Source: a virus. Taken from it: a stretch of 64,000 nucleotides of DNA. This document shows, piece by piece, positions 1 to 64,000 of the stretch (within the stretch, counting starts at the first letter, position 1; each line of letters starts with the position of its first letter). The position numbers and the translations under genes are program-made. The notes beneath the pieces were generated by a model. The model had not been told where the DNA came from, searched no databases, and saw nothing but the letters and a program-made list of their open reading frames with translations. The stretch is taken from the UHGV virus genome UHGV-1374678; one strand, given 5' to 3'.

Positions 1-264
1 TGGAATGTTCTTGTGAGAATCAAAGGATATGAAAAGGAAAAGGTCATCAATTATAGTGATTCTAACAATCCATTCTTACAGATGTTTGAAGATACTAGCT
101 GGGTAAAATGTAGAAATGGAGAAGAACATCCTGAACCTAACTGGTGTGAATATCTCATGTGGAATCGAGGTAAGAACACAGATATGCCAGCATTATTAGC
201 ATATAAGTATTACGAAGATGAAGAAAATGACAAATATGTGGAATCAATTTTGAAAGGAGAATAA
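1..264 (+). CDS. hypothetical protein (possibly 5'-partial; open to window edge)
   Basis: ORF in frame 1 with no upstream stop before the window start. Ends in GE* inside a GGAGAATAA junction motif. Confidence 0.4.
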   Translation, partial: WNVLVRIKGYEKEKVINYSDSNNPFLQMFEDTSWVKCRNGEEHPEPNWCEYLMWNRGKNTDMPALLAYKYYEDEENDKYVESILKGE

Positions 265-269
265 AAGAC

Positions 270-569
270 ATGCGGAAATATTTTAATACTCAGTTCGACA
301 TTGGTGATGCTGTTTGGACAGTAGAGCTTGGAAGTCATTCCGGAAGATATCATGTATGTAAAAGATATGTGGAATATTTCAAGCTGGTCACAGGCGATGT
401 GCTTTATGGATTTACTTACAATATTGAAGTTTCAAAATGTCAGTGTTTTCATACAGAAGAAATGGCAGAGCATTGTGCTGAAGTTTGGAATAAGAAGTTA
501 GAAAAGATCGAAGAACAACACAATTCGGAGAATAAAGACTTGGAAGAAAGGAGTGGCTGTTATGCCTGA
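270..569 (+). CDS. hypothetical small Cys-rich protein
   Basis: ORF track. AAGACATG RBS-like spacing. Tight packing with neighbours. Confidence 0.45.
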   Translation: MRKYFNTQFDIGDAVWTVELGSHSGRYHVCKRYVEYFKLVTGDVLYGFTYNIEVSKCQCFHTEEMAEHCAEVWNKKLEKIEEQHNSENKDLEERSGCYA

Positions 570-786
570 TATTACAATGTGTTTATGTACAGAATGCAAA
601 ATGAAAGCTACTTGCTACAGAGCAAGGGCTAATCCAGATTTCTTCTATCAGAGCTATGCGGATTTTACGGAGTTCTGCAAGAGGGAAGAATATAAATACT
701 ACATAGAAGATCGTAAAAAAGAAACAAGCTGTTGGAGTGTTGTGAAGAAATCGATCTTTCATAAAACGGAAAAGAAGGTGAATTAA
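553..786 (+). CDS. hypothetical Cys-rich protein
   Basis: ORF with CxxC motifs (CLCTECKMKATC). Overlaps the upstream stop. Confidence 0.4.
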   Translation: MAVMPDITMCLCTECKMKATCYRARANPDFFYQSYADFTEFCKREEYKYYIEDRKKETSCWSVVKKSIFHKTEKKVN

Positions 787-798
787 TTAAGTGATTGG

Positions 799-1065
799 AT
801 GCTAATTTTATTGATTACATACGCTATGATCAGTCTTTGCTTGTCACTTTGTTGGCTCATTCTCCATGGAGGAGAATTCATTTCTTTTATCAAGAGTTGG
901 ACGAGTAATAAAAATTGGTTTGGCAAGTTATACATGACACCTATAATTATTTTCTGTCTTCCGGCAATTATTTTGACATTTTTATTTGAAATAATTGTAC
1001 TGATTGTAGCAGAAATTGCTTTACTCGGAATAAAGAAAGAATATAGGAATGATAAAAAAGGGTGA
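799..1065 (+). CDS. small membrane protein (WFG-motif family)
   Basis: Hydrophobic translation with two predicted TM segments and an NKNWFGKL motif. The same motif occurs in 1074..1238 and 2749..3006. Confidence 0.4.
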   Translation: MLILLITYAMISLCLSLCWLILHGGEFISFIKSWTSNKNWFGKLYMTPIIIFCLPAIILTFLFEIIVLIVAEIALLGIKKEYRNDKKG

Positions 1066-1073
1066 TGAAAACA

Positions 1074-1238
1074 ATGATTCAAACGAAAATTTTACAGGCG
1101 GTGCTGTATGCACTTACAACAATTTTTAGTGTAATATTCATGATTAGAACAAAAGAGAAGGAAAATAAATATATTTGGTTTGGCATGGCTTTATGTTGGA
1201 TCGGAGCATTTATTGGAAAGATTGGAGAAATAATCTAG
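1074..1238 (+). CDS. small membrane peptide (54 aa, WFG-motif family)
   Basis: ATG at 1074 preceded by GGGTGATGAAAACA. Hydrophobic 54-aa ORF containing YIWFGMAL. Not in the ORF track because it is under 60 aa. Confidence 0.35.
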   Translation: MIQTKILQAVLYALTTIFSVIFMIRTKEKENKYIWFGMALCWIGAFIGKIGEII

Positions 1239-1283
1239 ATTAAAGCAAGCAAATTAGCCAATTAGAAGAAAGTCACATTTCAA

Positions 1284-1688
1284 ATGAGAAAGGAGAATAA
1301 AATAATGGCAACATTGAAAAATTATTACGCAGTAGCAGAAACAGTACAGAGATACGGAGGTAGGTATTATTACGCAATTTACAATGATGGTAATACATAT
1401 ACAGTAGGAGATAAGGTGATTGTGTCTGGAGCTTGTGATGATGTTCTTGAGATTACTAATATTCTTACACCAGAAGAAATTTCAAGAAATATCACAGCCG
1501 AAGGAATCTGTAAAGTCGATACGTCAGCTTATGATGCCCGTGTTCAGAGACGTAAAAAAGCAGATAAGCTTAAGAAAGAAATGGACAAAATGATCAAGGC
1601 AATGGATGAATCTAAGAAATACGAAATGTATGCAGAAGAGAGCCCTGCTTTAGCGGAGAAGCTGAATGAATATAAGACACTTGTGTAA
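1284..1688 (+). CDS. hypothetical protein
   Basis: ORF with AAGGAGAATAA RBS/junction motif upstream. Confidence 0.5.
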   Translation: MRKENKIMATLKNYYAVAETVQRYGGRYYYAIYNDGNTYTVGDKVIVSGACDDVLEITNILTPEEISRNITAEGICKVDTSAYDARVQRRKKADKLKKEMDKMIKAMDESKKYEMYAEESPALAEKLNEYKTLV

Positions 1689-1702
1689 GGAGAATATTAT
1701 AT

Positions 1703-2647
1703 ATGAAGTATAAAGTTGGAGATAAAGTTAGAGTCAGAAGCGATTTGACAGAAGGTAAAGAATATGGTGGAGTTTTTGTTATTTCGGATATGTCTGAATT
1801 GCGTGGAAAAATAGTAACCATTGCACGAATATTATATGATGATTGTACGCCTTTAAAGTCGTGCTATACAATTAAAGAAATGGAATGTTGTTGGACAGAT
1901 GACATGTTTGAACCTGTGCCTTATGATGGCATAATGGATGCTATTAGATATAGTGAAGATATACAGAAAATGATCGATGATATGCATAAATTCTTTTTTC
2001 ATAGCGTAATTAAAGATTTGACAAATGAGATAAAAGGAGAGGGCAAAAATAAAATGAACGACAAGAAGACGAATAATAAGAAAAAGAAGATGACACAGAG
2101 AGAAAGACTTGAAATGAAACTTGAAGAGTGTAGAAATAAATCTATTGTACATTCAGTGGAAGTTGTCGTGCCAGACAAAGTTGTAAAGGTTGCAATTGAA
2201 AGATGGTATGAATTGGAAGAATATAAACTTGTATGTGATCCACAGGACACATTTAGTGTTGAAAGAGCTGTAATCCTTGCTTTAGTAAAAAACGATAATT
2301 CAGATCTTACGGCTGAAGGTATTGAGCATGAAGCTGATCAGTTTAAATTCTACAAGAGTAAGATGGAAGTTCTTAAAAATGCAATGAAAGTATATAAAGC
2401 ACAGCTTGCCATTAAAGAATATGATGAAAAAGAAAAAGTCGAGAGGGAAAGAATCCGAGAGAATAAGAAAAAAAATAAAATTGCTCAGAAGAAGAGAAGA
2501 GCTGAAAGACTTGCGGAAGAAAAACTGAAAGAAACAAAGGAAGCAGCGAAGATTTATGCTGAAGCACTGAAATCAGCTTTGTGTGGTTATGAAATTTCAG
2601 AAGATACGGTTGAGAACATGGCAAAAGATATGAATATAAGAGTGTAA
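1703..2647 (+). CDS. hypothetical Lys/Glu-rich coiled-coil protein
   Basis: 314-aa ORF with RBS AAGGAGAATATTATATATG. Followed by a hairpin terminator. Confidence 0.55.
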   Translation: MKYKVGDKVRVRSDLTEGKEYGGVFVISDMSELRGKIVTIARILYDDCTPLKSCYTIKEMECCWTDDMFEPVPYDGIMDAIRYSEDIQKMIDDMHKFFFHSVIKDLTNEIKGEGKNKMNDKKTNNKKKKMTQRERLEMKLEECRNKSIVHSVEVVVPDKVVKVAIERWYELEEYKLVCDPQDTFSVERAVILALVKNDNSDLTAEGIEHEADQFKFYKSKMEVLKNAMKVYKAQLAIKEYDEKEKVERERIRENKKKNKIAQKKRRAERLAEEKLKETKEAAKIYAEALKSALCGYEISEDTVENMAKDMNIRV

Positions 2648-2654
2648 GTGGTAG

Positions 2655-2704
2655 CAGGTGCGTAGAGAATAAGTAATATACAACTCTGCGCACCTGTGTA
2701 AAAA
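2655..2704 (+). terminator. rho-independent terminator-like hairpin
   Basis: CAGGTGCG...CGCACCTG stem of 8+ bp with a 25-nt loop, followed by an A/T-rich tail. Confidence 0.45.
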
Positions 2705-2748
2705 TGGATGTATTAATTATAGCATGTATTACAGCAGAAAGGAAGTAG

Positions 2749-3006
2749 GTGATTACTATAGAATTCGTTTATGTTTTGATTATTTTGGCATATATTTGTG
2801 TCATTATGATTAGCTTCGTGGACTTTATGAATTGTAATTTCACATACTTTAGTTATAAGGCAAATTATGAAAGATGGAATAAACTAAATTGGTTTGGCAT
2901 CGTATTTATAACTTCTGTGATTTGTATTTTGTTCTTTCCGTTGTCGATCGGATATGGTATTTGCAGATTTATTCGTTGGGTTTTCACGGTTGGAAGGAAA
3001 GATTAA
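2749..3006 (+). CDS. small membrane protein (WFG-motif family)
   Basis: Hydrophobic ORF with an NKLNWFGIVFIT motif. Confidence 0.4.
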   Translation: MITIEFVYVLIILAYICVIMISFVDFMNCNFTYFSYKANYERWNKLNWFGIVFITSVICILFFPLSIGYGICRFIRWVFTVGRKD

Positions 3007-3007
3007 T

Positions 3008-3221
3008 TATGAAAATCAAATTCTCAAATGGAAGTAGTTTGGAATCAATCGAATCAACAGATAGTAAAAGAAGTAAACGTGCAGAAAAGATTTTGTATTA
3101 CAAAAAGAATCCATATAAATTAATAAAATATTTATACGGAGAGAACTTACATTTATATCAAAAGTTATGGATAAAATTTATTATACTTGCAGAGAAATGG
3201 AGACAATTATGGAAAATGTAG
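3008..3221 (+). CDS. hypothetical protein
   Basis: Internal ATG at 3008 (MKIKFSNG) following the stop of the previous gene. The longer ORF from 2889 overlaps the upstream gene. Confidence 0.35.
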
Positions 3222-3469
3222 AAGAGAAGACTGTAGAAGTAAAAAGAAAAATTCATAAATTCTATTGCGATAAATGTGGAGAATATTTAGGTGAGAGTGA
3301 AGAGTTTGATGATGAATATTATGAGGAAATCGGATATGTTACTCAACGTGTTGTTGTAAATGGAAAACAATACATCTATAAAAGACATCTGTGTAGCAAA
3401 TGTAAAGAAAATTTCTATAAAGATCTAGGCAATGTTTTGGAAATTGTTGGTTTTGTAAATGTTGGATAA
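3167..3469 (+). CDS. zinc-ribbon protein
   Basis: Two CxxC pairs (CDKCGE ... CSKCKE). Confidence 0.45.
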   Translation: MDKIYYTCREMETIMENVEEKTVEVKRKIHKFYCDKCGEYLGESEEFDDEYYEEIGYVTQRVVVNGKQYIYKRHLCSKCKENFYKDLGNVLEIVGFVNVG

Positions 3470-3471
3470 TT

Positions 3472-3780
3472 ATGCAGATTATTAGTATGCCAAGATGTTC
3501 TGGAAAAACAATGCTTGCAATTAAGAGGACGAGAGATATGAAAAGAAGAGAAAGGATACAGTTGACCAAATGGGCAGATAAATTGTCTGATAAAGACTTG
3601 GAAGATGCATATTATGATGCAGTTTATGACTGTTTAGGAAGTGAAACAGAAGAAATGTATGAACTAGGTTATGATCCAATAGATATTGCAGAACAAGAAA
3701 AATGTGAAAAGTATCTTAGCGAAAAGGCTGATGTGTTGGAAGAACTATGTGAAAGACGAGGAATTAAGTTATGGGAATAA
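3472..3780 (+). CDS. hypothetical acidic protein
   Basis: ORF track only. Confidence 0.4.
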   Translation: MQIISMPRCSGKTMLAIKRTRDMKRRERIQLTKWADKLSDKDLEDAYYDAVYDCLGSETEEMYELGYDPIDIAEQEKCEKYLSEKADVLEELCERRGIKLWE

Positions 3781-3801
3781 AGAATAAAGGAGTATAGACC
3801 A

Positions 3802-4362
3802 ATGGGAACTAAAGATAATACTTATGCAAACACAGGAAAGAGATTATATTTTCTATCAGACGATGTAGATAATGAATCAATTGGACAACTTACATGGAAC
3901 ATATTGCATCAGCTTGCAGAAGATGATGAGAAAGATAAGAAAGAAAAGGATTATAAACGTGAACCAATTAAAATCTACATCAATTCGTATGGTGGAGTAG
4001 TTTATGACATGTGGGGATTGATTGACATTATTGTAAATAGCAAAACACCAATTTATACATATTGTACCGGTTATGCCATGAGTGCAGCTTTCAAGATTTT
4101 CTTAGCAGGGCATAAGCGATATTGTTACAAGCACTCCACATTCATGATTCATCAACCTGTTTGTTGGATTAGTGGAAAATATACAGATATTAAAGAAAAC
4201 ATGGCAGAACATGATCGAATGAATGAATATATTATCCAGTATATTCTTGATAGAACATATTTTAAAAAAGAAGAACTGGATAATATTTGGGAAAAGAAAC
4301 AAGACTTTTATATTAATTCAGAAGATGCTGAGAAATATGGAATTGTTAATGAAGTTTTGTAA
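3802..4362 (+). CDS. clpP: ClpP-family serine protease
   Basis: YINSYGGVVYDMWGLIDII ... TYCTGYAMSAAF ... FMIHQP aligns with the ClpP core (YINSPGG, GQAASMG catalytic Ser, MIHQP catalytic His). Confidence 0.8.
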   Translation: MGTKDNTYANTGKRLYFLSDDVDNESIGQLTWNILHQLAEDDEKDKKEKDYKREPIKIYINSYGGVVYDMWGLIDIIVNSKTPIYTYCTGYAMSAAFKIFLAGHKRYCYKHSTFMIHQPVCWISGKYTDIKENMAEHDRMNEYIIQYILDRTYFKKEELDNIWEKKQDFYINSEDAEKYGIVNEVL

Positions 4363-4380
4363 AACGAATGTGGTGATTAA

Positions 4381-5511
4381 ATGAGAGTATATAAAGATAA
4401 ACAATTTCTTGTCTTTGATTTTGAAGACGGAAGAAATGTTAAGTATGATTTTGCGACCAAGACAGCGATCGGAATCAAAGGAAAACCTGTAAAAGATTTG
4501 CGAAGTCAGTTAAGTGGAATTTCAATGAACCGAGTAATTGAAAATTGTGACGATAAGAAGTATGCAAAATTCTTGAATTTTGTAATGAGAGCAGAATCTT
4601 CATATCATGAAATTTGGAATATCGGAACTGTACTTGATAGAGTTCCATTTTATTCAAGATTTGAGCAATTATTTTCTGCTGGTATAGATGATATTGTTGA
4701 CGTAAGAGAACAAAACTTGAAAAGTTTTAAATATTCTATTGAAGACATTCCAAAATCACTTCTTAAAATATGTAGAAAATATTCTATAAAAATTTCCAAC
4801 GACACTATTAGATTTTATAAAGAAAACCCAAACGCATATTGTATTGCCTATAAGTTAGATTATTTAAGTTTGGATTATTACGACATCTATAAAATATGGA
4901 AAACATCAGAAAACATGTATGATGCAAACGCAAAATCATATTTTAACATCCTTGTAAATGAGTACGGATATAATGCAAAAGATTTATGGCTATACATAGA
5001 TAGAATAAAGACATTTGAAGCAATTGAAGATATGGCTTTTCTTATTCGTGAATTATGTGATTATGCGGACATGATGAGGCAGCTTAGTAATAAGTACGAC
5101 AAGTATCCAAGACATTTTCTTACAACTCATAAAATTGCATGTAGAAATTATGACAGAATGAAGAAAGAATTTTCAGAAGAGTTATTTAGAAAAAGAATTA
5201 AAAAAGAATATGAATGTTCATTTGGAGAATATGTATTTATTTATCCTAAGTCTACTCAAGATATCAAGGATGAGGCAGCCTGCCAAAGTAATTGTGTTAG
5301 TTCTTATATAGATAAGGTTATTGATGGATACTGTCATATATTATTCTTGAGAAAAAAGAACAGTCCAAAAGAAAGTCTTGTAACAATAGAGGTTAGAAAT
5401 GATCAGATTGTCCAGGCTAAAAGAAGATTCAACGATGATGTAACAGAAGAACAGAAAGAAGTAATTGATAAGTTCAATAAGAAATTTGGAAAGGAGATTA
5501 AGGCAGCATGA
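4381..5511 (+). CDS. hypothetical protein (376 aa)
   Basis: Long ORF with an RBS. No confident family assignment from sequence alone. Confidence 0.5.
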   Translation: MRVYKDKQFLVFDFEDGRNVKYDFATKTAIGIKGKPVKDLRSQLSGISMNRVIENCDDKKYAKFLNFVMRAESSYHEIWNIGTVLDRVPFYSRFEQLFSAGIDDIVDVREQNLKSFKYSIEDIPKSLLKICRKYSIKISNDTIRFYKENPNAYCIAYKLDYLSLDYYDIYKIWKTSENMYDANAKSYFNILVNEYGYNAKDLWLYIDRIKTFEAIEDMAFLIRELCDYADMMRQLSNKYDKYPRHFLTTHKIACRNYDRMKKEFSEELFRKRIKKEYECSFGEYVFIYPKSTQDIKDEAACQSNCVSSYIDKVIDGYCHILFLRKKNSPKESLVTIEVRNDQIVQAKRRFNDDVTEEQKEVIDKFNKKFGKEIKAA

Positions 5512-5963
5512 TTAAGGGTGATAAGATAAGACTTAAAGCAAAAATGGGTGTGTTTGATAACATCGGAGAAATCTGTGAAGTAATAGATATAAGTGATGGT
5601 GGAGTGATTTGTTTTAAATTTGGTAATGGAAGTCATCTTGGTTGTATGTCATTCGATGAATACGAGAAGTATTTTGAATTGGTTGAGGAAGAAAAAGAAC
5701 CAGTAAAAAGAGTTTGGAGTAAGTGGAAGCTTGGTTATATTACTTTTTATAACCAAACTGGAGAATGTATTGAAGAGGATATTTATTATAGAGAAAACAG
5801 AAAACGTGTGCAAGTAAAACTAAAAGATGGAAGTTTAAGAGCGAATGCATCTTGTTGTAAAGAAGACGAGTTCGATTTTTCCAAGGGAAGAGAATTAGCG
5901 GAAAAACGACTGATTATGAAATATCTTGCCAGAGAAGTAAAGGAATATGCAGATTCATTGTAG
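5508..5963 (+). CDS. hypothetical protein
   Basis: ORF whose start overlaps the upstream stop (ATGA). Confidence 0.45.
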   Translation: MIKGDKIRLKAKMGVFDNIGEICEVIDISDGGVICFKFGNGSHLGCMSFDEYEKYFELVEEEKEPVKRVWSKWKLGYITFYNQTGECIEEDIYYRENRKRVQVKLKDGSLRANASCCKEDEFDFSKGRELAEKRLIMKYLAREVKEYADSL

Positions 5964-5983
5964 AAGATAGGAGAATAAAATAA

Positions 5984-6445
5984 ATGATTATATTACTTAT
6001 TATAATTTCAATCATAGGATTTATTATAGCTTATGTAATTGATGAAGATTTTGCTGGTTTTTTCTCAGTATGTTTCTGTGTATTACTTGTCATTGGTATG
6101 TTTTTAGGGATTTCTGTAAGTAATGGAAAAACCATAGACGAAAAAATTGTAATGTACCAAGAAGAGAATAACAAAATAGAGAAACAAATCGACACATTGG
6201 TTTCTAATTATATGAACTATGAATCTGATACATATGAAAAAATAAAATCAGAAAGTTCTATTACATTAGTTTCTATGTATCCAGAACTGAAATCAGATAA
6301 ATTAGTAGAAGAACAAATTTCCGTATATGAAGAAAACAATAAAAAGATCAGAGAATTCAAGGAAGATAAGATCAACCTGAAAGTTAAGAAGTGGTGGTTG
6401 TATTTTGGAGGTCGAATGAAATCGAACTTTCATAATGGAGAATAA
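5984..6445 (+). CDS. membrane-anchored coiled-coil protein
   Basis: N-terminal TM segments followed by a coiled-coil region. GGAGAATAAAATAAATG junction motif. Confidence 0.45.
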   Translation: MIILLIIISIIGFIIAYVIDEDFAGFFSVCFCVLLVIGMFLGISVSNGKTIDEKIVMYQEENNKIEKQIDTLVSNYMNYESDTYEKIKSESSITLVSMYPELKSDKLVEEQISVYEENNKKIREFKEDKINLKVKKWWLYFGGRMKSNFHNGE

Positions 6446-6447
6446 CT

Positions 6448-6777
6448 ATGTGTAAGTATTGTGATGAAAATTCATACGAATGCGAAGTCTTTCGTGGAGA
6501 TAATGGCTATTACCTGGATGTAGAAACGTTGGAATGGGATAATTACTATGATGAAATTGTACATATCAGGTTGGATATAAACTATTGTCCGTACTGTGGA
6601 AGAAAGTTGGATGAAGAAGATGTAAAACCAATTATTCTGGATCAATCAAACGGAGATATCGAATATGAGTGTCCTATGTGTGGAATACAGGTTGTATCTA
6701 ATATTGGAACTAAAAGTAACTGTTGTGGCGAATGCGGTTGTAAATTTGATTGGAGTGAGATTGATGAGACCAATTGA
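6448..6777 (+). CDS. zinc-ribbon protein
   Basis: Multiple CxxC motifs (CPYCG, CPMCG, CCGECGC). Confidence 0.45.
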   Translation: MCKYCDENSYECEVFRGDNGYYLDVETLEWDNYYDEIVHIRLDINYCPYCGRKLDEEDVKPIILDQSNGDIEYECPMCGIQVVSNIGTKSNCCGECGCKFDWSEIDETN

Positions 6778-7051
6778 TGCAGATTTATTAATGGAAAATT
6801 TAGGTTTTGATGATACAGAAGAAGAAAGAGAAGAAAATGTCGGAGAAATCATCACATGGGAAGGTGTTGATAGTCTGCCGACAGCGTTTGACGTGGAGCA
6901 AGTTGTAAGAGAGCTTAAAGAATTAAAAATGCGTTACTATATGACAATAGCAAACACAGGTGATGCGGATAAAGATTGTGCTTATCTCAATACTGCAAAT
7001 GCTATTGATAAAGCTATTGAAATTGTTAAGAGAGGTGGAAGAGAATGTTAG
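6762..7051 (+). CDS. hypothetical protein
   Basis: Internal ATG at 6762 (MRPIDADLL) overlaps the upstream stop. Ends in RGGREC via the shared GGTGGAAGAGA RBS. Confidence 0.4.
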
Positions 7052-7533
7052 TTCCGGCAATTTTATACAAAGAGCAAATCCAAAAAGAATTTCAAAAATA
7101 TTACTACACAACAGATATGATGTACGAGACAGGCTGCTTAGACAATTGGAGTCCAAACATAGAAGAAAACCCAGATGAACAAACATACCAATATGCAATT
7201 ATAGGAAATGATAATAAGTTGATTGGCTTTCTTGCTTTCAGAATAGATTGGTATTGCTCACGTGTTTATAATTTTGGCTTGTTTTCATTCGACAGAGGAA
7301 ATGCATTGATTGGAAGAGAAGTCTTTAAAAAATTAGATAAACTTGTTAATAGATTTCATAGAGTGGAGTGGAGAGCTGTTAGCGGTAATCCTGCTTGCAA
7401 AAGTTACGACAGTTTTATAGAAAAATATGATGGAAATAAGCACGTTCTTAAAGATGCAATTAGAGATAGAGCTGGTAATTATCACGATGATATTATTTAT
7501 GAGATTGTGAAGCGAGGCGGAAGAGATGAATGA
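7045..7533 (+). CDS. hypothetical protein
   Basis: ORF track. Same GGCGGAAGAGATG junction at its 3' end. Confidence 0.45.
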   Translation: MLVPAILYKEQIQKEFQKYYYTTDMMYETGCLDNWSPNIEENPDEQTYQYAIIGNDNKLIGFLAFRIDWYCSRVYNFGLFSFDRGNALIGREVFKKLDKLVNRFHRVEWRAVSGNPACKSYDSFIEKYDGNKHVLKDAIRDRAGNYHDDIIYEIVKRGGRDE

Positions 7534-7747
7534 AAAAGAGTTATGTCTAATGTGCGAAAGTTACCAAGAAGACACAAAATGTGAACAACGTGATAACTGT
7601 AAGCTCATGGCAATACTACAAGAAAACATAGAACTAAAGAAAAAAGTAAGTCGATTAAAACATCAATTGGACGAATCGGAATTAAAACGATCATATATGA
7701 TAGATCCGAATGCAATTGGTGATAGACACGAAATGGGTTGCTGGTAG
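7526..7747 (+). CDS. hypothetical Cys-rich protein
   Basis: ORF track. Confidence 0.4.
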   Translation: MNEKELCLMCESYQEDTKCEQRDNCKLMAILQENIELKKKVSRLKHQLDESELKRSYMIDPNAIGDRHEMGCW

Positions 7748-7760
7748 AGGGGTGGAAGAG

Positions 7761-7910
7761 ATGAGGAATAAACTGGATGATGTGTTAAGCCGAATACAGT
7801 TATATTCATACTTGTTGCCAACAGTAAAAATTGGAAATGCGATCATGGATTTCAGAGAAAAGTATACACTTCTGGATTGTAAGAAAGAGAGATGTCGAAG
7901 AGATGATTGA
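7761..7910 (+). CDS. hypothetical small protein
   Basis: ATG at 7761 immediately after the GGGTGGAAGAG RBS. Confidence 0.3.
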   Translation: MRNKLDDVLSRIQLYSYLLPTVKIGNAIMDFREKYTLLDCKKERCRRDD

Positions 7911-8187
7911 AATTGTAAAAAACATTTTAATAGTGGTTGGGATGGTAACAATCGCTTGTGTAATTATATGTTTTGCAATTGAATTTAAAGAAAAATTCAA
8001 GAGTTGGAGAAAAAATGGCTGTAAGATTAAGTTCCTATGCAGGCATGAATATGATGTTGAATTTACAAGCAGTTTATTTGGCGAAATATCATTGAAATGC
8101 AGAAAATGCGGAAAGAAAAAAATAATCAAGAATTTGAGTAGTGAATTGGTAGATAAACTTTGGTGGGGTGGAAGAGATGAAGAATAA
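7904..8187 (+). CDS. membrane-anchored zinc-ribbon protein
   Basis: ATG at 7904 after GTCGAAGAGATG. TM segment followed by CxxC...CxxC. Confidence 0.4.
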
Positions 8188-8638
8188 AGAGAAGTACGCA
8201 AGTGAGATTGTTGAAATTGCTTGTAATGGTGATAGCATTGCAATAACAAGCGATGGTGGTAAGTTGGTGCAGTGTAATCATATTAGCTGTTGTGAATGCT
8301 TGTTTGAGAATAGTAAAGATTGCCATGAGAAAGTAAAAAAATGGGCAGAATCCGAATACATAGAAAAGCCAGTGATTTCTAAAAAAGATAAAGCTTTTTT
8401 GGAGTATATCAAAGAAGAGTTTAAGTATATTGCAAGGGATGGTAGAAATGAGAATTTGTTTGCGTGGAGTGCAAAGCCCGAAAGAGGACTTACCATAAAC
8501 GAATGGCTGGATACGGGAAGTGATGCGATAGGACTTTACGGATTTAACCTAGACCTCCCAATGGTTAAATGGTCAGACTCCGAACCGTGGCTTATCGAGG
8601 ACTTGAAGAAGTTGGAGGTAGTGGACAGTTATGAGTAA
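8177..8638 (+). CDS. hypothetical protein
   Basis: ATG at 8177 after GGGTGGAAGAGATG. Confidence 0.45.
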   Translation: MKNKEKYASEIVEIACNGDSIAITSDGGKLVQCNHISCCECLFENSKDCHEKVKKWAESEYIEKPVISKKDKAFLEYIKEEFKYIARDGRNENLFAWSAKPERGLTINEWLDTGSDAIGLYGFNLDLPMVKWSDSEPWLIEDLKKLEVVDSYE

Positions 8639-8909
8639 AATTCCAAAAGAAATAGTAGACAAAATTGAGCAAAGAAATAAACTCAACGAAGAAATAGAGG
8701 CATGGTGCAAAGAAAACCTTGATATGGATGGAATGTGCTCGGACTGTGCCGATATCACAGACCATCACACCGGCAAGGAGCAAGGAAATGATGAATGCAA
8801 AGAATGGTGCGAGCAGTGGACAGGATATTGTGAAGATGACTATTACGGTCATTATTACTGGGAAACAGAGTATCCAGAAAAGTATTTGCATATGGATTTT
8901 TGGGTTTAA
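8631..8909 (+). CDS. hypothetical Cys-rich protein
   Basis: ORF track. Confidence 0.4.
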   Translation: MSKIPKEIVDKIEQRNKLNEEIEAWCKENLDMDGMCSDCADITDHHTGKEQGNDECKEWCEQWTGYCEDDYYGHYYWETEYPEKYLHMDFWV

Positions 8910-8930
8910 AGGTGGAGGAATCATAGAAGC

Positions 8931-9434
8931 ATGAATAGAGAAATACTTTTTAGAGGGAAACGTGTAGATAATGGCAAGTGGATAGATGGATATTTGTTTG
9001 ACGATGGCTACCCAAAACCTAGGCACGTTTTTGTAGGTGGTTTGGTGATTAATGAATACAAAGGAACGGCTTGTGATGAATGGGATATTAATGCAATTGA
9101 TTTTGCGGATGTTAAACCGGATACGATTTGCCAGTACACAGGATTAACCGACAAGAACGGAAAGAAAATCTTTGAGGGAGATATATTAAGAGGATTTCAA
9201 TATCCATTCTGTCATGATGAAGAATACAACTATTACGCAGAGATTATTTTTGTGAATTGTTCTTTTATGACTTATACACACAAAAATCCATCATCTTGTG
9301 TTAGAGGAATATCTGATGGGAATACAGAATTGATGGAGTGTTGGGTAAGTGAGGATTGGGAAGTTATTGGCAACATCTATGACGATCCTGAACTGTTAGA
9401 AGATAAGGAGAATAGCAATGGCAAAGATATTTAA
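8931..9434 (+). CDS. YopX-family phage protein
   Basis: N-terminal ILFRGKRVDNGKWIDGY and CQYTGLTDKNGKKIFEGDIL match the YopX hallmark (QYTGLKDKNGKEIYEGDI). Confidence 0.6.
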   Translation: MNREILFRGKRVDNGKWIDGYLFDDGYPKPRHVFVGGLVINEYKGTACDEWDINAIDFADVKPDTICQYTGLTDKNGKKIFEGDILRGFQYPFCHDEEYNYYAEIIFVNCSFMTYTHKNPSSCVRGISDGNTELMECWVSEDWEVIGNIYDDPELLEDKENSNGKDI

Positions 9435-9597
9435 AGTAAGCGGATATTTTGTGGATACAAATGGTAATTACTCAACGGAAGCTATCTATAATTTGATTTT
9501 TAATGGATGGGCAGAGCTTGAACTACGGCATGGACATACAGAACTGGAAGAAATATCCGATAGCTAAGCAAGTCGCAAGAATCGAATCAATAAGTCA

Positions 9598-9852
9598 ATG
9601 TATGATAAGACAAATGTTCCGAATCCATTTCAGGACACATTAAGATATGGAACGCTTGATTTGAAAGATTTATATGTTCGATGTGCTACGGATGTGATGA
9701 ATTTTGGAGACAAGAAATCAATTGCTATAACACACTGTAATGAATACAAAATTGATGTTAAGGAACTGGAAAATATCTTTGAAGGATGGAATATTTATTA
9801 TTCTAACGGAGAAACGCACGATGATATGAGGGAGGGTGATATATGGAATTAA
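9598..9852 (+). CDS. hypothetical protein
   Basis: ORF track. Confidence 0.4.
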   Translation: MYDKTNVPNPFQDTLRYGTLDLKDLYVRCATDVMNFGDKKSIAITHCNEYKIDVKELENIFEGWNIYYSNGETHDDMREGDIWN

Positions 9853-9952
9853 ATCAGGTAGTGTATGGTCTACGATTCGCAAAGTGCAGAAAGCCGGGAA
9901 GCAGATTATTTATGTGTATAAAAATAGAGAATAAATATTGGAGGATAAAAAA

Positions 9953-10246
9953 ATGAAATTATATGTGATGTCAGGAGCAGTTAATGGAATAGATAGTATT
10001 GATGGAATGTATTATCTTATAGCAGAAACAGGTGAATGCTTGGCAAGTCATTTTTGTTCCTGTAAATATTTTGCAAAAGGTGATTTATACGAAAGAAGAC
10101 CAGAAAGAATTGAAGAATTTACAAAAAGATTTGGCGACATCGAAGTGTTATATCTTGGAGAAGATGATATGACCGTTGATAAACTTCTGAATCTTAATAA
10201 AAAATGGGCTATAGAAAACGGTCTTTGCGAAGAAGATGGAGAATAA
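9953..10246 (+). CDS. hypothetical protein
   Basis: ATG at 9953 preceded by GGAGGATAAAAAAATG. Confidence 0.45.
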   Translation: MKLYVMSGAVNGIDSIDGMYYLIAETGECLASHFCSCKYFAKGDLYERRPERIEEFTKRFGDIEVLYLGEDDMTVDKLLNLNKKWAIENGLCEEDGE

Positions 10247-10250
10247 TAAT

Positions 10251-10482
10251 TATGAAAAACGAAGAAATTATTGACTATCTAATGTCAACTAGGTTATATG
10301 AAAATACAGACGTTGATATGTTTTATGAAAAGAAAATGCTTGACGAAAATAAAACAGTCCCAATCAGAGATTTAATAGAGAGATTTGTTGATGTAGATAA
10401 AGAATTTCATGGAGAACCTTGGAACATTAGACAAATTCTAACGAACATAGATATGATTATTCCGGTAGAGGATAGAAATTAA
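10251..10482 (+). CDS. hypothetical protein
   Basis: ATG at 10251 after the GGAGAATAATAATT junction. Confidence 0.4.
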
Positions 10483-10506
10483 ACAGATGAAAGCCGTGTT
10501 TCATTA

Positions 10507-10791
10507 GTGGAGGTGATAGGCGTGGATCAGCTAAATAAAATAGATTACATGATTAAGTCATTATATCTTGCGAAAGATGAGATTAAGTATGCACAAGAAT
10601 ATAACTTGCGAAAAGAAAATGATAAAACAATGGGACGTGATTTCTATTCAAGTTATGTGGATAATCATAGAACTCCGAATGGAACTATTATCAGAGAGTC
10701 ATTGAGAATGGTATCAAGACTTGCTGCACAGGTTGCAAATGAATGCACGTTGAGTGTGTATTGTGATGAGGTATTCAGAGAAAAGGGTTAA
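10507..10791 (+). CDS. hypothetical protein
   Basis: ORF track. Confidence 0.4.
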   Translation: MEVIGVDQLNKIDYMIKSLYLAKDEIKYAQEYNLRKENDKTMGRDFYSSYVDNHRTPNGTIIRESLRMVSRLAAQVANECTLSVYCDEVFREKG

Positions 10792-10793
10792 AT

Positions 10794-11039
10794 ATGGGTA
10801 AATCAGTATTAGTTATTAACACGCCAGATAAATGTATACATTGTCTATTATTAAATAGTGAAGATGAATGTATGGTACAAGATGACGATGCAAATTTCAA
10901 TGCTAATGATTCGTGGGATGAGTTAATGAAAGGGTGTCCATTAAAAGAAGTTCCAGAAAGAAGAAAATATGGCGAAGAATTTTTCAATGGAGATGTAAAA
11001 GGTTGGAATGACTGTTTAAAAACAATTTTAGGAGAATAA
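10794..11039 (+). CDS. hypothetical protein
   Basis: ORF track. Confidence 0.4.
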   Translation: MGKSVLVINTPDKCIHCLLLNSEDECMVQDDDANFNANDSWDELMKGCPLKEVPERRKYGEEFFNGDVKGWNDCLKTILGE

Positions 11040-11041
11040 AG

Positions 11042-11647
11042 ATGTATAGATATATTGCAGATTTACATATTGGCTGCACAAACTCTTTTGAACATCGTAC
11101 TTTAGAGTATGATGAGATTCTTATTAAGAACTGGAACTCTGTAGTTAAGAATAATGATACAACATTCATTCTAGGTGATATTGGTAGATGTGGCAATAAT
11201 AAAGATAATGAATATTTGTGTTCTGTTATTTCAAGACTCAAATCTAAGAAAATTTTAGTGGTCGGAAACCATGATGAAGTTGGTCTAAAAGATTACAGGG
11301 TGAAACAACTATTTGAAACTGTGGTTGATTATTTTGAACTTACTGATAATTACAATGGAATCAGTCAAAAACTTGTGCTTTCGCATTATCCTATCTTTTC
11401 ATGGAATGGTTGTTACAAAGATACAGTTCTTCTCTATGGTCATACACATGGCAACTTCGATGATGTCATCTATCAGGAATCCCTGGAAAAACTCAGATAT
11501 AAGGTAAGACAATTAAATACGGAGAATAAAGAAGTGAAGAAGTTTAAGAATCTTCCTTATGCTTATAATGTTGGTGCAATGATGGATTGGATTAATTATT
11601 GTCCGAGAACGTGGGAAGAGATTAAGGATATTTATATTTTGAGGTAG
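11042..11647 (+). CDS. calcineurin-like metallophosphoesterase
   Basis: All canonical metallophosphatase motifs are present: DLHIG (DxH), LGDIG (GD), VVGNHDE (GNHD/E) and GHTHG (GHxH). Confidence 0.8.
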   Translation: MYRYIADLHIGCTNSFEHRTLEYDEILIKNWNSVVKNNDTTFILGDIGRCGNNKDNEYLCSVISRLKSKKILVVGNHDEVGLKDYRVKQLFETVVDYFELTDNYNGISQKLVLSHYPIFSWNGCYKDTVLLYGHTHGNFDDVIYQESLEKLRYKVRQLNTENKEVKKFKNLPYAYNVGAMMDWINYCPRTWEEIKDIYILR

Positions 11648-11654
11648 GAGAATT

Positions 11655-11879
11655 ATGTTTGAGAGAATTATAAAATCAGAACCATTCAAGAGTGCAGCTA
11701 GAAAAACTGGTAATGTGGTCAAAGTAACATTATTAGTATATTTTGTTCCTATTATTATATCTGTTGCGCTGATTCCGGTGATACACGAATGGTTCTTTAT
11801 CTTAGCGATTGTTATGTTGTTTTCGACTTATCCATTTTCGAGATGGTTAATTAAGTTGCTAGAAGATGGGAGATTGTAA
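11655..11879 (+). CDS. small membrane protein
   Basis: Two hydrophobic TM segments. Confidence 0.4.
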   Translation: MFERIIKSEPFKSAARKTGNVVKVTLLVYFVPIIISVALIPVIHEWFFILAIVMLFSTYPFSRWLIKLLEDGRL

Positions 11880-11885
11880 CGTTCT

Positions 11886-12251
11886 ATGAAAATTGAGAAG
11901 TATCATTTTGCTAAAGGTGAAGCTCTAGTTGTTAATGGAAGTATCCATTTTGATTATAATTTTGCATTTTGTGGAAGACCCTATATTCATTTGAATGCTT
12001 ATTGTGGACGGAAATATCAAATTGGTGTAGGAATTCGTGACAATGATGACTTTGATATTGGTTGTATCTACACAGCAGAAAATGAAGAACAGTTTTTCAA
12101 TGTTCTACATGAGTTGATCAATTGGATGAATGACTTAGAACATGGTGTATGTTTTTGGGAAGAATTTATAGACGATATTAAAGGATTCTTTCCAGAGTTA
12201 GGATGTGAAAAAAGATATCAGTTTGGAGTGAAAAAGAGATGGAAAGGGTAA
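11886..12251 (+). CDS. hypothetical protein
   Basis: ORF track. Confidence 0.4.
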   Translation: MKIEKYHFAKGEALVVNGSIHFDYNFAFCGRPYIHLNAYCGRKYQIGVGIRDNDDFDIGCIYTAENEEQFFNVLHELINWMNDLEHGVCFWEEFIDDIKGFFPELGCEKRYQFGVKKRWKG

Positions 12252-12409
12252 AGAGTAAAAGCAATTCTCCGGGAAACGTTGTTGGTTATGGTGACAAAGT
12301 TCATGATGGCATAGATTTTGATTGGATTAAAAAATTATCAGATAAAATGCAAAAGACAGTTAATGAACTCGCAGAAGCTATCGAATTAGCTAGTAATGGA
12401 GAATAAAAT

Positions 12410-12802
12410 ATGTTAGTTAGTTTTAGCAAAAACATCTTTTTGCAGTTGTATTGCAGAATTGAAAATAAAATCATAAACATAGACGGTAAAAGATGGAGAA
12501 ATGGCAGACATAAATGTAGATGTCATGTATGTGGCAAGGTTTTGGATTCTAAGAAAGACAAGTATAGTCCAAAAGAATGCGGTTGGATGAGATTAAAAGA
12601 CAGGAAAATTTACGATCCGTGGATTTGTCATTCATGTTTGGAACATTACAAACATGGCAAATGGAATGTTTTAGATAATTGTAGTAATGCTGGTGTATAT
12701 TGTTCTGAATGCGGAAAGAAAGTGTACAGGTCTGATTATGCAAATCAGAAAGTAAAATCAAACTTCTGTCCGAATTGTGGAGCAAAAATGGATGTGAATT
12801 GA
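12410..12802 (+). CDS. multi-zinc-ribbon protein
   Basis: Several CxxC pairs (CHVCGK, CHSCLE, CSECGK, CPNCGA). Confidence 0.45.
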   Translation: MLVSFSKNIFLQLYCRIENKIINIDGKRWRNGRHKCRCHVCGKVLDSKKDKYSPKECGWMRLKDRKIYDPWICHSCLEHYKHGKWNVLDNCSNAGVYCSECGKKVYRSDYANQKVKSNFCPNCGAKMDVN

Positions 12803-12871
12803 TTGGAGGAATAACGATGGAGATCAAAGAGACAATTAGTCTTCTTAAGGGCATTCAAAAAAGAGCTGCAA

Positions 12872-14210
12872 GGAATCCCATTAGCTTTAGCTGATAGATA
12901 AAGAGCTGTACAAAACAGCGAATATACAAATGAAAGTGAGGTGATAAGTAAATGTTAAAAGCTTACAAATATAGATTACATCCTAATAAACAACAGGAAA
13001 TTCAAATACAAAAAACTTTCGGATGTTGTAGGTTTGTTTACAATTATATGCTTAATTATAAACAGGAGTTGTATGAAACGAAGAAAGAATTTATGAGTAA
13101 GTTTGATTGTAATAATTATGTGAATCGTGTTCTTAAGAAAGAATATGAATGGTTAAAAAATGTAGACAAATTCGCTCTTACAAATGCAATTTATAATATG
13201 GATTCAGCTTATCAGAAATTTTTCAAAGAACATACTGGTTATCCAAGATTTAAAAGTAAAAAAGATAATAAAAAGTCTTATAAAACAAATAACAATGTAA
13301 ATAAGGGAATAGCAACTATTCGTATTGAAAAGAATAGATTAAGACTTCCTAAAATTGGAATGGTAAGAATTGTTTATTCAAGAGAAATAACAGAAAGGAT
13401 AAAATCTGCAACTATTTCACAAGATCCATCTGGAAAATATTTTGCATCAATATTATTTGAAGCAGAATACGAATATTTACCAAAGAGCAATAATTCAGTC
13501 GGTGTTGATTTAGGAATTAAGGATTTACTTATCACTTCGGATGGTGAGAAAATTAAAAACATTCTTACTACAAAGAAATATGAAAATAAATTAACAAAAG
13601 AGCAAAGAAAACTTGCTAAGAAACAAAGAGGTAGTGTCAACTATGGGAAACAGAGAATAAAAGTAGCTAAAATATATGAAAAAATTCGTAATATCAGACT
13701 ATATAATTTACATCAAATTTCTCACAAACTTATAATCGAAAACCAAGTGATAGTGAGTGAGAATTTAAATATAGAAAGTATGCGACAGAATCATAATCTT
13801 GCAAAATCTGTATCTGGTTGTAGTTGGTACGAATTAACTAGACAGTTATTTTATAAGGCTGAATGGTATGGAAGAGAATATATAAAAATAGATAGATTTT
13901 TTGCAAGTAGTCAGTTATGTAATTGTTGTGGTTATCAAAACAAAGAGGTTAAAGATTTATCTGTTAGAGAATGGATATGTCCGGAATGTGGAACTGTTCA
14001 TGATAGAGATGTAAACGCTGCGATTAATATTCTTAATGAAGGATTGAGATTGCTAGAAGTAGCTTAAATATAAAACATACGGCAATATCTGTCGGAATTT
14101 ACGCCTGTGGAGATAGTAGGTTACGAGGTTTATGAAGCAGGAAGGTTTATAAAAACCAGATAAAAACAATATTTCAAGTGGAGAATAAATAATATGTAGC
14201 ATATATAAAG
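12872..14210 (+). mobile_element. IS200/IS605-family (IS1341-like) insertion element, tnpB only, with an ωRNA expected at the 3' end
   Basis: Left-end block AATCCCATTAGCTTTAGCTGAT ... GAATATACAAATGAAAGTGAGGTGAT lies immediately upstream of tnpB. It is conserved with the second copy at 19701. No tnpA is present. The right boundary is approximate. Confidence 0.6.
12952..14067 (+). CDS. tnpB: TnpB (IS605 OrfB family, RuvC-like, RNA-guided nuclease family)
   Basis: N-terminal [15 protein letters not shown] is the OrfB hallmark. C-terminal zinc finger CNCCG...CPECG. RuvC-III-like [11 protein letters not shown]. Confidence 0.85.
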
Positions 14211-14222
14211 GGAGGTAGTTTT

Positions 14223-15080
14223 ATGGATAGAAGTGATCTCGCAGAAAGAATGAAAGGCTATGAAAAAAGGAATAGATATTATCTTCAGCGAAGGATGCCA
14301 GTAATTTTGAGGCTAGACATGAGAGCTGGACATAGCTTCACAAAAGGATTTGAAAGACCGTTTGATGAAGTTTTTATTAAAGCAATACAAGAAACGGCAA
14401 AATATTTATGCGAAAATGTTCAAAATTGTAAGTTATCTTATCAACAAAGTGACGAAATTACATTATTACTTGTTGATTATGAAAAAATAAATACAGATTG
14501 TTTCTTTGAATATAGAGTAGATAAACTTTGTAGTATTGCAGCAAGTATGGCTACGATGAAATTTAATCAAGTTTTTAAAGAATTATCTTATAGAGAGTCA
14601 GAAAATTTGGAAATTATTTGTAGAAAAAATCCATATTTAGAAAACAGAGATTGTTTAACTAAAATTCCTAATGTACATACCAATTCAGCAGATAAAGGTG
14701 CAATGTTCGATTGCAGATGTTTCAATATTCCAAAGGAAGAAGTAACTAATAGCATTTATTGGCGACAACTTGACGCTACACGAAACTCTATTCAGATGGT
14801 AGGACAAGCTAATTTTTCGCACAAAGAATTGCAGAACAAGTCTTGCAACGATATTCAGGATATGCTTATGACTCAGAAAGGTATTAATTGGAATGATTTG
14901 CCGCTATATCAAAAACGTGGATCTTGTTGTATTAGAAATCATATGATTTCACTACCATATGGCGATTACCTGCTAGATGAAACCGCAGGTGAAAACGAAT
15001 GGATTATTGATAAAGATATTCCAATCTTCAAAGGTGAAGGTAGAAAATATATTGATAATCTTGTTTTCGTAGGAGAATAA
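14223..15080 (+). CDS. Thg1-like protein (tRNA-His guanylyltransferase family 3'-5' nucleotidyltransferase)
   Basis: [24 protein letters not shown] aligns with Thg1 [36 protein letters not shown] aligns with AYGQSDEYSFVF. The catalytic Asp residues (LD.., SDE) are conserved. Confidence 0.75.
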   Translation: [285 protein letters not shown]

Positions 15081-15085
15081 ATGTA

Positions 15086-15493
15086 ATGGATATTTTAAGG
15101 CGAGAAATTAAAAAGCAAATCGAATATTGCATAAAATTTGACAGATACAAAGCAGGATTTTTTGTTTCAGATGTGTCAAAGATTAACAAGATAAAAGAAA
15201 TCTTAGACGGAGTAAATAAAATAGTTGGGCAAATGATGCATGTTGTCAAATTAAAAGAGAATGAGTTGTATGTGGAGTTTTGGAATGGTAGTAGTATGAA
15301 AGTATTTGTACCTTCTGATAATTGTCGAGGATATAAGATCAATGGTTGTCTTATAGATGAAAATATAGCACAAGATGTAAAAGATTGTATTATATATCCA
15401 CGGATTATGCAGAGATATGTTGAAGTTGATGGCGTTCTTAAATTTGAAGATAGACTCGAAACAAATAAACGTATCGTGGAAGTAGAAATATAG
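15086..15493 (+). CDS. hypothetical protein
   Basis: ORF with GGAGAATAAATGTAATG junction. Confidence 0.45.
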   Translation: MDILRREIKKQIEYCIKFDRYKAGFFVSDVSKINKIKEILDGVNKIVGQMMHVVKLKENELYVEFWNGSSMKVFVPSDNCRGYKINGCLIDENIAQDVKDCIIYPRIMQRYVEVDGVLKFEDRLETNKRIVEVEI

Positions 15494-15505
15494 GGGAATA
15501 AACAG

Positions 15506-15781
15506 ATGAGTGTATACGAATTACAACAGCATGACGTTATTTCTTACAAGCCTCCACAGCCACATAAACAAAAGTATAAGATTGGAAAATATATTTCTGT
15601 TTACGAATTAGTTGAAGCAACATCTGGTTCACCTGCTTTAAGGTTGGAAAGAGATAAAAATGAAGACAAAATGCTTAGAGTTAATGGAATAAAATATGTA
15701 AAATTCCCGTGGTGGAAGTTTTGGAAGAAAAGAAAATATGTTGCTAAATATTATCTAGAGGTTATGTGGGGAAATAGATGA
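15506..15781 (+). CDS. hypothetical basic protein
   Basis: ORF track. Confidence 0.4.
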   Translation: MSVYELQQHDVISYKPPQPHKQKYKIGKYISVYELVEATSGSPALRLERDKNEDKMLRVNGIKYVKFPWWKFWKKRKYVAKYYLEVMWGNR

Positions 15782-16128
15782 ATAAAGAAAATTTAATTCC
15801 GAATGTTACATATTCTTCCGAAGATGTTGGAAAAGCATTAAAACTAATTGTAAGAAGACTGAATGAAAGAAAAAATGAAAAAATAAAAATTTCGCACATA
15901 TGTAGTACGTGTAAACACAGATGTACAGAAACGTATTTGACGCAGGATTGGATGGTTGAAAAAGTTTGGCATAATTGGTGTGGTCTTAATAAAAAATATA
16001 TGGAAACAGAATATGGTCATGGCAATAACAAACATTTTTTAGAACCTTGCGAATATTGGGAAATGTCAGATTATTATAAAGATAAGGAAGATAGATATGA
16101 ACAATCGACAGAAAAAGAAATTTATTAA
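15778..16128 (+). CDS. hypothetical Cys/Trp-rich protein
   Basis: ORF track. Start overlaps the upstream stop. Confidence 0.4.
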   Translation: MNKENLIPNVTYSSEDVGKALKLIVRRLNERKNEKIKISHICSTCKHRCTETYLTQDWMVEKVWHNWCGLNKKYMETEYGHGNNKHFLEPCEYWEMSDYYKDKEDRYEQSTEKEIY

Positions 16129-16381
16129 TAAAAACATGATTAAGCTGAAAAAGATTCATCCAGATGAAGGCGATGTAGTTATTATTCAGTTTGATCCTGG
16201 CAATGAATATATGAGTATTGGTACTGTTCTTGAGTTCTACGAAGCATGGGAAGGTGCTGGGATTTTTGATAACTGTAGAGTTGCTATTGTTCCATGCAAT
16301 GTAAAAGTTTTGGGCAAAGAAGCTGCACAAAAATGTTGTGATGCTTTGCAAGAAGTAATTAATGAGATGGATGACGATTGA
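16097..16381 (+). CDS. hypothetical protein (MNNRQKKK N-terminus, paralog of 25253)
   Basis: Shares the N-terminal MNNRQ(K/R)KK motif with ORF 25253..25657. Confidence 0.4.
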   Translation: MNNRQKKKFINKNMIKLKKIHPDEGDVVIIQFDPGNEYMSIGTVLEFYEAWEGAGIFDNCRVAIVPCNVKVLGKEAAQKCCDALQEVINEMDDD

Positions 16382-16401
16382 TGAAAATGGATGGATAAAA
16401 A

Positions 16402-16681
16402 ATGATTAAAGAATATTGTGATATTTGTGGTAAAGAAGTTGTAACAGATAAATATTTTCTTCCGGTTATGAAAGACAGTTATGTAAGAGCAAACATGGCA
16501 TTCCTATGGTTGCAACAAAAGTAATGTCGTCTGAAAGAAAAGATGTGTGTCAAGACTGTGCAAGAAAAATACAATTTCTAATTGATTGCATTTTACTTGA
16601 TAAAGATATTTCAATAACATTTGAATCATCAGAAGCAGGTAAGTCATGTCGCATTGAGTATGTAGGAGACAAGTTATGATA
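16402..16681 (+). pseudogene. zinc-ribbon protein gene split by an apparent frameshift
   Basis: A 40-aa ORF (MIKEYCDICGKEV...) and a 54-aa ORF (MVATKVMSSERKDVCQDCARK...) lie in adjacent frames. Together they make one CxxC...CxxC ribbon. Confidence 0.3.
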
Positions 16682-16867
16682 ATTGACGGTTTAGTGTACG
16701 GACTTGTAAGTGCGATGATATTATCAATATTCGGAGTAGATGATATTTTTATAGATTCATTACAACCATTTGTACATGGTATTAAATTAACTTCGGATCA
16801 TTTCTATCTCGCATTTGCATGTCTTGGGGCGATAGGAGCTATCTTAAAAGAGCTTGTAAGTTTATGA
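16676..16867 (+). CDS. small membrane protein
   Basis: Hydrophobic ORF. Confidence 0.35.
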   Translation: MIIDGLVYGLVSAMILSIFGVDDIFIDSLQPFVHGIKLTSDHFYLAFACLGAIGAILKELVSL

Positions 16868-17077
16868 AAGTTTTGTTTCATTAGGAGGATAAAAAAATAA
16901 ATAATGACTACAAAAGAAAAAGAACTTAAAGAAAAATACGAAAAATTCATACAAACAAAAGAAGGTAAGGAATGGATAAATCATTGGCAGAAAATAATTG
17001 GTTCTGATACTGGCGGAGACTTTGGAGATTATTTATATGATTTCTATCCTGAAATGATTTCTTAGAAGGTAAATATT

Positions 17078-17584
17078 ATGAAGAAAACAAAAATTATTAG
17101 TGCATTTCCTGCTTGTGGCAAGACATATGCTTTTAAAAAATTAAACGAAAAAGGTTATAAGATTCTCGATAGCGATAGCAGTCAGTTCAGTTGGTGTTAT
17201 GATTATGATCCAACCAATTCAGATAAAATTGAAAAGTATCGTAATCCAGAATTTCCAAGTAATTATATTCAGCACATTAAGGAGAATATTGGAAAAGCTG
17301 ATTATATTTTTGTAAGCAGCCACAAAGAAGTAAGAGATGCTTTAATTGAAAATGGAATCTCTTTTACATTGGTTTATCCTGACAGAAGTATGAAAGCTGA
17401 GTGGATCGGTAGAATTTTCTTGCGTGGAAGCGGAGAAAAATTCTGTCAGCTCATTGCAAATAATTGGGATAGTTGGATTGATGAGATGGAAGAAATTGAG
17501 TGCGACAAATGGATTCTTGGAGATAAAGAATCAATTGACAAATACTATTACATTGGCGAATTGATAGAGAATAAATTGATTTGA
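17078..17584 (+). CDS. P-loop kinase/NTPase
   Basis: Walker A SAFPACGKTY at the N-terminus. A 168-aa size suits a small nucleotide or polynucleotide kinase. The N-terminus resembles the T4 Pnk kinase start (MKKIILTIGCPGSGKST). Confidence 0.45.
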   Translation: MKKTKIISAFPACGKTYAFKKLNEKGYKILDSDSSQFSWCYDYDPTNSDKIEKYRNPEFPSNYIQHIKENIGKADYIFVSSHKEVRDALIENGISFTLVYPDRSMKAEWIGRIFLRGSGEKFCQLIANNWDSWIDEMEEIECDKWILGDKESIDKYYYIGELIENKLI

Positions 17585-17599
17585 TAGGATGTGAAGATT

Positions 17600-18031
17600 A
17601 TGTATCAAAATTGTTGTAAAAAGTGTGGAGGTGCATCATTACATACAGAAGTAAAAGGAAGTAATACAGGATTATATTGTGATGATTGTGGAGCATGGCA
17701 ACGTTGGCTTGGGAAAGACGAATTGAGAGCGTTTGAATATTCGATGAGAGAAGCAACAAAAGAAGAAAAAGACTCTGTAAATAAATACATTGAAAGTATT
17801 TCTAAGCCAACAGGTGTAAATTTCTATGATAAAGAAGATGACGTTGCAAAAATTATTTATGATAATCTGAACTATATGTACTGTGACAACTGTAGATGTA
17901 ATAGTGAAATCAAAAAAGACAGTGATGAATGTGGTTGTGAAGATTGCCACAGAAAATATAATGGCTGGGGAATTTCTATGCAGACAAGTAAGCGTATTGC
18001 AAAAGAGATTCTTGAGAGTATTGGAGAATAA
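17600..18031 (+). CDS. multi-zinc-ribbon protein
   Basis: CCKKCG, CDDCG, CDNCRC, CGCEDC motifs. Confidence 0.4.
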   Translation: MYQNCCKKCGGASLHTEVKGSNTGLYCDDCGAWQRWLGKDELRAFEYSMREATKEEKDSVNKYIESISKPTGVNFYDKEDDVAKIIYDNLNYMYCDNCRCNSEIKKDSDECGCEDCHRKYNGWGISMQTSKRIAKEILESIGE

Positions 18032-18033
18032 AT

Positions 18034-18249
18034 ATGTGTAAGTTACCTAAGACAAGTTGCGATATTCCGATGCCAGAAGTTGTAACAGTTAGCAAACCAA
18101 AAACAATTGCAAGAATTAAACTATGCGGTGGAGCGATGACTCTCACTGTCACAGATTACACGTCATGGGAAAAACCAACGGAAGAACAGATTAAAAATCT
18201 GCATGAGATGTTGTGTATTGATGTTGAAATTTTGGAAGATGGAGAATAA
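18034..18249 (+). CDS. hypothetical protein
   Basis: ORF track. Confidence 0.35.
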   Translation: MCKLPKTSCDIPMPEVVTVSKPKTIARIKLCGGAMTLTVTDYTSWEKPTEEQIKNLHEMLCIDVEILEDGE

Positions 18250-18254
18250 GTATT

Positions 18255-18533
18255 ATGCGTATATGTAATATGGGATATGAAGTCGAAGAAGATTTAATAC
18301 CACCTGAAAGATGTCATTCTGATGGTCGCCCAGATTCTTGCAAAGAATGTCGTAATTATAACAGAGAATATGATCTTATAGAACAAGCTATTGAGTCTGC
18401 TAAATGCCGTATATATCGGTTAAAAGCTAATCCTGGCAGTACAGAAGCACATCAAAAGAAAGCAGAAAATCAGCAGGAATTAATGGAGATTACAATTAGA
18501 GCGTTGGAGTTTTATAGAGATGAGTACGAATAA
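18255..18533 (+). CDS. hypothetical protein
   Basis: ORF track. Confidence 0.4.
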   Translation: MRICNMGYEVEEDLIPPERCHSDGRPDSCKECRNYNREYDLIEQAIESAKCRIYRLKANPGSTEAHQKKAENQQELMEITIRALEFYRDEYE

Positions 18534-18711
18534 TATTAAAAAAGATTCGAGAGGACTTAGGGCGGAGTTGAAATTTTACGACGATTTCATGTTTGACAAA
18601 GAAGAACTCGACAATGTTATAGAGATATTTGCGAACATACCTGAGAAGTATATTGTACCATGTGAAACATTGTTATATGCGAGTTCTGCATGGAAAGAGG
18701 GTGAAGAATAA
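18520..18711 (+). CDS. hypothetical protein
   Basis: ORF track. Confidence 0.35.
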   Translation: MSTNNIKKDSRGLRAELKFYDDFMFDKEELDNVIEIFANIPEKYIVPCETLLYASSAWKEGEE

Positions 18712-19143
18712 ATGGAAGTATTAGCAAACACGGAGTATCAAGATGTTTATAGAATTGTAGATGGTGTGCTGCTTATTGTAAATAAATTTTTGTATAAGGA
18801 CTATTCTAAGAAAACAAATCGGACTGTGCATGTTCGTGATAGAGGAAGAGACTATTGTAAAACCTATCATAAAGGCTGTCAAAAATGGTTAAAAGAATTG
18901 AAGAAAGATTATCTCGACACATCTGCTACAGTTACAATTCCTAAAGGTACAGTTCTGTATCATGGTTATCCAGTAGAACCTACAAATAAACCAGAGAATT
19001 ACATTTACGAGATCAAAACCACAGGTGATGCATTTAGTGGTGATTATAATGAAGTAATGGATATGATTAAGAATATCCGTGAAGTTATGGATGGTAATAA
19101 TTTTGCAGATGATTCTTGTATGAGAGGTGAAAATAATGTCTGA
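18712..19143 (+). CDS. hypothetical protein
   Basis: ORF track. Confidence 0.4.
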   Translation: MEVLANTEYQDVYRIVDGVLLIVNKFLYKDYSKKTNRTVHVRDRGRDYCKTYHKGCQKWLKELKKDYLDTSATVTIPKGTVLYHGYPVEPTNKPENYIYEIKTTGDAFSGDYNEVMDMIKNIREVMDGNNFADDSCMRGENNV

Positions 19144-19687
19144 TTTATATGTCTACTTAATTCGTTCAAGAAACAAAGACAACAAGGATGTTCCTAATTT
19201 CAAAGAACGAGCAAAGACTATCTTAGAATACAAAGAAAATGAAGAAAAAGTATTTGATGAATTTTATAAATTTGCAGCAGATGGAGTTCCTGGCGAACAG
19301 ACAAGATTGTATCGGTCTGTAAATTCTAGGAATGAAGAAAAGATAAGAGAAGAACTTATTATTAGATTGCTTAGAAATAAACCAAGTATGACAAAGCTGA
19401 ATCGTATATTGGCTTCAGTTACGCAGCAGGTGGAAAATCGTGATGAGGGTAAATGGTTATTTGATTTTGATGTGGATGATGAGATTATCGCAGATGATTT
19501 TATTGATGACATTTTTATCCAAACAGATATGGATTATCCAATAGAAAAAATTAAACGTTATAAAACTCCGCATGGTTATGCAATTGTAGTTCCACATGGA
19601 TTTGACACTAGAAAACTCATGGAGAAGTGGAAAGATTACGATATCACATTAAAGAAAGATGGATTGTTATTTTTGGATATGATTTAA
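19127..19687 (+). CDS. hypothetical protein
   Basis: ORF track. Confidence 0.45.
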   Translation: MKIMSDLYVYLIRSRNKDNKDVPNFKERAKTILEYKENEEKVFDEFYKFAADGVPGEQTRLYRSVNSRNEEKIREELIIRLLRNKPSMTKLNRILASVTQQVENRDEGKWLFDFDVDDEIIADDFIDDIFIQTDMDYPIEKIKRYKTPHGYAIVVPHGFDTRKLMEKWKDYDITLKKDGLLFLDMI

Positions 19688-19700
19688 AGGGTTTTGTCAG

Positions 19701-20995
19701 AAATTCCATTAACTTTAGCTGATGGGATGAATGACAGAGAATAACTGTATATGAGTAATAATTAGAAATCTAAAAAACAGAGAATATACAAATGAAAGGA
19801 AGTGATTGTAGATGTTAGTAGCATATAAATATAGATTATATCCAAACAAAGAACAGCAAGCATACTTTGCGAAGTGTTTTGGATGTGTACGATTCATCTA
19901 CAATCGTATGCTTTCAGATAAGATTGATTATTATAAAGAAACAAAACAGAAATTAAACAATACACCAGCTCAATATAAGAAAGAATTTGAATGGTTAAAA
20001 GAGGTTGACTCTCTTGCATTGGCAAATGCACAGATGAATCTACAGGCAGCTTACAATAATTTTTTCAAAAGACCAGAAGTGGGCTTTCCTAAATTTAAAA
20101 GTAAGAAAAGTCATAAATTTTCTTATACAACTAATAATCAAGGTGGAAATATTTATGTATCTGATAGGTATATAAAACTTCCTAAAATTGGTTTGGTTAG
20201 AGTAAAGAAACATAGAGATTTTGATGGATTAATTAAGTCTGTTACTGTTTCTCAAAACCCTTCTGGTAAATATTATGTCTCTGTTTTGGTTAGCCAAGAA
20301 GACAAAGAAAAACTACCTATTAACAATAACGAAATAGGAATTGATCTTGGTATTAAAGAATTTGCAATTACTTCTGATGGAGAAATGATTGAGAATCCAA
20401 AATATCTTAGAAAGTCTGAAAAGAAATTAAGAAAATTACAAAAGAATTTATCTCGTTGCAAAAAAGGAAGTAAAAACAGAGAAAAATGTAGAATTGAAGT
20501 TGCAAAACAACATGAAAAGATTACAAATCAAAGAAAAGATTTTTTACATAAATTAGCTACGAGAATTATTCGTGAAAATCAAACAATAGTTCTTGAAGAT
20601 TTAAAAGTAAAAAATATGATGAGTAACCATAAATTAGCAAAATCAATTGCAGATGTATCTTGGAGTGAATTTGTAAGGCAATTGGAATATAAAGCTGATT
20701 GGTATGGACGAGAAATTATAAAAATTGATACTTGGTATCCATCTAGCCAGATATGTTCTAATTGTGGTCACAGAGATGGAAAGAAAGCATTGTCTATAAG
20801 AGAATGGACATGTCCTAATTGCGGAACGCATCATGAAAGAGATATTAATGCAGCAATAAATATTCTCAATGAAGGTTTGAGAATGAGAACGGCAGGAACT
20901 GTCGAGATAGCCTAAGTAAACTTATCTCATTAGAGATATTGATTAGGAAGCCCAACGAGCTTTAGCTCGTGGGTAGTTCACAGATAATATTCCAA
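19701..20995 (+). mobile_element. second IS200/IS605-family (IS1341-like) tnpB-only element
   Basis: Left end AAATTCCATTAACTTTAGCTGAT ... GAATATACAAATGAAAGGAAGTGAT is homologous to the copy at 12872. The downstream region contains GAGCTTTAGCTCGTGGG, which echoes the left-end CTTTAGCT motif. The right boundary is approximate. Confidence 0.6.
19812..20915 (+). CDS. tnpB: TnpB (IS605 OrfB family)
   Basis: [17 protein letters not shown]-terminus. CSNCGH...CPNCGT zinc finger. [12 protein letters not shown] RuvC-III motif. About 45-50% identical to the first copy by eye. Confidence 0.85.
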
Positions 20996-20997
20996 AG

Positions 20998-21234
20998 ATG
21001 CTAAAAGTAATTAGAGAATATATAGAAGAGTCTGAGTTATACAGGGAATGCATGGATAGAGTTGATAAGCTTCATTTCGACTCACAGAAAACAGCAATGA
21101 TAAACGGAGCGCACAGTCATCAAGAAAAAGCAGATGAACTGGCAGAAATTATGAATGATGGAATTAGTCCTTATGCTTGGTATTATCATGATGCTATGCA
21201 GTATGGGTATGTTGTGTATTTGGATAATATTTAA
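20998..21234 (+). CDS. hypothetical protein
   Basis: ORF track. Confidence 0.4.
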   Translation: MLKVIREYIEESELYRECMDRVDKLHFDSQKTAMINGAHSHQEKADELAEIMNDGISPYAWYYHDAMQYGYVVYLDNI

Positions 21235-21248
21235 GGAGGGAACTAATA

Positions 21249-21431
21249 ATGGCAGAAGTAACAAGATTATGTCCTGTTTGTAGGACAATTATGAAATCAG
21301 CAGCTTATAAAGTTGGAAAACAAGATGGTACTGAAAGATTAGAAAATAAGATTTTTACACCTGATGGTATTGGTATTATTGGAAAACTTTTAGTATGCCA
21401 GAAATGTGGAAATTTAGCAGTGGTGAAGTAG
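21249..21431 (+). CDS. zinc-ribbon protein
   Basis: CPVCR...CQKCG. Confidence 0.4.
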   Translation: MAEVTRLCPVCRTIMKSAAYKVGKQDGTERLENKIFTPDGIGIIGKLLVCQKCGNLAVVK

Positions 21432-21433
21432 TT

Positions 21434-21853
21434 ATGGAGAAAGTAATTAAGTATAAATGCGATGAATGTGGAGAATTATTTGACACACCTGAAATGGCAT
21501 TAGCACATGAAATAAGACACGAAAGAATTGAAAAAGCCAATGAAATGCTTAACGAAGGATGTACATTAAAACAAATAAATGATGAGTGTGAGATTTGGGC
21601 TTACGTACCAGAACATTTAGAGAATATAAATAAGGACAACTGTTTCAAAATAAGTTATTGGCAATGTTGTGACAAGCCAGCTTATCAAATTATTCGTATT
21701 TATTTCGATGGATATGTAAACGTAAGAGGATGTGGTTCGTGGAGTGGATATTATGGCAATCGGCTTAGAATAGACGATAGTGATTTAAGAAACCCAAGAC
21801 CAAAAGAAGAGTTATTTGTAGATCCGAGATATGAAGATTTATATAGATTTTAG
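21434..21853 (+). CDS. zinc-finger protein
   Basis: ATG at 21434 (MEKVIKYKCDECG...H..H). Confidence 0.4.
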   Translation: MEKVIKYKCDECGELFDTPEMALAHEIRHERIEKANEMLNEGCTLKQINDECEIWAYVPEHLENINKDNCFKISYWQCCDKPAYQIIRIYFDGYVNVRGCGSWSGYYGNRLRIDDSDLRNPRPKEELFVDPRYEDLYRF

Positions 21854-21865
21854 GAGGAAATAATT

Positions 21866-22276
21866 ATGGAATTAGTTAATATAAATTTATTCGCTGAAGG
21901 ATATTATTCAGGAAGAACATATGAAGATAATATTTGGATCAAAAAATCTTCATATGAAAAATTAATGGATATATTCCCAGAAGAAATATCATGTGGTGAA
22001 TTAGATGGAAAACACAGTGAAGTAATGGGAGAAGTTGATGTACAAGATTATTCCTATACAGATGAATATTACGCAAAGAATGCAGATATTGCGCACGATG
22101 GAGATTATCTTGAATGGTCTTTACGTGATTTGTACGAATCAAATGGACTTGATTGGGTTGAAGAACAGAATGAAATCAACGAATATTTAAGTCGTCTTGA
22201 TTTGCATGAAGAAGTAACTGTGTCAGTTCCGCATAGTAAAGTTAAAGAACTGATGAAGTTTGTTGATAATTTATAA
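21866..22276 (+). CDS. hypothetical acidic protein
   Basis: ORF with GGAGGAAATAATTATG RBS. Confidence 0.45.
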   Translation: MELVNINLFAEGYYSGRTYEDNIWIKKSSYEKLMDIFPEEISCGELDGKHSEVMGEVDVQDYSYTDEYYAKNADIAHDGDYLEWSLRDLYESNGLDWVEEQNEINEYLSRLDLHEEVTVSVPHSKVKELMKFVDNL

Positions 22277-22404
22277 TTTGAAATTTTTCTTTCATTCAGT
22301 AGTCATGAATGCTGCGTGAAAGAAGAAAATAATCAACTACATATGGAGGAAAAGTAAAGTAATTCTAGATAATATGCTTACGTAAGCCTTGAAAATAAGG
22401 CAAT

Positions 22405-23334
22405 TTGAGCAATACAAATGAAAGAAAAACTTCTACAGATGGACTTAGAGTGTTAAGTCTCTGTGGTGGTGTAGAAACTGGATTATACGCATTACAGCAA
22501 TTGGATATTCCGGTGAAAGAGTATCATACATATGAGATTCTGCCTGAAGCTATTGCAGTTTCTCAGTACCATTTTCCGTTTGTGATACATCATGGTGATT
22601 TATATGAAGCGGATTTTAATCAATTCAAAGGATTTGACTTGTTATTAGCAGGAACTTGTTGCCAAAGTTTGAGTAAAGTCAGAATAGAAAATAAACAAGT
22701 CAACAATGGTTTAGATGGCAAATCAGGTATTTTCTTTAAAGCCATCGAATGTCTTAAGGTAATTCAGCCAAAATATTTCATGTTTGAAAATGTAATACCG
22801 AGTAGAGAAGAGGATCTAAATACAATGACAGAATGCATTGGTGTTGACCCCTTGCTTATTGACTCTGCAATTTTTAGCGCACAGTCGAGAGAAAGATATT
22901 ATTGGACAAACATTCCATTGGGTGAATTACCGGAAGAATCTCCATTAGTTTTAAAAGACGTGATGGAGAATAATGTAAATGAGAAATATTTCTATAAAAA
23001 AGATTTTGAAATCATCGACATGAATAAACGTGTTTGTGCAGAGTTAAAGGTTAATACGATGGAGATGGGTAGACGTATCTATAATCCTGAGTTTAAGTGT
23101 TGTACATTAACGTGTGTTGGTGGTGGATACAACGAAAAGAAAGTTATGGATCATGACAGACCACGAAAATTAACACCTGTTGAATATGAAAGATTACAGG
23201 GACTACCGGATAGATATACGGATGTATTAATAAATGGAAGAAAAATAAGTGATACGAAACGATATTCTATGATGGGTAATGGTTGGAATGAACCGACAGT
23301 AGAGTGGATATTAAGTGGATTGAAAAAAGTGTAA
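22405..23334 (+). CDS. DNA (cytosine-5)-methyltransferase, small orphan type
   Basis: Motif I LSLCGGVETG. Motif IV GTCCQSLS, an unusual CCQ in place of PCQ. ENV (FMFENV). QSRERYYW (motif VIII). RKLTPVEYERLQGLPD (IX). MMGNGWNEPTV (X). The start codon is uncertain (TTG at 22405). Confidence 0.8.
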   Translation: MSNTNERKTSTDGLRVLSLCGGVETGLYALQQLDIPVKEYHTYEILPEAIAVSQYHFPFVIHHGDLYEADFNQFKGFDLLLAGTCCQSLSKVRIENKQVNNGLDGKSGIFFKAIECLKVIQPKYFMFENVIPSREEDLNTMTECIGVDPLLIDSAIFSAQSRERYYWTNIPLGELPEESPLVLKDVMENNVNEKYFYKKDFEIIDMNKRVCAELKVNTMEMGRRIYNPEFKCCTLTCVGGGYNEKKVMDHDRPRKLTPVEYERLQGLPDRYTDVLINGRKISDTKRYSMMGNGWNEPTVEWILSGLKKV

Positions 23335-23465
23335 GAAATTTTCTTTTTACAGGCGTTTGCAACCGCCTTGAAAGCAAGGAGTTTTTTAAAATCAAGAAAG
23401 GTGAAAACAGGTAAATTCTAGAATAAAGAGATTGCGCAATCCCCTATAGATAAAGGATTTAAATA

Positions 23466-24443
23466 ATGATAAAAAGCATAAATTCATTCGGACTAACGGT
23501 ATTAAGTTTATGTGATGGAATGTCGTGTGGACAGATAGCGTTAGAACAGGCAGGTTTTAAAGTCGATAAATACTTTGCGTCAGAGATTAAAGACATTGCA
23601 ATTAAAGTAACCAAAGAAAATTATCCAAACACAATTCATATTGGTGATGTAAATAAAATTTTCTATAAAGATGGAATATTACATACTGAAGTCGGAGATT
23701 TTGAAACAAATATTGATGTAGTTATGTTTGGAAGTCCTTGTCAAAGTTTCTCGAGAGCAATGATTAAAGAAAGAAAAATTGGTTTGGATGATCCAAAGCG
23801 TTCAGGTTTGTTTTATGAATGTAATAGAGTACTAAGAGAAGTAAATCCAAAATATTTTCTCATGGAAAATGTTGTTATGAAAAAAGAAGATGAAGAAGTT
23901 ATCAGTAAAATGATTGGAGTAAAGCCTATTAGAATCAATTCTTCTCTTGTTGTTGGTCAACTTAGAGATAGGTATTATTGGACTAATATTCCAGAAGTTA
24001 CAGTACCGGAGGATAAGAAAATAACATTGCAAAGTATTTTAAATGATGGTTATACGCCTGACAAGAAAGCAAAATGTCTTCGTAGAAATGATTCACATGG
24101 ATTTTACAACGGATGCGGTTGGACTCCGATCAAAAGATTCCATAGGTTTTACTATAAATCTTTTGGAACAATGGTATTTCCATCAAAGGAATATTTTGAA
24201 AATTGTTTGGAAGTAACTAAGAAAATATTAAATGGGAGAAAGTCGTCAGCAAAAATGTATGATGATTACAATGGTCATGATTTTGATGATGCAAGATATT
24301 TATGGAAAGAAGAAAGAGCAAGGTTGCAGGGAGTTCCTGAAGAATATGTGAAATATATGTCTGAAAAAGACGCTGCTGACGTTCTTGGAGATGGTTGGAC
24401 AGTACCAGTAATTGCTCATATCTTTAGTTTTATGAAGTTTTAA
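23466..24443 (+). CDS. DNA (cytosine-5)-methyltransferase, small orphan type
   Basis: GSPCQSFS (motif IV), FLMENV, GQLRDRYYW, ERARLQGVPEEY and LGDGWTVPV motifs. Confidence 0.85.
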   Translation: MIKSINSFGLTVLSLCDGMSCGQIALEQAGFKVDKYFASEIKDIAIKVTKENYPNTIHIGDVNKIFYKDGILHTEVGDFETNIDVVMFGSPCQSFSRAMIKERKIGLDDPKRSGLFYECNRVLREVNPKYFLMENVVMKKEDEEVISKMIGVKPIRINSSLVVGQLRDRYYWTNIPEVTVPEDKKITLQSILNDGYTPDKKAKCLRRNDSHGFYNGCGWTPIKRFHRFYYKSFGTMVFPSKEYFENCLEVTKKILNGRKSSAKMYDDYNGHDFDDARYLWKEERARLQGVPEEYVKYMSEKDAADVLGDGWTVPVIAHIFSFMKF

Positions 24444-24459
24444 GGAGAGAATAAACATT

Positions 24460-24654
24460 ATGACAATTAAATTCATCAAAGATGTTATCTTCAAAGACCA
24501 AAAAGAAGACAGTGTAAAGATTAAAAAAGGAAAAATTCTTACAGCAAATGTTATAAGAAACGAAGATGGAAAAGAAGAATATGAGATTACTCATAAGAAA
24601 AATACGTTCATGATTCCATATTCTATGAAAGATGTAATGTTTGAGATTTTGTAA
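24460..24654 (+). CDS. hypothetical protein
   Basis: ORF with GGAGAGAATAAACATTATG junction. Confidence 0.4.
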   Translation: MTIKFIKDVIFKDQKEDSVKIKKGKILTANVIRNEDGKEEYEITHKKNTFMIPYSMKDVMFEIL

Positions 24655-24716
24655 ATTTATTCAGATTCTTTTGGAGAATAAGTAAATGTACAAATAATGA
24701 TTGAGAGGTATAAACA

Positions 24717-25226
24717 ATGCTTAACGAAAAACAAAAGAATCTGGTAGAAGAAAATTATAATCTAATCTACAAATATGCAAAAGACCACAAGTTAGATATA
24801 GAAGAATTCAGTGGATTGCTTTCTATTGGTTTGTGCAAAGCTGCATTAAATTATGATTCAGATAAAACAAAGTTCTCAACATTTGCTTTCAGATGTATGG
24901 GAAATGAAGTGAGTAATTATTTGAGGAAGATTAATGCAGGTAAGTATTTAAGACATGATGAAGTGTATTCTATGGAAGCATTAAGCGAAGATAACGATAG
25001 ACCTATTAGCGAAACTACATTAATGGTTTCTTCAGAGAATATTGAGGGAGAATATATATTTAAGACTAAGTTTCAAAAAGAATATGACAAGCTGAAAGAT
25101 CAAGTAAAAAATATTATTGCTCTCAAATATCGTGGTTACACAAACAATGAAGTTGCGGAGATTCTGGACATGAAAGCGTCCACTGTAAGTATGGCGTTAA
25201 AGAAATTCAAAATGGCTTTGGTATAG
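24717..25226 (+). CDS. sigma-70 family RNA polymerase sigma factor (phage-encoded)
   Basis: Region-2-like N-terminus (NYNLIYKYAK...) and region-4 HTH (YRGYTNNEVAEILDMKASTVSMALKKF). Confidence 0.7.
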   Translation: MLNEKQKNLVEENYNLIYKYAKDHKLDIEEFSGLLSIGLCKAALNYDSDKTKFSTFAFRCMGNEVSNYLRKINAGKYLRHDEVYSMEALSEDNDRPISETTLMVSSENIEGEYIFKTKFQKEYDKLKDQVKNIIALKYRGYTNNEVAEILDMKASTVSMALKKFKMALV

Positions 25227-25252
25227 TGGAAGTATAGAAGTGGTGGTGACAA

Positions 25253-25657
25253 ATGAACAATCGACAAAGAAAGAAATGGCTGAAGAAACAGAATTCATAT
25301 GTAAATCCAAAGGAAACATGGTGCTTAGATGTTAATTTAGCCAAATATATCATTCCAAGATTGAAAAAATTCAAGAAGCTTAACAATGGTTATCCTGGCA
25401 GAGAAGAAATGGATACACCAGAAAAATGGGATGATGCATTAGATAAGATGATTCAAGCGTTTGAATACGTAATAGATTTTGATGAATATTGGTTAGATGA
25501 TCCAAGATATGACTATACGGATATTATGTTTGGCGATAACAAAGAACTTTACGAAAGTATAGTAGAGAATAAAAGAATGGAAGATATTCGCAGGCTCGAA
25601 GCAATTAATGATGGGTTACAGTTATTTGCTAAGTATTATATGAGTTTGTGGTGGTAA
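25253..25657 (+). CDS. hypothetical protein (MNNRQRKK N-terminus)
   Basis: ORF track. Paralogous N-terminus with 16097. Confidence 0.4.
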   Translation: MNNRQRKKWLKKQNSYVNPKETWCLDVNLAKYIIPRLKKFKKLNNGYPGREEMDTPEKWDDALDKMIQAFEYVIDFDEYWLDDPRYDYTDIMFGDNKELYESIVENKRMEDIRRLEAINDGLQLFAKYYMSLWW

Positions 25658-25745
25658 GAGAATAAATGGCGAGTTTCGTTGGAGAATGTTTCTTAGGAGG
25701 TAATGAAAATGTGCAAAAAAAAGTAACAAATCAAGATATAAGGGG

Positions 25746-26354
25746 TTGAGATTTAATTACAAGATAGATGGAAAAGTATTAATGGATAAATATCAAACGA
25801 TTGATGATTTTCTATCAACAGAATTTCCCAAGAACAATAATCCATTGTCTCCAATAGACGAAACAATATTGTTCAATATTAAGTGGAATAATAATCCAAT
25901 ATTATCGTGTTCTGGTGAACATAAATTAAGTGAAATAAAAAATATTTTAAAGAATTTTGATCCAAACCAACTGGAAAGAAAAGAGATTTATTCAATTGAA
26001 GAAGTTGAAGAAAAAGTAAAAGATGTGTTGTTTGAGAAAAAACGTAATTTGTCTAAAGTGGATTTTGATGGAGATATGATTAAGGGCAACAGTCAGAGGT
26101 ATCAGACATTCTTTACCAAAGGTTGTAGATGTGTAAAGTGTGGAATCGAAGGCAAGTATTTTGTAAAAGAGAAACATTTAAAAGATATAAGTTTCCATCT
26201 TAATCTATATGCCATTGATGAAAACGAAAAAGAAATCTTGATGACAAAAGACCATATTATCCCAAAATCAAAGGGTGGAACTAACGATATTAGCAATTAT
26301 CAGACAATGTGTAAAAAATGCAATGAAGCAAAAGAAAATAGATTAGAAGATTAA
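25746..26354 (+). CDS. HNH endonuclease
   Basis: CRCVKCG ... TKDHIIPKSKGGTNDISNYQTMCKKCN matches the HNH motif with its zinc ligands. The start may be ATG 25782 instead of TTG 25746. Confidence 0.8.
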   Translation: MRFNYKIDGKVLMDKYQTIDDFLSTEFPKNNNPLSPIDETILFNIKWNNNPILSCSGEHKLSEIKNILKNFDPNQLERKEIYSIEEVEEKVKDVLFEKKRNLSKVDFDGDMIKGNSQRYQTFFTKGCRCVKCGIEGKYFVKEKHLKDISFHLNLYAIDENEKEILMTKDHIIPKSKGGTNDISNYQTMCKKCNEAKENRLED

Positions 26355-26421
26355 AGAAAGGAAAAATAGAAAAGTTCCTATAGGATAAAACGTGCGTTAC
26401 TTACTACGGTAAGAGGAACTT

Positions 26422-27729
26422 ATGTATTGTGCTTATGTTACAACATTAAAAGGATTAAGAAAACATAGTAATGCAGATAGATTACAGTGTGTTGAAGTTT
26501 TTGGACAAAATGTAATTGTTGATTTGAGCTATAAAGATGGACAAAAGGTAGTTTTCTTTCCATCTGACGGACAATTATCAGAAGAGTATGCAAAAGATAA
26601 TAATCTCGTAAGAATGAAAGATGAAAATGGTAATAATATTGGCGGATATATGGACGCTGAAAAAAGAAATGTTACTGCGATTAGACTCAGAGGTGAAAAA
26701 TCAGAGGGTTTAGTATTGCCTATAGAATCACTTTCTAAGTATGTGGATGTTACAAAATTAAAAGATGGAGATCAGATTACCGTCATTGGTGGTCATGAAA
26801 TCTGTAGAAAATATATTCCAAAAAGTAGTAGAAGAAGCAACAACTCAAGAAAAAGTAGTGATAAGAAGAAAAAAGATAACTCGATTTCTTATCCATTCTT
26901 CGAAGAACACAAAGATACTGCACAGCTTGCGTATAATATGTCTGCGTTTAAACCCGGTGATACTGTATATATTACCCGTAAGCTTCACGGCACGTCAGCT
27001 CGTACCATGAAGACAATTAAAGTAACAAAGAAGAATAATGTATTTAGAAGATTTTTACATATGAAACCTAAATACGAAAAAGAAGTTTCTGTAGTTACAG
27101 GAAGTAGACGAGTTGTATTAAAAGATATGAATAGTACAGATGGTTATTATTCAGATAATACATTCAGAAAGAAATATCACGATTTGTTAAAAGACAAACT
27201 TCCGGAAGGATTTGAAATTTTCTATGAGATTGTTGGTTATGTAAACGAGACAACACCAATCATGGGAACTGTGTCAAACAGCAAAGTAAAAGATAAAGAA
27301 TTCAAGAAGAAATTTGGAGATACAACTGTATTTTCTTATGGCTGCAAACCAGGTGAAAACGAAATGTATGTGTATAGAATGACTGCAACAACAGCAGATG
27401 GTACAGTTGTGGAAATTCCTTGGGAGAATATAAAAGTATGGTGTGACAAACTTGGTGTAAAACATGTACCAGAATTGGAAAAATTTATCTATACAACGCC
27501 TGAAGACTTAAAAGAAAGAGTAAATAAGTATCTTGATGGTATGCCAGTTGATGAGATTGGTAAAACACATATTGCAGAAGGTGTAGTTGTTCGTATTGAC
27601 AATAGAGATTCATTTACTGCATATAAAGATAAAGTGTTCGAATTCAAGGTATGTGAAGGAATTATTAAAGACAATTCAGACGCACCAGACATGGAAGAAG
27701 CAGAAGAATTGCTTAAGGAGATTGTATAA
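26422..27729 (+). CDS. RNA ligase (Rnl2-like nucleotidyltransferase) with N-terminal tRNA-binding OB-fold (Myf/Trbp111-type) domain
   Basis: N-terminus KHSNADRLQCVEVFG...GQKVVFFPSDGQL...RGEKSEGLV matches the tRNA-binding consensus (HPDADKLYVCKVDVG...GQKVVVALPGAVL...RGVESEGML). Ligase motif I TRKLHGTSA (KxHGxN). Motif III-like FEIFYEIVGY. Motif IV AEGVVVR. Confidence 0.75.
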   Translation: MYCAYVTTLKGLRKHSNADRLQCVEVFGQNVIVDLSYKDGQKVVFFPSDGQLSEEYAKDNNLVRMKDENGNNIGGYMDAEKRNVTAIRLRGEKSEGLVLPIESLSKYVDVTKLKDGDQITVIGGHEICRKYIPKSSRRSNNSRKSSDKKKKDNSISYPFFEEHKDTAQLAYNMSAFKPGDTVYITRKLHGTSARTMKTIKVTKKNNVFRRFLHMKPKYEKEVSVVTGSRRVVLKDMNSTDGYYSDNTFRKKYHDLLKDKLPEGFEIFYEIVGYVNETTPIMGTVSNSKVKDKEFKKKFGDTTVFSYGCKPGENEMYVYRMTATTADGTVVEIPWENIKVWCDKLGVKHVPELEKFIYTTPEDLKERVNKYLDGMPVDEIGKTHIAEGVVVRIDNRDSFTAYKDKVFEFKVCEGIIKDNSDAPDMEEAEELLKEIV

Positions 27730-28619
27730 TGAATAAGCCAACATTATGGGTTATGGTCGGTTTGTCTGGAAGTGGTAAATCAAGTGTAGCAAAAGAAATC
27801 GCAGAGAATAATTCTAACACAATTATCGTATCATTAGACAATATTTGTGAAGAATTGACTGGTAAAGTAGAAGATCAATCTAAAAATGAAGAAGTATCTA
27901 AAGTATTTCACAAAAGAATTCGTGAGACATTGGAGAATAATACTAATGTAGTTGCTGATGCGACAAATATTACAATGAGGTCGAGACGAGCAATTATTGA
28001 AAATGTCAAAAGTATTGAATGTCATAAAATCGTTTATCTGATTCCAAAACCATTTAGACAATGCAAAATTGATAACCTGAATAGACAACATCCTGTGCCT
28101 GAAGAAGTATTAAATGGGCAGCTTAGAAAATTCCAGATTCCGTTCATGGAAGATGGTTTTGATGAAGGAATTATTTATTACATACATAATAAAAATAGAT
28201 TGGATGCGTTAAAAATGTTTGATAATATGGAAGGTTTTAATCAACAAAATCCGCATCATACTTCAACACTTGCAGACCATTGCAAGAATGCGCATGAATT
28301 GTTTTCAAGACATGGTTATCCGTCAAAATATAATTTGGCAGCGTTATTTCATGATTATGGGAAATTGTACTGTAAAGAATTAGATGATGATGGAATTGCA
28401 CGTTTTTACGGACATGATTCAATTGGTTCATATATGATTTTAGAAAATTTTGCAGAAATATTTTATAAAGATGTTGCCGATATGTGTTTTTTAATTAACT
28501 ATCACATGATGCCTTTTGATTGGACAACAGAAAAATCTAAGGAACGTTGGAAGAAAAGGTTTGGAGAATATAAATATCAGATGCTTTTGGATTTTCATGA
28601 ATGCGATAAAGCGAGGTGA
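27729..28619 (+). CDS. polynucleotide 5'-kinase (T4 Pnk-like) fused to HD-domain phosphohydrolase (Cca-type 2',3'-cyclic phosphodiesterase/phosphatase-like)
   Basis: Walker A GLSGSGKSS. VVADATNITMRSRRAI aligns with T4 Pnk VIISDTNLNPERRLAW. C-terminal HxxH...HDYGK...GHD has the HD-superfamily signature, like the HDIGK of the bacterial CCA-enzyme HD domain. Confidence 0.75.
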   Translation: MNKPTLWVMVGLSGSGKSSVAKEIAENNSNTIIVSLDNICEELTGKVEDQSKNEEVSKVFHKRIRETLENNTNVVADATNITMRSRRAIIENVKSIECHKIVYLIPKPFRQCKIDNLNRQHPVPEEVLNGQLRKFQIPFMEDGFDEGIIYYIHNKNRLDALKMFDNMEGFNQQNPHHTSTLADHCKNAHELFSRHGYPSKYNLAALFHDYGKLYCKELDDDGIARFYGHDSIGSYMILENFAEIFYKDVADMCFLINYHMMPFDWTTEKSKERWKKRFGEYKYQMLLDFHECDKAR

Positions 28620-28625
28620 GACAAA

Positions 28626-28973
28626 ATGAGATGCAATACAGATTTAGAAACTTGGCTGCATGATTTCGAAGATGATATATTTCGTATCTTAATTTACAGA
28701 AAACCTGGTCAATATACTCCATACGAGATAGAGAATAAGTTTAGTGATGAATCATTGTATGTAGATAATGAGTACAAAAAAGTATTTATTGAAGATGTAA
28801 TAGAACTACCTGACAAAGATGTTCTGATTGGATTCAGAGAAGTTCTTGATGTGAATCAAAACGAAGATGGAGAATATGAATGCGAACTTGCAGATAGCAT
28901 TGAATATTATAAGTTATCAGAAATCAAACTGGAATGTTTCAAGTGTGATCAAGTGACAGGAGGTGAGTTTTAA
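28626..28973 (+). CDS. hypothetical acidic protein
   Basis: ORF track. Confidence 0.4.
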   Translation: MRCNTDLETWLHDFEDDIFRILIYRKPGQYTPYEIENKFSDESLYVDNEYKKVFIEDVIELPDKDVLIGFREVLDVNQNEDGEYECELADSIEYYKLSEIKLECFKCDQVTGGEF

Positions 28974-28975
28974 TA

Positions 28976-29397
28976 TGGTATCAAGTCAAATTATTGATGT
29001 GATTAACGAATTATGTAGTAAGTTCGGAATTGCAATCGATTGGTCACAGAAAAACGTGCAGCCTTATTTGGAAAGTCTTGTGATAAAAGCTGTAAATTAT
29101 GAATTATATACGTCTATTATGTGGATTGTAATCGGAGCAATTCTATTCGGAATAGGTTTATTTTATTTATCAAAAGCCAACGAGTGTAAAAAGAGATATA
29201 TAAAATATAAAAGAGATTCTATGGTTGACACTGAAAGTGATTATATATGTAAAGATTTATACAGAATATTAGGTTGGTCTTTATTTATAGCTGCTATCCT
29301 TCTTATTATATACAATACAAATGATGTTATTAAATGTATTATATTTCCAGATAAAGTTGTGTTTGATATGATTTATAGTTATTTACCAACTAATTAA
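28976..29397 (+). CDS. membrane protein
   Basis: ATG at 28976 after GGAGGTGAGTTTTAATATG. Two TM segments. Confidence 0.45.
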
Positions 29398-29404
29398 ATG
29401 GAGG

Positions 29405-29671
29405 ATGAACATGGAAGTATTTCAAAATATTATGATTATTTTCTTGACTGCACTACTACTAGGAATTTTAATTGCATTTTCAATTCTATTAGAGAAGTTC
29501 ATGAAGTTATCAGATGAAGTACATAAGAAACTCTTTGAAATGTCAGTAGAGAATAATACAAATGCGGATGACGGATTCATTCTTGGAGATGAGTTCTTGA
29601 CAGAAGACGAATTGACAAATAAAAGCGATGAAGATTCAAGAGAAGAATTCGGAATTTATTCTGAACGATAA
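29405..29671 (+). CDS. small membrane protein with acidic tail
   Basis: TM segment followed by an acidic C-terminus. GGAGGATGAACATG RBS. Confidence 0.45.
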   Translation: MNMEVFQNIMIIFLTALLLGILIAFSILLEKFMKLSDEVHKKLFEMSVENNTNADDGFILGDEFLTEDELTNKSDEDSREEFGIYSER

Positions 29672-29837
29672 AAGAGTAATAGTATTATGGTTATACGTCA
29701 GATATGAGGACAAATTCTTGCCGTAATCGTTCAAGATTAACAATTGGATATTGAAAAATAAAGAACTGAATTTGCTCTTTATACATATCAAATAGTAAGC
29801 AATATATGATGTATTTTTAGATTGGTGGTGAGATTTT

Positions 29838-29981
29838 ATGTGGGTGATTTTCTTATTAAGTGCAATCGCATTTGGGCTGGTTGCAATGCTATTCACTTGG
29901 TTAGGGAATAAAATTTTTCTTAGTATGAAGAAGGATGAAGAAAAAACAAAAAGAGAATTAGAAAAGGAGAATAACAAATAG
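29838..29981 (+). CDS. small membrane peptide (47 aa)
   Basis: ATG at 29838 (MWVIFLLSAIAFGLVAML...) precedes the SPFH gene. Ends in the GGAGAATAA junction. Not in the ORF track because it is short. Confidence 0.35.
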   Translation: MWVIFLLSAIAFGLVAMLFTWLGNKIFLSMKKDEEKTKRELEKENNK

Positions 29982-30841
29982 TGAAAAAAGGATTATTTAT
30001 TGGAATCATTGCAGTCGTAGCTGTAGTTGGAGGAATTTTTACAATCAAATCTTGTAAATTGATTGATACAGGAAAGGTTGGAATTGTTTATAGCTACAAA
30101 GGTGGAGTAGAAGATAAGGTATTACAGCCAGGATTAAACTTCATTTCACCAATTAAGAAAGTAAAACAGTTCTCAACAAGCAATGAGATTCTGGTTTTAT
30201 CAAAAGACAAGCGTGATGGAAGTGAGGATGACGATTCATTCAAAGTTGCAACGTCAGATGATGCAAGTATTGCATTGAGTTTTCAGATGTCTTACAGATA
30301 TGATCCAGATACAGTCATTGACACATACAAGAAATTCCGTGGAATGGACGGAGATGATATTGTAGAAAGTCGTGTAAAAACAGTTCTCAAATCAAAGATT
30401 TCTGAAGTCACAACAAATTATTCTATGATGGATATCTATTCCGGTAACAGATCAGCAATCAACAAAGAAATTACGGATGCTCTGAATACAGAATTCCATG
30501 AAAAATATGGTATCGAAGTTCTTGATGCTTCTATTATTGATGTTCATCCAGACAAAAAACTGAAAGAATCTATTGATAATCGTGTAAAAGCACTTCAGGA
30601 AAAGCAACAGGCAGAAGCAGAACAGCAGAAAATTCAGGTTCAGAAAGAGACTGAAAAGATGCAAGCTGAAGCAGATGCACAGATTGAGATTACGAAAGCA
30701 AAGGCTGAAGCTGAGTCGAACAAAATTGTCAGTGAATCAATCACTGATGAGCTTATCAGAATGAAAGAGGCAGAAGCAAGAAACAAATTCGGATGGGTTA
30801 CTGTTCAGGGAGCAGACACGGTTGTAACAGGCAATAAGTAA
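29981..30841 (+). CDS. SPFH/band-7 (stomatin/prohibitin-like) membrane protein
   Basis: N-terminal TM anchor, then an SPFH-like core and a C-terminal coiled coil (QQAEAEQQKIQVQKETEKMQAEA...). GTG start after GGAGAATAACAAATA. Confidence 0.7.
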   Translation: MKKGLFIGIIAVVAVVGGIFTIKSCKLIDTGKVGIVYSYKGGVEDKVLQPGLNFISPIKKVKQFSTSNEILVLSKDKRDGSEDDDSFKVATSDDASIALSFQMSYRYDPDTVIDTYKKFRGMDGDDIVESRVKTVLKSKISEVTTNYSMMDIYSGNRSAINKEITDALNTEFHEKYGIEVLDASIIDVHPDKKLKESIDNRVKALQEKQQAEAEQQKIQVQKETEKMQAEADAQIEITKAKAEAESNKIVSESITDELIRMKEAEARNKFGWVTVQGADTVVTGNK

Positions 30842-30874
30842 TCCATACATATAAAATAATATACATTTAACTTT

Positions 30875-30907
30875 GCGTAGTGTCACAGCTACGCAGAGTA
30901 TTTTAAA
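30875..30907 (+). terminator. rho-independent terminator
   Basis: GCGTAG-tgtcacag-CTACGC hairpin followed by AGAGTATTTT. Confidence 0.6.
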
Positions 30908-30914
30908 AATATGA

Positions 30915-31148
30915 TTGGAGAATATGTACATGGGAAAGAGGTTTAGATGGATTGATGCAATTAGAACAATGAGTATTGAGGAACTTGCGTCATATCTCAT
31001 AAAAGAGGACTTTACATTCAAGGACGGAATTTATTGGAAATCCCCAAGTGGAGAAAAATTTGATTATTACGATCTTGCTTTAGAAGATTGTATTAAATGG
31101 TTGAATTCTAAATATGACGGGAAGGAGAAATTTAATGGGATGGTATGA
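30915..31148 (+). CDS. hypothetical protein
   Basis: ORF track. Confidence 0.4.
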   Translation: MENMYMGKRFRWIDAIRTMSIEELASYLIKEDFTFKDGIYWKSPSGEKFDYYDLALEDCIKWLNSKYDGKEKFNGMV

Positions 31149-31506
31149 GGAATACATGTCGAATACATATATAACAAATCTTGAGTCAGTTATAAAAGGT
31201 ATTAAAGAAAAAGATAAGCTAATTGATTTTTTACAAGAAGAGAATAAAAAATTGGAAAACGAACATTACAAAGACAATAAACTGAAAAAATTACAATATA
31301 AGATTGACCAGTTACAGGGTGATTGTAATAGAGGATTTCCGATTAGTTATAACGAGCAAGAAGTAATTGATGAACTTCGTGAAAAACATAAAAAGGTATG
31401 TCCTCGTTGCAGTTTTAAGTATGTGTTCGAACAATTTTCTATTGTGGAATTTGGGTATTTAAAATGCAATGTTTGCGGTGAAGAAATAAAATTTGCAGAA
31501 CGGTGA
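31137..31506 (+). CDS. coiled-coil zinc-ribbon protein
   Basis: ATG at 31137 with C-terminal CPRCS...CNVCGE. Confidence 0.4.
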
Positions 31507-31520
31507 TGGAGAATAATTAG

Positions 31521-31781
31521 ATGAAGGAACTATTGTTAGAGTATATGGATAGCATTAATGCTGAAGGAATAGACTTTGTTAGTCTTGGTTTTCCGCTTGA
31601 TGGTATTGTTTATAAGTCATACACAAGAGACGACTTTGAAAAGAATGGAATAATCCTTAAAACAAACAGAGTCATATGGAGAATAATCAATGGTGAGAAA
31701 CATTATTATTGTGGCGAGAATGATTCGGGACATGTGACGTGGAAAGATTTAGAAGGTTATAGAAAGGAATTTGCGAAATGA
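31521..31781 (+). CDS. hypothetical protein
   Basis: ORF track. Confidence 0.4.
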   Translation: MKELLLEYMDSINAEGIDFVSLGFPLDGIVYKSYTRDDFEKNGIILKTNRVIWRIINGEKHYYCGENDSGHVTWKDLEGYRKEFAK

Positions 31782-32212
31782 GATTTTCTGAAGCAATCGA
31801 ACATCTTCTTAACGGAGAATATATAAGAAGATCAGAATGGCGTAAAGATTTTTATATCAAACTTGAAGACGATGCAATTGTAGATTGTGATGGATCAGCA
31901 GAAGTGTTCTATAGCAAAGACATTTTTGCTAATGATTGGGAGATATATCAGCCTAAATTAGATGTAGGTACAGTTATTCAACATCATGACGGTACAATCG
32001 GAATTGTGCTTGATTCATGCAAATCAGATAAGGAATACACTGTTTTGAATGAGAATGGATGTGTAGAAACGCTAAATGAAACTCAGATTTCATTAATCAA
32101 TATTGACGATGGAAGAGTTAGTTTACATGTAGATTCTGCAAGTAAAAAGCTCAAAAGTTTAGTTTTATCATTACAGATGATTTCAGAGTTAGTAAATGAA
32201 GATATTTGGTAA
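31778..32212 (+). CDS. DUF2829-like phage protein
   Basis: N-terminus MRFSEAIEHLLNGEYIRRSEWRKDFYI resembles the family of 36911 ([28 protein letters not shown]). Confidence 0.4.
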   Translation: MRFSEAIEHLLNGEYIRRSEWRKDFYIKLEDDAIVDCDGSAEVFYSKDIFANDWEIYQPKLDVGTVIQHHDGTIGIVLDSCKSDKEYTVLNENGCVETLNETQISLINIDDGRVSLHVDSASKKLKSLVLSLQMISELVNEDIW

Positions 32213-32342
32213 CAGAGAATAAACAAGTAAGAGATGTCCACGATGCAAATGACATTAAACTTATTGCACAGTGCTAACAAAAGAATAGAGATGATAGTTG
32301 GTAGTGTCTACCATCTCCACTGAATTTCTTTTCCAACAACCG

Positions 32343-32441
32343 TTATTGCATTCGATTATCTAGTAACCGAAGACGAGATACCAGCTCGTACTTCTTAATA
32401 CGGTTAAGCACTTTAAGCGGTTTCAGTTCCGCTTGGTACAT
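32343..32441 (-). CDS. possible 32-aa peptide on the minus strand
   Basis: Minus-strand ATG preceded by TAAGGAC, coding MYQAELKPLKVLNRIKKYELVSRLRLLDNRMQ. Only a weak call. Confidence 0.15.
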   Translation of the reverse strand: MYQAELKPLKVLNRIKKYELVSRLRLLDNRMQ

Positions 32442-32622
32442 GTCCTTAGCTGCTTTGCTTCCATTGGGCTGGACGAATTCAAAACTGCTTTCAAAGCAAA
32501 TTCCTCCTTAGTCCATATAGGGACAGGAAGTATTATAACAGAACAAAGGACATGTATCAATAACTGATAGAGAATATATAAGTATAAAGTTTAAAGATTC
32601 AAAGATTAAAGGAGAAAAGATT

Positions 32623-33267
32623 ATGAGTACAATTGAGAAAATGACAGTTCACAAAGCACTGGCAGAGTTAAAGATTATTGATTCTAGAATAGAGAGATCA
32701 ATTGATGATGCACAGTTCTGTGTGGCAAACAAACATTCTAATGAAAAAATTAATGGTATTCCGGTTGAAGATGCTAAAAGGTTAATGGTTGGAAGTTATG
32801 ACAAAGCATCTGATCTTATTAAAAGAAGAAACGCAATCAAGAGAGCAGTTGTTCTTTCTAACGCTAAGACAATTGTTGCGATTGCAGACAGAGAATATAC
32901 AGTTGCAGAAGCTATTGAGATGAAAAATCATGGCATTGACTTTGAGGAACTTCTTTTAAATGAAATGAGATGTCAATACGCAGACGCTAATAGAACTATC
33001 TCAGCAGAAAATGGCGAAAAACTGAGCGAAAGAGCAGATAAATTTGTCATTGACATGTATGGATCAAAAGAGGGCAAAACAAATACTGCTGATTTTGAGA
33101 AAGCTAAGAAAGATTTTATCACAGCAAATTCTTATGACTTAGTTGATCCGCTTGGTATCAAGAAGAAGATTGATAAGCTAGAAGAATATATCTCAAATTT
33201 CAAGACAGAAGTAGATGCTGCATTGAGTGTTAGCAATGCTATTACAGAAATTACTGTAGAGTATTAG
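32623..33267 (+). CDS. hypothetical protein
   Basis: 214-aa ORF with RBS AAAGGAGAAAAGATTATG, after a 400-bp non-coding gap. Confidence 0.55.
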   Translation: MSTIEKMTVHKALAELKIIDSRIERSIDDAQFCVANKHSNEKINGIPVEDAKRLMVGSYDKASDLIKRRNAIKRAVVLSNAKTIVAIADREYTVAEAIEMKNHGIDFEELLLNEMRCQYADANRTISAENGEKLSERADKFVIDMYGSKEGKTNTADFEKAKKDFITANSYDLVDPLGIKKKIDKLEEYISNFKTEVDAALSVSNAITEITVEY

Positions 33268-33908
33268 AGAATATATAAATAGGAAATTATTTCACTGTTT
33301 GCTGAAAACTTAAAACTACAATCATTCAGACTTTTGCAAGTATAGCCTGAATAAAAACAATAAAGAAACTTGCAATATCCTAAAACATAAAAGGTAAGTA
33401 GAATATTAAGTAGAATATACAGATGAATGTTTAATGCACATTGTTAAACAGATAGCTGTAAAGAGTAAAGTTCAAATGTCAAGTAGTAAAACTCAAAATT
33501 CAAAGATTATGTTTTGTGTAAAGTTTAAATAGTAAATAGTAAAGATATAAAGTTTTATGAAATCTTCGATAACAGTTTTCAGTATGATTGTACTTGACTA
33601 TAAGTTGTCTGCGAAGCTGGTAAATGGTGAATTAATTATAAATGTCAACCTGCATAATAATATGCATAGTTATCGTGTGGGTTGACAAATAAGCACCCAA
33701 GGTGATGCGGTACGTTGCACCTGGCTTATATCCAGCGATTCTCCGTTCGACTCGGAGTGGGTGTACTGTATCTGAATATTCACAGAATGTGTTATTAATT
33801 TCCTTTCTTTCTATGAACATTCTAGTTCAGATACAATGTTTTTCATAACTTCCTTTTTGTTGGGTTGGCAACTTACCCTAGAGACAAAAAAGTTGCAAAT
33901 AAAAATAT

Positions 33909-34050
33909 GGTGGATGACAGCAACGGAACGAAATTTGTTGTGCATGACAAATTCTAGTATGAGTAGGAACGCTGTGGTTGTAAGTGAAGTTGTTAAGAAG
34001 ATGCACATTCGAGGCAATGAATCTTATAAAGGTGGTTCGAATCCACCATC
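33909..34050 (+). ncRNA. tRNA-like element / orphan tRNA 3' half
   Basis: Perfect T-arm GGTGG-TTCGAAT-CCACC at 34031-34047, followed by ATCCATC. That 7-mer can pair with GGTGGAT at 33909 to give a 7-bp acceptor-like helix with one G:U. The intervening 110 nt does not fold as a canonical tRNA. Confidence 0.3.
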
Positions 34051-34445
34051 CATCTTTTAATTTCAAAACCTGTCGTTCAGCCTGTATGGTGAGCAAATTA
34101 TAAAATTGGAACACAAGCCTTAAATGAACGTAAAACAAAAGGAATCGAAGTACAAGATTCTGGAGTAGACCTAGACACAGTACCGTTATAAGATAGCTCA
34201 TAAACTGAAAAGATATATGTTTTTGAGTGAAAAAAGTAAGTAAAGAATGAAATACTGAAAATTCTTATGAAACAGAAATAGAAATCGCTCAAATTGCCAC
34301 GATGTTATGAAAGGTCATTGTGGAAATTCAATGGGCTGTGGTGAATAAGTAAACACATAGAGCTTTGACCTCTACATTAATGGGAGCGTTACCCATCAGC
34401 CTAGCTTGTGAGATTTTGGAACATCTCACAAATAAAATTCTTTCA

Positions 34446-34481
34446 TGGTATAAGTTTTTAAAGATGTGCAGAAATGCACAT
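34446..34481 (+). promoter_or_regulatory. possible extended -10 promoter and hairpin upstream of tRNA-Leu
   Basis: TGGTATAAG (TGnTATAAG-like extended -10), then the inverted repeat TGTGCA-GAAA-TGCACA directly 5' of the tRNA. Confidence 0.3.
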
Positions 34482-34484
34482 CGA

Positions 34485-34567
34485 GCTGGCATGGCGGAAT
34501 GGTAGACGCAATGGACTTAAAATCCATCGGTGGAAACACCATACGAGTTCAAGTCTCGTTGCCAGTA
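34485..34567 (+). tRNA. tRNA-Leu (anticodon UAA)
   Basis: Hand fold: acceptor GCTGGCA/TGCCAGT, D-arm GCG..CGC, anticodon stem ATGGA/TCCAT with loop CTTAAAA (anticodon TAA), long variable arm GGTG-GAAA-CACC, T-arm ACGAG-TTCAAGT-CTCGT, discriminator A. No CCA encoded. Confidence 0.85.
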
Positions 34568-34726
34568 TTAGTCATATGAGACATTTTATTCCTTGAGCAA
34601 GAATGATGAAGTCGGTACAAGAGATTGCTCATTCTCTGTATTTTTCATTTGTGTGTTATGCGAGCAGCACGAATGACATATGGCATTACCCCCAACATAG
34701 GATATTTACATTTTACAAAAATGGTT

Positions 34727-34796
34727 TGGCTGTTAGCTCAGTTGGAAGAGCATCTATTGCAAGAGAGGGTCACAGGTTCGATTCCTGCACAGTCAA
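34727..34796 (+). tRNA. degenerate tRNA-like gene (pseudo-tRNA?)
   Basis: Canonical 5' half TGGCTGT-TA-GCTC-AGTTGGAA-GAGC, T-loop GGTTCGATTCC and a pairing acceptor 3' strand ACAGTCA. The anticodon-arm region is 2-3 nt too short to fold canonically and the T-stem has an A:C mismatch. Overlapping ORFs 34603..34884 are probably spurious. Confidence 0.4.
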
Positions 34797-35071
34797 CTCG
34801 ACGCAGAAAACATTTGATTTTTGCATTCATGTTTTGCACGCCTCCTTTCTTAAAGTGCAAAGTAGGTTGTTAGTTTATTGGTAGAATATCTTATTGAAAA
34901 ATAATGTAATCCTGTTCTTTTCGCTTTCTTAACGATGTGACACATTATAATAAGAAGAAACACGTTCGATCCGTGTACAATCTATCAGTCTTGGTTGACT
35001 TTCCCACTTTCAAACGAAGACTCTAAATTCGGTAGTAAAGTGGAGAATATAATCATAGGTGGTGAAAAATT

Positions 35072-35293
35072 ATGAGATGTCCGTATTGTGACAAAGAAAT
35101 GATTAAGAAGTACAAAATTAAGCACTTCTGTAATTTCGATGATCCAAGAGATTCATGGGAGAAAGAGATACATATCTGTAATAAGTGTGGTATCAAGAAA
35201 GTAGTGGTAAATGGAAGATTCTACATAAGTATAGAAGACCATCAACCAATCAGATTCGCAGATGCAAGACTTTGGCTAAGATATATGACATAG
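35072..35293 (+). CDS. zinc-ribbon protein
   Basis: CPYCDK...CNKCG. Confidence 0.4.
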   Translation: MRCPYCDKEMIKKYKIKHFCNFDDPRDSWEKEIHICNKCGIKKVVVNGRFYISIEDHQPIRFADARLWLRYMT

Positions 35294-35430
35294 ATTTTGA
35301 GCCACTTCTTGCCAGACAGTGCAAGAGATTCATCACGAGAATGCTTAACAGATTACATAATCAGGATCATTGTTGCGATGAAGAACTCCATATCATTGGA
35401 GAGAATAAATAAGAAAAGGAGATAAGCAAC

Positions 35431-35670
35431 ATGACAAGAGAAGAAAGAATGCAGAAAAGAAGAGACGCAGGTAAGGTTTACACTTACAAGAAGAATCCTT
35501 ATGAAAAAGGAACTAAAGAATGGGTTAAGGAAGAATGTGTGAGAGCAGAGAAAAGAAAATCTAAGAAACCACATTACGCTAAGATGACTTCTGTATTTGC
35601 TAAGTTGGACAATGAGCTTGCAAAAGCTGAACTTGCTGCAAAGAAGAAGTCCAAGAAAGAGAATAAATAA
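35431..35670 (+). CDS. small highly basic (Lys-rich) protein
   Basis: 79 aa, about 30% K/R. Possible nucleic-acid-binding protein. RBS AAAGGAGATAAGCAACATG. Confidence 0.45.
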   Translation: MTREERMQKRRDAGKVYTYKKNPYEKGTKEWVKEECVRAEKRKSKKPHYAKMTSVFAKLDNELAKAELAAKKKSKKENK

Positions 35671-35862
35671 ATGAAAGAACCTTTCTTGAAAATTATTGGT
35701 ATTATCGGAATCTTCATTGTACTTCTTAGTTGGATTGTTACATGTGGATTTATAAAACTGATTACAATTTGCTTTGGGTGGACATTCAAATGGTCAATTG
35801 CAACTGGAATTTGGTTAATATTGTTATTGCTAGAAGCAACATTAAAACCTGAATCAAAATAG
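35671..35862 (+). CDS. small membrane protein
   Basis: Two TM segments. Confidence 0.4.
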   Translation: MKEPFLKIIGIIGIFIVLLSWIVTCGFIKLITICFGWTFKWSIATGIWLILLLLEATLKPESK

Positions 35863-35874
35863 GAGAATAAGCCA

Positions 35875-36150
35875 ATGATAGAAATTATAGAAACTAATCT
35901 TGCTATAGATGAGAATAAAGATATTAGAGATCATCAGTCGAGAGTAGTTCTTGCAGATGATTGGGAATCTTATTGTGAAGCATACGAAAAGTATGACGGA
36001 TCAAGGGTGATATTCCCATCAAAGAATCCTGGTGCTAGTATCTATGAAGATAGAAATATAGAGGACTTGGAGCATGATGAGTATCATTTGTATTGCAGAA
36101 TAGTCAATGAGCATTTTACAGATACGAGACTTGCATACAAAATCAGTTGA
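35875..36150 (+). CDS. hypothetical protein
   Basis: ORF track. Confidence 0.4.
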   Translation: MIEIIETNLAIDENKDIRDHQSRVVLADDWESYCEAYEKYDGSRVIFPSKNPGASIYEDRNIEDLEHDEYHLYCRIVNEHFTDTRLAYKIS

Positions 36151-36182
36151 TGAAAACAAAGTTTCATTTGGAGAATAATATT

Positions 36183-36455
36183 ATGAAAAAGAAAATCGCA
36201 ATAATTATTGTTGCACTATCAATATGTGTTGGAATGGCAGGATGTTCTGGAAAAGCCAGAGATGGTAATTGTAATTTTACATATGTAGATAATGAGTATA
36301 TACATTTGATTACTGTTTGTGACAGAGATGATGGAAATATTATAGCTTATGATGAAAATACAAAAGTATTGTACTTATGTGTTTACGGATATTCTACAAT
36401 GGGAATTACGCCAATTTATAACTCAGACGGTTCTTTAAAACTGTATGAGAAATAA
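36183..36455 (+). CDS. lipoprotein
   Basis: Signal peptide MKKKIAIIIVALSICVGMAGC with a lipobox (MAGC). GGAGAATAATATTATG RBS. Confidence 0.55.
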   Translation: MKKKIAIIIVALSICVGMAGCSGKARDGNCNFTYVDNEYIHLITVCDRDDGNIIAYDENTKVLYLCVYGYSTMGITPIYNSDGSLKLYEK

Positions 36456-36568
36456 TAAAATATGAGAATATCTTGTGTAAAAATGATAAGTGCATTTGCA
36501 AAACTGAGCATTAAAAACTGCAATGTAAAAGAAAAATAACAAAGATAAAAATAAGGAGAATAAACAAT

Positions 36569-36898
36569 ATGGACGTAATGACAAAAATGATGCTTGAAGA
36601 AGTACTCTCAGGAGAATCAGAAGACAATTCATTTGACGATATTATCAAAGGGTATATTAAAAAATATAAACCAACTGTATATATGGCATTCGATGAATTA
36701 GTTAAAGTTATGAAGGACTTCGTAAAGTATGATGACTATTACAAAGTAGTCGCAGAGAATAAAAGAAATATGTATGATGCATATGTGAAAATAGGATTCT
36801 CAGAAGATCAGGCAATGGCATTAATTCTTAACGACAATCTTCAGCTTATGAAATCTGTTCAGAAGATTAAAACAACAGCCAATTCAAGAAACAAATAA
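36569..36898 (+). CDS. hypothetical protein
   Basis: ORF with GGAGAATAAACAATATG. Confidence 0.45.
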   Translation: MDVMTKMMLEEVLSGESEDNSFDDIIKGYIKKYKPTVYMAFDELVKVMKDFVKYDDYYKVVAENKRNMYDAYVKIGFSEDQAMALILNDNLQLMKSVQKIKTTANSRNK

Positions 36899-36910
36899 AG
36901 GAGATAAAAT

Positions 36911-37156
36911 ATGAATTTCGGTAAAGCTATTGAAGCATTAAAAGACGGTAAGAAGGTAACTCGTAAAGGTTGGAATGGGAAAGGAATGTATTTATTCCTG
37001 TGTTTTCCTGCATCAATTGAACCAAAAGCCGAGAATGTAGAGATTTATTCTGCCAGACAAAGTATTGCAATTCGAACAGTAGATAGTTCTATTGTTTTTG
37101 GGTGGAATCCTTCTCAGGAAGATATGCTTGCGGAAGATTGGGGTATTGTAGAATAA
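36911..37156 (+). CDS. DUF2829-like phage protein
   Basis: MNFGKAIEALKDGKKVTRKGWNGKGMYL N-terminal signature. Confidence 0.45.
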   Translation: MNFGKAIEALKDGKKVTRKGWNGKGMYLFLCFPASIEPKAENVEIYSARQSIAIRTVDSSIVFGWNPSQEDMLAEDWGIVE

Positions 37157-37416
37157 AATAATTTACTTCTGTTTATATAAATAAAAATATCAAAGAACCA
37201 AATCGGTTCACAATTCCAAATTAATCAAAATTAAATAGAGAATAAATATTTAGAGGTCGTACAGCGTGCCTTTGGTTTCTTGCACCATGAAATCGCTGTT
37301 TCATATAGATTCTTTACATAAATTTATTTTTGTGTTCCGTCCGGTTGGGCGTTTAGATAGATTGTTTTATTAACAATATTTACATAAATTTTTATTTTTA
37401 AGGAGGTCAAAATTTT

Positions 37417-38634
37417 ATGAATTTTGAAATGACAGGAAAATTAAGCATCGGTAAAGAGACAGAAAAATTCCATCCTTATACTGAGAAGACTTATCCATCA
37501 GGTTGGGTAAGAAAGCAGTTACTCTTTAATGTAACATGCGGAGATAACAGACACATGTTGACTGTTACAGCAGGTGCATTCTCCGATGGACACGGTGATA
37601 TCTATTCATTTACCAAAGGTGGAGTAGATGAGAATGGTAACAAAGTAAAAGGTGAATCTATTCAGATTCCATTTAAAGAAAGACTTACATCTCCTAAACT
37701 TGCCGAAATTGCAGAGTTTAAGAAATTCATCATTGATCTTGAGCAGCCAGGAAGAAGATATAAGCTTCAGAACATGGCGGACAAACTTCATGAGGGTAAA
37801 GAACTTACAGATGAAGAACTTAAAGAAGTTAGTCTTGAGTCAAAAGATGATGTTACAGCAGCTCTTGAGAAGAGCAATAAGAAGAGACATGAGTTTATTT
37901 CAGAATGGGACTACATCGACTTCATTAAGAAAGTAATTGATTCTGAGAAATATAAAGACAAGTTGTTCTTTATTCGTGGCAATGGTGAATATCAGTATTC
38001 AGATAACCAGCAGAAAGTATATGAGTCTTATATTCCTACAAGAATCTATCTTGCAGCAGATGACGCAGAACCGTCTTCAACAGCAACAATTAACATTATC
38101 TTCAATAGTGAAAGCCTTGATGAGATGAGCGTAGAGGAAAAAGGTAAGTATTATGTGAATGGTCATATGATGGAATACGATCAGAATCGTAAGGCTAATA
38201 TCCCTGTTCCAGTTACAATTGTAATTCCTGTTCCAGAAGATGATGAAAAAGGAAAGAAGAAAGCAGAAGCGTTTAAGCACAAATTTATGGTAGATGACGA
38301 TACTTATAAAGAGTATGGTGCGATTGTTAATATGCTTAATGGAGCGCAGAAAACAGAAATAACAGAGGATATGCTCACTGACGAGCAGCGAAAAGATTTG
38401 GATTTAGGGATTATTACAATGGATGATATTCGAGCCGAGATTGGTGGAAACGTATATGGTGATAGAATTCGTGAATATCAGCTTGTTAAACCTGCTCGTG
38501 GATTTACTAAAGGAAGACAGGATACGGTTTGGACTGACGAAGATATGATTATTAAACCTATCGAGGAAGCAATCCCAGATTCAGAAGACCTGTTTGAAGA
38601 TGAAGTTGTCGATGATGATGATGACATTCTGTAA
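37417..38634 (+). CDS. hypothetical protein with acidic C-terminal tail (candidate ssDNA-binding protein)
   Basis: 405 aa, first gene of the replication module. C-terminus EDEVVDDDDDIL resembles SSB acidic tails. No other motif recognised. Confidence 0.3.
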   Translation: MNFEMTGKLSIGKETEKFHPYTEKTYPSGWVRKQLLFNVTCGDNRHMLTVTAGAFSDGHGDIYSFTKGGVDENGNKVKGESIQIPFKERLTSPKLAEIAEFKKFIIDLEQPGRRYKLQNMADKLHEGKELTDEELKEVSLESKDDVTAALEKSNKKRHEFISEWDYIDFIKKVIDSEKYKDKLFFIRGNGEYQYSDNQQKVYESYIPTRIYLAADDAEPSSTATINIIFNSESLDEMSVEEKGKYYVNGHMMEYDQNRKANIPVPVTIVIPVPEDDEKGKKKAEAFKHKFMVDDDTYKEYGAIVNMLNGAQKTEITEDMLTDEQRKDLDLGIITMDDIRAEIGGNVYGDRIREYQLVKPARGFTKGRQDTVWTDEDMIIKPIEEAIPDSEDLFEDEVVDDDDDIL

Positions 38635-38705
38635 GTATGAGGGCTATATGCCCTTTTACGATTAAATATGACAACAAAAATATAATTTTAAAGGAGAATA
38701 TCCAT

Positions 38706-39839
38706 ATGGCATTTAAAAAACCTACAGTAAACGTAATTAAACCTGATATCAAAAATCTTTCAATCTATCTTAGAAGTACAAAGAAGTTTGGAAAATCAAC
38801 ACTTTTTAGAGATGTTATTCTTGCAAAATATGGAGATCCATCAAGAGGTCTTCTTGTAGGATGCGGCAATGAAATTGGATATAAAATGCTTGATAATCTG
38901 AACGTAACTCAGGTTGCTTCATACAAAGACATGGTAGAGCTTGAAAAATGGCTTATTGAAAAGAAAGGAATTGAACATAATATTGAGATTGTTGCATTCG
39001 ATACAGGAGATGAACTTGCACTTCTTGCAGATGCAGAAACTATCCGTCAATCAAATGTAGAGAATCCACAGAAAAAATGTAAATCAATTAAGGCAGCATT
39101 CGGAGGCTATACGGCAGGTGAAAAATATTCAGCAAACGACATTATTAAACCATATATGTCAAAACTTCAGGCTGCTGGATTTGGAGTATGGGTAATCGCA
39201 CATACCAAATTTAAGACAATCAAAGAAAAAGGTGGGCTTGATGAGGATGGTTATATGCAGTTATCTTCCAATATGGGAGCAGATTATGAAGCTGCTTTTG
39301 GAGATATCTTTGATGTAACACTTACTGGTGTTATTGATCGTGATTTAGAGGAAAAGAAAGTCGGAGATAAGACTAAGAAATATGCCACAGATGAAGTCAG
39401 AAAGCTTTATTTCCGTGGAACTACACTTATTGATGCAGGTGGAAGATTTGCAGACGGAGCAGTTCCAGAATATATGGTATTTGATAAGCCGGATATGGGA
39501 GCAGAGTTTGTAAGAGTTGTAGAGGAAGGTATGGAGAAATCCAAGACAGAACTTAGTAAAAGACCAAAGGCTACAACACCTGTAAACCCACCAACTCCGA
39601 CTGCACAGGAAGAAGAAGTTCCTTTTGCGGAAGACGATATTGATGACATCGACACGCCTACAACAGAAGAAGCATCTAGTGATTATCCAGAAGATCTTGA
39701 TGGAGTAATCAGAACAATGTTTAAAGAGTGTAAAGATGCAGACCTCAAAGCAAAGGTTAAGGCTGTAATTGCAGAGTATGGAAAACTTAATGATGTTGAC
39801 GAAGATGGTCTGAAAAAGATTTATGACATGATGAAATAG
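38706..39839 (+). CDS. RecA/AAA-like ATPase (recombinase or helicase-loader candidate)
   Basis: Walker A-like STKKFGKSTLF and Walker B-like IEIVAFDTGDE. ATG at 38706 after AAAGGAGAATATCCATATG. Confidence 0.4.
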   Translation: MAFKKPTVNVIKPDIKNLSIYLRSTKKFGKSTLFRDVILAKYGDPSRGLLVGCGNEIGYKMLDNLNVTQVASYKDMVELEKWLIEKKGIEHNIEIVAFDTGDELALLADAETIRQSNVENPQKKCKSIKAAFGGYTAGEKYSANDIIKPYMSKLQAAGFGVWVIAHTKFKTIKEKGGLDEDGYMQLSSNMGADYEAAFGDIFDVTLTGVIDRDLEEKKVGDKTKKYATDEVRKLYFRGTTLIDAGGRFADGAVPEYMVFDKPDMGAEFVRVVEEGMEKSKTELSKRPKATTPVNPPTPTAQEEEVPFAEDDIDDIDTPTTEEASSDYPEDLDGVIRTMFKECKDADLKAKVKAVIAEYGKLNDVDEDGLKKIYDMMK

Positions 39840-39853
39840 GAGAATAAGTATTT

Positions 39854-40339
39854 ATGGCAAGAAAAGTTAAATGCCGTAAATGTGGTTCTCAAATAGATCA
39901 AAATACAGCTTTCAAAGTAGTAGTAGGTAAGGTTAATACCTACTACTGCAATGAAAAAGAATATGATTTAGTCCTTGCTGAAAGAAAAGTAAAGGATGAT
40001 ACATATGAATGCATTAATAAGATATTTGGATACATTATAACAAATACGGCTATATATAAAGAAATAAATGCTCTTGTAAAGGTGTACGGTTATGAACTTA
40101 TCCTGTCATATTTGCAGGAGAATTTTGACTATTTACATAATTTGATGAGTAGGGATTTTGAGAAAGAATACGGAAGAATCAGGTATTTTTCTGTTGTTCT
40201 AAGTAATAACCTTGCTGATTATAAGAAAGCTCAAGAAGTCAATGTGGAAGAGTCTGCTATCAGAGAAGTCGTAGTTGATATGCCAGAAATCCATTATAAA
40301 CGAAAAAATAAGCGCAGAGCATTAGACGAAATAGAATAG
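39854..40339 (+). CDS. hypothetical protein with N-terminal zinc ribbon
   Basis: CRKCGS...YYCNEK. Confidence 0.4.
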   Translation: MARKVKCRKCGSQIDQNTAFKVVVGKVNTYYCNEKEYDLVLAERKVKDDTYECINKIFGYIITNTAIYKEINALVKVYGYELILSYLQENFDYLHNLMSRDFEKEYGRIRYFSVVLSNNLADYKKAQEVNVEESAIREVVVDMPEIHYKRKNKRRALDEIE

Positions 40340-40353
40340 GCGGTACGATAGAT

Positions 40354-41904
40354 ATGGCAGAATATATATCAGGAGTTAAAGAAAAATATCCATCTCAGTT
40401 GTTAAAGAACAGGATCGAAGTTGAGGGAAATGTAATTAGTTGTTTCTTTAAAGATATGTTATTACTTGACGATACATGTTTTGAGAGAAGCGACTTTATA
40501 ACAAGTGATGGAAGATTTTATTTTGCAATGCTTAATCAGCTTAGGATTAAAGGGTTTTACTCTTTGGATGAAGTAACAATTCTTTCCAATCTTCCAGAAG
40601 AAACGATTGAAATTTACGAAGATATGGGTGGTTGGGAAACCATTCAACATCAGATTGATATTATCAATACACAGAATTTTGATACTTATATTGATATTTT
40701 GTATCGTGAAAATATTATTCTTAAATTACATGATGATGGTTTTAACCTACTCAAAGAGATTGAAAGCAATGGTAAAAAGATTATTCCTCTAAAGATGTTT
40801 AGAAAAATGACATCAGAAGAAGTTACCGATTGGTATGAGGCAAGAATAAGTTCTTATGGAACTGGATATTCTAGCAAGATTCTTGAGGAAGAAGAGATTG
40901 ACTTTGATGATGAATTCATTGATTCTTGTGCAGACGGAGAAGAAAATGGAGTTCCGTTTGATATTGCCGGATATGATGTGAATGGCGAAGAAATGAATTG
41001 TTTTCCTTTTTTGTCACGTCAGGTAATGGGATTACTTGAAGGAACTACAACTATGATGGGTGGTTACAGTTCTGCTGGTAAATCGACATGGTGGGTAACT
41101 GTATTAATGGCTCTTTTGCATTACGATAGAAAAATTCTAATCATTTCGAATGAAGAGAATATCAAGAAGTTCAAAATCAAATTTATGGTTTGGTTACTTG
41201 GAAAACGTAATAGATATTTTAAGTTGACAAAAAAGAAAATGTCTTCCGGTGATATTAATAAAGAAAACAGACAACAGCTTGCAGACGTGCAGAAGTTTTG
41301 GAGAGAAAATTATAAAGGTCGTGTCAAGTTTATCTCTATCGTAGATGCAGATATGACTGTTGTTAAGAAGAAAATCAGAGAAAATGTATTAAGACATGGA
41401 TACGATGTTGTTTTGTATGACACATTTAAAATCCAGGGCGGTGATGTAGCACAAGCAAGACAAGACCTTTCGTTAGTTATGGACGGTCGAGAACTTGATA
41501 AAATGGCAAAGAAATACAATATCATAATGCTTGCATCTGTTCAGTTGGCAGAATATACAAAGGGCAAATTATTCTTGGATGCAAGTGTACTGAGTAATGC
41601 CAAGCAGATCAAAGAGCAGCTCGAAAATTTGTTCTTAATGAGAACCGTTTACACAGAAGAACTTGATCCAAAAAGTAAGTATTATTGTCATCCGTTTAGA
41701 TTAAAAAAGGTTAATGACAAATGGATTGAGGAAGAATATAATCCTGATCCTAATGCGGTTTGGAGGGCAATCTTTACAGAGAAATGCAGATCTGGTGCAA
41801 ACTCAAGTGATAATGGCGTTGGATATCTTTTACGCTATGATGGTGATCATTGCATCTTTAGAGAAGTAGCACAGGCAAGATTCAAACACGGAGAAATTAG
41901 ATAA
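40354..41904 (+). CDS. DnaB-family replicative DNA helicase
   Basis: 516 aa with Walker A GGYSSAGKSTWWV in the C-terminal RecA-like domain. N-terminal helical domain. Confidence 0.75.
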   Translation: MAEYISGVKEKYPSQLLKNRIEVEGNVISCFFKDMLLLDDTCFERSDFITSDGRFYFAMLNQLRIKGFYSLDEVTILSNLPEETIEIYEDMGGWETIQHQIDIINTQNFDTYIDILYRENIILKLHDDGFNLLKEIESNGKKIIPLKMFRKMTSEEVTDWYEARISSYGTGYSSKILEEEEIDFDDEFIDSCADGEENGVPFDIAGYDVNGEEMNCFPFLSRQVMGLLEGTTTMMGGYSSAGKSTWWVTVLMALLHYDRKILIISNEENIKKFKIKFMVWLLGKRNRYFKLTKKKMSSGDINKENRQQLADVQKFWRENYKGRVKFISIVDADMTVVKKKIRENVLRHGYDVVLYDTFKIQGGDVAQARQDLSLVMDGRELDKMAKKYNIIMLASVQLAEYTKGKLFLDASVLSNAKQIKEQLENLFLMRTVYTEELDPKSKYYCHPFRLKKVNDKWIEEEYNPDPNAVWRAIFTEKCRSGANSSDNGVGYLLRYDGDHCIFREVAQARFKHGEIR

Positions 41905-41932
41905 TAAAAAAGTAAATGAGGTACTAGGTGAT

Positions 41933-42961
41933 ATGCTTGAAGATGTTAAGAAAGAATTATTAAATCACCCTGATAAACTCAAAGAAGTATTAGAGCATTT
42001 CGGCTATTGTAATATTGTTATTCGAGACAGATATATGCAATTCGGAAGAGATGAAGTCTCATCAAAGAAATCAATTGTAATCAATTTAAAAGAAAATAGG
42101 TTCTTATATGTACATGATTATGCGAGAAATATTCAAGCAGATTTGTTCTCTTATATTATTTCACAGCGTCATGTTGAATTTAAAGAAGTATTAAATGAAG
42201 TTAAACATGTTCTTGGAATTACAGATTATTTTGATTTCTTTGGCAAGAGAGGAATCTTTGGAGGGTTTTATGAGAGGGTAAGAAAAAGACGAACAGCAAG
42301 TGAGTCTAAGATTTATGATGAATCGATTTTAAATCAGTTTTCTCAATGTGGAAACATGAGATTTCTTAAAGACAACATATCACTTAGAACTCAAAGGTTC
42401 TTTGAGATAGGTTATGACGTAGAATCTCAAGGAATAACAATACCAATTAGAAATCAGTTTGGTCAGCTAATGGGTGTAAAAGAAAGATTCAACTACGATG
42501 TAGAAGATGGCGAAATAAAGTATTTTTATCAGAGTCCGTGTTTAATGAGCAATACATTATATGGATATTCGCAAAATTATGAATTCTTAACTGGTGGCGA
42601 AGTGTTGATATTCGAAGCAGAAAAATCAACAATGCAATGCCATTCGTATGGAATTAGAAATTGTGTTTCTCTTGGTAGTGGAAGTATAAGCAAAAAACAG
42701 ATACAGATATTGCTTGAGCTTAATCCTAAGAAAGTAATATTCATGCACGATGCAGGATATAAGATGGAATACATTATGAGAAATATTGATTTTTTGAAAG
42801 GTTATTCAAGGTTTTCTGAATTACAGATTGGTTATTGGGATTACTTTGATAAAGGATACACTGACAAAGTTTCTCCATCTGATATGGGTAAAGAAAAATT
42901 AGAGTACATATTAAACAATGAGATAAAAATGATCGGAGATGATGATGACGAAGAATTATAA
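41933..42961 (+). CDS. DNA primase (TOPRIM domain, DnaG-like)
   Basis: TOPRIM-like LIFEAEKST (catalytic Glu) and FMHDAGY (DxD-like), located just downstream of the helicase. Confidence 0.5.
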   Translation: MLEDVKKELLNHPDKLKEVLEHFGYCNIVIRDRYMQFGRDEVSSKKSIVINLKENRFLYVHDYARNIQADLFSYIISQRHVEFKEVLNEVKHVLGITDYFDFFGKRGIFGGFYERVRKRRTASESKIYDESILNQFSQCGNMRFLKDNISLRTQRFFEIGYDVESQGITIPIRNQFGQLMGVKERFNYDVEDGEIKYFYQSPCLMSNTLYGYSQNYEFLTGGEVLIFEAEKSTMQCHSYGIRNCVSLGSGSISKKQIQILLELNPKKVIFMHDAGYKMEYIMRNIDFLKGYSRFSELQIGYWDYFDKGYTDKVSPSDMGKEKLEYILNNEIKMIGDDDDEEL

Positions 42962-44549
42962 TATCTTAAATGATTGCAGAGGTATGTATGAGGAAGAAAT
43001 TTTTAATACAATTCTTGAACAAAGAGGTATTGATGATATTGAAGAGTTTCTTCGTCCTACAGAAAAAAATCTATTACCATTAGATAGCTTGGTTAATATA
43101 GACTATGCTGCAAGAAGAGTTGAATTAGCTATCGAAAATAAAGAAAAAGTTGCCGTGTTAGTAGATACAGACACGGACGGAATATCATCAGGGACTATTA
43201 TAACAAGGTATTTAAACAATTTCCTGTTTACGCCAGCAGTACCATTTATTGATGAGGGTAAGAAGCATGGTCTTAAAGGACAAGATTTAAAGAAATTTAT
43301 GTCATTTGATTTACTTATTATTGTGGATAGCTTGGATAATAGCGAAAAACAATATAAAGAATTAAGTGATAATGGCGTAGATGTTATCATTCTTGATCAC
43401 CATGCAATTAACTCAAAGATTCCGTATGATGATTATGTAATCTTGGTATCGTCTCAGAGGTCATATGATAATCCACATCTTTCAGGTTCTGGTGTAGTAT
43501 GGAAGTTCTGTAAATATCTTGATAGCAAGTTTGGTACTTATTATGCAGACGAATTAATGGACTTAGCAGCGTGCGGTTTGGTATCCGACATGATGGATAT
43601 GACTGTTATGGAGAATAGATATATTGTATATCAAGGACTACAACAGATTCGTAATCCTGCAATTAAAAAGATTGTAGGAAGTTTTCCATTTAATAGTACA
43701 GCAATTTCTTTTAGTATTGCGCCAATTATTAATGCTGCGAATAGAATGGGTAAAAATGAAGTTGCTGTAAAAGCCTTTCTTGCAGACGAAAATAAGACGG
43801 TTCTTAAATACATTAAAGAATTAAAAGGCTGTAAAGAAGCTCAGAATGAAGAAGTAGATAGATTACTTCCTGATGTGATTGAGCAATGTGAACAACAATT
43901 ACATAAAAAAATGATTACAGTTTTAATTGATACTCCATATGGGGTAGCAGGATTACTTGGAAATAAATTACTAGAAAAATACAAACGACCAATCATTGTA
44001 TTAAAGGATGTTGGTAATAAATATGCTGGTTCTATGAGAGCTATTGGAGTCGATGATTTTAGAAAAATATGCAACGACAGTCACTTAGCCAAAGTTGATG
44101 GACATGAACTTGCAGCAGGAATTCAAATTAAGAAAAACGATTTCGAACAATTCTTATCTTATATCGAGAACAATCTTCACGAATTAAAATTTGATACAAC
44201 GGTTACTGTAGATGTTCAGATTGATGTATCTGACATTACAAGAAAACTAATTGACTACATTAAGCAGATTGACTTGGTGTCTGGCGAAAACTTTAAATCT
44301 GTACGATTCTTTGTTGATGGAATTACAGATTATGAGATTGGTCAGATGAGCAATTATAAGCATCTTGTAGTTAAACCGAATGACTATTTACAGATTATTA
44401 AGTGGAACTTCAATGGATCTTTTGATGAATATGAAGACCATAGCATGATGAATGATGAGCTAGAAGTTGTTTGCAGCCTGGATTCAGGTTTCCTTGGTAG
44501 AAAGTTTGTGTTGAAAGCAGTGTGTGATGAAATTGGAGAGACTTGTTAA
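42939..44549 (+). CDS. DHH-family phosphoesterase (RecJ-like)
   Basis: Motif I LVDTDTDGISSG. Motif III VIILDHHAIN (DHH). Glycine-rich GSG motif. Confidence 0.75.
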   Translation: MMMTKNYNILNDCRGMYEEEIFNTILEQRGIDDIEEFLRPTEKNLLPLDSLVNIDYAARRVELAIENKEKVAVLVDTDTDGISSGTIITRYLNNFLFTPAVPFIDEGKKHGLKGQDLKKFMSFDLLIIVDSLDNSEKQYKELSDNGVDVIILDHHAINSKIPYDDYVILVSSQRSYDNPHLSGSGVVWKFCKYLDSKFGTYYADELMDLAACGLVSDMMDMTVMENRYIVYQGLQQIRNPAIKKIVGSFPFNSTAISFSIAPIINAANRMGKNEVAVKAFLADENKTVLKYIKELKGCKEAQNEEVDRLLPDVIEQCEQQLHKKMITVLIDTPYGVAGLLGNKLLEKYKRPIIVLKDVGNKYAGSMRAIGVDDFRKICNDSHLAKVDGHELAAGIQIKKNDFEQFLSYIENNLHELKFDTTVTVDVQIDVSDITRKLIDYIKQIDLVSGENFKSVRFFVDGITDYEIGQMSNYKHLVVKPNDYLQIIKWNFNGSFDEYEDHSMMNDELEVVCSLDSGFLGRKFVLKAVCDEIGETC

Positions 44550-47500
44550 TGAGAAGAAATAAGTTAATTGAAGAAATAATTCCTACATTAAACTTTAAAT
44601 TTCCATATGAGATAAATGATTATTGTGAAAATCTATACTTTGAAAACTATCATTGCCATAAGGATTTTAGTAATCCAACTATTGCAGACAGTGGTGAATC
44701 TATTGAGAATTACGCTGATAGATGTCATGAGTTGAAAGCAAAATGTTTATTTTCTGGTGAACACGGCAATCAAGGGAATCATTTTCATGTATACACCGTA
44801 GCAGAAAAAGAAAAATTAAAATATAGACATTCAACTGAAGCTTATTGGGTTAAAGATAGACATGAAAAAGATAGGACAAACTGTCATATTGTTTTAGTTG
44901 CAAAAAATGCAGAAGGAAGACGAGATATCAATTACGCCTTATCTATGGCAAATATTGACGGATATTATTACAGACCACGTATTGACTTGGAATTATTAAT
45001 GAATATTCCAAAAGATAATGTAATTGTTACGTCTGCATGTATTGCCGGATGGTGGTATGATGACGCTTCTGATGTTTGGCTAAAGATACATGAACATTTT
45101 CAAGACAATTTTTTCTTTGAAGTACAAACAAATAATACTGATCCGCAGAAAAGATTGAATGAAAGAATTCTCAGATTGTCTGAAAAAAATGGAATAGATA
45201 TAATAGCAGGACTAGATAGTCATTATATCAATGATGTCGGAGAAGTAAAAAGAGACCAGATTTTAAAATATAAAAAAGTAACATATCCTGAAGAGCAAGG
45301 ATGGTTCATGGATTATCCAGATATGTTAACGGGTCTTGAAAGATTCGCAAATCAAAATGTATTGGATGAAAAATTGGCATTAAGAGCGTTTATGAACACT
45401 AATGTTTTTGTAAATGAATGCGAAGAAATAGTATTAGATAGAAGTTTTAAAATTCCTAGTATGTATAAGGATAAGACATATAAAGAAAAATGTAAGATTT
45501 ATATGAATGACCTTAATAAAGCATATTCAAAAGAAAAAATCAAATCAAAAGACAGAGCAGATGGAATTAGATACGAAGCAAAAGAAGTAATGAATTCTGG
45601 TGTTGTAGACTATTTCTTGACAAGTAAAAAAATAGTAGAAGATGCGATCAATAATGAGGGTGGTATTCTTACTACAACATCAAGAGGAAGTGCTGCTTCA
45701 TATATCACTAATAAATTAATCGGTCTTACAACTGTCGATAGATTCAATTCTGATATCCCAATTTATCCTGAAAGATTCCTTACAAAAGAACGTGTAGATG
45801 CTGGAATGATGCCAGATATTGACTTAAATATTTCAGACCAAGAACCATTTATTACAGCTACAAAAAAATTACTTGGAGAATATGGTTGTATGCCACTTAT
45901 GGCAGTAGAAAAACTTAAGAAAAAAGCAGCATGGCAATTATACGCAGGTGCAAATGATGTAGAACCTGCTATGGCAACTCAGATTTCTAAATACATAGAT
46001 GAGTATGAAGATGCATTGAAATATGCAGAAGAAGAAGAGAAAGAATTTATCAATGTAGAAGATTACATTCCTGAGAAGTATATTGATCTATTTAGAAAGA
46101 GTAACGATTATCAAGGAATTACAATTAATTTAAAAGTACATGCTTGTGGAAACTTAATTTTCGATGGAGATATTAGAAGAGAAGTTGGTCTCATAACTGC
46201 AATCTCTAAAACCACTGGGAAACGTACACTGTGCGCTTGTGTAGAGGGTGGAGTATTAGATGATTTTGGTTATGTTAAAGAAGATTTTCTTATTGTAGAC
46301 AGTGTATCTTTGATTCATAAATGTTTTAAAGCAATTGGAAGAGAAGTACCATCTTTCGAAGAACTCAGGGAAATGATTAAAGATGATAAACCGACATGGG
46401 ATATCTACGAAAAGGGTATTACTTGTTGTGTAAATCAGTGCGAGAAAGCATCTACTACAAATAAAGTTAAAAAATATAAGCCTAAGACATTAGCTGAATT
46501 ATCTGCATTTATTGCTGCAATTAGACCAGGATTTGCTTCTCTTCTAAACAGATTTCTCAATCGATCCGAATATACAACAGGAGAAGAAAAGATTGATGAG
46601 TTATTGAATGATACGGCACATTTCATGTTATATCAGGAATCAATTATGAAAGTTCTTTCGTTTTTAGGAATGAAAATGGGAGATACATATGGTGTTATTA
46701 AATCTATTTCTAAGAAGAAATTAAAAGGTGAAAAAAAAGAAAAGCTTCTTATTGAATTGAAAAAAGATTGGGAAAATGAATTTGGTAACTTAGATAATTT
46801 TTCAAATGTATGGAGCGTAATTGAGGATTCAGCTCGTTACGCATTTAATTCCCCTCATGCGTATTCGATGGCTGGCGACTCTGCATATATAGCATGGTTT
46901 AAAGCACATTATACATCAACATTTTATGAAGTCGCAATAAATCATTATCAACAAAAGAATAAAAAAGATAAGATAAATGCTCTTATTGAAGAGTCCATCA
47001 AATTTTATGGATATAAATTAGGTGATTATAAGTTTGGCAATGATAATAGAACTGTTACGGTAGATGAGAAAAATAAATTGATTTATCCAAATTTATCAAG
47101 TGTAAAAGGATTTGGAGAGGGTGTTGTAAATACATTGTATGAATTAGGACTAAAGGAATATAGTTCTTTCATTGACGTTTTAATAGCTCTTACTTCCAAC
47201 TCAATCAATAAAACAATTATCAATAAATTGATCAGAATCAACTATTTTGACAATTATGGAGACGTAAATACTTTATTACAAATTACTACGTATTTTGATT
47301 TAATAAATGGAATTAAGCAGATATCAAAAGAAAAAGCAATAAAAAATAATATTCCTTTTGAATGTTTGAAGGAATATGGACACGAAACTGAAAAGCAATT
47401 CAATAAAATAGATTCTGTTGGATTATTAAACGAATTAGTTTCAAATATTGAATATAAAGAACTTTCTTTAAAGGAAAAGATTGACAATCAACATGAAATT

Positions 47501-47836
47501 CTTGGAATTATAAATATTGTAGATCCTGAAACAAACAAACGAATGTATTACGTGTCTGAGCTAGAAGAGTTAAAAACTGTCACAAACATTACTCTTTATG
47601 AAATCTATAGCGGTAAAACACGTCAAGTAAAAATGTGGACTAATCAATATAATAAAGAACCTTTTGATGAAACTGATATCTTATACACTATTTCCCTTGA
47701 GAAAAAGAATAAAAAAGAACCTACTGGTGAAATTAATCCGGAAACAGGTAAAAAAATCTATGCCGATGTACCAGATAAATTTGAATATTGGCTCAAGAAA
47801 TTCATAGTAAAGGAAAGTTTAGAAGATGATAGATAA
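44543..47836 (+). CDS. dnaE: DNA polymerase III alpha subunit-type replicative polymerase (PHP + polymerase core)
   Basis: 1097 aa. N-terminal PHP-like NYHCHKDFSN (HxH) and MPDIDLNISDQE (PDID catalytic aspartates). Confidence 0.75.
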   Translation: MLMRRNKLIEEIIPTLNFKFPYEINDYCENLYFENYHCHKDFSNPTIADSGESIENYADRCHELKAKCLFSGEHGNQGNHFHVYTVAEKEKLKYRHSTEAYWVKDRHEKDRTNCHIVLVAKNAEGRRDINYALSMANIDGYYYRPRIDLELLMNIPKDNVIVTSACIAGWWYDDASDVWLKIHEHFQDNFFFEVQTNNTDPQKRLNERILRLSEKNGIDIIAGLDSHYINDVGEVKRDQILKYKKVTYPEEQGWFMDYPDMLTGLERFANQNVLDEKLALRAFMNTNVFVNECEEIVLDRSFKIPSMYKDKTYKEKCKIYMNDLNKAYSKEKIKSKDRADGIRYEAKEVMNSGVVDYFLTSKKIVEDAINNEGGILTTTSRGSAASYITNKLIGLTTVDRFNSDIPIYPERFLTKERVDAGMMPDIDLNISDQEPFITATKKLLGEYGCMPLMAVEKLKKKAAWQLYAGANDVEPAMATQISKYIDEYEDALKYAEEEEKEFINVEDYIPEKYIDLFRKSNDYQGITINLKVHACGNLIFDGDIRREVGLITAISKTTGKRTLCACVEGGVLDDFGYVKEDFLIVDSVSLIHKCFKAIGREVPSFEELREMIKDDKPTWDIYEKGITCCVNQCEKASTTNKVKKYKPKTLAELSAFIAAIRPGFASLLNRFLNRSEYTTGEEKIDELLNDTAHFMLYQESIMKVLSFLGMKMGDTYGVIKSISKKKLKGEKKEKLLIELKKDWENEFGNLDNFSNVWSVIEDSARYAFNSPHAYSMAGDSAYIAWFKAHYTSTFYEVAINHYQQKNKKDKINALIEESIKFYGYKLGDYKFGNDNRTVTVDEKNKLIYPNLSSVKGFGEGVVNTLYELGLKEYSSFIDVLIALTSNSINKTIINKLIRINYFDNYGDVNTLLQITTYFDLINGIKQISKEKAIKNNIPFECLKEYGHETEKQFNKIDSVGLLNELVSNIEYKELSLKEKIDNQHEILGIINIVDPETNKRMYYVSELEELKTVTNITLYEIYSGKTRQVKMWTNQYNKEPFDETDILYTISLEKKNKKEPTGEINPETGKKIYADVPDKFEYWLKKFIVKESLEDDR

Positions 47837-48362
47837 TTTTAAGTATACAGATAAAGAAGTTAATGAATTGATTTCTTCTATGGTTATTCTTGTAGACACG
47901 AGGGAACAAAAGTGCGACCACATTTTAGATTATTTCGATAAGAAAAAGATTAATTACAAGAAGAAAGCTCTTGATTATGGGGATTACAGTTTTGTTATCC
48001 CCAAGAATGAAAATCTGTCAATACCAAGAGACTTGTATTTCAATCGAAAAGTTTGCATTGAAAGAAAAGGAAGTCTTGAAGAAATCAGTGGAAACTTCAC
48101 AAATGGTAGAGATCGATTCGAAAAAGAGTTGAGTCTTGCACCAAAAACAAAGGTATTACTGATAGAGAATGCTGATTATAGTGATGTTGCATGTGGTAAT
48201 TACAATACACAGTACAACAAAAAATCATTCATAGGTTCTCTTCATAGCTTTTGGTTTAAATATAACATACCTGTATTTTTCATGAAGGAGAATAAATATT
48301 CAGGAGTATTTATCAGAATGTACTTTGAATATTACTTCAAAAATTATTTGAAAGGGAATTAG
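47826..48362 (+). CDS. ERCC4-type (XPF/Mus81/Hef-like) nuclease
   Basis: VILVDTREQK ... LDYGDY ... CIERKGSLEEI matches the ERCC4 signature (D..E, GDY, ERK). Confidence 0.6.
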   Translation: MIDNFKYTDKEVNELISSMVILVDTREQKCDHILDYFDKKKINYKKKALDYGDYSFVIPKNENLSIPRDLYFNRKVCIERKGSLEEISGNFTNGRDRFEKELSLAPKTKVLLIENADYSDVACGNYNTQYNKKSFIGSLHSFWFKYNIPVFFMKENKYSGVFIRMYFEYYFKNYLKGN

Positions 48363-48364
48363 GT

Positions 48365-48634
48365 ATGAATTACGAGACTCAATATTACAAAGGGATTCCA
48401 TTAAATCTGATAAAAAGAAAATATGGAAACAGAAATGCGAAACGATTTGTAATTAATCATACAAATCAAAACGTATGGATTCCGAATAAACATCTTGAAG
48501 AAGATGGAACAATTAAATTTATGGAAGATATAGATTATGTATTTAGAAAATCGATACGACAATTAGAATTGGCTGGAATTACTCAACCAATTATAGGTAT
48601 TAAAAGACGAACAATAATGAGAATAAATGAATAA
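48365..48634 (+). CDS. hypothetical protein
   Basis: ORF track. Confidence 0.4.
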   Translation: MNYETQYYKGIPLNLIKRKYGNRNAKRFVINHTNQNVWIPNKHLEEDGTIKFMEDIDYVFRKSIRQLELAGITQPIIGIKRRTIMRINE

Positions 48635-49382
48635 AGTAAAAGTTTTCGAAGAACTTCTAACAAAGTTTGAAACAGAAGAGATTAAGAATTATTGCGAAGA
48701 TATGATTAATGATATTCCAGATTATATCTTCATGATTCCAAGTAGCACATCACTTAAATATCATAACGCAACACAGTGTAAGACACACGGACAGCTAATG
48801 CATATTCTTATGTTTGCTGAGATTATGAATTACATACTTGACTTGGAATATGTTAAAGAAAAGACTAATGAAAGACAGAGAGATTGTCTAAGATGTACAC
48901 CAATTTTTCACGATGCTATTAAGTGTGGGACAAATGGATCTCAGTATACTGTGCATGATCATCCGTTGCTTGCTGGTAAATGGATCAGAGATACAGTCGT
49001 TGAACACGATATTGACAAGGAGACAAAAGAATATATTGCAAGATTATGTGAAAGCCATTCTGGACAGTGGATTTCGAATAAACGAAGCAGTGTTATATTA
49101 CCTAAACCAGAAAACGATGAGCAGTTTTTGGTTCATCTGTGTGATTACTTATCAAGCAGATCAAATATTGATATGACATATTCCGATGAAGTATATGATG
49201 CGCTTGGCGGTATTGAAGTTACAAAAGAAGATCTTCCAGATATTAATGAATACAAATTAACTTTTGGTAAACATGCTGGCATGACATTGCCGGAAATTCA
49301 GGATATTGCTCCTGGATATATTAGATGGGCAAAAGAGAATATTACTAGAGAACCTGTAAGAAGTTTATTGGCTCAAATGTAA
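48627..49382 (+). CDS. HD-domain phosphohydrolase-like protein
   Basis: KYHNATQ...H...IFHDAIK...HDHP is an H..HD..D pattern. C-terminal KLTFGKHAGMTLPEIQ...YIRWAKEN module. Confidence 0.45.
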   Translation: MNKVKVFEELLTKFETEEIKNYCEDMINDIPDYIFMIPSSTSLKYHNATQCKTHGQLMHILMFAEIMNYILDLEYVKEKTNERQRDCLRCTPIFHDAIKCGTNGSQYTVHDHPLLAGKWIRDTVVEHDIDKETKEYIARLCESHSGQWISNKRSSVILPKPENDEQFLVHLCDYLSSRSNIDMTYSDEVYDALGGIEVTKEDLPDINEYKLTFGKHAGMTLPEIQDIAPGYIRWAKENITREPVRSLLAQM

Positions 49383-49476
49383 AAAGTCAAAAACCATGCC
49401 CAAAATTTCCCTTAAAAATTGAGATTTTTTGAACGTGATTTTCGGATGAAAGGTCGATTTCATTGGAGGTAATAAA

Positions 49477-49923
49477 ATGTGTAAAAAACAAAATATAGAA
49501 GAAAAAACAAATAAAATAAAAGTAACTAGCCTTGATATCATAGTAAACATGCATAGAGATAATCCATACTATGAAATTAAGTACAAAGAGGTAGGAGAGA
49601 ATTTTTATCATATTGGCTATAGCTCTTATGATTTAAACATTGTACTTGGTTATAAGGAAGAGTGTTTTGAGTTACTTGAATGTGAAAATAATTATGACGT
49701 TAATCCGTGGATCATTTGTAAGGAAGGACAAATGCCTGAAGATTTTAATTACAAAAATAATAAAGTTTTAAATGTATTAGTAACAACGGCAACGGGGAAA
49801 GTAACAAAAGTTCAAAGAATACTAGAACCTTATGGAACTAAAAGCTTTTGGAGATGGGGAAGAGTTTATGGTAAATGTAAGGCTTGGATGCCGTTACCAG
49901 AACCGTATAAAGTTGTTAAATAG
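49477..49923 (+). CDS. hypothetical protein
   Basis: ORF track. Confidence 0.4.
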   Translation: MCKKQNIEEKTNKIKVTSLDIIVNMHRDNPYYEIKYKEVGENFYHIGYSSYDLNIVLGYKEECFELLECENNYDVNPWIICKEGQMPEDFNYKNNKVLNVLVTTATGKVTKVQRILEPYGTKSFWRWGRVYGKCKAWMPLPEPYKVVK

Positions 49924-49947
49924 CCAAAATAAATGGAGAGATAACAA

Positions 49948-50250
49948 ATGTTTAAAATAATATTAGAATTAATAATTTTTATACTTTCTTTTGTAGGAAC
50001 AATAACACTTATCTTTGAATTTATAAAAGAATATGAGGATATAAAAAGTAAATTTCTTGATTGGCGAGATAGAGAATGTAAAATCAAATGTTTATGTAAT
50101 CATTCATATTCCATTAATTATCTATGGTATAGAGATAAAGAAGTATGTTTGAAATGTCCTAAATGTAATAAAGTAAAAAGAATCCAATTAGACGACAAAA
50201 CATTTGAAACATTCTGTGAAGTATGGAAAGAGGAATGTAAGAATAGATGA
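49948..50250 (+). CDS. membrane-anchored zinc-ribbon protein
   Basis: TM segment followed by CLCNHS...CLKCPKCN. Confidence 0.4.
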   Translation: MFKIILELIIFILSFVGTITLIFEFIKEYEDIKSKFLDWRDRECKIKCLCNHSYSINYLWYRDKEVCLKCPKCNKVKRIQLDDKTFETFCEVWKEECKNR

Positions 50251-50407
50251 GTAACGTAAAAATATACACAGTCGATGATGAAGAACCAAATTGTAACAGA
50301 TGTGATCATGTATGTGATTCCGATATAGTGTGTCAACAGTATTGTGGAAACGAACATTATTGGAATGGATATTCACGAACTGAATTTATTGAAGATAGGA
50401 GAACCAA

Positions 50408-51217
50408 ATGATTAAAATTTCATGTAAAGAATACGCAGCTAATCTAAAAGAAGAATTAAAAGAGTTATGTGAAAAATCACTAAGACAGCGTTGCCTTACA
50501 GTAATTCAGATTGGGAATGACGCAGCAAGTAACTCTTATGTAAATGGCAAACGAAAAGATTGTGAGTATGTTGGTGTCAAGTTTAATCATGTACATATTA
50601 AAGATTATGAAAACCTTGATGAATCAGATCTATGCCAAATTATTAAAGAACTTGATAATTCAAAGGAAGTTGATGGAATCATTATTCAGCTTCCTATTCC
50701 AGACAAATACAACGTAAAAACATTACAGCAATTCATCAGTCCTGAAAAAGATGTTGATGGCTTCAGAAAGGATTCACTTTACAATCCATGCACTCCGCAG
50801 GGAATTATGGATTGGCTCGAAGCTAATGACATTGATTTAAGAGGTAAGTTAGTAACTGTATTAGGAAGAAGTGAGATAGTAGGTAAGCCACTTGTAAACA
50901 TGTTGATTGATAAGGGTGCAACAGTTATTAATTGCAATAGTAAGACACCAAAAGATTATATGGGAAGCTTTATGGCAATGTCAGACATTGTTGTTTCTGC
51001 TATTGGAAAGCCTAAGAATTTTGATTATACCTGGTTCGATGATGAGACTATTATCATAGATGTTGGAATCAACAGGGACGAAGATGGAAAACTGTGCGGA
51101 GATATAGATAAAGAAGATGTTGATGGTTTTTTCGGTGAATTATGCTACGTAACACCTGTTCCTGGTGGTGTTGGTCTGTTAACAAGGGTTACATTACTGA
51201 AAAATGTGATGAGATAA
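50408..51217 (+). CDS. folD: bifunctional 5,10-methylene-tetrahydrofolate dehydrogenase/cyclohydrolase
   Basis: GRSEIVGKPLVNMLIDKGATVINCNSKT ... IDVGINR ... YVTPVPGGVGLLT aligns with FolD (GASNIVGRPM...GCTTTVTHRFT...IDVGINR...ITPVPGGVGPMT). Confidence 0.85.
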   Translation: MIKISCKEYAANLKEELKELCEKSLRQRCLTVIQIGNDAASNSYVNGKRKDCEYVGVKFNHVHIKDYENLDESDLCQIIKELDNSKEVDGIIIQLPIPDKYNVKTLQQFISPEKDVDGFRKDSLYNPCTPQGIMDWLEANDIDLRGKLVTVLGRSEIVGKPLVNMLIDKGATVINCNSKTPKDYMGSFMAMSDIVVSAIGKPKNFDYTWFDDETIIIDVGINRDEDGKLCGDIDKEDVDGFFGELCYVTPVPGGVGLLTRVTLLKNVMR

Positions 51218-51250
51218 GCAGATGAAAGAATCGTTTCATTAGGAGGAAAT

Positions 51251-51517
51251 ATGGAGACACTATGTATTTTAATGATTATTGCCTGCGTTGTTGTTTCAAT
51301 TCTCTTTGTTGTAGACCTAGTTCTATGCGACACAAAAGAAGTTGTTTGGAAAAGGAAAAGGTTTACAGCAGATAAGGCTAGAAAGATATCTAATGATTAT
51401 TCTGAAGACATTGACTTTATTGAGAAAGAAATCAGACAGGCTGCTAAACAAAACAAAACTTCTGTAGAACTGACTATTGACAGTGAAAAAAGTAGTAAAA
51501 CATTTCGAGAACGCTAA
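51251..51517 (+). CDS. small membrane protein
   Basis: N-terminal TM segment. GGAGGAAATATG RBS. Confidence 0.45.
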   Translation: METLCILMIIACVVVSILFVVDLVLCDTKEVVWKRKRFTADKARKISNDYSEDIDFIEKEIRQAAKQNKTSVELTIDSEKSSKTFRER

Positions 51518-51531
51518 ATTTGTTGTAACAC

Positions 51532-51717
51532 ATGTTGATAAACGTATTTACAACATTGATTGGAACAATGATAAAAAAAATAAAAGATATTAGAGAATAT
51601 TCAATAGAGAAAATAATTGATCCTATAACATTAGAACTTCGAGTCAGCATTGAAGATTTCAGACGCTGGCTTGGAGTTGATGAAAAGAAGATTTGGTTAC
51701 ACACTGGAGGAAAATAA
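51532..51717 (+). CDS. hypothetical small protein
   Basis: 61-aa ORF filling the gap between neighbours. RBS is weak. Confidence 0.25.
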   Translation: MLINVFTTLIGTMIKKIKDIREYSIEKIIDPITLELRVSIEDFRRWLGVDEKKIWLHTGGK

Positions 51718-51719
51718 AA

Positions 51720-52412
51720 ATGGGAACAGTAATAATCACAAAAGACACAACAAAATATCCTATCACAATGATTGGACGATATGCAGGTGTATGTTGGGGA
51801 GCAAATACATCTGACAATGAGAAAAATTATAAACGTGGTTTAGATTGTATCGAAAGTGAACACGGAAGAACATGGGAATTTCCAGACGTATATGCAATTA
51901 TTGATGGATATTCAGCAAAGGTTTTACGTGAATGGTATACACATGTAGGAGGTTTACCAACTAGATTACAAGCATCTACAAGATATATTAATTATTCTAA
52001 GGGTGAAGGGTTCAAATATGTAACTCCACCTACAATTGCAAATAATAAGGATGCCTTGGCAGAATGGTCATTGATGATGAGTAATATTAATGACATGATT
52101 AGCAAATTTATTAATGTGTATAATATTCCGGTCGAAGATGCGACTATGGCATTACCTATAGCATATCAAAGTAAAATGGTAGAAAAACGTAATTTCAGAA
52201 ACGTTGTTGATATGTCATTTCAGAGAACTTGCACAAGAGCATATTGGGAATATAGAAATCAGTTAATGAAGGATTATCTTAATGCATTAAGAGAATATTC
52301 AGAAGAATGGAAGACATTGATTGATATGACATGCAAGCCAAAATGCGAGAAGACTGGATTCTGTACAGAAAAGAAGACATGTGGAAGAAAACCAAGAAAA
52401 GACGAAAAATAG
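51720..52412 (+). CDS. ThyX-like (flavin-dependent thymidylate synthase family) protein with divergent nucleotide-binding motif
   Basis: EHGRTWEF...AKVLREWYTHVGGLPTRLQASTRY aligns with ThyX HETPFEH...[20 protein letters not shown]. The Ser-x-Arg-Tyr is kept, but RHR is replaced by THV. ATG at 51720 after GGAGGAAAATAAAAATG. Confidence 0.55.
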   Translation: MGTVIITKDTTKYPITMIGRYAGVCWGANTSDNEKNYKRGLDCIESEHGRTWEFPDVYAIIDGYSAKVLREWYTHVGGLPTRLQASTRYINYSKGEGFKYVTPPTIANNKDALAEWSLMMSNINDMISKFINVYNIPVEDATMALPIAYQSKMVEKRNFRNVVDMSFQRTCTRAYWEYRNQLMKDYLNALREYSEEWKTLIDMTCKPKCEKTGFCTEKKTCGRKPRKDEK

Positions 52413-52425
52413 GAGGATATCCATT

Positions 52426-52605
52426 ATGAACAAAAATATCGAAAAAGTAATTTTAAATAATCAGAAAATAATCATGAGGGCATTACGCACAATTGTGTCA
52501 GAAAAATACAATAATGACGATAATTCCAAGTTGGATTGTGACCTGCTTGGATACAGAATTGAGAAAACAGGCGAACTTTTAAGAACATTGGAAGGTGAAA
52601 ATTAA
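52426..52605 (+). CDS. hypothetical small protein
   Basis: ATG at 52426 after AGGAGGATATCCATTATG. Confidence 0.35.
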   Translation: MNKNIEKVILNNQKIIMRALRTIVSEKYNNDDNSKLDCDLLGYRIEKTGELLRTLEGEN

Positions 52606-52811
52606 TGAGGGATCCGAATAGAACATACCCATTTTGCAGAGAACTAGCAATCATTTGGAGTGATAAATATCCTGATATGAGATTTGGTCAGCTTATGTAT
52701 AACTTTATTGTTTGGTGTAGCAATACAAAGAAACGTGATATTTTCTTTCCAGAAGAAAAAGAATTTATGGAACTATTTAAAGAGTTTTGTGGAGTGAAAG
52801 ATGATGAATAA
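52605..52811 (+). CDS. hypothetical protein
   Basis: ORF track. Confidence 0.35.
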   Translation: MRDPNRTYPFCRELAIIWSDKYPDMRFGQLMYNFIVWCSNTKKRDIFFPEEKEFMELFKEFCGVKDDE

Positions 52812-54768
52812 AGTAGATAGAATTAAAGAATTGATTTCAACACTTAACAAAGCGTCAGATGCTTACTATAACAGTGGTGATCCTATTATGACAGACTATG
52901 AATGGGATAATTTGTATGATGAGCTTGTAAAATTGGAAGAAGAAACTGGCGTTGTTTATCCTAATAGTCCTACGCAGCAGGTTGGATATACTATAGTAGA
53001 CAAAATCAACGAAGTAGAACATAACCATCCAATGCTTTCTCTTAATAAAACCAAATCTTCTGGTGAATTAATCAGGTTTGCAGGAAAAAAGGATTGTGTA
53101 TTATCAGTAAAATGCGATGGTTTAACATGCAGTTTAGGTTATAAAAATGGCAAGCTGATCAGCGCAGAGACAAGAGGAAACGGAGTAAGTGGATGCGATG
53201 TATTAATCAATGTTCTCACAATTGCAAACGTGCCACATGAGATTCCGTATAAAGAAGACTTAATTATTGACGGAGAAGTTGTTATTGATTGGAATACATT
53301 TAATAAAATCAACGAAAATCTTCCAGAAGATAAGAAGTATAAACATCCTAGAAACCTTGTATCTGGAAGTCTTACATTACTTGATAGCAAAGAGGCATCT
53401 AATAGAAATATGAGATTCATTGCTTGGAGAGTAATTAAAGGTTTTTCACATAAATCTATGTTTTTTGATTTAAAAGAAGCCGAGAAGAATGGATTTGAAG
53501 TTGTTCCAATGTTTACATATTCAAACAATTCAACTGACAAGGAAAACATTGATGCAATATTAGAAAGAATCAGAGATATGGCTGATGAAGAAAGCATCCC
53601 TTATGACGGAGCAGTTATGGCTGTTGATGATTATAGAATTGCTGAATCAATGGGTCGCACAAATAAGTTCTTCAGACATTCCTATGCTTATAAATATGAA
53701 GATTCTTTATATGAAACAGTTTTAACTGATATTGAATGGAACACATCTAAGACAGGCTTGATTAATCCTGTAGCAATCTTCCAACCAGTCGATTTGTCAG
53801 GTGCTATTACTTCAAGAGCAACGCTTCATAATATTACTTACATTAAGAACATGATGCTTGGTATCGGTGATCGAATTCGTATTTATCGTTCAAATATGGT
53901 AATTCCAAAAGTGCATGATAGCATTGATAAGTCTGGTAATTTCACAATCCCGTCAACCTGTCCTATCTGTGGAAAACCTACAAAGATTGTAAAAGATAAC
54001 AATTCGGAAGTTCTTATGTGTACGAATGATAACTGTGCAGGTAAACTTCTTGGCAAACTTTGTCATGCAGTCTCGAAGAACGCACTGAATATCGAAGGGT
54101 TATCAGAAGCAACAATTCAGAAATTCATTGACCTTGGCTGGTTAAAATCAATCAGAGATATCTATTACTTACATCTTCATAAGATGGACATGTATAAACT
54201 TGAAGGTTTTGGAAGAAAATCAGTAGACAAGCTGCTCAGTTCTATTGAAGATAGCAGAAATAGTGATTTAGTTAGATACATTTATGCACAGTCAATTCCT
54301 TTAATTGGACATACAGCAAGTAAAGCTATCTCAAAAATGTGTGATGGTGACTTAAATACATTTATTGAATATATGTCAAAAGGTGCAAAAGCATTCGGAA
54401 AGATTGATGGTGTTGGTTCTGAAATGGTTAAATCTCTTAGTAAATGGTGGGATATCAACTACTTAGAATTTGTAGATACATCAACAGTATTTACATTTAA
54501 GAAGAAAGAGACAGTAAATGTATCAGGATTAGACTTGACTGGAAAAGTATTTGTAATTACAGGAAGTCTTACTCAATTCAAGAATCGTGATGAAATGAAA
54601 GAAAGAATTGAGAGTCTTGGTGGAAAAGTATCTGGAAGCGTATCTGCTAAGACAACCGCATTGATTAATAATGATATTGAATCTACTAGCAGCAAGAATA
54701 AGAAAGCAAAGAGTCTGAACGTTCCTATCCTCACGGAGAATATGTTTGTTGAAAAATATTTACAGTAA
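52801..54768 (+). CDS. ligA: NAD-dependent DNA ligase
   Basis: N-terminal Ia domain (YYNSGDPIMTDYEWDNLYDEL), adenylation KxDG (VKCDGLTCSL), zinc finger CPICGK...C..C, and C-terminal BRCT (GKVFVITGSL). Confidence 0.85.
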   Translation: MMNKVDRIKELISTLNKASDAYYNSGDPIMTDYEWDNLYDELVKLEEETGVVYPNSPTQQVGYTIVDKINEVEHNHPMLSLNKTKSSGELIRFAGKKDCVLSVKCDGLTCSLGYKNGKLISAETRGNGVSGCDVLINVLTIANVPHEIPYKEDLIIDGEVVIDWNTFNKINENLPEDKKYKHPRNLVSGSLTLLDSKEASNRNMRFIAWRVIKGFSHKSMFFDLKEAEKNGFEVVPMFTYSNNSTDKENIDAILERIRDMADEESIPYDGAVMAVDDYRIAESMGRTNKFFRHSYAYKYEDSLYETVLTDIEWNTSKTGLINPVAIFQPVDLSGAITSRATLHNITYIKNMMLGIGDRIRIYRSNMVIPKVHDSIDKSGNFTIPSTCPICGKPTKIVKDNNSEVLMCTNDNCAGKLLGKLCHAVSKNALNIEGLSEATIQKFIDLGWLKSIRDIYYLHLHKMDMYKLEGFGRKSVDKLLSSIEDSRNSDLVRYIYAQSIPLIGHTASKAISKMCDGDLNTFIEYMSKGAKAFGKIDGVGSEMVKSLSKWWDINYLEFVDTSTVFTFKKKETVNVSGLDLTGKVFVITGSLTQFKNRDEMKERIESLGGKVSGSVSAKTTALINNDIESTSSKNKKAKSLNVPILTENMFVEKYLQ

Positions 54769-54781
54769 GGAGATATAGAGA

Positions 54782-55345
54782 ATGATTTATGTAATTATTG
54801 GACGCACAGCTAGTGGAAAAGACACGATTGTATCAAAACTAATCAAATCTGGCTGCAAACGTATTGTAACTTACACAAGCAGACCAATGCGTAAGAAAGA
54901 AAAGAATGGTGAGACTTACCACTTTGTAACAAAAGAAGAATTTGAAGCGTTAATTCAGAGTGGATTCTTCGCAGAGTGGAGGTCTTACGACACAGTAGAT
55001 GGTGTTTGGTATTATGGATCATCAATAGATAGCTATGATACAGACGAAGATAGAATCATCATTTTAAATCCGGATGGATTTTCAAAAATCAAAAATATCT
55101 TAGAACCTGAAAAGGTCAAATCAATTTATGTATATTCAAACATAAAAACAATCAGAAACAGATTAAAAAAACGTGGAGATAAGAAAGAAGAAGCTGAAAG
55201 ACGCATTGAGCATGACTTAATTGACTTCAAAGGGCTTGAAAATGAAGTAGATAAGATTGTGTACAACAACGAAGATAATGACATTGACGATGTAGTTCAG
55301 AAAATTCTTTCTTATATAACAGAGAATAAACAAGTGGAGGAATAG
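54782..55345 (+). CDS. guanylate-kinase-family nucleoside monophosphate kinase
   Basis: P-loop GRTASGKDT, YTSRPMRKKEKNGETYHFV (TTRPxRxGExDGxDYxFV-like) and FAEW (FLEW-like). Confidence 0.6.
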   Translation: MIYVIIGRTASGKDTIVSKLIKSGCKRIVTYTSRPMRKKEKNGETYHFVTKEEFEALIQSGFFAEWRSYDTVDGVWYYGSSIDSYDTDEDRIIILNPDGFSKIKNILEPEKVKSIYVYSNIKTIRNRLKKRGDKKEEAERRIEHDLIDFKGLENEVDKIVYNNEDNDIDDVVQKILSYITENKQVEE

Positions 55346-55349
55346 TTAA

Positions 55350-55544
55350 TTGGTATCAACGACAGCACAATTGGCTAGAGGCTTGCACAACTTAGGGGAT
55401 AATTTTGTAATTGCTGTGGATGAAGATGGTGTGGAATACATCATCGATTCCATTGGCAAAGTGTGTAGACATTATGATAACCCATACGAATATTGTTCAG
55501 CACTTAAGTTAAAGAGAGCAAGTTCTGGCTGTATTAAAAGATAG
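55350..55544 (+). CDS. hypothetical protein
   Basis: ORF track. Confidence 0.3.
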   Translation: MVSTTAQLARGLHNLGDNFVIAVDEDGVEYIIDSIGKVCRHYDNPYEYCSALKLKRASSGCIKR

Positions 55545-55556
55545 GAGAATATAGAA

Positions 55557-55790
55557 ATGTATATTAATTTTGCAACAGTTAATGACGTGGCATTGTTCAC
55601 AACAACGTGTGATAAGTACGATGAAGATATAGATATTTACTTTGGTCACATGTGTTTTGATGCAAAATCGCTCGGAGCTAATATGAATCTTATTGGCAAA
55701 GATGCAAAAGTTGTTATTCATACGGATGATGAGTCTGTGAAGAATAAATTTAAAGAGGATGTAAATTTGTGGATTGTAAAGAAAGGGTGA
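55557..55790 (+). CDS. HPr-like domain protein (no phospho-acceptor His)
   Basis: EDIDIYFGHMCFDAKSLGANMNLIGKDAKVVIHTDDES aligns with HPr [41 protein letters not shown]. The active-site His15 region is not conserved. Confidence 0.5.
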   Translation: MYINFATVNDVALFTTTCDKYDEDIDIYFGHMCFDAKSLGANMNLIGKDAKVVIHTDDESVKNKFKEDVNLWIVKKG

Positions 55791-55799
55791 TTAAAAATG

Positions 55800-56034
55800 T
55801 GGATTCTATTAAATGATACCACAGAGTTGGTTGCATTTAGAAATGGTGCAAGATTCTTTGACGGAACAATCGAAGTGCAGCAGGGCAGATATATTATAGA
55901 TGCCAAGAGTACACTTGCCTGTTTAGTCTTGATCTTTCTAAACCTGTAGATGTGACTATTGCATGTGACAGTGAGAGAGTAAAGGATAATTTCTATGATT
56001 ATGTCAAGAAGTGGAGTGTAGAAGATGTCATTTA
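55800..56034 (+). pseudogene. second HPr-like copy, no start codon and frameshifted
   Basis: GILLNDTTELVAF...YIIDAKSTLACL stops at a TAG. The family-matching continuation LDLSKPVDVTIACDSERVKDNF...WSVEDVI runs in the +1 frame. The in-frame ATG at 55796 terminates after 6 codons. Confidence 0.4.
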
Positions 56035-56390
56035 GATATTCTGCATACAATACAACAATTTTCAATTGTCCATGTCCATGCTGTCTAACGTTGAAAGAAT
56101 GTAAAGCTATACCCCCATCAACATGTCAAAGGACATTAGATAGATATGTCGATTATTACGAAAACAAGAAAAAAGTAACAAATCGAATAAAGTATTCTGA
56201 AACAAAGAAATCTAAAGCTATCCGTGAAAAACTTGAGAAAGATTCAAAAGACATTGAGAAGTTAATTCTGCAATTATCAAAAGACGGATGTAAAAACGAC
56301 AATAATGAACTTGTTTTTCTCACGTCCAGATATTCATACATAAAAGAATTACTTAAAAAATATTGGAAAGATGGTGAGAAAAATGAGTAG
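56025..56390 (+). CDS. hypothetical Cys-rich protein
   Basis: NCPCPCC motif. Confidence 0.35.
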   Translation: MSFRYSAYNTTIFNCPCPCCLTLKECKAIPPSTCQRTLDRYVDYYENKKKVTNRIKYSETKKSKAIREKLEKDSKDIEKLILQLSKDGCKNDNNELVFLTSRYSYIKELLKKYWKDGEKNE

Positions 56391-56979
56391 ACCTAAATTG
56401 TTCTTAGATTTTGACAATACAATCGTAGATACAATTGCAGCAGTTGTGTCTCTATACAATGAAGATTACGCATCTCATGAAGATTTTGTTCAGGTTGATC
56501 CTAAAGATGTCACAAGCTGGGAATTTATTGAATGTAACCTTGCTACATATGAAGAGATAGACAAGTATTTTGGTGATGAAAGATTCTTCCAAAGAGTTAA
56601 GTTGTATCCAAGCACAGGACAAGTTCTCCGTTCATTATCTCACAGGTATGATATTACTATTGTTTCACATGGGTATGCTAATAATTTGAAACTAAAAGAA
56701 GAATGGGTAAAAGATAAACTATTCAAAGAAATCTTTGATAACAGTTGTAATGCTGAATTCATTGGTGTTGATTGGGAGACACATAATGACAAATCTCATG
56801 TAGACATGTCTAATTCTATTTTCGTAGATGATTCTATCAGAAATCTCGAAACAAGTAGTGCAAAATATAAAATCTTATATGGAGAATATATGGATTGGAA
56901 CAATACAAATATTGAGTTTATTCGATGCAAGAATTGGCTCGATTTGAATAATCAGATTTGTCTGATTGAAAGGTTTTAA
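56371..56979 (+). CDS. HAD-family 5'(3')-deoxyribonucleotidase
   Basis: N-terminal LFLDFDNTIVDT (DxDxT motif I) and a fold size typical of the NT5C-type dNMP nucleotidases found in phages. Confidence 0.6.
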   Translation: MVRKMSRPKLFLDFDNTIVDTIAAVVSLYNEDYASHEDFVQVDPKDVTSWEFIECNLATYEEIDKYFGDERFFQRVKLYPSTGQVLRSLSHRYDITIVSHGYANNLKLKEEWVKDKLFKEIFDNSCNAEFIGVDWETHNDKSHVDMSNSIFVDDSIRNLETSSAKYKILYGEYMDWNNTNIEFIRCKNWLDLNNQICLIERF

Positions 56980-56992
56980 GGAGGTGTGTGAA

Positions 56993-57169
56993 ATGGTAGT
57001 AACTAAATTTTTATGTTTTTTAGTTGGTGCAGTTGTTGGAGTTATAATGACATGCTTATGTAATGTTAATTATGACGATTCTCATGAAAGAGAATGGAAT
57101 GAACTGAAAAGTGACATGGAAGAATTCGAATTGGACGAAGATTTGAAAGAAACAAAGGAGGGCAAATAA
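56993..57169 (+). CDS. small membrane protein
   Basis: ATG at 56993 after AAGGAGGTGTGTGAAATG. TM segment. Confidence 0.4.
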   Translation: MVVTKFLCFLVGAVVGVIMTCLCNVNYDDSHEREWNELKSDMEEFELDEDLKETKEGK

Positions 57170-57171
57170 TA

Positions 57172-60100
57172 ATGGTAAGAGTTATTAAAAGGGATTGCTC
57201 TGAAGTTGATTTTGATAAAAATAAAATTTCAACAGCAATCTTAAAGGCTATGAAGAATGGTAGTGGAATTGTCAAACCAAAGATTGCAGAATCTATTGCT
57301 GATGAGATTGAAGAAGAGTGTAAAGATCGAGAAGAGATTGATATTTCTGAGATCGAAGCAATGGTATTTGATAAGCTGATTACCAAAAAACAAAGACTTA
57401 CGGCAAGAGCTTATGAGGGTTATAGAAGTACAAGAGAATTCCAGAGAGAGAATGAGAATACAGTTGACGAGGAAATTCTTGGAATTGTAGAAGCAAACAA
57501 CGAAGAATGGAAAGATGAAAATGCGAACAAAAACCCAGCATTAAACCCTACAATTCGTGATTATATTGCTGGATCTGTAAGCAAAGACGCAACAAAAAGA
57601 TTTTTATTATCTCCAGAAATTATTCAGAGTCATTCAGAAGGAATCATTCATTTCCATGATTCTGATTACTTTATTCAGCATATGCATAACTGCGGATTAG
57701 TAAATCTTGAAGATATGCTTCAGAATGGTACTGTTATTAGTGAAACAATGATTGAAAAGCCACATAGTTTTTCTACAGCATGTACCGTGACTACTCAGAT
57801 CATTGCTCAAGTTGCATCTAGTCAGTATGGTGGACAGAGTATTTCACTTGCACACTTAGCACCATTTGTAGATATTTCAAGACAGAAAATTAGAGAAGAA
57901 GTAGAACATGCGTTGGTTGATATTGTAGATACCGTTCTTGACGGAACAGAATTAGAAAATGTAATTGATGAGATTACAGAAGAACGCCTTAAGAAAGAGA
58001 TTACAAAAGGTGTTCAAACAATTCAATATCAGCTAATTACGTTGATGACAACCAACGGACAAGCACCATTTATCACAATTTTCATGTATTTAAATGAAGC
58101 AAAGAGTGAGAGAGAAAAAAAAGACTTGGCAATGTTGATCGAAGAAACGCTTCGTCAGAGAAAACTTGGTGTAAAAAATGAAGATGGTGTCTATATTGCA
58201 CCTGCATTTCCAAAGCTTATTTATGTTCTTGAGGATGATAATTGTGATGAATCAACTGAATATTGGTACTTAACAGAACTTGCTGCGGAATGTACGTCAA
58301 AAAGATTAGTTCCGGATTACATCTCTGAAAAAGTAATGAAAAAACTTAAGGGAGATGTGTATACGTGCATGGGATGTGTAGACGGGAAAGAAGTTGTTAC
58401 ATATACATATAACAATAATCTTTATGTTGAATCATTTGAAAGAATGTGGAATAGACTTTCTGATAGATTTGAGATTAAACACCAATATAGTGATAGTAAT
58501 CCGAATTTATATATGGATTTGAATGATGTAGAAATCTATGATACAGACAAGGGTTTTGTCAACACAGAAAGGATAATTAGAAACATATCATCAAATTGGC
58601 TTGATATTAATTTTTCAAATGGTAGAAGATTATTATGTACAGAAGACCATCCGCTTACATTGAGAGATGGAAGAACGGTTCATGCTTCAGAGTTAAAACT
58701 AAATGATAAAATCCTTATCAATTCATATCAGTATAACGAAGAAAACATTGTATTTAATGAAGATAAGGCATGGTTATTAGGCTTTATGCTTTGTGATGGA
58801 TGTTATCAAGGTTCTTTATTTTCTTCAATTGCAGCAGAAAATGAAGATGAAATTGCAGATGAATTTTCAGAAACAATGAAGAAATATTTTGATCTCGATA
58901 TTGAAAAGAAATTACAACAAAGAGGTAAGAAAGGAACATATTACGATTTGATTGCACATAGTCAGAATGAAAAAATATCTGTGTATTGTAATTATTTCGC
59001 TAAAAAATTCGAGGGTCTGAATAAGATTGATAGACATGTTCCTAATGAAGTATTTTCATGGAATTATTCGTCAAAACTTGCTTTTCTAGCTGGAATGATT
59101 GATGCAGATGGGTACATTAATAGTTCTCAGAATAAAGGATTTTCTATAGTTCAAATTGGTTCCACAAACAAAGAACTTGCATTACAGCAAATGGCACTTG
59201 CACAGTCTTTAGGTATGCCAGCAAAGCTGTACCATAACCATTACAATAAACGTAACCCAGAGTTGATTAGATACAGAGTTGAGTTTTATCCAACAGATGA
59301 ACTAATTAATTATATTGTATGTAAAAAGAAATATGATAATTATATTGATTCAAATGCATCTAGTTATAATCATGAATCTGAAGTTACTGAAATCAACAAA
59401 ATTAATAAAAAAATGTTTTCTTACGATGTAACAACAACAAGTGAACATTTTGAAATTAGCGGAATTTATAGTCATAATTGTAGATCATTTTTAACTGTTG
59501 ATAGATTTTCTGATAAAGTTGGAAACATTTCTAACGCTAAAAACTTTGATGGAAAACATAAATATTACGGAAGATTTAATCAGGGCGTTGTCACAATCAA
59601 TCTTCCAGATATTGCATTTTCATCTGATGGTGATATGGATAAGTTTTGGGGAATTTTCGAAGAAAGAACAGAATTATGCCATAAGGCTTTAAGGGCTAGA
59701 CATAATCGTTTACTTGGAACTTCTTCTGATATTGCACCAATTCTATGGCAGAACGGAGCATATGCAAGACTTAAAAAACATGAACCAATTGACAAGCTTT
59801 TATTTGATGGATATTCAACAATTTCTCTTGGATATGCAGGACTTTACGAGTGTGTGAAATATATGACAGGAAAATCCCATACAGATGGTGATGTAGGAGA
59901 AAAGTTTGGGTTAGAGGTAATGCAAGCATTAAATGATAAATGTAATCAGTGGAAAGAAGCGGAAAATATTGATTATAGTTTGTATGGAAGTCCAATCGAA
60001 AGCACTACATATAAGTTTGCAAAGTGTTTAAAGAATAGATTTGGAAATGATATTTTTATTAAACTTGATGGATTTGATAGAAATTATATTACAAACAGCT

Positions 60101-60531
60101 ATCATGTTCCTGTATTTGAAAAAATCACAGCGTTTGATAAATTTAAAATTGAGTCAAAATTTCAAAACCTCAGTCCAGGAGGTGCAATTTCCTATTGCGA
60201 AATCCCATCAATTAACGTCAATGTTCATGCGTTATTGGAAGTAATCAAATTTATTTATGACAATATCATGTATGCAGAAATCAATACGAAAGATTGTTAT
60301 TGTGAAGTGTGTGGATTTGATGGAGATATTCCACTTATTGATGATAATAATGGCAAACTTGTATGGGAATGCCCTAATTGTGGTAACACTGACAATACAA
60401 AAATGGATATCGCATTTAGGGTCTGTGGTTATGTTGGTACTGCAAAAAATGGTGGAAATCAAGGAAGATATGGCGACATTCATGATAGAGTTTACCACAT
60501 CAATGATTTCGAATACGAGGAAAACAAATAA
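57172..60531 (+). CDS. nrdD: anaerobic ribonucleoside-triphosphate reductase (class III, NrdD) interrupted by an intein
   Basis: N-terminal ATP-cone-like region. C-terminal glycyl-radical motif RVCGYVG. Zn ribbon CEVCG...CPNCG. 1119 aa, of which about 368 aa (58375..59478) is an in-frame intein. Confidence 0.85.
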   Translation: MVRVIKRDCSEVDFDKNKISTAILKAMKNGSGIVKPKIAESIADEIEEECKDREEIDISEIEAMVFDKLITKKQRLTARAYEGYRSTREFQRENENTVDEEILGIVEANNEEWKDENANKNPALNPTIRDYIAGSVSKDATKRFLLSPEIIQSHSEGIIHFHDSDYFIQHMHNCGLVNLEDMLQNGTVISETMIEKPHSFSTACTVTTQIIAQVASSQYGGQSISLAHLAPFVDISRQKIREEVEHALVDIVDTVLDGTELENVIDEITEERLKKEITKGVQTIQYQLITLMTTNGQAPFITIFMYLNEAKSEREKKDLAMLIEETLRQRKLGVKNEDGVYIAPAFPKLIYVLEDDNCDESTEYWYLTELAAECTSKRLVPDYISEKVMKKLKGDVYTCMGCVDGKEVVTYTYNNNLYVESFERMWNRLSDRFEIKHQYSDSNPNLYMDLNDVEIYDTDKGFVNTERIIRNISSNWLDINFSNGRRLLCTEDHPLTLRDGRTVHASELKLNDKILINSYQYNEENIVFNEDKAWLLGFMLCDGCYQGSLFSSIAAENEDEIADEFSETMKKYFDLDIEKKLQQRGKKGTYYDLIAHSQNEKISVYCNYFAKKFEGLNKIDRHVPNEVFSWNYSSKLAFLAGMIDADGYINSSQNKGFSIVQIGSTNKELALQQMALAQSLGMPAKLYHNHYNKRNPELIRYRVEFYPTDELINYIVCKKKYDNYIDSNASSYNHESEVTEINKINKKMFSYDVTTTSEHFEISGIYSHNCRSFLTVDRFSDKVGNISNAKNFDGKHKYYGRFNQGVVTINLPDIAFSSDGDMDKFWGIFEERTELCHKALRARHNRLLGTSSDIAPILWQNGAYARLKKHEPIDKLLFDGYSTISLGYAGLYECVKYMTGKSHTDGDVGEKFGLEVMQALNDKCNQWKEAENIDYSLYGSPIESTTYKFAKCLKNRFGNDIFIKLDGFDRNYITNSYHVPVFEKITAFDKFKIESKFQNLSPGGAISYCEIPSINVNVHALLEVIKFIYDNIMYAEINTKDCYCEVCGFDGDIPLIDDNNGKLVWECPNCGNTDNTKMDIAFRVCGYVGTAKNGGNQGRYGDIHDRVYHINDFEYEENK
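58375..59478 (+). mobile_element. intein with LAGLIDADG homing-endonuclease domain inside nrdD
   Basis: Begins at a Cys (CVDGKEVV, block A) with block B GRRLLCTEDHPL. Two LAGLIDADG motifs (LLGFMLCDGC and LAGMIDADGY). Ends YSHN, followed by extein Cys (CRSFL). Confidence 0.75.
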
Positions 60532-61076
60532 TGAATTATTCACAGATTCGCAGCATGGATATTTCCAACGGGGATGGCATAGGCGTTGCCCTCTTCGTAC
60601 AAGGCTGTAACTTTCATTGTAAAAATTGTTTCAACCAAGATACATGGGATTTTAATGGCGGTACGAAATTCACCAAAGAAACGAAAGAAACATTTCTTGA
60701 ATTGATGGACAAGCCATATATTACAAGAGTCTCATTTCTTGGCGGAGAATGTCTTGCAGGTAAAAACCTTGAAGGAATCTACGATCTTGTAAAAGACGTA
60801 AAAAAAATGCATCCGGACAAAAAGCTCTGGATGCATACAGGGTATAATTGGGAACTAATTTTTTGCCCAATTGTAACACATGATTTTAATCCCGAACGAG
60901 ATCGACTAATTGAGTTACGCCAAGAAATTGTTAAAATGCTTGATGTTTTAGTTGACGGAAAATACATTCATGAATTAAAAGATATGAATTTGAAATTCCG
61001 TGGGAGTAAAAATCAGCGTGTAATTGACGTACAGGAATCACTAAAACGGGACAAAATAGTTCTGTATCTTAATTAA
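60531..61076 (+). CDS. nrdG: anaerobic RNR activating protein (radical SAM)
   Basis: CNFHCKNC (CxxxCxxC) radical-SAM cluster motif near the N-terminus. ATGA overlap with nrdD. Confidence 0.85.
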   Translation: MNYSQIRSMDISNGDGIGVALFVQGCNFHCKNCFNQDTWDFNGGTKFTKETKETFLELMDKPYITRVSFLGGECLAGKNLEGIYDLVKDVKKMHPDKKLWMHTGYNWELIFCPIVTHDFNPERDRLIELRQEIVKMLDVLVDGKYIHELKDMNLKFRGSKNQRVIDVQESLKRDKIVLYLN

Positions 61077-61090
61077 ACAAATAATAATAA

Positions 61091-61121
61091 AGAGAACGTA
61101 TAAAATTGCGTTCTCTTATTT
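61091..61121 (+). terminator. rho-independent terminator
   Basis: AGAGAACG-tataaaattg-CGTTCTCT hairpin followed by TATTT. Confidence 0.6.
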
Positions 61122-61137
61122 AGAAGGAGAATCAAAA

Positions 61138-61356
61138 ATGGACGAAGAAAATGTACGAACTAACATTCAGCTAAAACAAAAACAACACCTGTATTACGCA
61201 CAAATTCTGCCTTCTGTTGGCACTTACAACGTACTTGAAATGACAGTTTCAACGCTTCATACTTTGCTGTCACAGAAAAACGTGATAAACATCGTTATTT
61301 GTTTAATTATACCGATATTAATAAAACGATTTTTCTGGATAGAACAAAATGTTTAA
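61138..61356 (+). CDS. hypothetical protein
   Basis: ORF after GGAGAATCAAAAATG. Confidence 0.4.
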   Translation: MDEENVRTNIQLKQKQHLYYAQILPSVGTYNVLEMTVSTLHTLLSQKNVINIVICLIIPILIKRFFWIEQNV

Positions 61357-61436
61357 AGAAGGTAAAAGACGCAGAAGCTCATGGTAAGAAAGTAAGCAAT
61401 GAAACTTATTATGAAGAAGATTAGGAGAGATAAACA

Positions 61437-62186
61437 TTGGCAAATAAATTATTAGAATACAAAGGACGCTTCAGATTGCGTGTGCCAATTTGTGAATCAA
61501 CCCATGATTTTGGACGCAAACTAAATGGGAACCTAGAGGATATTGATGTATTTATCGACTGTTTTTACGGAAATAAAATCTTCTGGTATGGAAGAGGAAA
61601 ATACGAGGCGTATATTCCGTCTTTGCAAAGAGGGCATAATATCTTAAAACAATTTTATTATGAAAATATCAACCCCAATAACATAAAAGCCGTTGAAAAT
61701 AAATTAATTAGAGACGATGGAAAGGAACTTGTAAGAATTACTTACAACATCATCGACAACGATTTATACAAAAAACAGTTACGAGATTTCTTTCCGTATA
61801 TCGTAGACACAGATTCAGAAGTAATCTTTCATTTCTTTCAAAAAGATTTCGAAAAAGTAATCCCACTATTAAAACCGAAAACATCTGGTGCAGGAATTTC
61901 GCCATTCAGCACAAAGAATTTGCCAGTACGAGAATATGAAATAAATGCAGACCAATTGATAGAATATAAGGATATAAACGACTCTGTTCCGAAAGAGGAT
62001 AAATTAAAGCTTTCAAAAATTACGGGCGATTTTATACACAATATTATGGCTAAAAAGAGACAGTATAAATCAATCGACATGTCAAAATTAATGAGAAAAC
62101 AGATGTTAAAAGGGAAAGAATTTATTCATCAACAAGGATTTTGGAACGAGTATATTAAGTATTTAAAAAAGAGTTTAAACATTTGA
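61437..62186 (+). CDS. hypothetical protein
   Basis: 249-aa ORF (TTG start per the track). Confidence 0.45.
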   Translation: MANKLLEYKGRFRLRVPICESTHDFGRKLNGNLEDIDVFIDCFYGNKIFWYGRGKYEAYIPSLQRGHNILKQFYYENINPNNIKAVENKLIRDDGKELVRITYNIIDNDLYKKQLRDFFPYIVDTDSEVIFHFFQKDFEKVIPLLKPKTSGAGISPFSTKNLPVREYEINADQLIEYKDINDSVPKEDKLKLSKITGDFIHNIMAKKRQYKSIDMSKLMRKQMLKGKEFIHQQGFWNEYIKYLKKSLNI

Positions 62187-62211
62187 TAAACTTGATTGGA
62201 GAGTGTGAAAT

Positions 62212-62553
62212 ATGAAACAATTAAGACTTGATAAAAGATGTACGCCTAAAATTTTGCAAGATTATGGGTTTGTAAAACATGGATTAAATTACAAACTTTC
62301 TATTCCATTGTATGCATATAAGAGAACTCCGGTTATCAGTGTAAATTTTCTCGTTTCAGGAACAAATGATTATATTAGATATGATGTAATAGATAATAAT
62401 TCTGACATGATTTACTCGGCTTATTATGATACAAGTCAAATCAGCGAGAACAAAGTTTTAGACAAAATTAAACGAAAACTTGATGAAGTTTTTGAAGAAA
62501 TGGTAGAGAAAAATATTTTAGAAGAGGAGAACGAAAATGCAGAAGATTGCTAA
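62212..62553 (+). CDS. hypothetical protein
   Basis: ORF track. Confidence 0.4.
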   Translation: MKQLRLDKRCTPKILQDYGFVKHGLNYKLSIPLYAYKRTPVISVNFLVSGTNDYIRYDVIDNNSDMIYSAYYDTSQISENKVLDKIKRKLDEVFEEMVEKNILEEENENAEDC

Positions 62554-63052
62554 ATTTGAAAAAGTAAGTTGGGAGCAGTTTTATAAAGATTGGACAGATA
62601 CATTTCCTTCAATCGGCACACCAGACGAAGCAAAAATTAAACAGATTTATTATGGAATTAATACTCCAAAACGTGCAACGAAAGGATCAGCCGGATATGA
62701 TTTTTATGCACCAATTGAATTTAGTTTGCAGCCTGGTGAGACGATTAAAATTCCTACTGGAATTCGATGCGAGATGAATGAAGATTGGGTTCTTATGTGT
62801 TTTCCACGCAGCGGATTAGGATTTAAGTATCGCATGAAGCTCGATAATTCAGTTGGAATAATTGATAGCGATTACGCTTTCTCTGATAATGAGGGGCATA
62901 TATTTATTAAGTTTACTAATGAAGGTAATAAAAAATTAGAAGTTTTCGAGGGTAATGGTTTTGCACAAGGAATTTTCCTTCAGTATGGAATCACAGAAGA
63001 TGATAATTGTGATGTAATTCGTAATGGTGGTTTTGGATCTACAACAAAATAA
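62537..63052 (+). CDS. dut: dUTP diphosphatase (trimeric dUTPase)
   Basis: GSAGYDFYAP (motif 1/2), RSGLGFKY (motif 3), IGIIDSDYAF (motif 4) and C-terminal RNGGFGSTTK (motif 5). Confidence 0.8.
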   Translation: MQKIAKFEKVSWEQFYKDWTDTFPSIGTPDEAKIKQIYYGINTPKRATKGSAGYDFYAPIEFSLQPGETIKIPTGIRCEMNEDWVLMCFPRSGLGFKYRMKLDNSVGIIDSDYAFSDNEGHIFIKFTNEGNKKLEVFEGNGFAQGIFLQYGITEDDNCDVIRNGGFGSTTK

Positions 63053-63067
63053 AGAATAATAAATGGA

Positions 63068-63298
63068 GTGGTTATATTGACAAATACAAATATTATAAAT
63101 AATTGTGATGAGATACTTACAGTTAAAGAAGTTTCACAATATTTAAAAGTGAACGTTCACAAAGTTTACGAGTTAATTAATGATGGATTATTACCAGCTT
63201 TTAAACTTGGTAGCTTGAAAGTAAGTAGAAAATCATTAGAAGAATTCGTAAAATCATGTGAAAATGATTTTTTCTATCCGATGAATAATATACGTTAA
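63068..63298 (+). CDS. xis: excisionase/AlpA-like HTH DNA-binding protein
   Basis: LTVKEVSQYLKVNVHKVYELINDGLLPAFKLGSLKV is a typical Xis/MerR-like winged helix. Lies adjacent to the integrase and attP-like repeats. Confidence 0.5.
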   Translation: MVILTNTNIINNCDEILTVKEVSQYLKVNVHKVYELINDGLLPAFKLGSLKVSRKSLEEFVKSCENDFFYPMNNIR

Positions 63299-63335
63299 TC
63301 ATGTATAAATATTTACGAAACATAAAAGTTTACGG

Positions 63336-63721
63336 TTGCCCACATTTTGCCCACCGTGGGCAAACCATGAAAAAACACGTATATGCATAATGTAACATAA
63401 AATGGCACGAACCATTTGTGTATAGAATGTATTTTTGTTAGAATTAGACAAAGGAAAGCATAATAAAGCACAGTATGACAAATGCCACACCAATGGGTAA
63501 CAACCCGATGGTTGGTATGACTGTAGCCGTTGCAGTAGCTGTAGAGGAAGCTGCTAAGGCTGGTAAGTTCTAAAAATAGACAAAAATAGTCAAATATAAC
63601 CAAAAAAATTAGGAGGTATTCACAAATAATTGTGTTTACCTCCTTTTTTATTCCATTGCCCACAAATCATACACGGTGCTTTGCCCACACTTTGCCCACA
63701 CAAAAACTAACTTGTGGGCAA
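63336..63721. promoter_or_regulatory. attP-like region with integrase arm-type repeats (TTGCCCAC)
   Basis: Direct copies of TTGCCCAC at 63336, 63347, 63656, 63681 and 63692, with inverted copies (GTGGGCAA) at 63356 and 63714. They sit on both sides of a ~290-bp spacer, between xis and int. Confidence 0.55.
63611..63651 (+). terminator. rho-independent terminator
   Basis: AGGAGGTA-19 nt-TACCTCCT followed by TTTTTTA. Confidence 0.55.
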
Positions 63722-63751
63722 AATATAGATGGCTATATTATCATAAATTGA

Positions 63752-64000
63752 TTATTTTTTATAAATATTCATTAATACATCTAGTCCCTCTTTTGACATA
63801 GTATCTGTCAGATGATCTGTATATACTTTCGTAGTATCAATCTTTACATGCCCAAGTCTGTCTTTGATATACAAGAAAGGTGCTTTTTGTTCCAACAACA
63901 TTGTAGCATGAGTATGTCTTAAAGAATGAAAATCAAATTCTTTAAAATCTAATTGTTTGTGAATTACAGAAGAAACATGTTGCATTGTTCTAGGAGAAAC
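63752..64000 (-). CDS. int: tyrosine recombinase/integrase (3' part; gene continues beyond the window)
   Basis: C-terminal catalytic region HSLRHTHATMLLE...LGHVKIDTTKVYTDHL carries the conserved R, H..H and the Tyr nucleophile. The ORF is open to the window end. Confidence 0.75.
   Translation of the reverse strand, partial: VSPRTMQHVSSVIHKQLDFKEFDFHSLRHTHATMLLEQKAPFLYIKDRLGHVKIDTTKVYTDHLTDTMSKEGLDVLMNIYKK

Follow-up and report, generated by a model that had tools for sequence, protein, structure and literature searches.

The question raised by this locus is whether a phage gene that joins an RNA ligase to a domain resembling tRNA-binding OB folds encodes a ligase directed to tRNA, and whether such an arrangement is out of the ordinary. 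The locus lies in UHGV virus genome UHGV-1374678, of which a stretch of 64,000 nucleotides, referred to here as the window, was analysed. A sequence-only reading had described the product as an Rnl2-like nucleotidyltransferase preceded by a Myf/Trbp111-like OB domain that would direct sealing to tRNA substrates, and had considered this architecture unusual for phage RNA ligases. The results described below place the enzyme in another family and give the fusion another probable role. With a probability of about 0.8, the gene encodes a divergent phage-type Rnl5 ligase, which performs the sealing in a heal-and-seal module of two genes, the other being the adjacent Pnk-HD.

Gene structure

Coordinates are those of the window, and all features reported here lie on its + strand. 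The Rnl5-type ATP-dependent RNA ligase gene occupies 26422..27729 and is an uninterrupted open reading frame, running from ATG to TAA and comprising 435 amino acids plus the stop codon. A Shine-Dalgarno-like AAGAGGA (26411..26417), read from the sequence, is located 4 nt upstream of the ligase ATG. Every peptide quoted in the sequence-only reading was found in place, namely KHSNADRLQCVEVFG (residues 14-28), GQKVVFFPSDGQL (residues 40-52), RGEKSEGLV (residues 90-98), KLHGTS (residues 187-192), and EGVVVR (residues 386-391), so its coordinates and its sequence-level observation are correct. A scan of the ligase region returned promoter-like sites at a frequency no higher than in shuffled sequences, and a terminator scan predicted none in the region, including the junction between the ligase and Pnk-HD genes.

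Identification of the ligase family

Assignment of the protein was based on profile searches, ranking of fold matches, and inspection of catalytic motifs. A Pfam scan matched RNA_ligase (PF09414) at residues 181-395 (4.7e-11), and the PHROG 968 'RNA ligase' family was matched over the full length of the protein (3.2e-68). The NCBIfam model TIGR02306 (RNA_lig_DRB0094) was matched at 4.8e-15, with the match confined to residues 12-193 and its score (55.3 bits) below the equivalog cut-off of 151.15 bits. When phmmer was used to search the sequences of the PDB, the sole match was the Naegleria gruberi RNA ligase (NgrRnl), on whose structure the Rnl5 family is modelled as prototype and which was reached via the N-terminal domain. 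An alignment of 66 diverse relatives, which share 33-52% identity with the window protein, was used to build a profile, and this profile matched NgrRnl at 2e-9 over a region spanning the OB domain through motif I.

The same alignment was supplied to AlphaFold2 (AF2), and the resulting model of the ligase had a pLDDT of 93.1 and a pTM of 0.90. In a Foldseek comparison with the PDB, the first thirteen entries were all NgrRnl, matched over the whole length at E-values of 3e-18 to 3e-16, and the best of these (3.1e-18) had a TM-score of 0.70 normalised to the target. Next came T4 Rnl2 and REL1 at about 1e-8 to 1e-7, with Rnl3, Rnl1, and DNA ligases (1e-4 to 1e-3) ranked lower still, which places the NgrRnl fold match ten orders of magnitude ahead of the other ligase families. 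The Rnl2 entry 2hvr was matched at 2.9e-8 over 287 columns, with a TM-score of 0.30 on the query, an alignment much shorter than that with NgrRnl. The description of the core as Rnl2-like therefore stands at the level of the shared nucleotidyltransferase (NTase) core and Pfam family and fails at the level of the whole fold, which is that of Rnl5 (3e-18 versus 3e-8 for Rnl2). Membership of Rnl2 itself was rejected because the model has no all-helical C-terminal domain after the NTase domain.

The nucleotidyltransferase (adenylyltransferase) domain comprises residues 159-405 (26896..27636) and is supported by the PF09414 match and the invariant residues. Those invariant in all 66 relatives are K187, S192, E269, G272, Y306, Y318, E386, G387, K402, and K404. 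Motif I, KLHGTS (26980..26997), contains the invariant Lys187 and aligns with motif I of NgrRnl, and Lys187 is predicted to be the AMP-accepting lysine. The arrangement T185-x-K-x-H189-G190 reproduces residues T163, K165, H167, and G168, which are essential at motif I of the Deinococcus radiodurans ligase DraRnl (PMC1807946). Some relatives are split at motif I by inteins, as would be expected for a catalytic site. Motif III, FYEIVGY (27220..27240), contains Glu269, with E269 and G272 invariant, and motif IV, EGVVVR (27577..27594), contains Glu386, with E386 and G387 invariant and a sequence the same as 305-EGVVV-309 of DraRnl (PMC1807946). Motif V, K-D-K (27625..27633), has two lysines, Lys402 and Lys404, both of which are invariant. 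The presence of a lysine-adenylate motif, with K187 invariant and PF09414 matched, bears out the earlier identification of the protein as an RNA ligase.

Taken together, the profile, fold-ranking, and motif evidence identifies the protein as an ATP-dependent RNA ligase with Rnl5 architecture. It represents a divergent Rnl5 subfamily and is not a DraRnl equivalog, given that its scores are under the cut-offs of TIGR02306 and PF21189 and that it is about 95 amino acids longer than DraRnl and NgrRnl.

The N-terminal OB domain

The N-terminal OB domain, which is the signature N module of Rnl5, comprises residues 1-132 (26422..26817) and was modelled by AF2 with a pLDDT of 95.8. A profile of 41 family N domains was aligned with the B2 domain of Escherichia coli PheT using hhalign, with a probability of 95.8% and an E-value of 6.9e-9, and the alignment placed HPNADKL and KLRGEPSEGML of PheT in register with HPNADRL and KLRGEKSxG of the family. 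The Pfam tRNA_bind model PF01588 gave sub-threshold matches to 25 of the 41 family N domains (best E-value 8.8e-5). The isolated N domain of the window protein scored 13.9 bits against this model (E 0.059), below the gathering score of 27 bits, and a Pfam scan of the full-length protein found no tRNA_bind match at E <= 1; the similarity thus emerges only with the isolated domain, a family profile, or structure comparison. PF21189 (PHA02142 OB-fold domain) matched all 41 family N domains and, in the window protein, residues 6-101 at a sub-threshold score (20-24 bits versus a cut-off of 27).

[quoted passage not shown] Residues 1 to about 130 resemble tRNA-binding OB domains beyond chance and, as judged from the profile alignment and the predicted structure, are truly, if remotely, homologous to the Myf/Trbp111/PheT-B2 tRNA_bind fold; the kinship with tRNA-binding domains is evolutionary. 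The OB domain proposed earlier is accordingly present, and both a tRNA_bind/Myf similarity and a lysine-adenylate motif, whose absence had been named as grounds for abandoning that proposal, were found.

In the Rnl5 enzymes that have been characterised, the N domain serves catalysis. The OB domain of NgrRnl and DraRnl contacts the gamma-phosphate of ATP and promotes adenylylation of the ligase (PMC7261155, PMC4408790), with Arg4, Asp53, and Lys121 of NgrRnl providing the N-domain contacts to ATP or metal (PMC7261155). Deletion of the OB domain from DraRnl or NgrRnl impairs adenylylation and overall nick sealing, while a pre-adenylylated nick is still sealed (PMC1807946, PMC4408790, PMC7261155). 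It is the NTase domain that makes these enzymes dependent on RNA at the 3'-OH side of the break (PMC1807946, PMC7261155, PMC4408790). Among the 66 relatives, the counterpart of NgrRnl Lys121 (Lys130) is Lys in 64 and Arg in 2, and the counterpart of Asp53 (Asp49) is mostly conserved (53/66). Arg4 has no conserved basic counterpart, position 2 being Tyr in 53/66.

The linker, hairpin, and C-terminal tail

The OB and NTase domains are joined by a basic linker at residues 133-158 (26818..26895), which was modelled with a pLDDT of 51-74 and carries a net charge of +7. The net charge of this linker is positive in all 66 relatives and ranges from +2 to +12. In the AF2 model of the window protein, motif I is followed by a long beta-hairpin, and the C-terminus ends in an acidic helical tail at residues 406-435 (27637..27726), which has a net charge of -7, forms no separate domain, and contains helices at 406-418 and 424-434. 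The tail is likewise acidic in 66/66 relatives (-3 to -9). As in Rnl5, no domain is appended C-terminal to the NTase domain in the model, in which just two short helices lie past motif V. The differences between this subfamily and the 340-amino-acid prototypes are a matter of degree.

Distribution

Homologs were sought in 50,697 deposited phage genomes using tblastn, and 379 records were retrieved, of which 373 covered at least 80% of the ligase query. Among the matches listed, most records carry the annotation 'RNA ligase'. Identity was 51-54% in phages of Bacillus and Lysinibacillus and about 30% in 296 mycobacteriophage records. With HMMER, 1.84 billion cluster representatives were searched exhaustively; 2,417 clusters reached E <= 1e-3, of which 869 reached E <= 1e-30, and nearly all of these homologs are full length, at 405-460 amino acids. 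The identical ligase protein was present in 140 blocks of a metagenome index, in contigs of up to 365 kb. A megablast comparison of the 14 kb around the gene with deposited phages returned just an irrelevant 354-bp match to a Listeria phage; as no regional match was obtained and the best protein identity was 54%, the virus has no close cultured relative.

In the literature, the DraRnl/NgrRnl clade, Rnl5, is defined by an OB module at the N-terminus, an adenylyltransferase domain at the C-terminus, and no further domain beyond it (PMC1807946, PMC4408790, PMC7261155). A putative homology between the N module of DraRnl and the OB fold of PheRS had already been pointed out by 2007 (PMC1807946, on the basis of earlier work), and the homologs given by Unciuleac and Shuman (2015) include those of Aeromonas, Caulobacter, Mycobacterium, and Sinorhizobium phages. 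The supposition that the fusion is unusual for phage RNA ligases is contradicted by this definition, by the PHROG 968 match (3e-68), and by the full-length homologs in 373 phage records and 2,417 clusters. The layout is already known as the hallmark of Rnl5, and the gene itself is an ordinary, if divergent, new member of that family.

Gene neighborhood

The ligase gene is followed at 27729..28619 by a gene encoding a protein of 296 amino acids, Pnk-HD, which combines a P-loop polynucleotide 5'-kinase with a C-terminal HD phosphoesterase. Its start codon overlaps the ligase stop codon (TAATG), and the two genes are translationally coupled. The kinase half was matched by AAA_33 (1.4e-20), bacter_Pnkp (2.9e-12), and the Clostridium thermocellum Pnkp kinase domain 4mde (2e-9). 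The HD half was matched by HD (5.9e-4) and the CCA-enzyme HD region (3e-6), and most closely resembles that of tRNA CCA-adding enzymes.

Linkage of the two genes was surveyed in 80 related viral loci, which were dereplicated at 90% ligase identity to give 46 lineages. In 29 of the 46 lineages, a Pnk homolog lies no more than 6 kb from the ligase; it is downstream on the same strand in 27, and in 26 the HD half follows the kinase. In Bacillus phage vB_BcoS-136, the ligase gene is directly followed by a polynucleotide kinase gene. No Pnk homolog was found within 6 kb of the ligase in the other 17 lineages, the largest of which carries two calcineurin-like phosphoesterases just upstream of the ligase. 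The gene set of a heal-and-seal system is present in the window, comprising the ligase, a polynucleotide 5'-kinase, and a predicted 2',3'-phosphoesterase, and the gene overlap together with the retained kinase linkage points to an RNA repair module of this kind.

A free-standing HNH endonuclease gene (25746..26354; HNH_5 2.3e-13) is located immediately upstream of the ligase. Its homologs occur at varying positions around the ligase in lineages L035, L046, L056, and L073, and the HNH endonuclease is probably a mobile homing endonuclease that lies outside the repair chemistry. C5 methylases and, further downstream, an AAA_24 protein are also encoded near the ligase together with this endonuclease. 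The window contains a gene for a Thg1-like tRNA 5'-end repair enzyme (PF04446, 2.3e-27) and four tRNA genes, which fit a theme of repair of the translation apparatus. Within 6 kb of the ligase, tRNA genes were found in just 6 of 50 related loci and were not counted as evidence of tRNA targeting.

Proposed mechanism

From homology and gene linkage we infer that the ligase and Pnk-HD act together in RNA repair. By analogy with the biochemistry of the Rnl5 family, Lys187 of motif I would attack ATP to form ligase-AMP, while the N-terminal OB domain, packed over the active site, would help to orient the pyrophosphate leaving group. The AMP would then be moved onto the 5'-phosphate end, and attack by the RNA 3'-OH would close the break, the preferred target being a nick in a duplex or stem. 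Rnl5 enzymes seal 3'-OH/5'-PO4 duplex nicks that have RNA on the 3'-OH strand, via ligase-AMP and with a preference for Mn2+ (PMC4408790, PMC1807946). The heal step would be performed by Pnk-HD, whose kinase domain would turn a 5'-OH into a 5'-phosphate and whose HD domain would strip a 2',3'-cyclic or 3'-phosphate. Acting together, the two proteins could undo cuts made in RNA by host ribonucleases during infection, most plausibly in tRNA anticodon loops. Sets of phage ligase, kinase, and phosphoesterase are described as counter-defence against tRNA cleavage (PMC7824862).

Alternative functions

The OB domain might be a working tRNA-binding module that recruits the ligase specifically to broken tRNAs, a role like that of the C-terminal domain in T4 Rnl1. 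It is a true homolog of the tRNA_bind fold, the family retains the HPNADxL and RGxxSxG motifs, the conserved basic linker adjoins it, and the neighborhood includes genes for RNA and tRNA repair (Pnk-HD, the Thg1-like protein, and tRNA genes). This function is nevertheless unlikely. Where Rnl5 enzymes have been characterised, the domain takes part in step 1, through contact with the ATP gamma-phosphate and in adenylylation, and it is the NTase domain that confers specificity for RNA (PMC7261155, PMC4408790, PMC1807946). The conserved OB residues are explained equally well by a catalytic role, the domain lacks a basic character, with a net charge of 0 in the window protein and a median of -1 in the family, and it is packed confidently against the NTase domain in the AF2 model (pTM 0.90). 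The scarcity of tRNA genes near the ligase in related loci (6/50) also argues against it. A related and speculative proposal, against which the odds likewise lie, is that the OB domain of the phage subfamily, perhaps with the basic linker, has kept or regained tRNA binding, so that the ligase and Pnk-HD would form a dedicated system for repair of tRNA anticodon breaks made by host anticodon nucleases.

A role in phage DNA replication or repair, in which the ligase would seal RNA-OH/pDNA nicks with a short patch of RNA on the 3'-OH side and Pnk-HD would heal DNA ends, is quite improbable, even though Rnl5 enzymes need ribonucleotides solely on the 3'-OH side of a duplex nick. A DNA-repair role has been proposed for DraRnl, the loss of which sensitises D. 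radiodurans to ionising radiation (PMC5397189, PMC4408790). DNA-metabolism genes are found nearby (the C5 methylases, the HNH endonuclease, and AAA_24 further downstream), and in lineage L020 the ligase neighbors AAA_24 and a DnaB-like helicase. Against such a role, the HD half of Pnk-HD most resembles its counterpart in the tRNA CCA-adding enzymes, and in a related Bacillus phage an ATP-dependent DNA ligase is encoded separately, a few genes from the RNA ligase. That the protein is itself a DNA ligase or an mRNA capping enzyme has very little probability. Those enzymes belong to the same covalent nucleotidyltransferase superfamily, and DNA ligases appear among the distant Foldseek matches, but the top of the fold ranking is occupied by RNA ligases alone, with Rnl5 ahead of Rnl2/REL1 and these ahead of Rnl3 and Rnl1, Pfam RNA_ligase is matched, and motif I has the KxHGxS form of DraRnl. 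The AF2 model, moreover, has no OB domain at its C-terminus such as DNA ligases and capping enzymes carry, and the assignment was rejected on fold ranking and motif pattern.

Significance

The practical value of these results lies in correct annotation: in a low-GC phage that is abundant and uncultivated, an Rnl5-type ligase is paired with the end-healing enzyme Pnk-HD. Which substrates Rnl5 ligases act on physiologically is a matter still called uncharted (PMC5397189), and the subfamily, with about 870 clusters at E <= 1e-30 and frequent linkage to end-healing enzymes, offers a convenient system for questions of tRNA repair by Rnl5 and of substrate choice by the OB domain. If the OB domain did bind tRNA and the two genes did form a dedicated repair pair, an Rnl5 ligase would for the first time have a physiological substrate, and the kinship of the OB domain with aminoacyl-tRNA-synthetase appendages would gain a functional meaning. 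The wider point is modest, and current understanding is not overturned.

Comparison with known systems

The closest characterised enzymes are DraRnl and NgrRnl (PDB 5COT), which have the same domain order, with an N-terminal OB domain, then the NTase domain, and nothing appended. These prototypes share with the window protein motif I (TxKxHG), motif IV (EGVVV), and the motif V lysine, and the counterpart of the ATP-contacting Lys121 of NgrRnl is conserved. The window ligase differs from them in length (435 versus 340-342 amino acids), the additional 95 or so residues being contributed by the basic disordered linker, the long beta-hairpin past motif I, and the acidic helical tail. Sequence identity with the prototypes is about 16%, there is no counterpart of NgrRnl Arg4, and the window ligase, unlike the prototypes, is phage-encoded and coupled to a Pnk-HD gene. 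The RNA ligases of PHROG 968, which include those of Bacillus phages vB_BcoS-136, Kirov, and PBC2 and Mycobacterium phage Lumos, have the same architecture and align with at least 95% of the query at 30-54% identity; no biochemical characterisation of ligases of this type was found in the searchable literature.

The tRNA_bind OB domains of PheRS beta (B2), Trbp111, CsaA, the MetRS C-terminal domain, and EMAPII/Arc1p are matched by the window N domain under the Pfam gathering score. In contrast to these, the Rnl5 OB domain is fused to a ligase and packed on its active site, where its support of catalysis has been demonstrated, and no report of tRNA binding by an Rnl5 N domain was found in the literature examined. 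T4 Rnl2 and the kinetoplastid RNA editing ligases have a related NTase core (PF09414; Foldseek 3e-8 to 6e-7), and a preference for nick sealing, to judge from Rnl5 biochemistry, would be common to the Rnl2 family and the window ligase. Rnl2, however, has an all-helical C-terminal domain and no N-terminal OB domain, and its Foldseek alignment covers about 290 columns at a TM-score of 0.30 on the query.

At the level of the module, the same logic, in which a 5'-kinase, a 2',3'-phosphoesterase, and an ATP-dependent ligase are brought together, is found in T4 Pnkp with Rnl1, in bacterial Pnkp/Hen1, and in Runella HD-Pnk. The kinase domain of the window protein is homologous to that of C. thermocellum Pnkp (2e-9). 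The phosphoesterase is an HD domain C-terminal to the kinase in the window, whereas it is a DxDxT domain in T4 Pnkp and calcineurin-like in the C. thermocellum enzyme, and the domain order of Runella HD-Pnk is opposite to that of Pnk-HD. The sealing enzyme also differs, being of the Rnl5 type in the window and Rnl1 or Rnl4 in the known heal-and-seal systems.

General features of the window

The window has a GC content of about 32% with a strongly positive GC skew along its entire length, and essentially all of its long ORFs lie on the + strand. Megablast of the 14 kb around the RNA ligase gene detected no nucleotide-level similarity to deposited phages, apart from an irrelevant 354-bp Listeria phage match. 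Because an identical ligase protein is encoded on metagenomic contigs as long as 365 kb, the window may derive from a very large uncultivated phage.

Thg1 family members are 3'-5' polymerases whose abilities include repair of tRNA 5' ends, and a gene of this type is unusual cargo in a phage. A Thg1-like protein is encoded at 14223-15080 (+), which matched the tRNAHis guanylyltransferase family (PF04446, 2.3e-27) and, weakly, Thg1C. The phage tRNA gene cluster, located within 33693-34797 (+), comprises Ile-TAT, Gln-TTG, and Leu-TAA; a fourth, odd tRNA-like gene was predicted by ARAGORN at 34727-34797 (+), with an anticodon of only two bases ('gc').

Two TnpB/IS605 OrfB-type ORFs were identified at 12952-14067 and 19812-20915 (both +), each with HTH_OrfB_IS605, OrfB_IS605, and Cas12f1-like TNB domains. 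Active mobility of these elements within the phage population is suggested by a near-identical metagenomic contig (L086), which carries a TnpB copy at 5266-6369 in place of the two small ORFs directly downstream of the gene for the kinase-phosphoesterase Pnk-HD. Two neighbouring C5 cytosine DNA methylase genes are present in the window at 22405-23334 and 23466-24443 (both +), and the methylase gene in the corresponding position of L086 (1-725) codes for a protein of 836 aa that contains Hint and intein-splicing domains.

Genes adjacent to the RNA ligase

A free-standing HNH endonuclease is encoded directly upstream of the ligase at 25746-26354 (+), with the start called at 25710 in metagenome contigs. 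Its homologs in other phages (L035, L046, L056, and L073) differ in where they lie relative to the ligase and Pnk genes, a pattern suggestive of a homing endonuclease directed at the ligase locus. The most heavily sampled related lineage (L020), which is without Pnk-HD, has two calcineurin-like metallophosphoesterase genes (3281-4126 and 5277-5834) immediately upstream of its ligase; their products may be alternative 3'-end-healing enzymes.

Inteins in ligase homologs

Some ligase homologs contain inteins, inserted at motif I (KxHGTS) or immediately after it and recognized by Hint/Intein_splicing domains. Those of P0123, P0128, and P0153 (790-800 aa) include a LAGLIDADG endonuclease, and those of P0126 and P0132 (about 600 aa) appear to be mini-inteins.

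Follow-up and report, generated by a model that had tools for sequence, protein, structure and literature searches.

The stretch of DNA analysed here, 64,000 nucleotides of the virus genome UHGV-1374678 (hereafter the window), carries on its plus strand two genes that share a single nucleotide. The first (26422..27729) encodes an RNA ligase of 435 residues. The second, Pnk-HD (27729..28619), encodes 296 residues followed by a TGA stop and is, from the list of open reading frames and from its domain hits, a putative bifunctional end-healing enzyme. A P-loop polynucleotide 5'-kinase domain occupies residues 1-150 (27729..28178) and an HD phosphohydrolase domain residues ~165-296 (28221..28616), both on the plus strand. 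The original prediction placed a ligase directly upstream, with overlapping stop and start codons in the sequence TAATG, and this is confirmed: the ATG of Pnk-HD (27729-27731) overlaps the TAA of the ligase (27727-27729). An AAGGAG Shine-Dalgarno sequence precedes the start codon on the same strand (27715..27720), and a scan for promoters and terminators returned nothing above chance.

Several observations show that Pnk-HD is a genuine member of a protein family. A megablast search of deposited phages with the locus yielded no match, so that relatives had to be sought at the level of protein. The homologs number 513. Among relatives dN/dS comes to 0.14 in the kinase half and to 0.18 in the HD half. 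These values reflect purifying selection and therefore identify a real gene, excluding a chance open reading frame. The AlphaFold model of the full-length protein has a pLDDT of 91.8.

The N-terminal half had been predicted to be a kinase resembling that of T4 Pnk, and profile searches and structural comparison bear this out. Residues 6-138 match Pfam AAA_33 (1.4e-20), and the same half matches the PHROG "polynucleotide kinase" family phrog_505 (4e-21) and the NCBIfam profile for bacterial Pnkp (2.9e-12). Among solved structures the best match by sequence is the kinase domain of Clostridium thermocellum Pnkp (CthPnkp; 2e-9). When the AlphaFold model was searched with Foldseek, CthPnkp was again on top (E 2e-8, TM 0.77), and mammalian PNKP, Pnkp1 and T4 Pnk were also recovered. 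Ranks 1-14 consist of CthPnkp, mammalian PNKP, Pnkp1 and two fungal chains named only "Kinase" (9drz), with gluconate and APS kinases at far lower ranks than the polynucleotide kinases. As judged from the model, the fold is thus nearer to polynucleotide kinases than to nucleotide kinases.

The catalytic motifs of this half can be read directly. The P-loop G11-L-S-G-S-G-K17-S18 (27759..27782, plus strand) fits the Walker A pattern GxxGxGK[ST]; K17 and S18 are invariant or nearly so, with lysine at position 17 in 126 of 130 family representatives. The S-x-D-x-x-R, DATN and lid-arginine motifs align with CthPnkp and with T4-like PseT, and the P-loop, D37, D77, R86 and R119 are all kept in the window protein. 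D37, an aspartate in 124 of the 130 representatives, aligns with the corresponding residue of CthPnkp, T4-like PseT and the Pnk of phage RM378, and opens the phosphoacceptor motif D37-N-I-C40 (27837..27848, plus strand). We take its D-x-x-R counterparts to be Asp35/Arg38 in T4 Pnk and Asp38/Arg41 in CthPnkp. In such enzymes the arginine three residues past the catalytic aspartate binds the phosphate of the acceptor. It is found in 122 of 130 representatives and is replaced in the window protein by C40 (codon TGT, 27846-27848).

The second half had been predicted to be an HD domain, in place of the HAD phosphatase of T4 Pnkp or the calcineurin-like phosphatase of Clostridium Pnkp. The window protein itself scores 20.6 bits against Pfam HD (PF01966), just under the 22-bit gathering cutoff. 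The assignment nevertheless stands on homologs and on the conserved ligand set. HD is matched at E<0.01 in 24 of 41 close homologs, and the cutoff is exceeded by the distant phage homologs Sophrita gp165 (31.7 bits) and LC76P1 (33.5) and by the homolog P0304 (29.0). The metal ligands H177, H208-D209, H229, H259 and D293 are each present in 128-130 of 130 distant representatives (98-100%), and H184 and K212 are likewise conserved. The dyad H208-D209 (CAT GAT, 28350..28355, plus strand) lies inside an HDxGK motif and is invariant in all 130. The spacing of the ligands reads as that of a six-ligand site of PhnZ type, and the C-terminal half has the all-helical fold of HD domains. No solved HD-Pnk structure was found, and the closest HD structure matches with only 16% identity. 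No HAD (DxDxT) domain was matched beyond the kinase region in Pfam, NCBIfam or PHROGs, and Pfam gave no match to Metallophos (calcineurin-like) or to PolyA_pol in this protein. The module is therefore distinct from both the T4 and the Clostridium enzymes, as had been claimed. The implied novelty of its end-healing chemistry was overstated: the combination of HD and Pnk is known from RM378, Runella and Deinococcus (PMC1997131, PMC6097658), and the order in which kinase precedes HD is already annotated in cultured Bacillus phages.

The upstream ligase combines an N-terminal OB-like domain with an adenylyltransferase of the PF09414/DRB0094 (Rnl5-like) type. It matches Pfam RNA_ligase (4.7e-11), the PHA02142 OB profile (7.7e-4), TIGR02306 (4.8e-15) and phrog_968 (3e-68), and gave no sequence match to solved structures. 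The pairing of the two genes is conserved. Of 77 related viral loci in IMG/VR, 74 have an RNA ligase gene immediately before Pnk-HD; these partners, of three types, are RNA-ligase-family genes (PF09414 or PF09511), with no DNA ligase among them. An NAD-dependent DNA ligase is encoded in the window at 52801-54768, 24 kb from Pnk-HD. The neighbourhood also contains two C5 methyltransferases and a weak Tad2-like match.

The kinase-first family is large. At E<=1e-10 it comprises 1168 clusters at 50% identity, and at E<=1e-3 there are 3704 representatives; in nearly all of the best 150 of these the HD domain is at the C-terminal end. AAA_33 was N-terminal in all 10 family members sampled. Homologs with the same order occur in cultured Bacillus and Lysinibacillus phages, annotated "polynucleotide kinase". 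A literature search for this order returned nothing relevant, and biochemical data were found for no member. Taken together, the surveys show that large Firmicutes phages very commonly carry the kinase-first HD solution, nearly always tied to an RNA ligase gene, and that the partner ligases come from interchangeable families. The abundance of the family and its linkage to ligases make it a sensible choice for an initial biochemical and structural study.

Phage RNA-repair cassettes, consisting of a healing enzyme and a ligase, are a classic counter to host anticodon nucleases. From the sequence comparisons we consider it probable that Pnk-HD is a bifunctional enzyme for healing the ends of RNA, and possibly of DNA, in a large gut Firmicutes phage, acting with the ligase encoded upstream. 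The N-terminal domain would phosphorylate 5'-OH polynucleotide ends, with K17 and S18 binding the NTP, D37 serving as general base and R119 located in the lid. The HD domain would be a metal-dependent phosphoesterase, probably binuclear, with H-HD-H-H-D ligands, and would turn 2',3'-cyclic-phosphate and 3'-phosphate ends into 3'-OH. Once healed, the 3'-OH and 5'-PO4 ends would be joined by the ligase, probably coupled in translation, and cleavage of tRNA or other RNA by host ribotoxins such as the anticodon nucleases would thereby be reversed. We infer here which substrates are acted on, which metal is used and what the biological target is.

However, it is not assured that the window copy has this predicted activity, since the arginine is lost at site 40 and the nearest relatives are mostly amber alleles. 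The window protein has C40, S57 and R225 where 91-94% of the family has R, F and H; codon 225 (CGT, arginine; 28401..28403, plus strand) falls at a site occupied by histidine in 118 of 130 representatives. A relative such as P0110 has the canonical residues. Codon 131 (CAG, glutamine; 28119..28121, plus strand) is TAG in the commonest near-identical alleles, which come from other metagenomes; ERZ28618821, for instance, has the amber allele and ERZ27260828 the intact one. This was determined by comparing the DNA of the window at this codon with that of loci L006-L009. Across 891 nt the Q131* genomes differ from the window at no more than 2-3 nt; in one such genome (L007) codon 142, 11 codons past the amber, is a further stop. 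The N-terminal fragment that ends at the amber codon (P0124) is found in 51 index blocks and the intact allele in 6 contigs. Further alleles, truncated or frameshifted, turn up both within the same 90% cluster and in one other, and 4 of 80 IMG/VR loci contain in-frame stops. The codon for M140 is preceded by no Shine-Dalgarno sequence.

Two explanations of the amber codon were rejected. Recoding of TAG to glutamine does not fit with its use as a normal stop, since TAG ends 16 of 92 long plus-strand open reading frames in the window. As to amber suppression, the tRNA cluster that adjoins the gene in the amber-allele genomes contains no CUA anticodon, and one genome carries the second stop in addition.

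These data raise the alternative that the copy in the window is decaying and is wholly or partly without function, that RNA healing is dispensable to this lineage, which is losing it, and that the intact reading frame is a minority allele with damaging substitutions. The substitutions, viewed together with the amber relatives, imply that this copy may be a weakened kinase, and the premature stop, sometimes doubled, in genomes otherwise almost identical to the window implies that it may be partly or wholly inactive. On the other side, the reading frame in the window is unbroken across its 296 codons, the HD ligands and the kinase motifs named above are all retained, and purifying selection acts on the clade at large. 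Loss of the arginine may also be tolerable. The RM378 Pnk has methionine where this residue is expected and was yet titled a 5'-polynucleotide kinase/3'-phosphatase in 2005, which argues that the arginine is dispensable. Weighing these points, we regard decay of the window copy as rather unlikely, while giving it serious consideration.

The distribution of substitutions bears on how far any relaxation extends. A claim that positions 37 and 40 are hypervariable was rejected, as they rank 152 and 68 by entropy and are moderately variable overall; by Fitch parsimony they require 13 and 20 steps, compared with a mean of 8.7. In the IMG/VR loci both are mostly canonical, and they vary in the clade of the window itself. 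What is left of the claim is a relaxed constraint confined to the sub-clade that contains the window. Within this clade, deviations at sites conserved in the family cluster in the kinase half (D37, R40, F57, K17), and H177, H184, H208, D209, G211, K212, H229, H259 and D293 have at most one deviant each. Relaxation specific to the kinase half across the clade is unsupported by the dN/dS values. Given the substitutions and the amber relatives, Pnk-HD appears to be under relaxed selection in the phage lineage of the window. The amber and active-site variants that occur in nature are ready-made for separating the two functions, and they may be a sign that what RNA repair is worth under selection differs from host to host.

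A second alternative is that the enzyme heals DNA, removing 3'-phosphates and phosphorylating 5'-OH ends at breaks, and acts with a DNA ligase in the repair or replication of the phage genome. There is precedent for such a role. Deinococcus DRB0098, which joins HD and kinase domains, phosphorylates DNA oligonucleotides and is encoded in a putative DNA-repair operon (PMC1997131), and the Runella HD-Pnk is called a DNA/RNA end-healing enzyme in a title that PMC6097658 cites. The window does encode an NAD-dependent DNA ligase. That gene, however, is distant from Pnk-HD, and the partner conserved in 74 of 77 loci belongs to the RNA-ligase family, so we judge a role devoted to DNA ends to be improbable. 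Least probable of all, to the point that we accord it hardly any weight, is the proposal that the strongly conserved HD domain acts apart from end healing, in anti-defence, where it might break down nucleotide-based immune signals or else 2',3'-cyclic nucleotides. The kinase would then be no more than an accessory, and the erosion of its sites beside an intact HD site would be accounted for. The HD-only reading frames left by several disrupted alleles and the counter-defence genes nearby (the methyltransferases and the Tad2-like match) agree with this proposal; it must contend with a dN/dS across intact genes as low in the kinase half as in the HD half, with the near-universal linkage to a ligase, with the homology of the HD domain to the 3'-phosphatase domain of RM378, and with the lack of any match to known anti-defence or defence families or of membership in a defence system according to PADLOC.

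Returning to RNA end healing as the preferred role, a bolder extension may be outlined, to which we attach little credence. The kinase-first proteins might constitute a distinct and very abundant class of healing enzymes for phage RNA repair, modular with at least three types of RNA ligase, in which one gut-phage lineage repeatedly loses D37, R40 and F57 while the HD site stays intact. Either the HD domain would then have a selected role independent of the kinase, for example anti-defence hydrolysis of molecules bearing a 2',3'-cyclic phosphate, or host defences would select against an active Pnk.

Three phosphatase solutions to end healing are known, namely HAD, calcineurin-like and HD. T4 Pnkp (PseT) and CthPnkp share with Pnk-HD the kinase fold, the P-loop, the catalytic aspartate, the DxTN motif and the lid arginine, as well as the proposed role of healing ends for an RNA ligase. 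The HAD (DxDxT) phosphatase of T4 Pnkp is absent from Pnk-HD, and so are the calcineurin-like binuclear metallophosphoesterase and the ligase-like domain of CthPnkp. In keeping with this, the match to the bacterial Pnkp profile TIGR04075 is limited to positions 9-175 of 851, the kinase region. Passages of PMC2190708 credit the HD domain of the E. coli CCA-adding enzyme with 2',3'-cyclic phosphodiesterase, 2'-nucleotidase and phosphatase activities (Yakunin et al. 2004). The class II CCA profile TIGR02692 matches only the HD region of Pnk-HD (positions 283-353 of 466), and unlike class II CCA- and A-adding enzymes, with which identity is ~18%, Pnk-HD has no nucleotidyltransferase head or neck.

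Closer parallels are found among proteins that join HD to Pnk. Reportedly, the Runella and Deinococcus HD-Pnk enzymes were the subject of studies by Munir & Shuman (2017) and Schmier & Shuman (2018). Passages of PMC6097658 and PMC1997131 describe the Runella slithyformis and Deinococcus radiodurans proteins as bifunctional, with an HD 2',3'-phosphoesterase and a 5'-OH polynucleotide kinase. As at the window locus, the start of the Runella gene is overlapped by a ligase open reading frame immediately upstream (PMC6097658). These are, however, cellular enzymes in which HD is N-terminal and Pnk C-terminal, and we infer their kinship to Pnk-HD through RM378 and phrog_6931.

The Pnk of RM378 (Rm378p110) likewise carries a P-loop Pnk kinase and an HD phosphohydrolase in one polypeptide, and this phage also has an RNA ligase. 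BLASTP aligns the kinase halves with E 6e-10 and the HD halves with E 4e-8, hhalign gives a probability of 96.5%, and the HDxGK, GH[DE], NYHM and CD motifs are common to both. The host of RM378 is thermophilic and of Bacteroidota type. The domains stand in the opposite order (HD 35-94 then kinase 189-325, compared with kinase 6-138 and HD ~165-296 in the window protein), identity is only 24-27%, and the ligase gene of RM378 is not adjacent but ~6.5 kb away. By its title, the paper of Blondal et al. (2005, JBC 280:5188), as referred to in PMC1997131 and PMC2190708, assigns this enzyme 5'-polynucleotide kinase and 3'-phosphatase activities, and according to PMC1997131 the kinase and 3'-phosphatase have been demonstrated biochemically.

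The nearest relatives in architecture are in cultured Bacillus and Lysinibacillus phages (Sophrita gp165, Tsamsa, PBC2, LC76P1), whose proteins have the same kinase-to-HD order over 89-99% of the length and carry the annotation "polynucleotide kinase" or "HD-domain containing protein". Directly upstream of them lies either an RNA ligase, as in Sophrita, where gp164 overlaps by 4 nt, or a nucleotidyltransferase of RNA repair, RlaP. They differ from Pnk-HD in that identity is only 23-27%, they are ~30 aa longer, they keep the canonical D-x-x-R motif, and their ligase is of the T4 Rnl1 type (PF09511), whereas that of the window combines OB with PF09414. Set beside these systems, Pnk-HD is a modest architectural variant, ordinary in kind, and its chemistry is not new.

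The Pnk-HD gene, a plus-strand ORF of 296 aa (27729..28619), encodes an N-terminal P-loop polynucleotide kinase joined to a C-terminal HD domain. The RNA ligase ORF upstream (435 aa, 26422..27729, + strand) overlaps it in the sequence TAATG, as the original prediction had stated, so that the ATG of Pnk-HD and the TAA of the ligase have one base in common. The Shine-Dalgarno sequence AAGGAG lies within the ligase gene's 3' end, 8 nt before the Pnk-HD start, and the neighbouring genes are all on the plus strand. A terminator scan of 24.4-30.2 kb of the window returned no terminator-like sites, and in a promoter scan matches were no commoner than chance. Co-transcription and translational coupling would fit this layout. 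Downstream, a 115-aa ORF without a family match (28617-28973, +) has its ATG in the Pnk-HD frame, 6 nt past the TGA; of 80 related loci, only 4 have this ORF after Pnk-HD, and 10 have a small Metallophos-like gene in its place.

The proposed resemblance of the N-terminal half to T4 Pnk is borne out by matches to Pfam AAA_33 (residues 6-138, 1.4e-20), to PHROG 505 "polynucleotide kinase" (4e-21) and, limited to the kinase region, to the NCBIfam bacterial Pnkp family (2.9e-12). By sequence the closest solved structure is the Clostridium thermocellum Pnkp (CthPnkp) kinase domain (2e-9). An AlphaFold2 model built from an alignment of 41 homologs had a mean pLDDT of 91.8, and a Foldseek search of the PDB with it placed the CthPnkp kinase first (E 2e-8, TM 0.77 on the target), followed by mammalian PNKP, Pnkp1 and T4 Pnk, with small-molecule kinases far down the ranking. 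When the protein was aligned with MAFFT to CthPnkp, a T4-like PseT, RM378 Pnk and phage homologs, four kinase features coincided: the P-loop (G11..K17-S18), the S-x-D-x-x-R acceptor motif, DATN (D77) and the lid arginine R119.

The HD assignment, which had also been predicted, is marginal by the protein's own Pfam score, which at 20.6 bits stays below the cutoff of 22. HD is matched at E<0.01 by 24 of 41 close homologs, and distant cultured-phage homologs exceed the cutoff with 31.7 and 33.5 bits. The HD ligand and motif residues (H177, H184, H208, D209, G211, K212, H229, H259 and D293) are 98-100% conserved among 130 representatives that share just 28-56% identity with the window protein. Modeled separately, residues 150-296 gave a pLDDT of 90 and weak Foldseek matches, mostly to HD folds. 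The H-HD-H-H-D spacing appears to resemble that of the six-ligand binuclear sites of the best structural neighbours.

In 74 of 77 assessable IMG/VR loci the gene for an RNA ligase ends where Pnk-HD starts. In 39 of these the ligase is of the window type (OB-like + PF09414), in 33 of a second OB + PF09414 type (disrupted in 2 of the 33) and in 2 Rnl1-like. No other evidence speaks as strongly for a joint heal-and-seal function as this linkage, which spans interchangeable ligase families. Immediately 5' of the ligase there is an HNH endonuclease gene (25746-26354, +); a homolog is found at some position in 46 of 80 related loci, suggesting that a mobile homing-type element accompanies the repair cassette.

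The kinase-first arrangement is widespread and already present in GenBank annotation. A tblastn search of 50,697 deposited phages with the window protein gave 37 records with coverage of 80% or more and 23-27% identity, and all of these tabulated records are Bacillus or Lysinibacillus phages. The homologs are labeled "polynucleotide kinase", "ATPase" or "HD-domain containing protein"; the start of the Sophrita homolog is overlapped by 4 nt by an Rnl1-type RNA ligase, and that of LC76P1 has an RlaP RNA-repair nucleotidyltransferase upstream. Searching 1.84 billion cluster representatives with a profile of the HD half yielded 3704 proteins at E<=1e-3, of which 1168 reach E<=1e-10. Nearly all of the best 150 matches are 285-340 aa long with the HD domain C-terminal, and an N-terminal AAA_33 was present in 10 of 10 sampled. 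Our literature searches found no report of a biochemical characterisation of this kinase-first order. The phage itself has a genome of ~32% GC, with related viral contigs of 100-217 kb and relatives in genomes of Eubacterium segne, Lacrimispora and Konateibacter and in a Coprobacillus MAG; the window carries genes for DNA polymerase, helicase, RecJ, NrdD, NAD-dependent ligase, a sigma factor, tRNAs and IS605-type transposases.

In this lineage the gene bears signs of relaxed constraint. The window allele has C40 where 122 of 130 representatives have the acceptor Arg, S57 against Phe in 122 of 130 and R225 against His in 118 of 130. Of the 31 sequences with 80% identity or more, 6 have D37N/G, 19 have R40X and 12 have F57S/C; in the window's clade, departures at family-conserved sites cluster in the kinase half, and none of the HD ligands or motif residues shows more than one deviant. 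RM378 Pnk has Met at the position of the acceptor Arg, and C40 alone is therefore no proof of kinase loss. In intact genes dN/dS is 0.14 for the kinase half and 0.18 for the HD half. The 90% cluster of the protein includes many shorter ORFs. Comparison of the DNA revealed CAG->TAG at codon 131 (28119-28121) in genomes that differ by 2-3 nt, with a second TAG at codon 142 in L007. The amber alleles (L006-L009, L102-L104) come from near-identical phage genomes of other gut metagenomes and are much commoner than the intact form: the amber N-terminal fragment is found in 51 index blocks, compared with 6 contigs carrying the exact intact allele, and 4 of 80 IMG/VR loci have in-frame stops. Since TAG is an ordinary stop codon in the window and the tRNA cluster adjoining the gene contains no CUA tRNA, the codon-131 variants are best read as nonsense alleles. 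In a few related genomes (L015 (ERZ28662369) 1-1001, L043 and L067) the upstream ligase too is split or interrupted, and decay therefore goes beyond the healing enzyme. We propose, with moderate confidence, that the repair cassette has an accessory, host-dependent function and that the window lineage is under relaxed selection.

Other features of the region may be recorded here. For the 144-aa ORF at 31778-32212 (+), the homolog in L102-L104 has a weak precomputed Pfam match to Tad2-like PF11195, the anti-Thoeris sponge family, and the cassette's surroundings may be a counter-defence island. Two adjoining ORFs (22405-23334 and 23466-24443, +) have L102 homologs called DNA_methylase (PF00145, C5 cytosine methyltransferase); in L103 the homolog of the second is split (92 + 227 aa), a further case of a broken accessory gene in a sister genome. 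The tRNA cluster (33693-34797, +; L102 15987-17339) comprises Ile(TAT), Gln(TTG), Leu(TAA) and a tRNA-like gene with an abnormal anticodon loop (ARAGORN "tRNA-???", Rfam tRNA 42 bits). Its first tRNA, Ile(TAT) in the window, is called Met(CAT) in sister genomes, and a T-arm-like sequence, ggtggttcgaatccacc (~34033-34049), is called by neither tRNA tool. Just 5' of the cluster are two RNAs above their Rfam gathering scores, RAGATH-27 (33291-33374, +, 85.1 bits) and FuFi-1 (32285-32457, 66.7 bits), the latter on the minus strand whereas the rest of the region is all plus-strand. Two IS605/TnpB-type transposase genes (12952-14067 and 19812-20915, +) match phrog_506 at 1e-132 and 2e-148. In L102 and L104 a similar OrfB_IS605/Cas12f-like gene adjoins the tRNA cluster, and in L103 it is absent there; such insertions are therefore polymorphic. 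In the 1119-aa ORF at 57172-60531 (+) the NrdD match falls in two stretches, the best at residues 765-1111, with a weak helicase-family match at 526-682; an intein or other insertion may lie within this anaerobic ribonucleotide reductase.

The original prediction set this module apart from the Pnkp enzymes of T4 and Clostridium. The HD type does distinguish it, but the module is not new, since a PNKP subfamily combining a 5'-kinase with an HD 3'-phosphohydrolase domain had already been proposed (PMC1997131). That paper also places the 3'-phosphatase activity of the phage RM378 enzyme (Blondal 2005) in its HD domain. A published summary of Runella HD-Pnk describes an N-terminal HD 2',3'-phosphoesterase and a C-terminal 5'-OH kinase, with the start of the gene overlapped by a ligase ORF immediately upstream (PMC6097658). 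HD-like phosphatases also occur in a few jumbo-phage RNA-repair sets (PMC7824862). The RM378 gene, Rm378p110, is annotated as "probable poly A polymerase", with its HD domain at 35-94 and its AAA_33 domain at 189-325. Its kinase half aligns with that of the window protein at E 6e-10 and its HD half at E 4e-8 (hhalign probability 96.5%), with the HDxGK, GH[DE], NYHM and CD motifs in common and the domain order swapped. Both halves thus align, and the window protein therefore consists of the same two modules in the opposite fusion order. This homology supports the predicted end-healing role, in which Pnk-HD would work like the HD-Pnk enzymes. It is homologous to them but has the kinase first, where they have HD first and Pnk second, and we therefore class it as a variant of the known HD-Pnk kind that differs in domain order.
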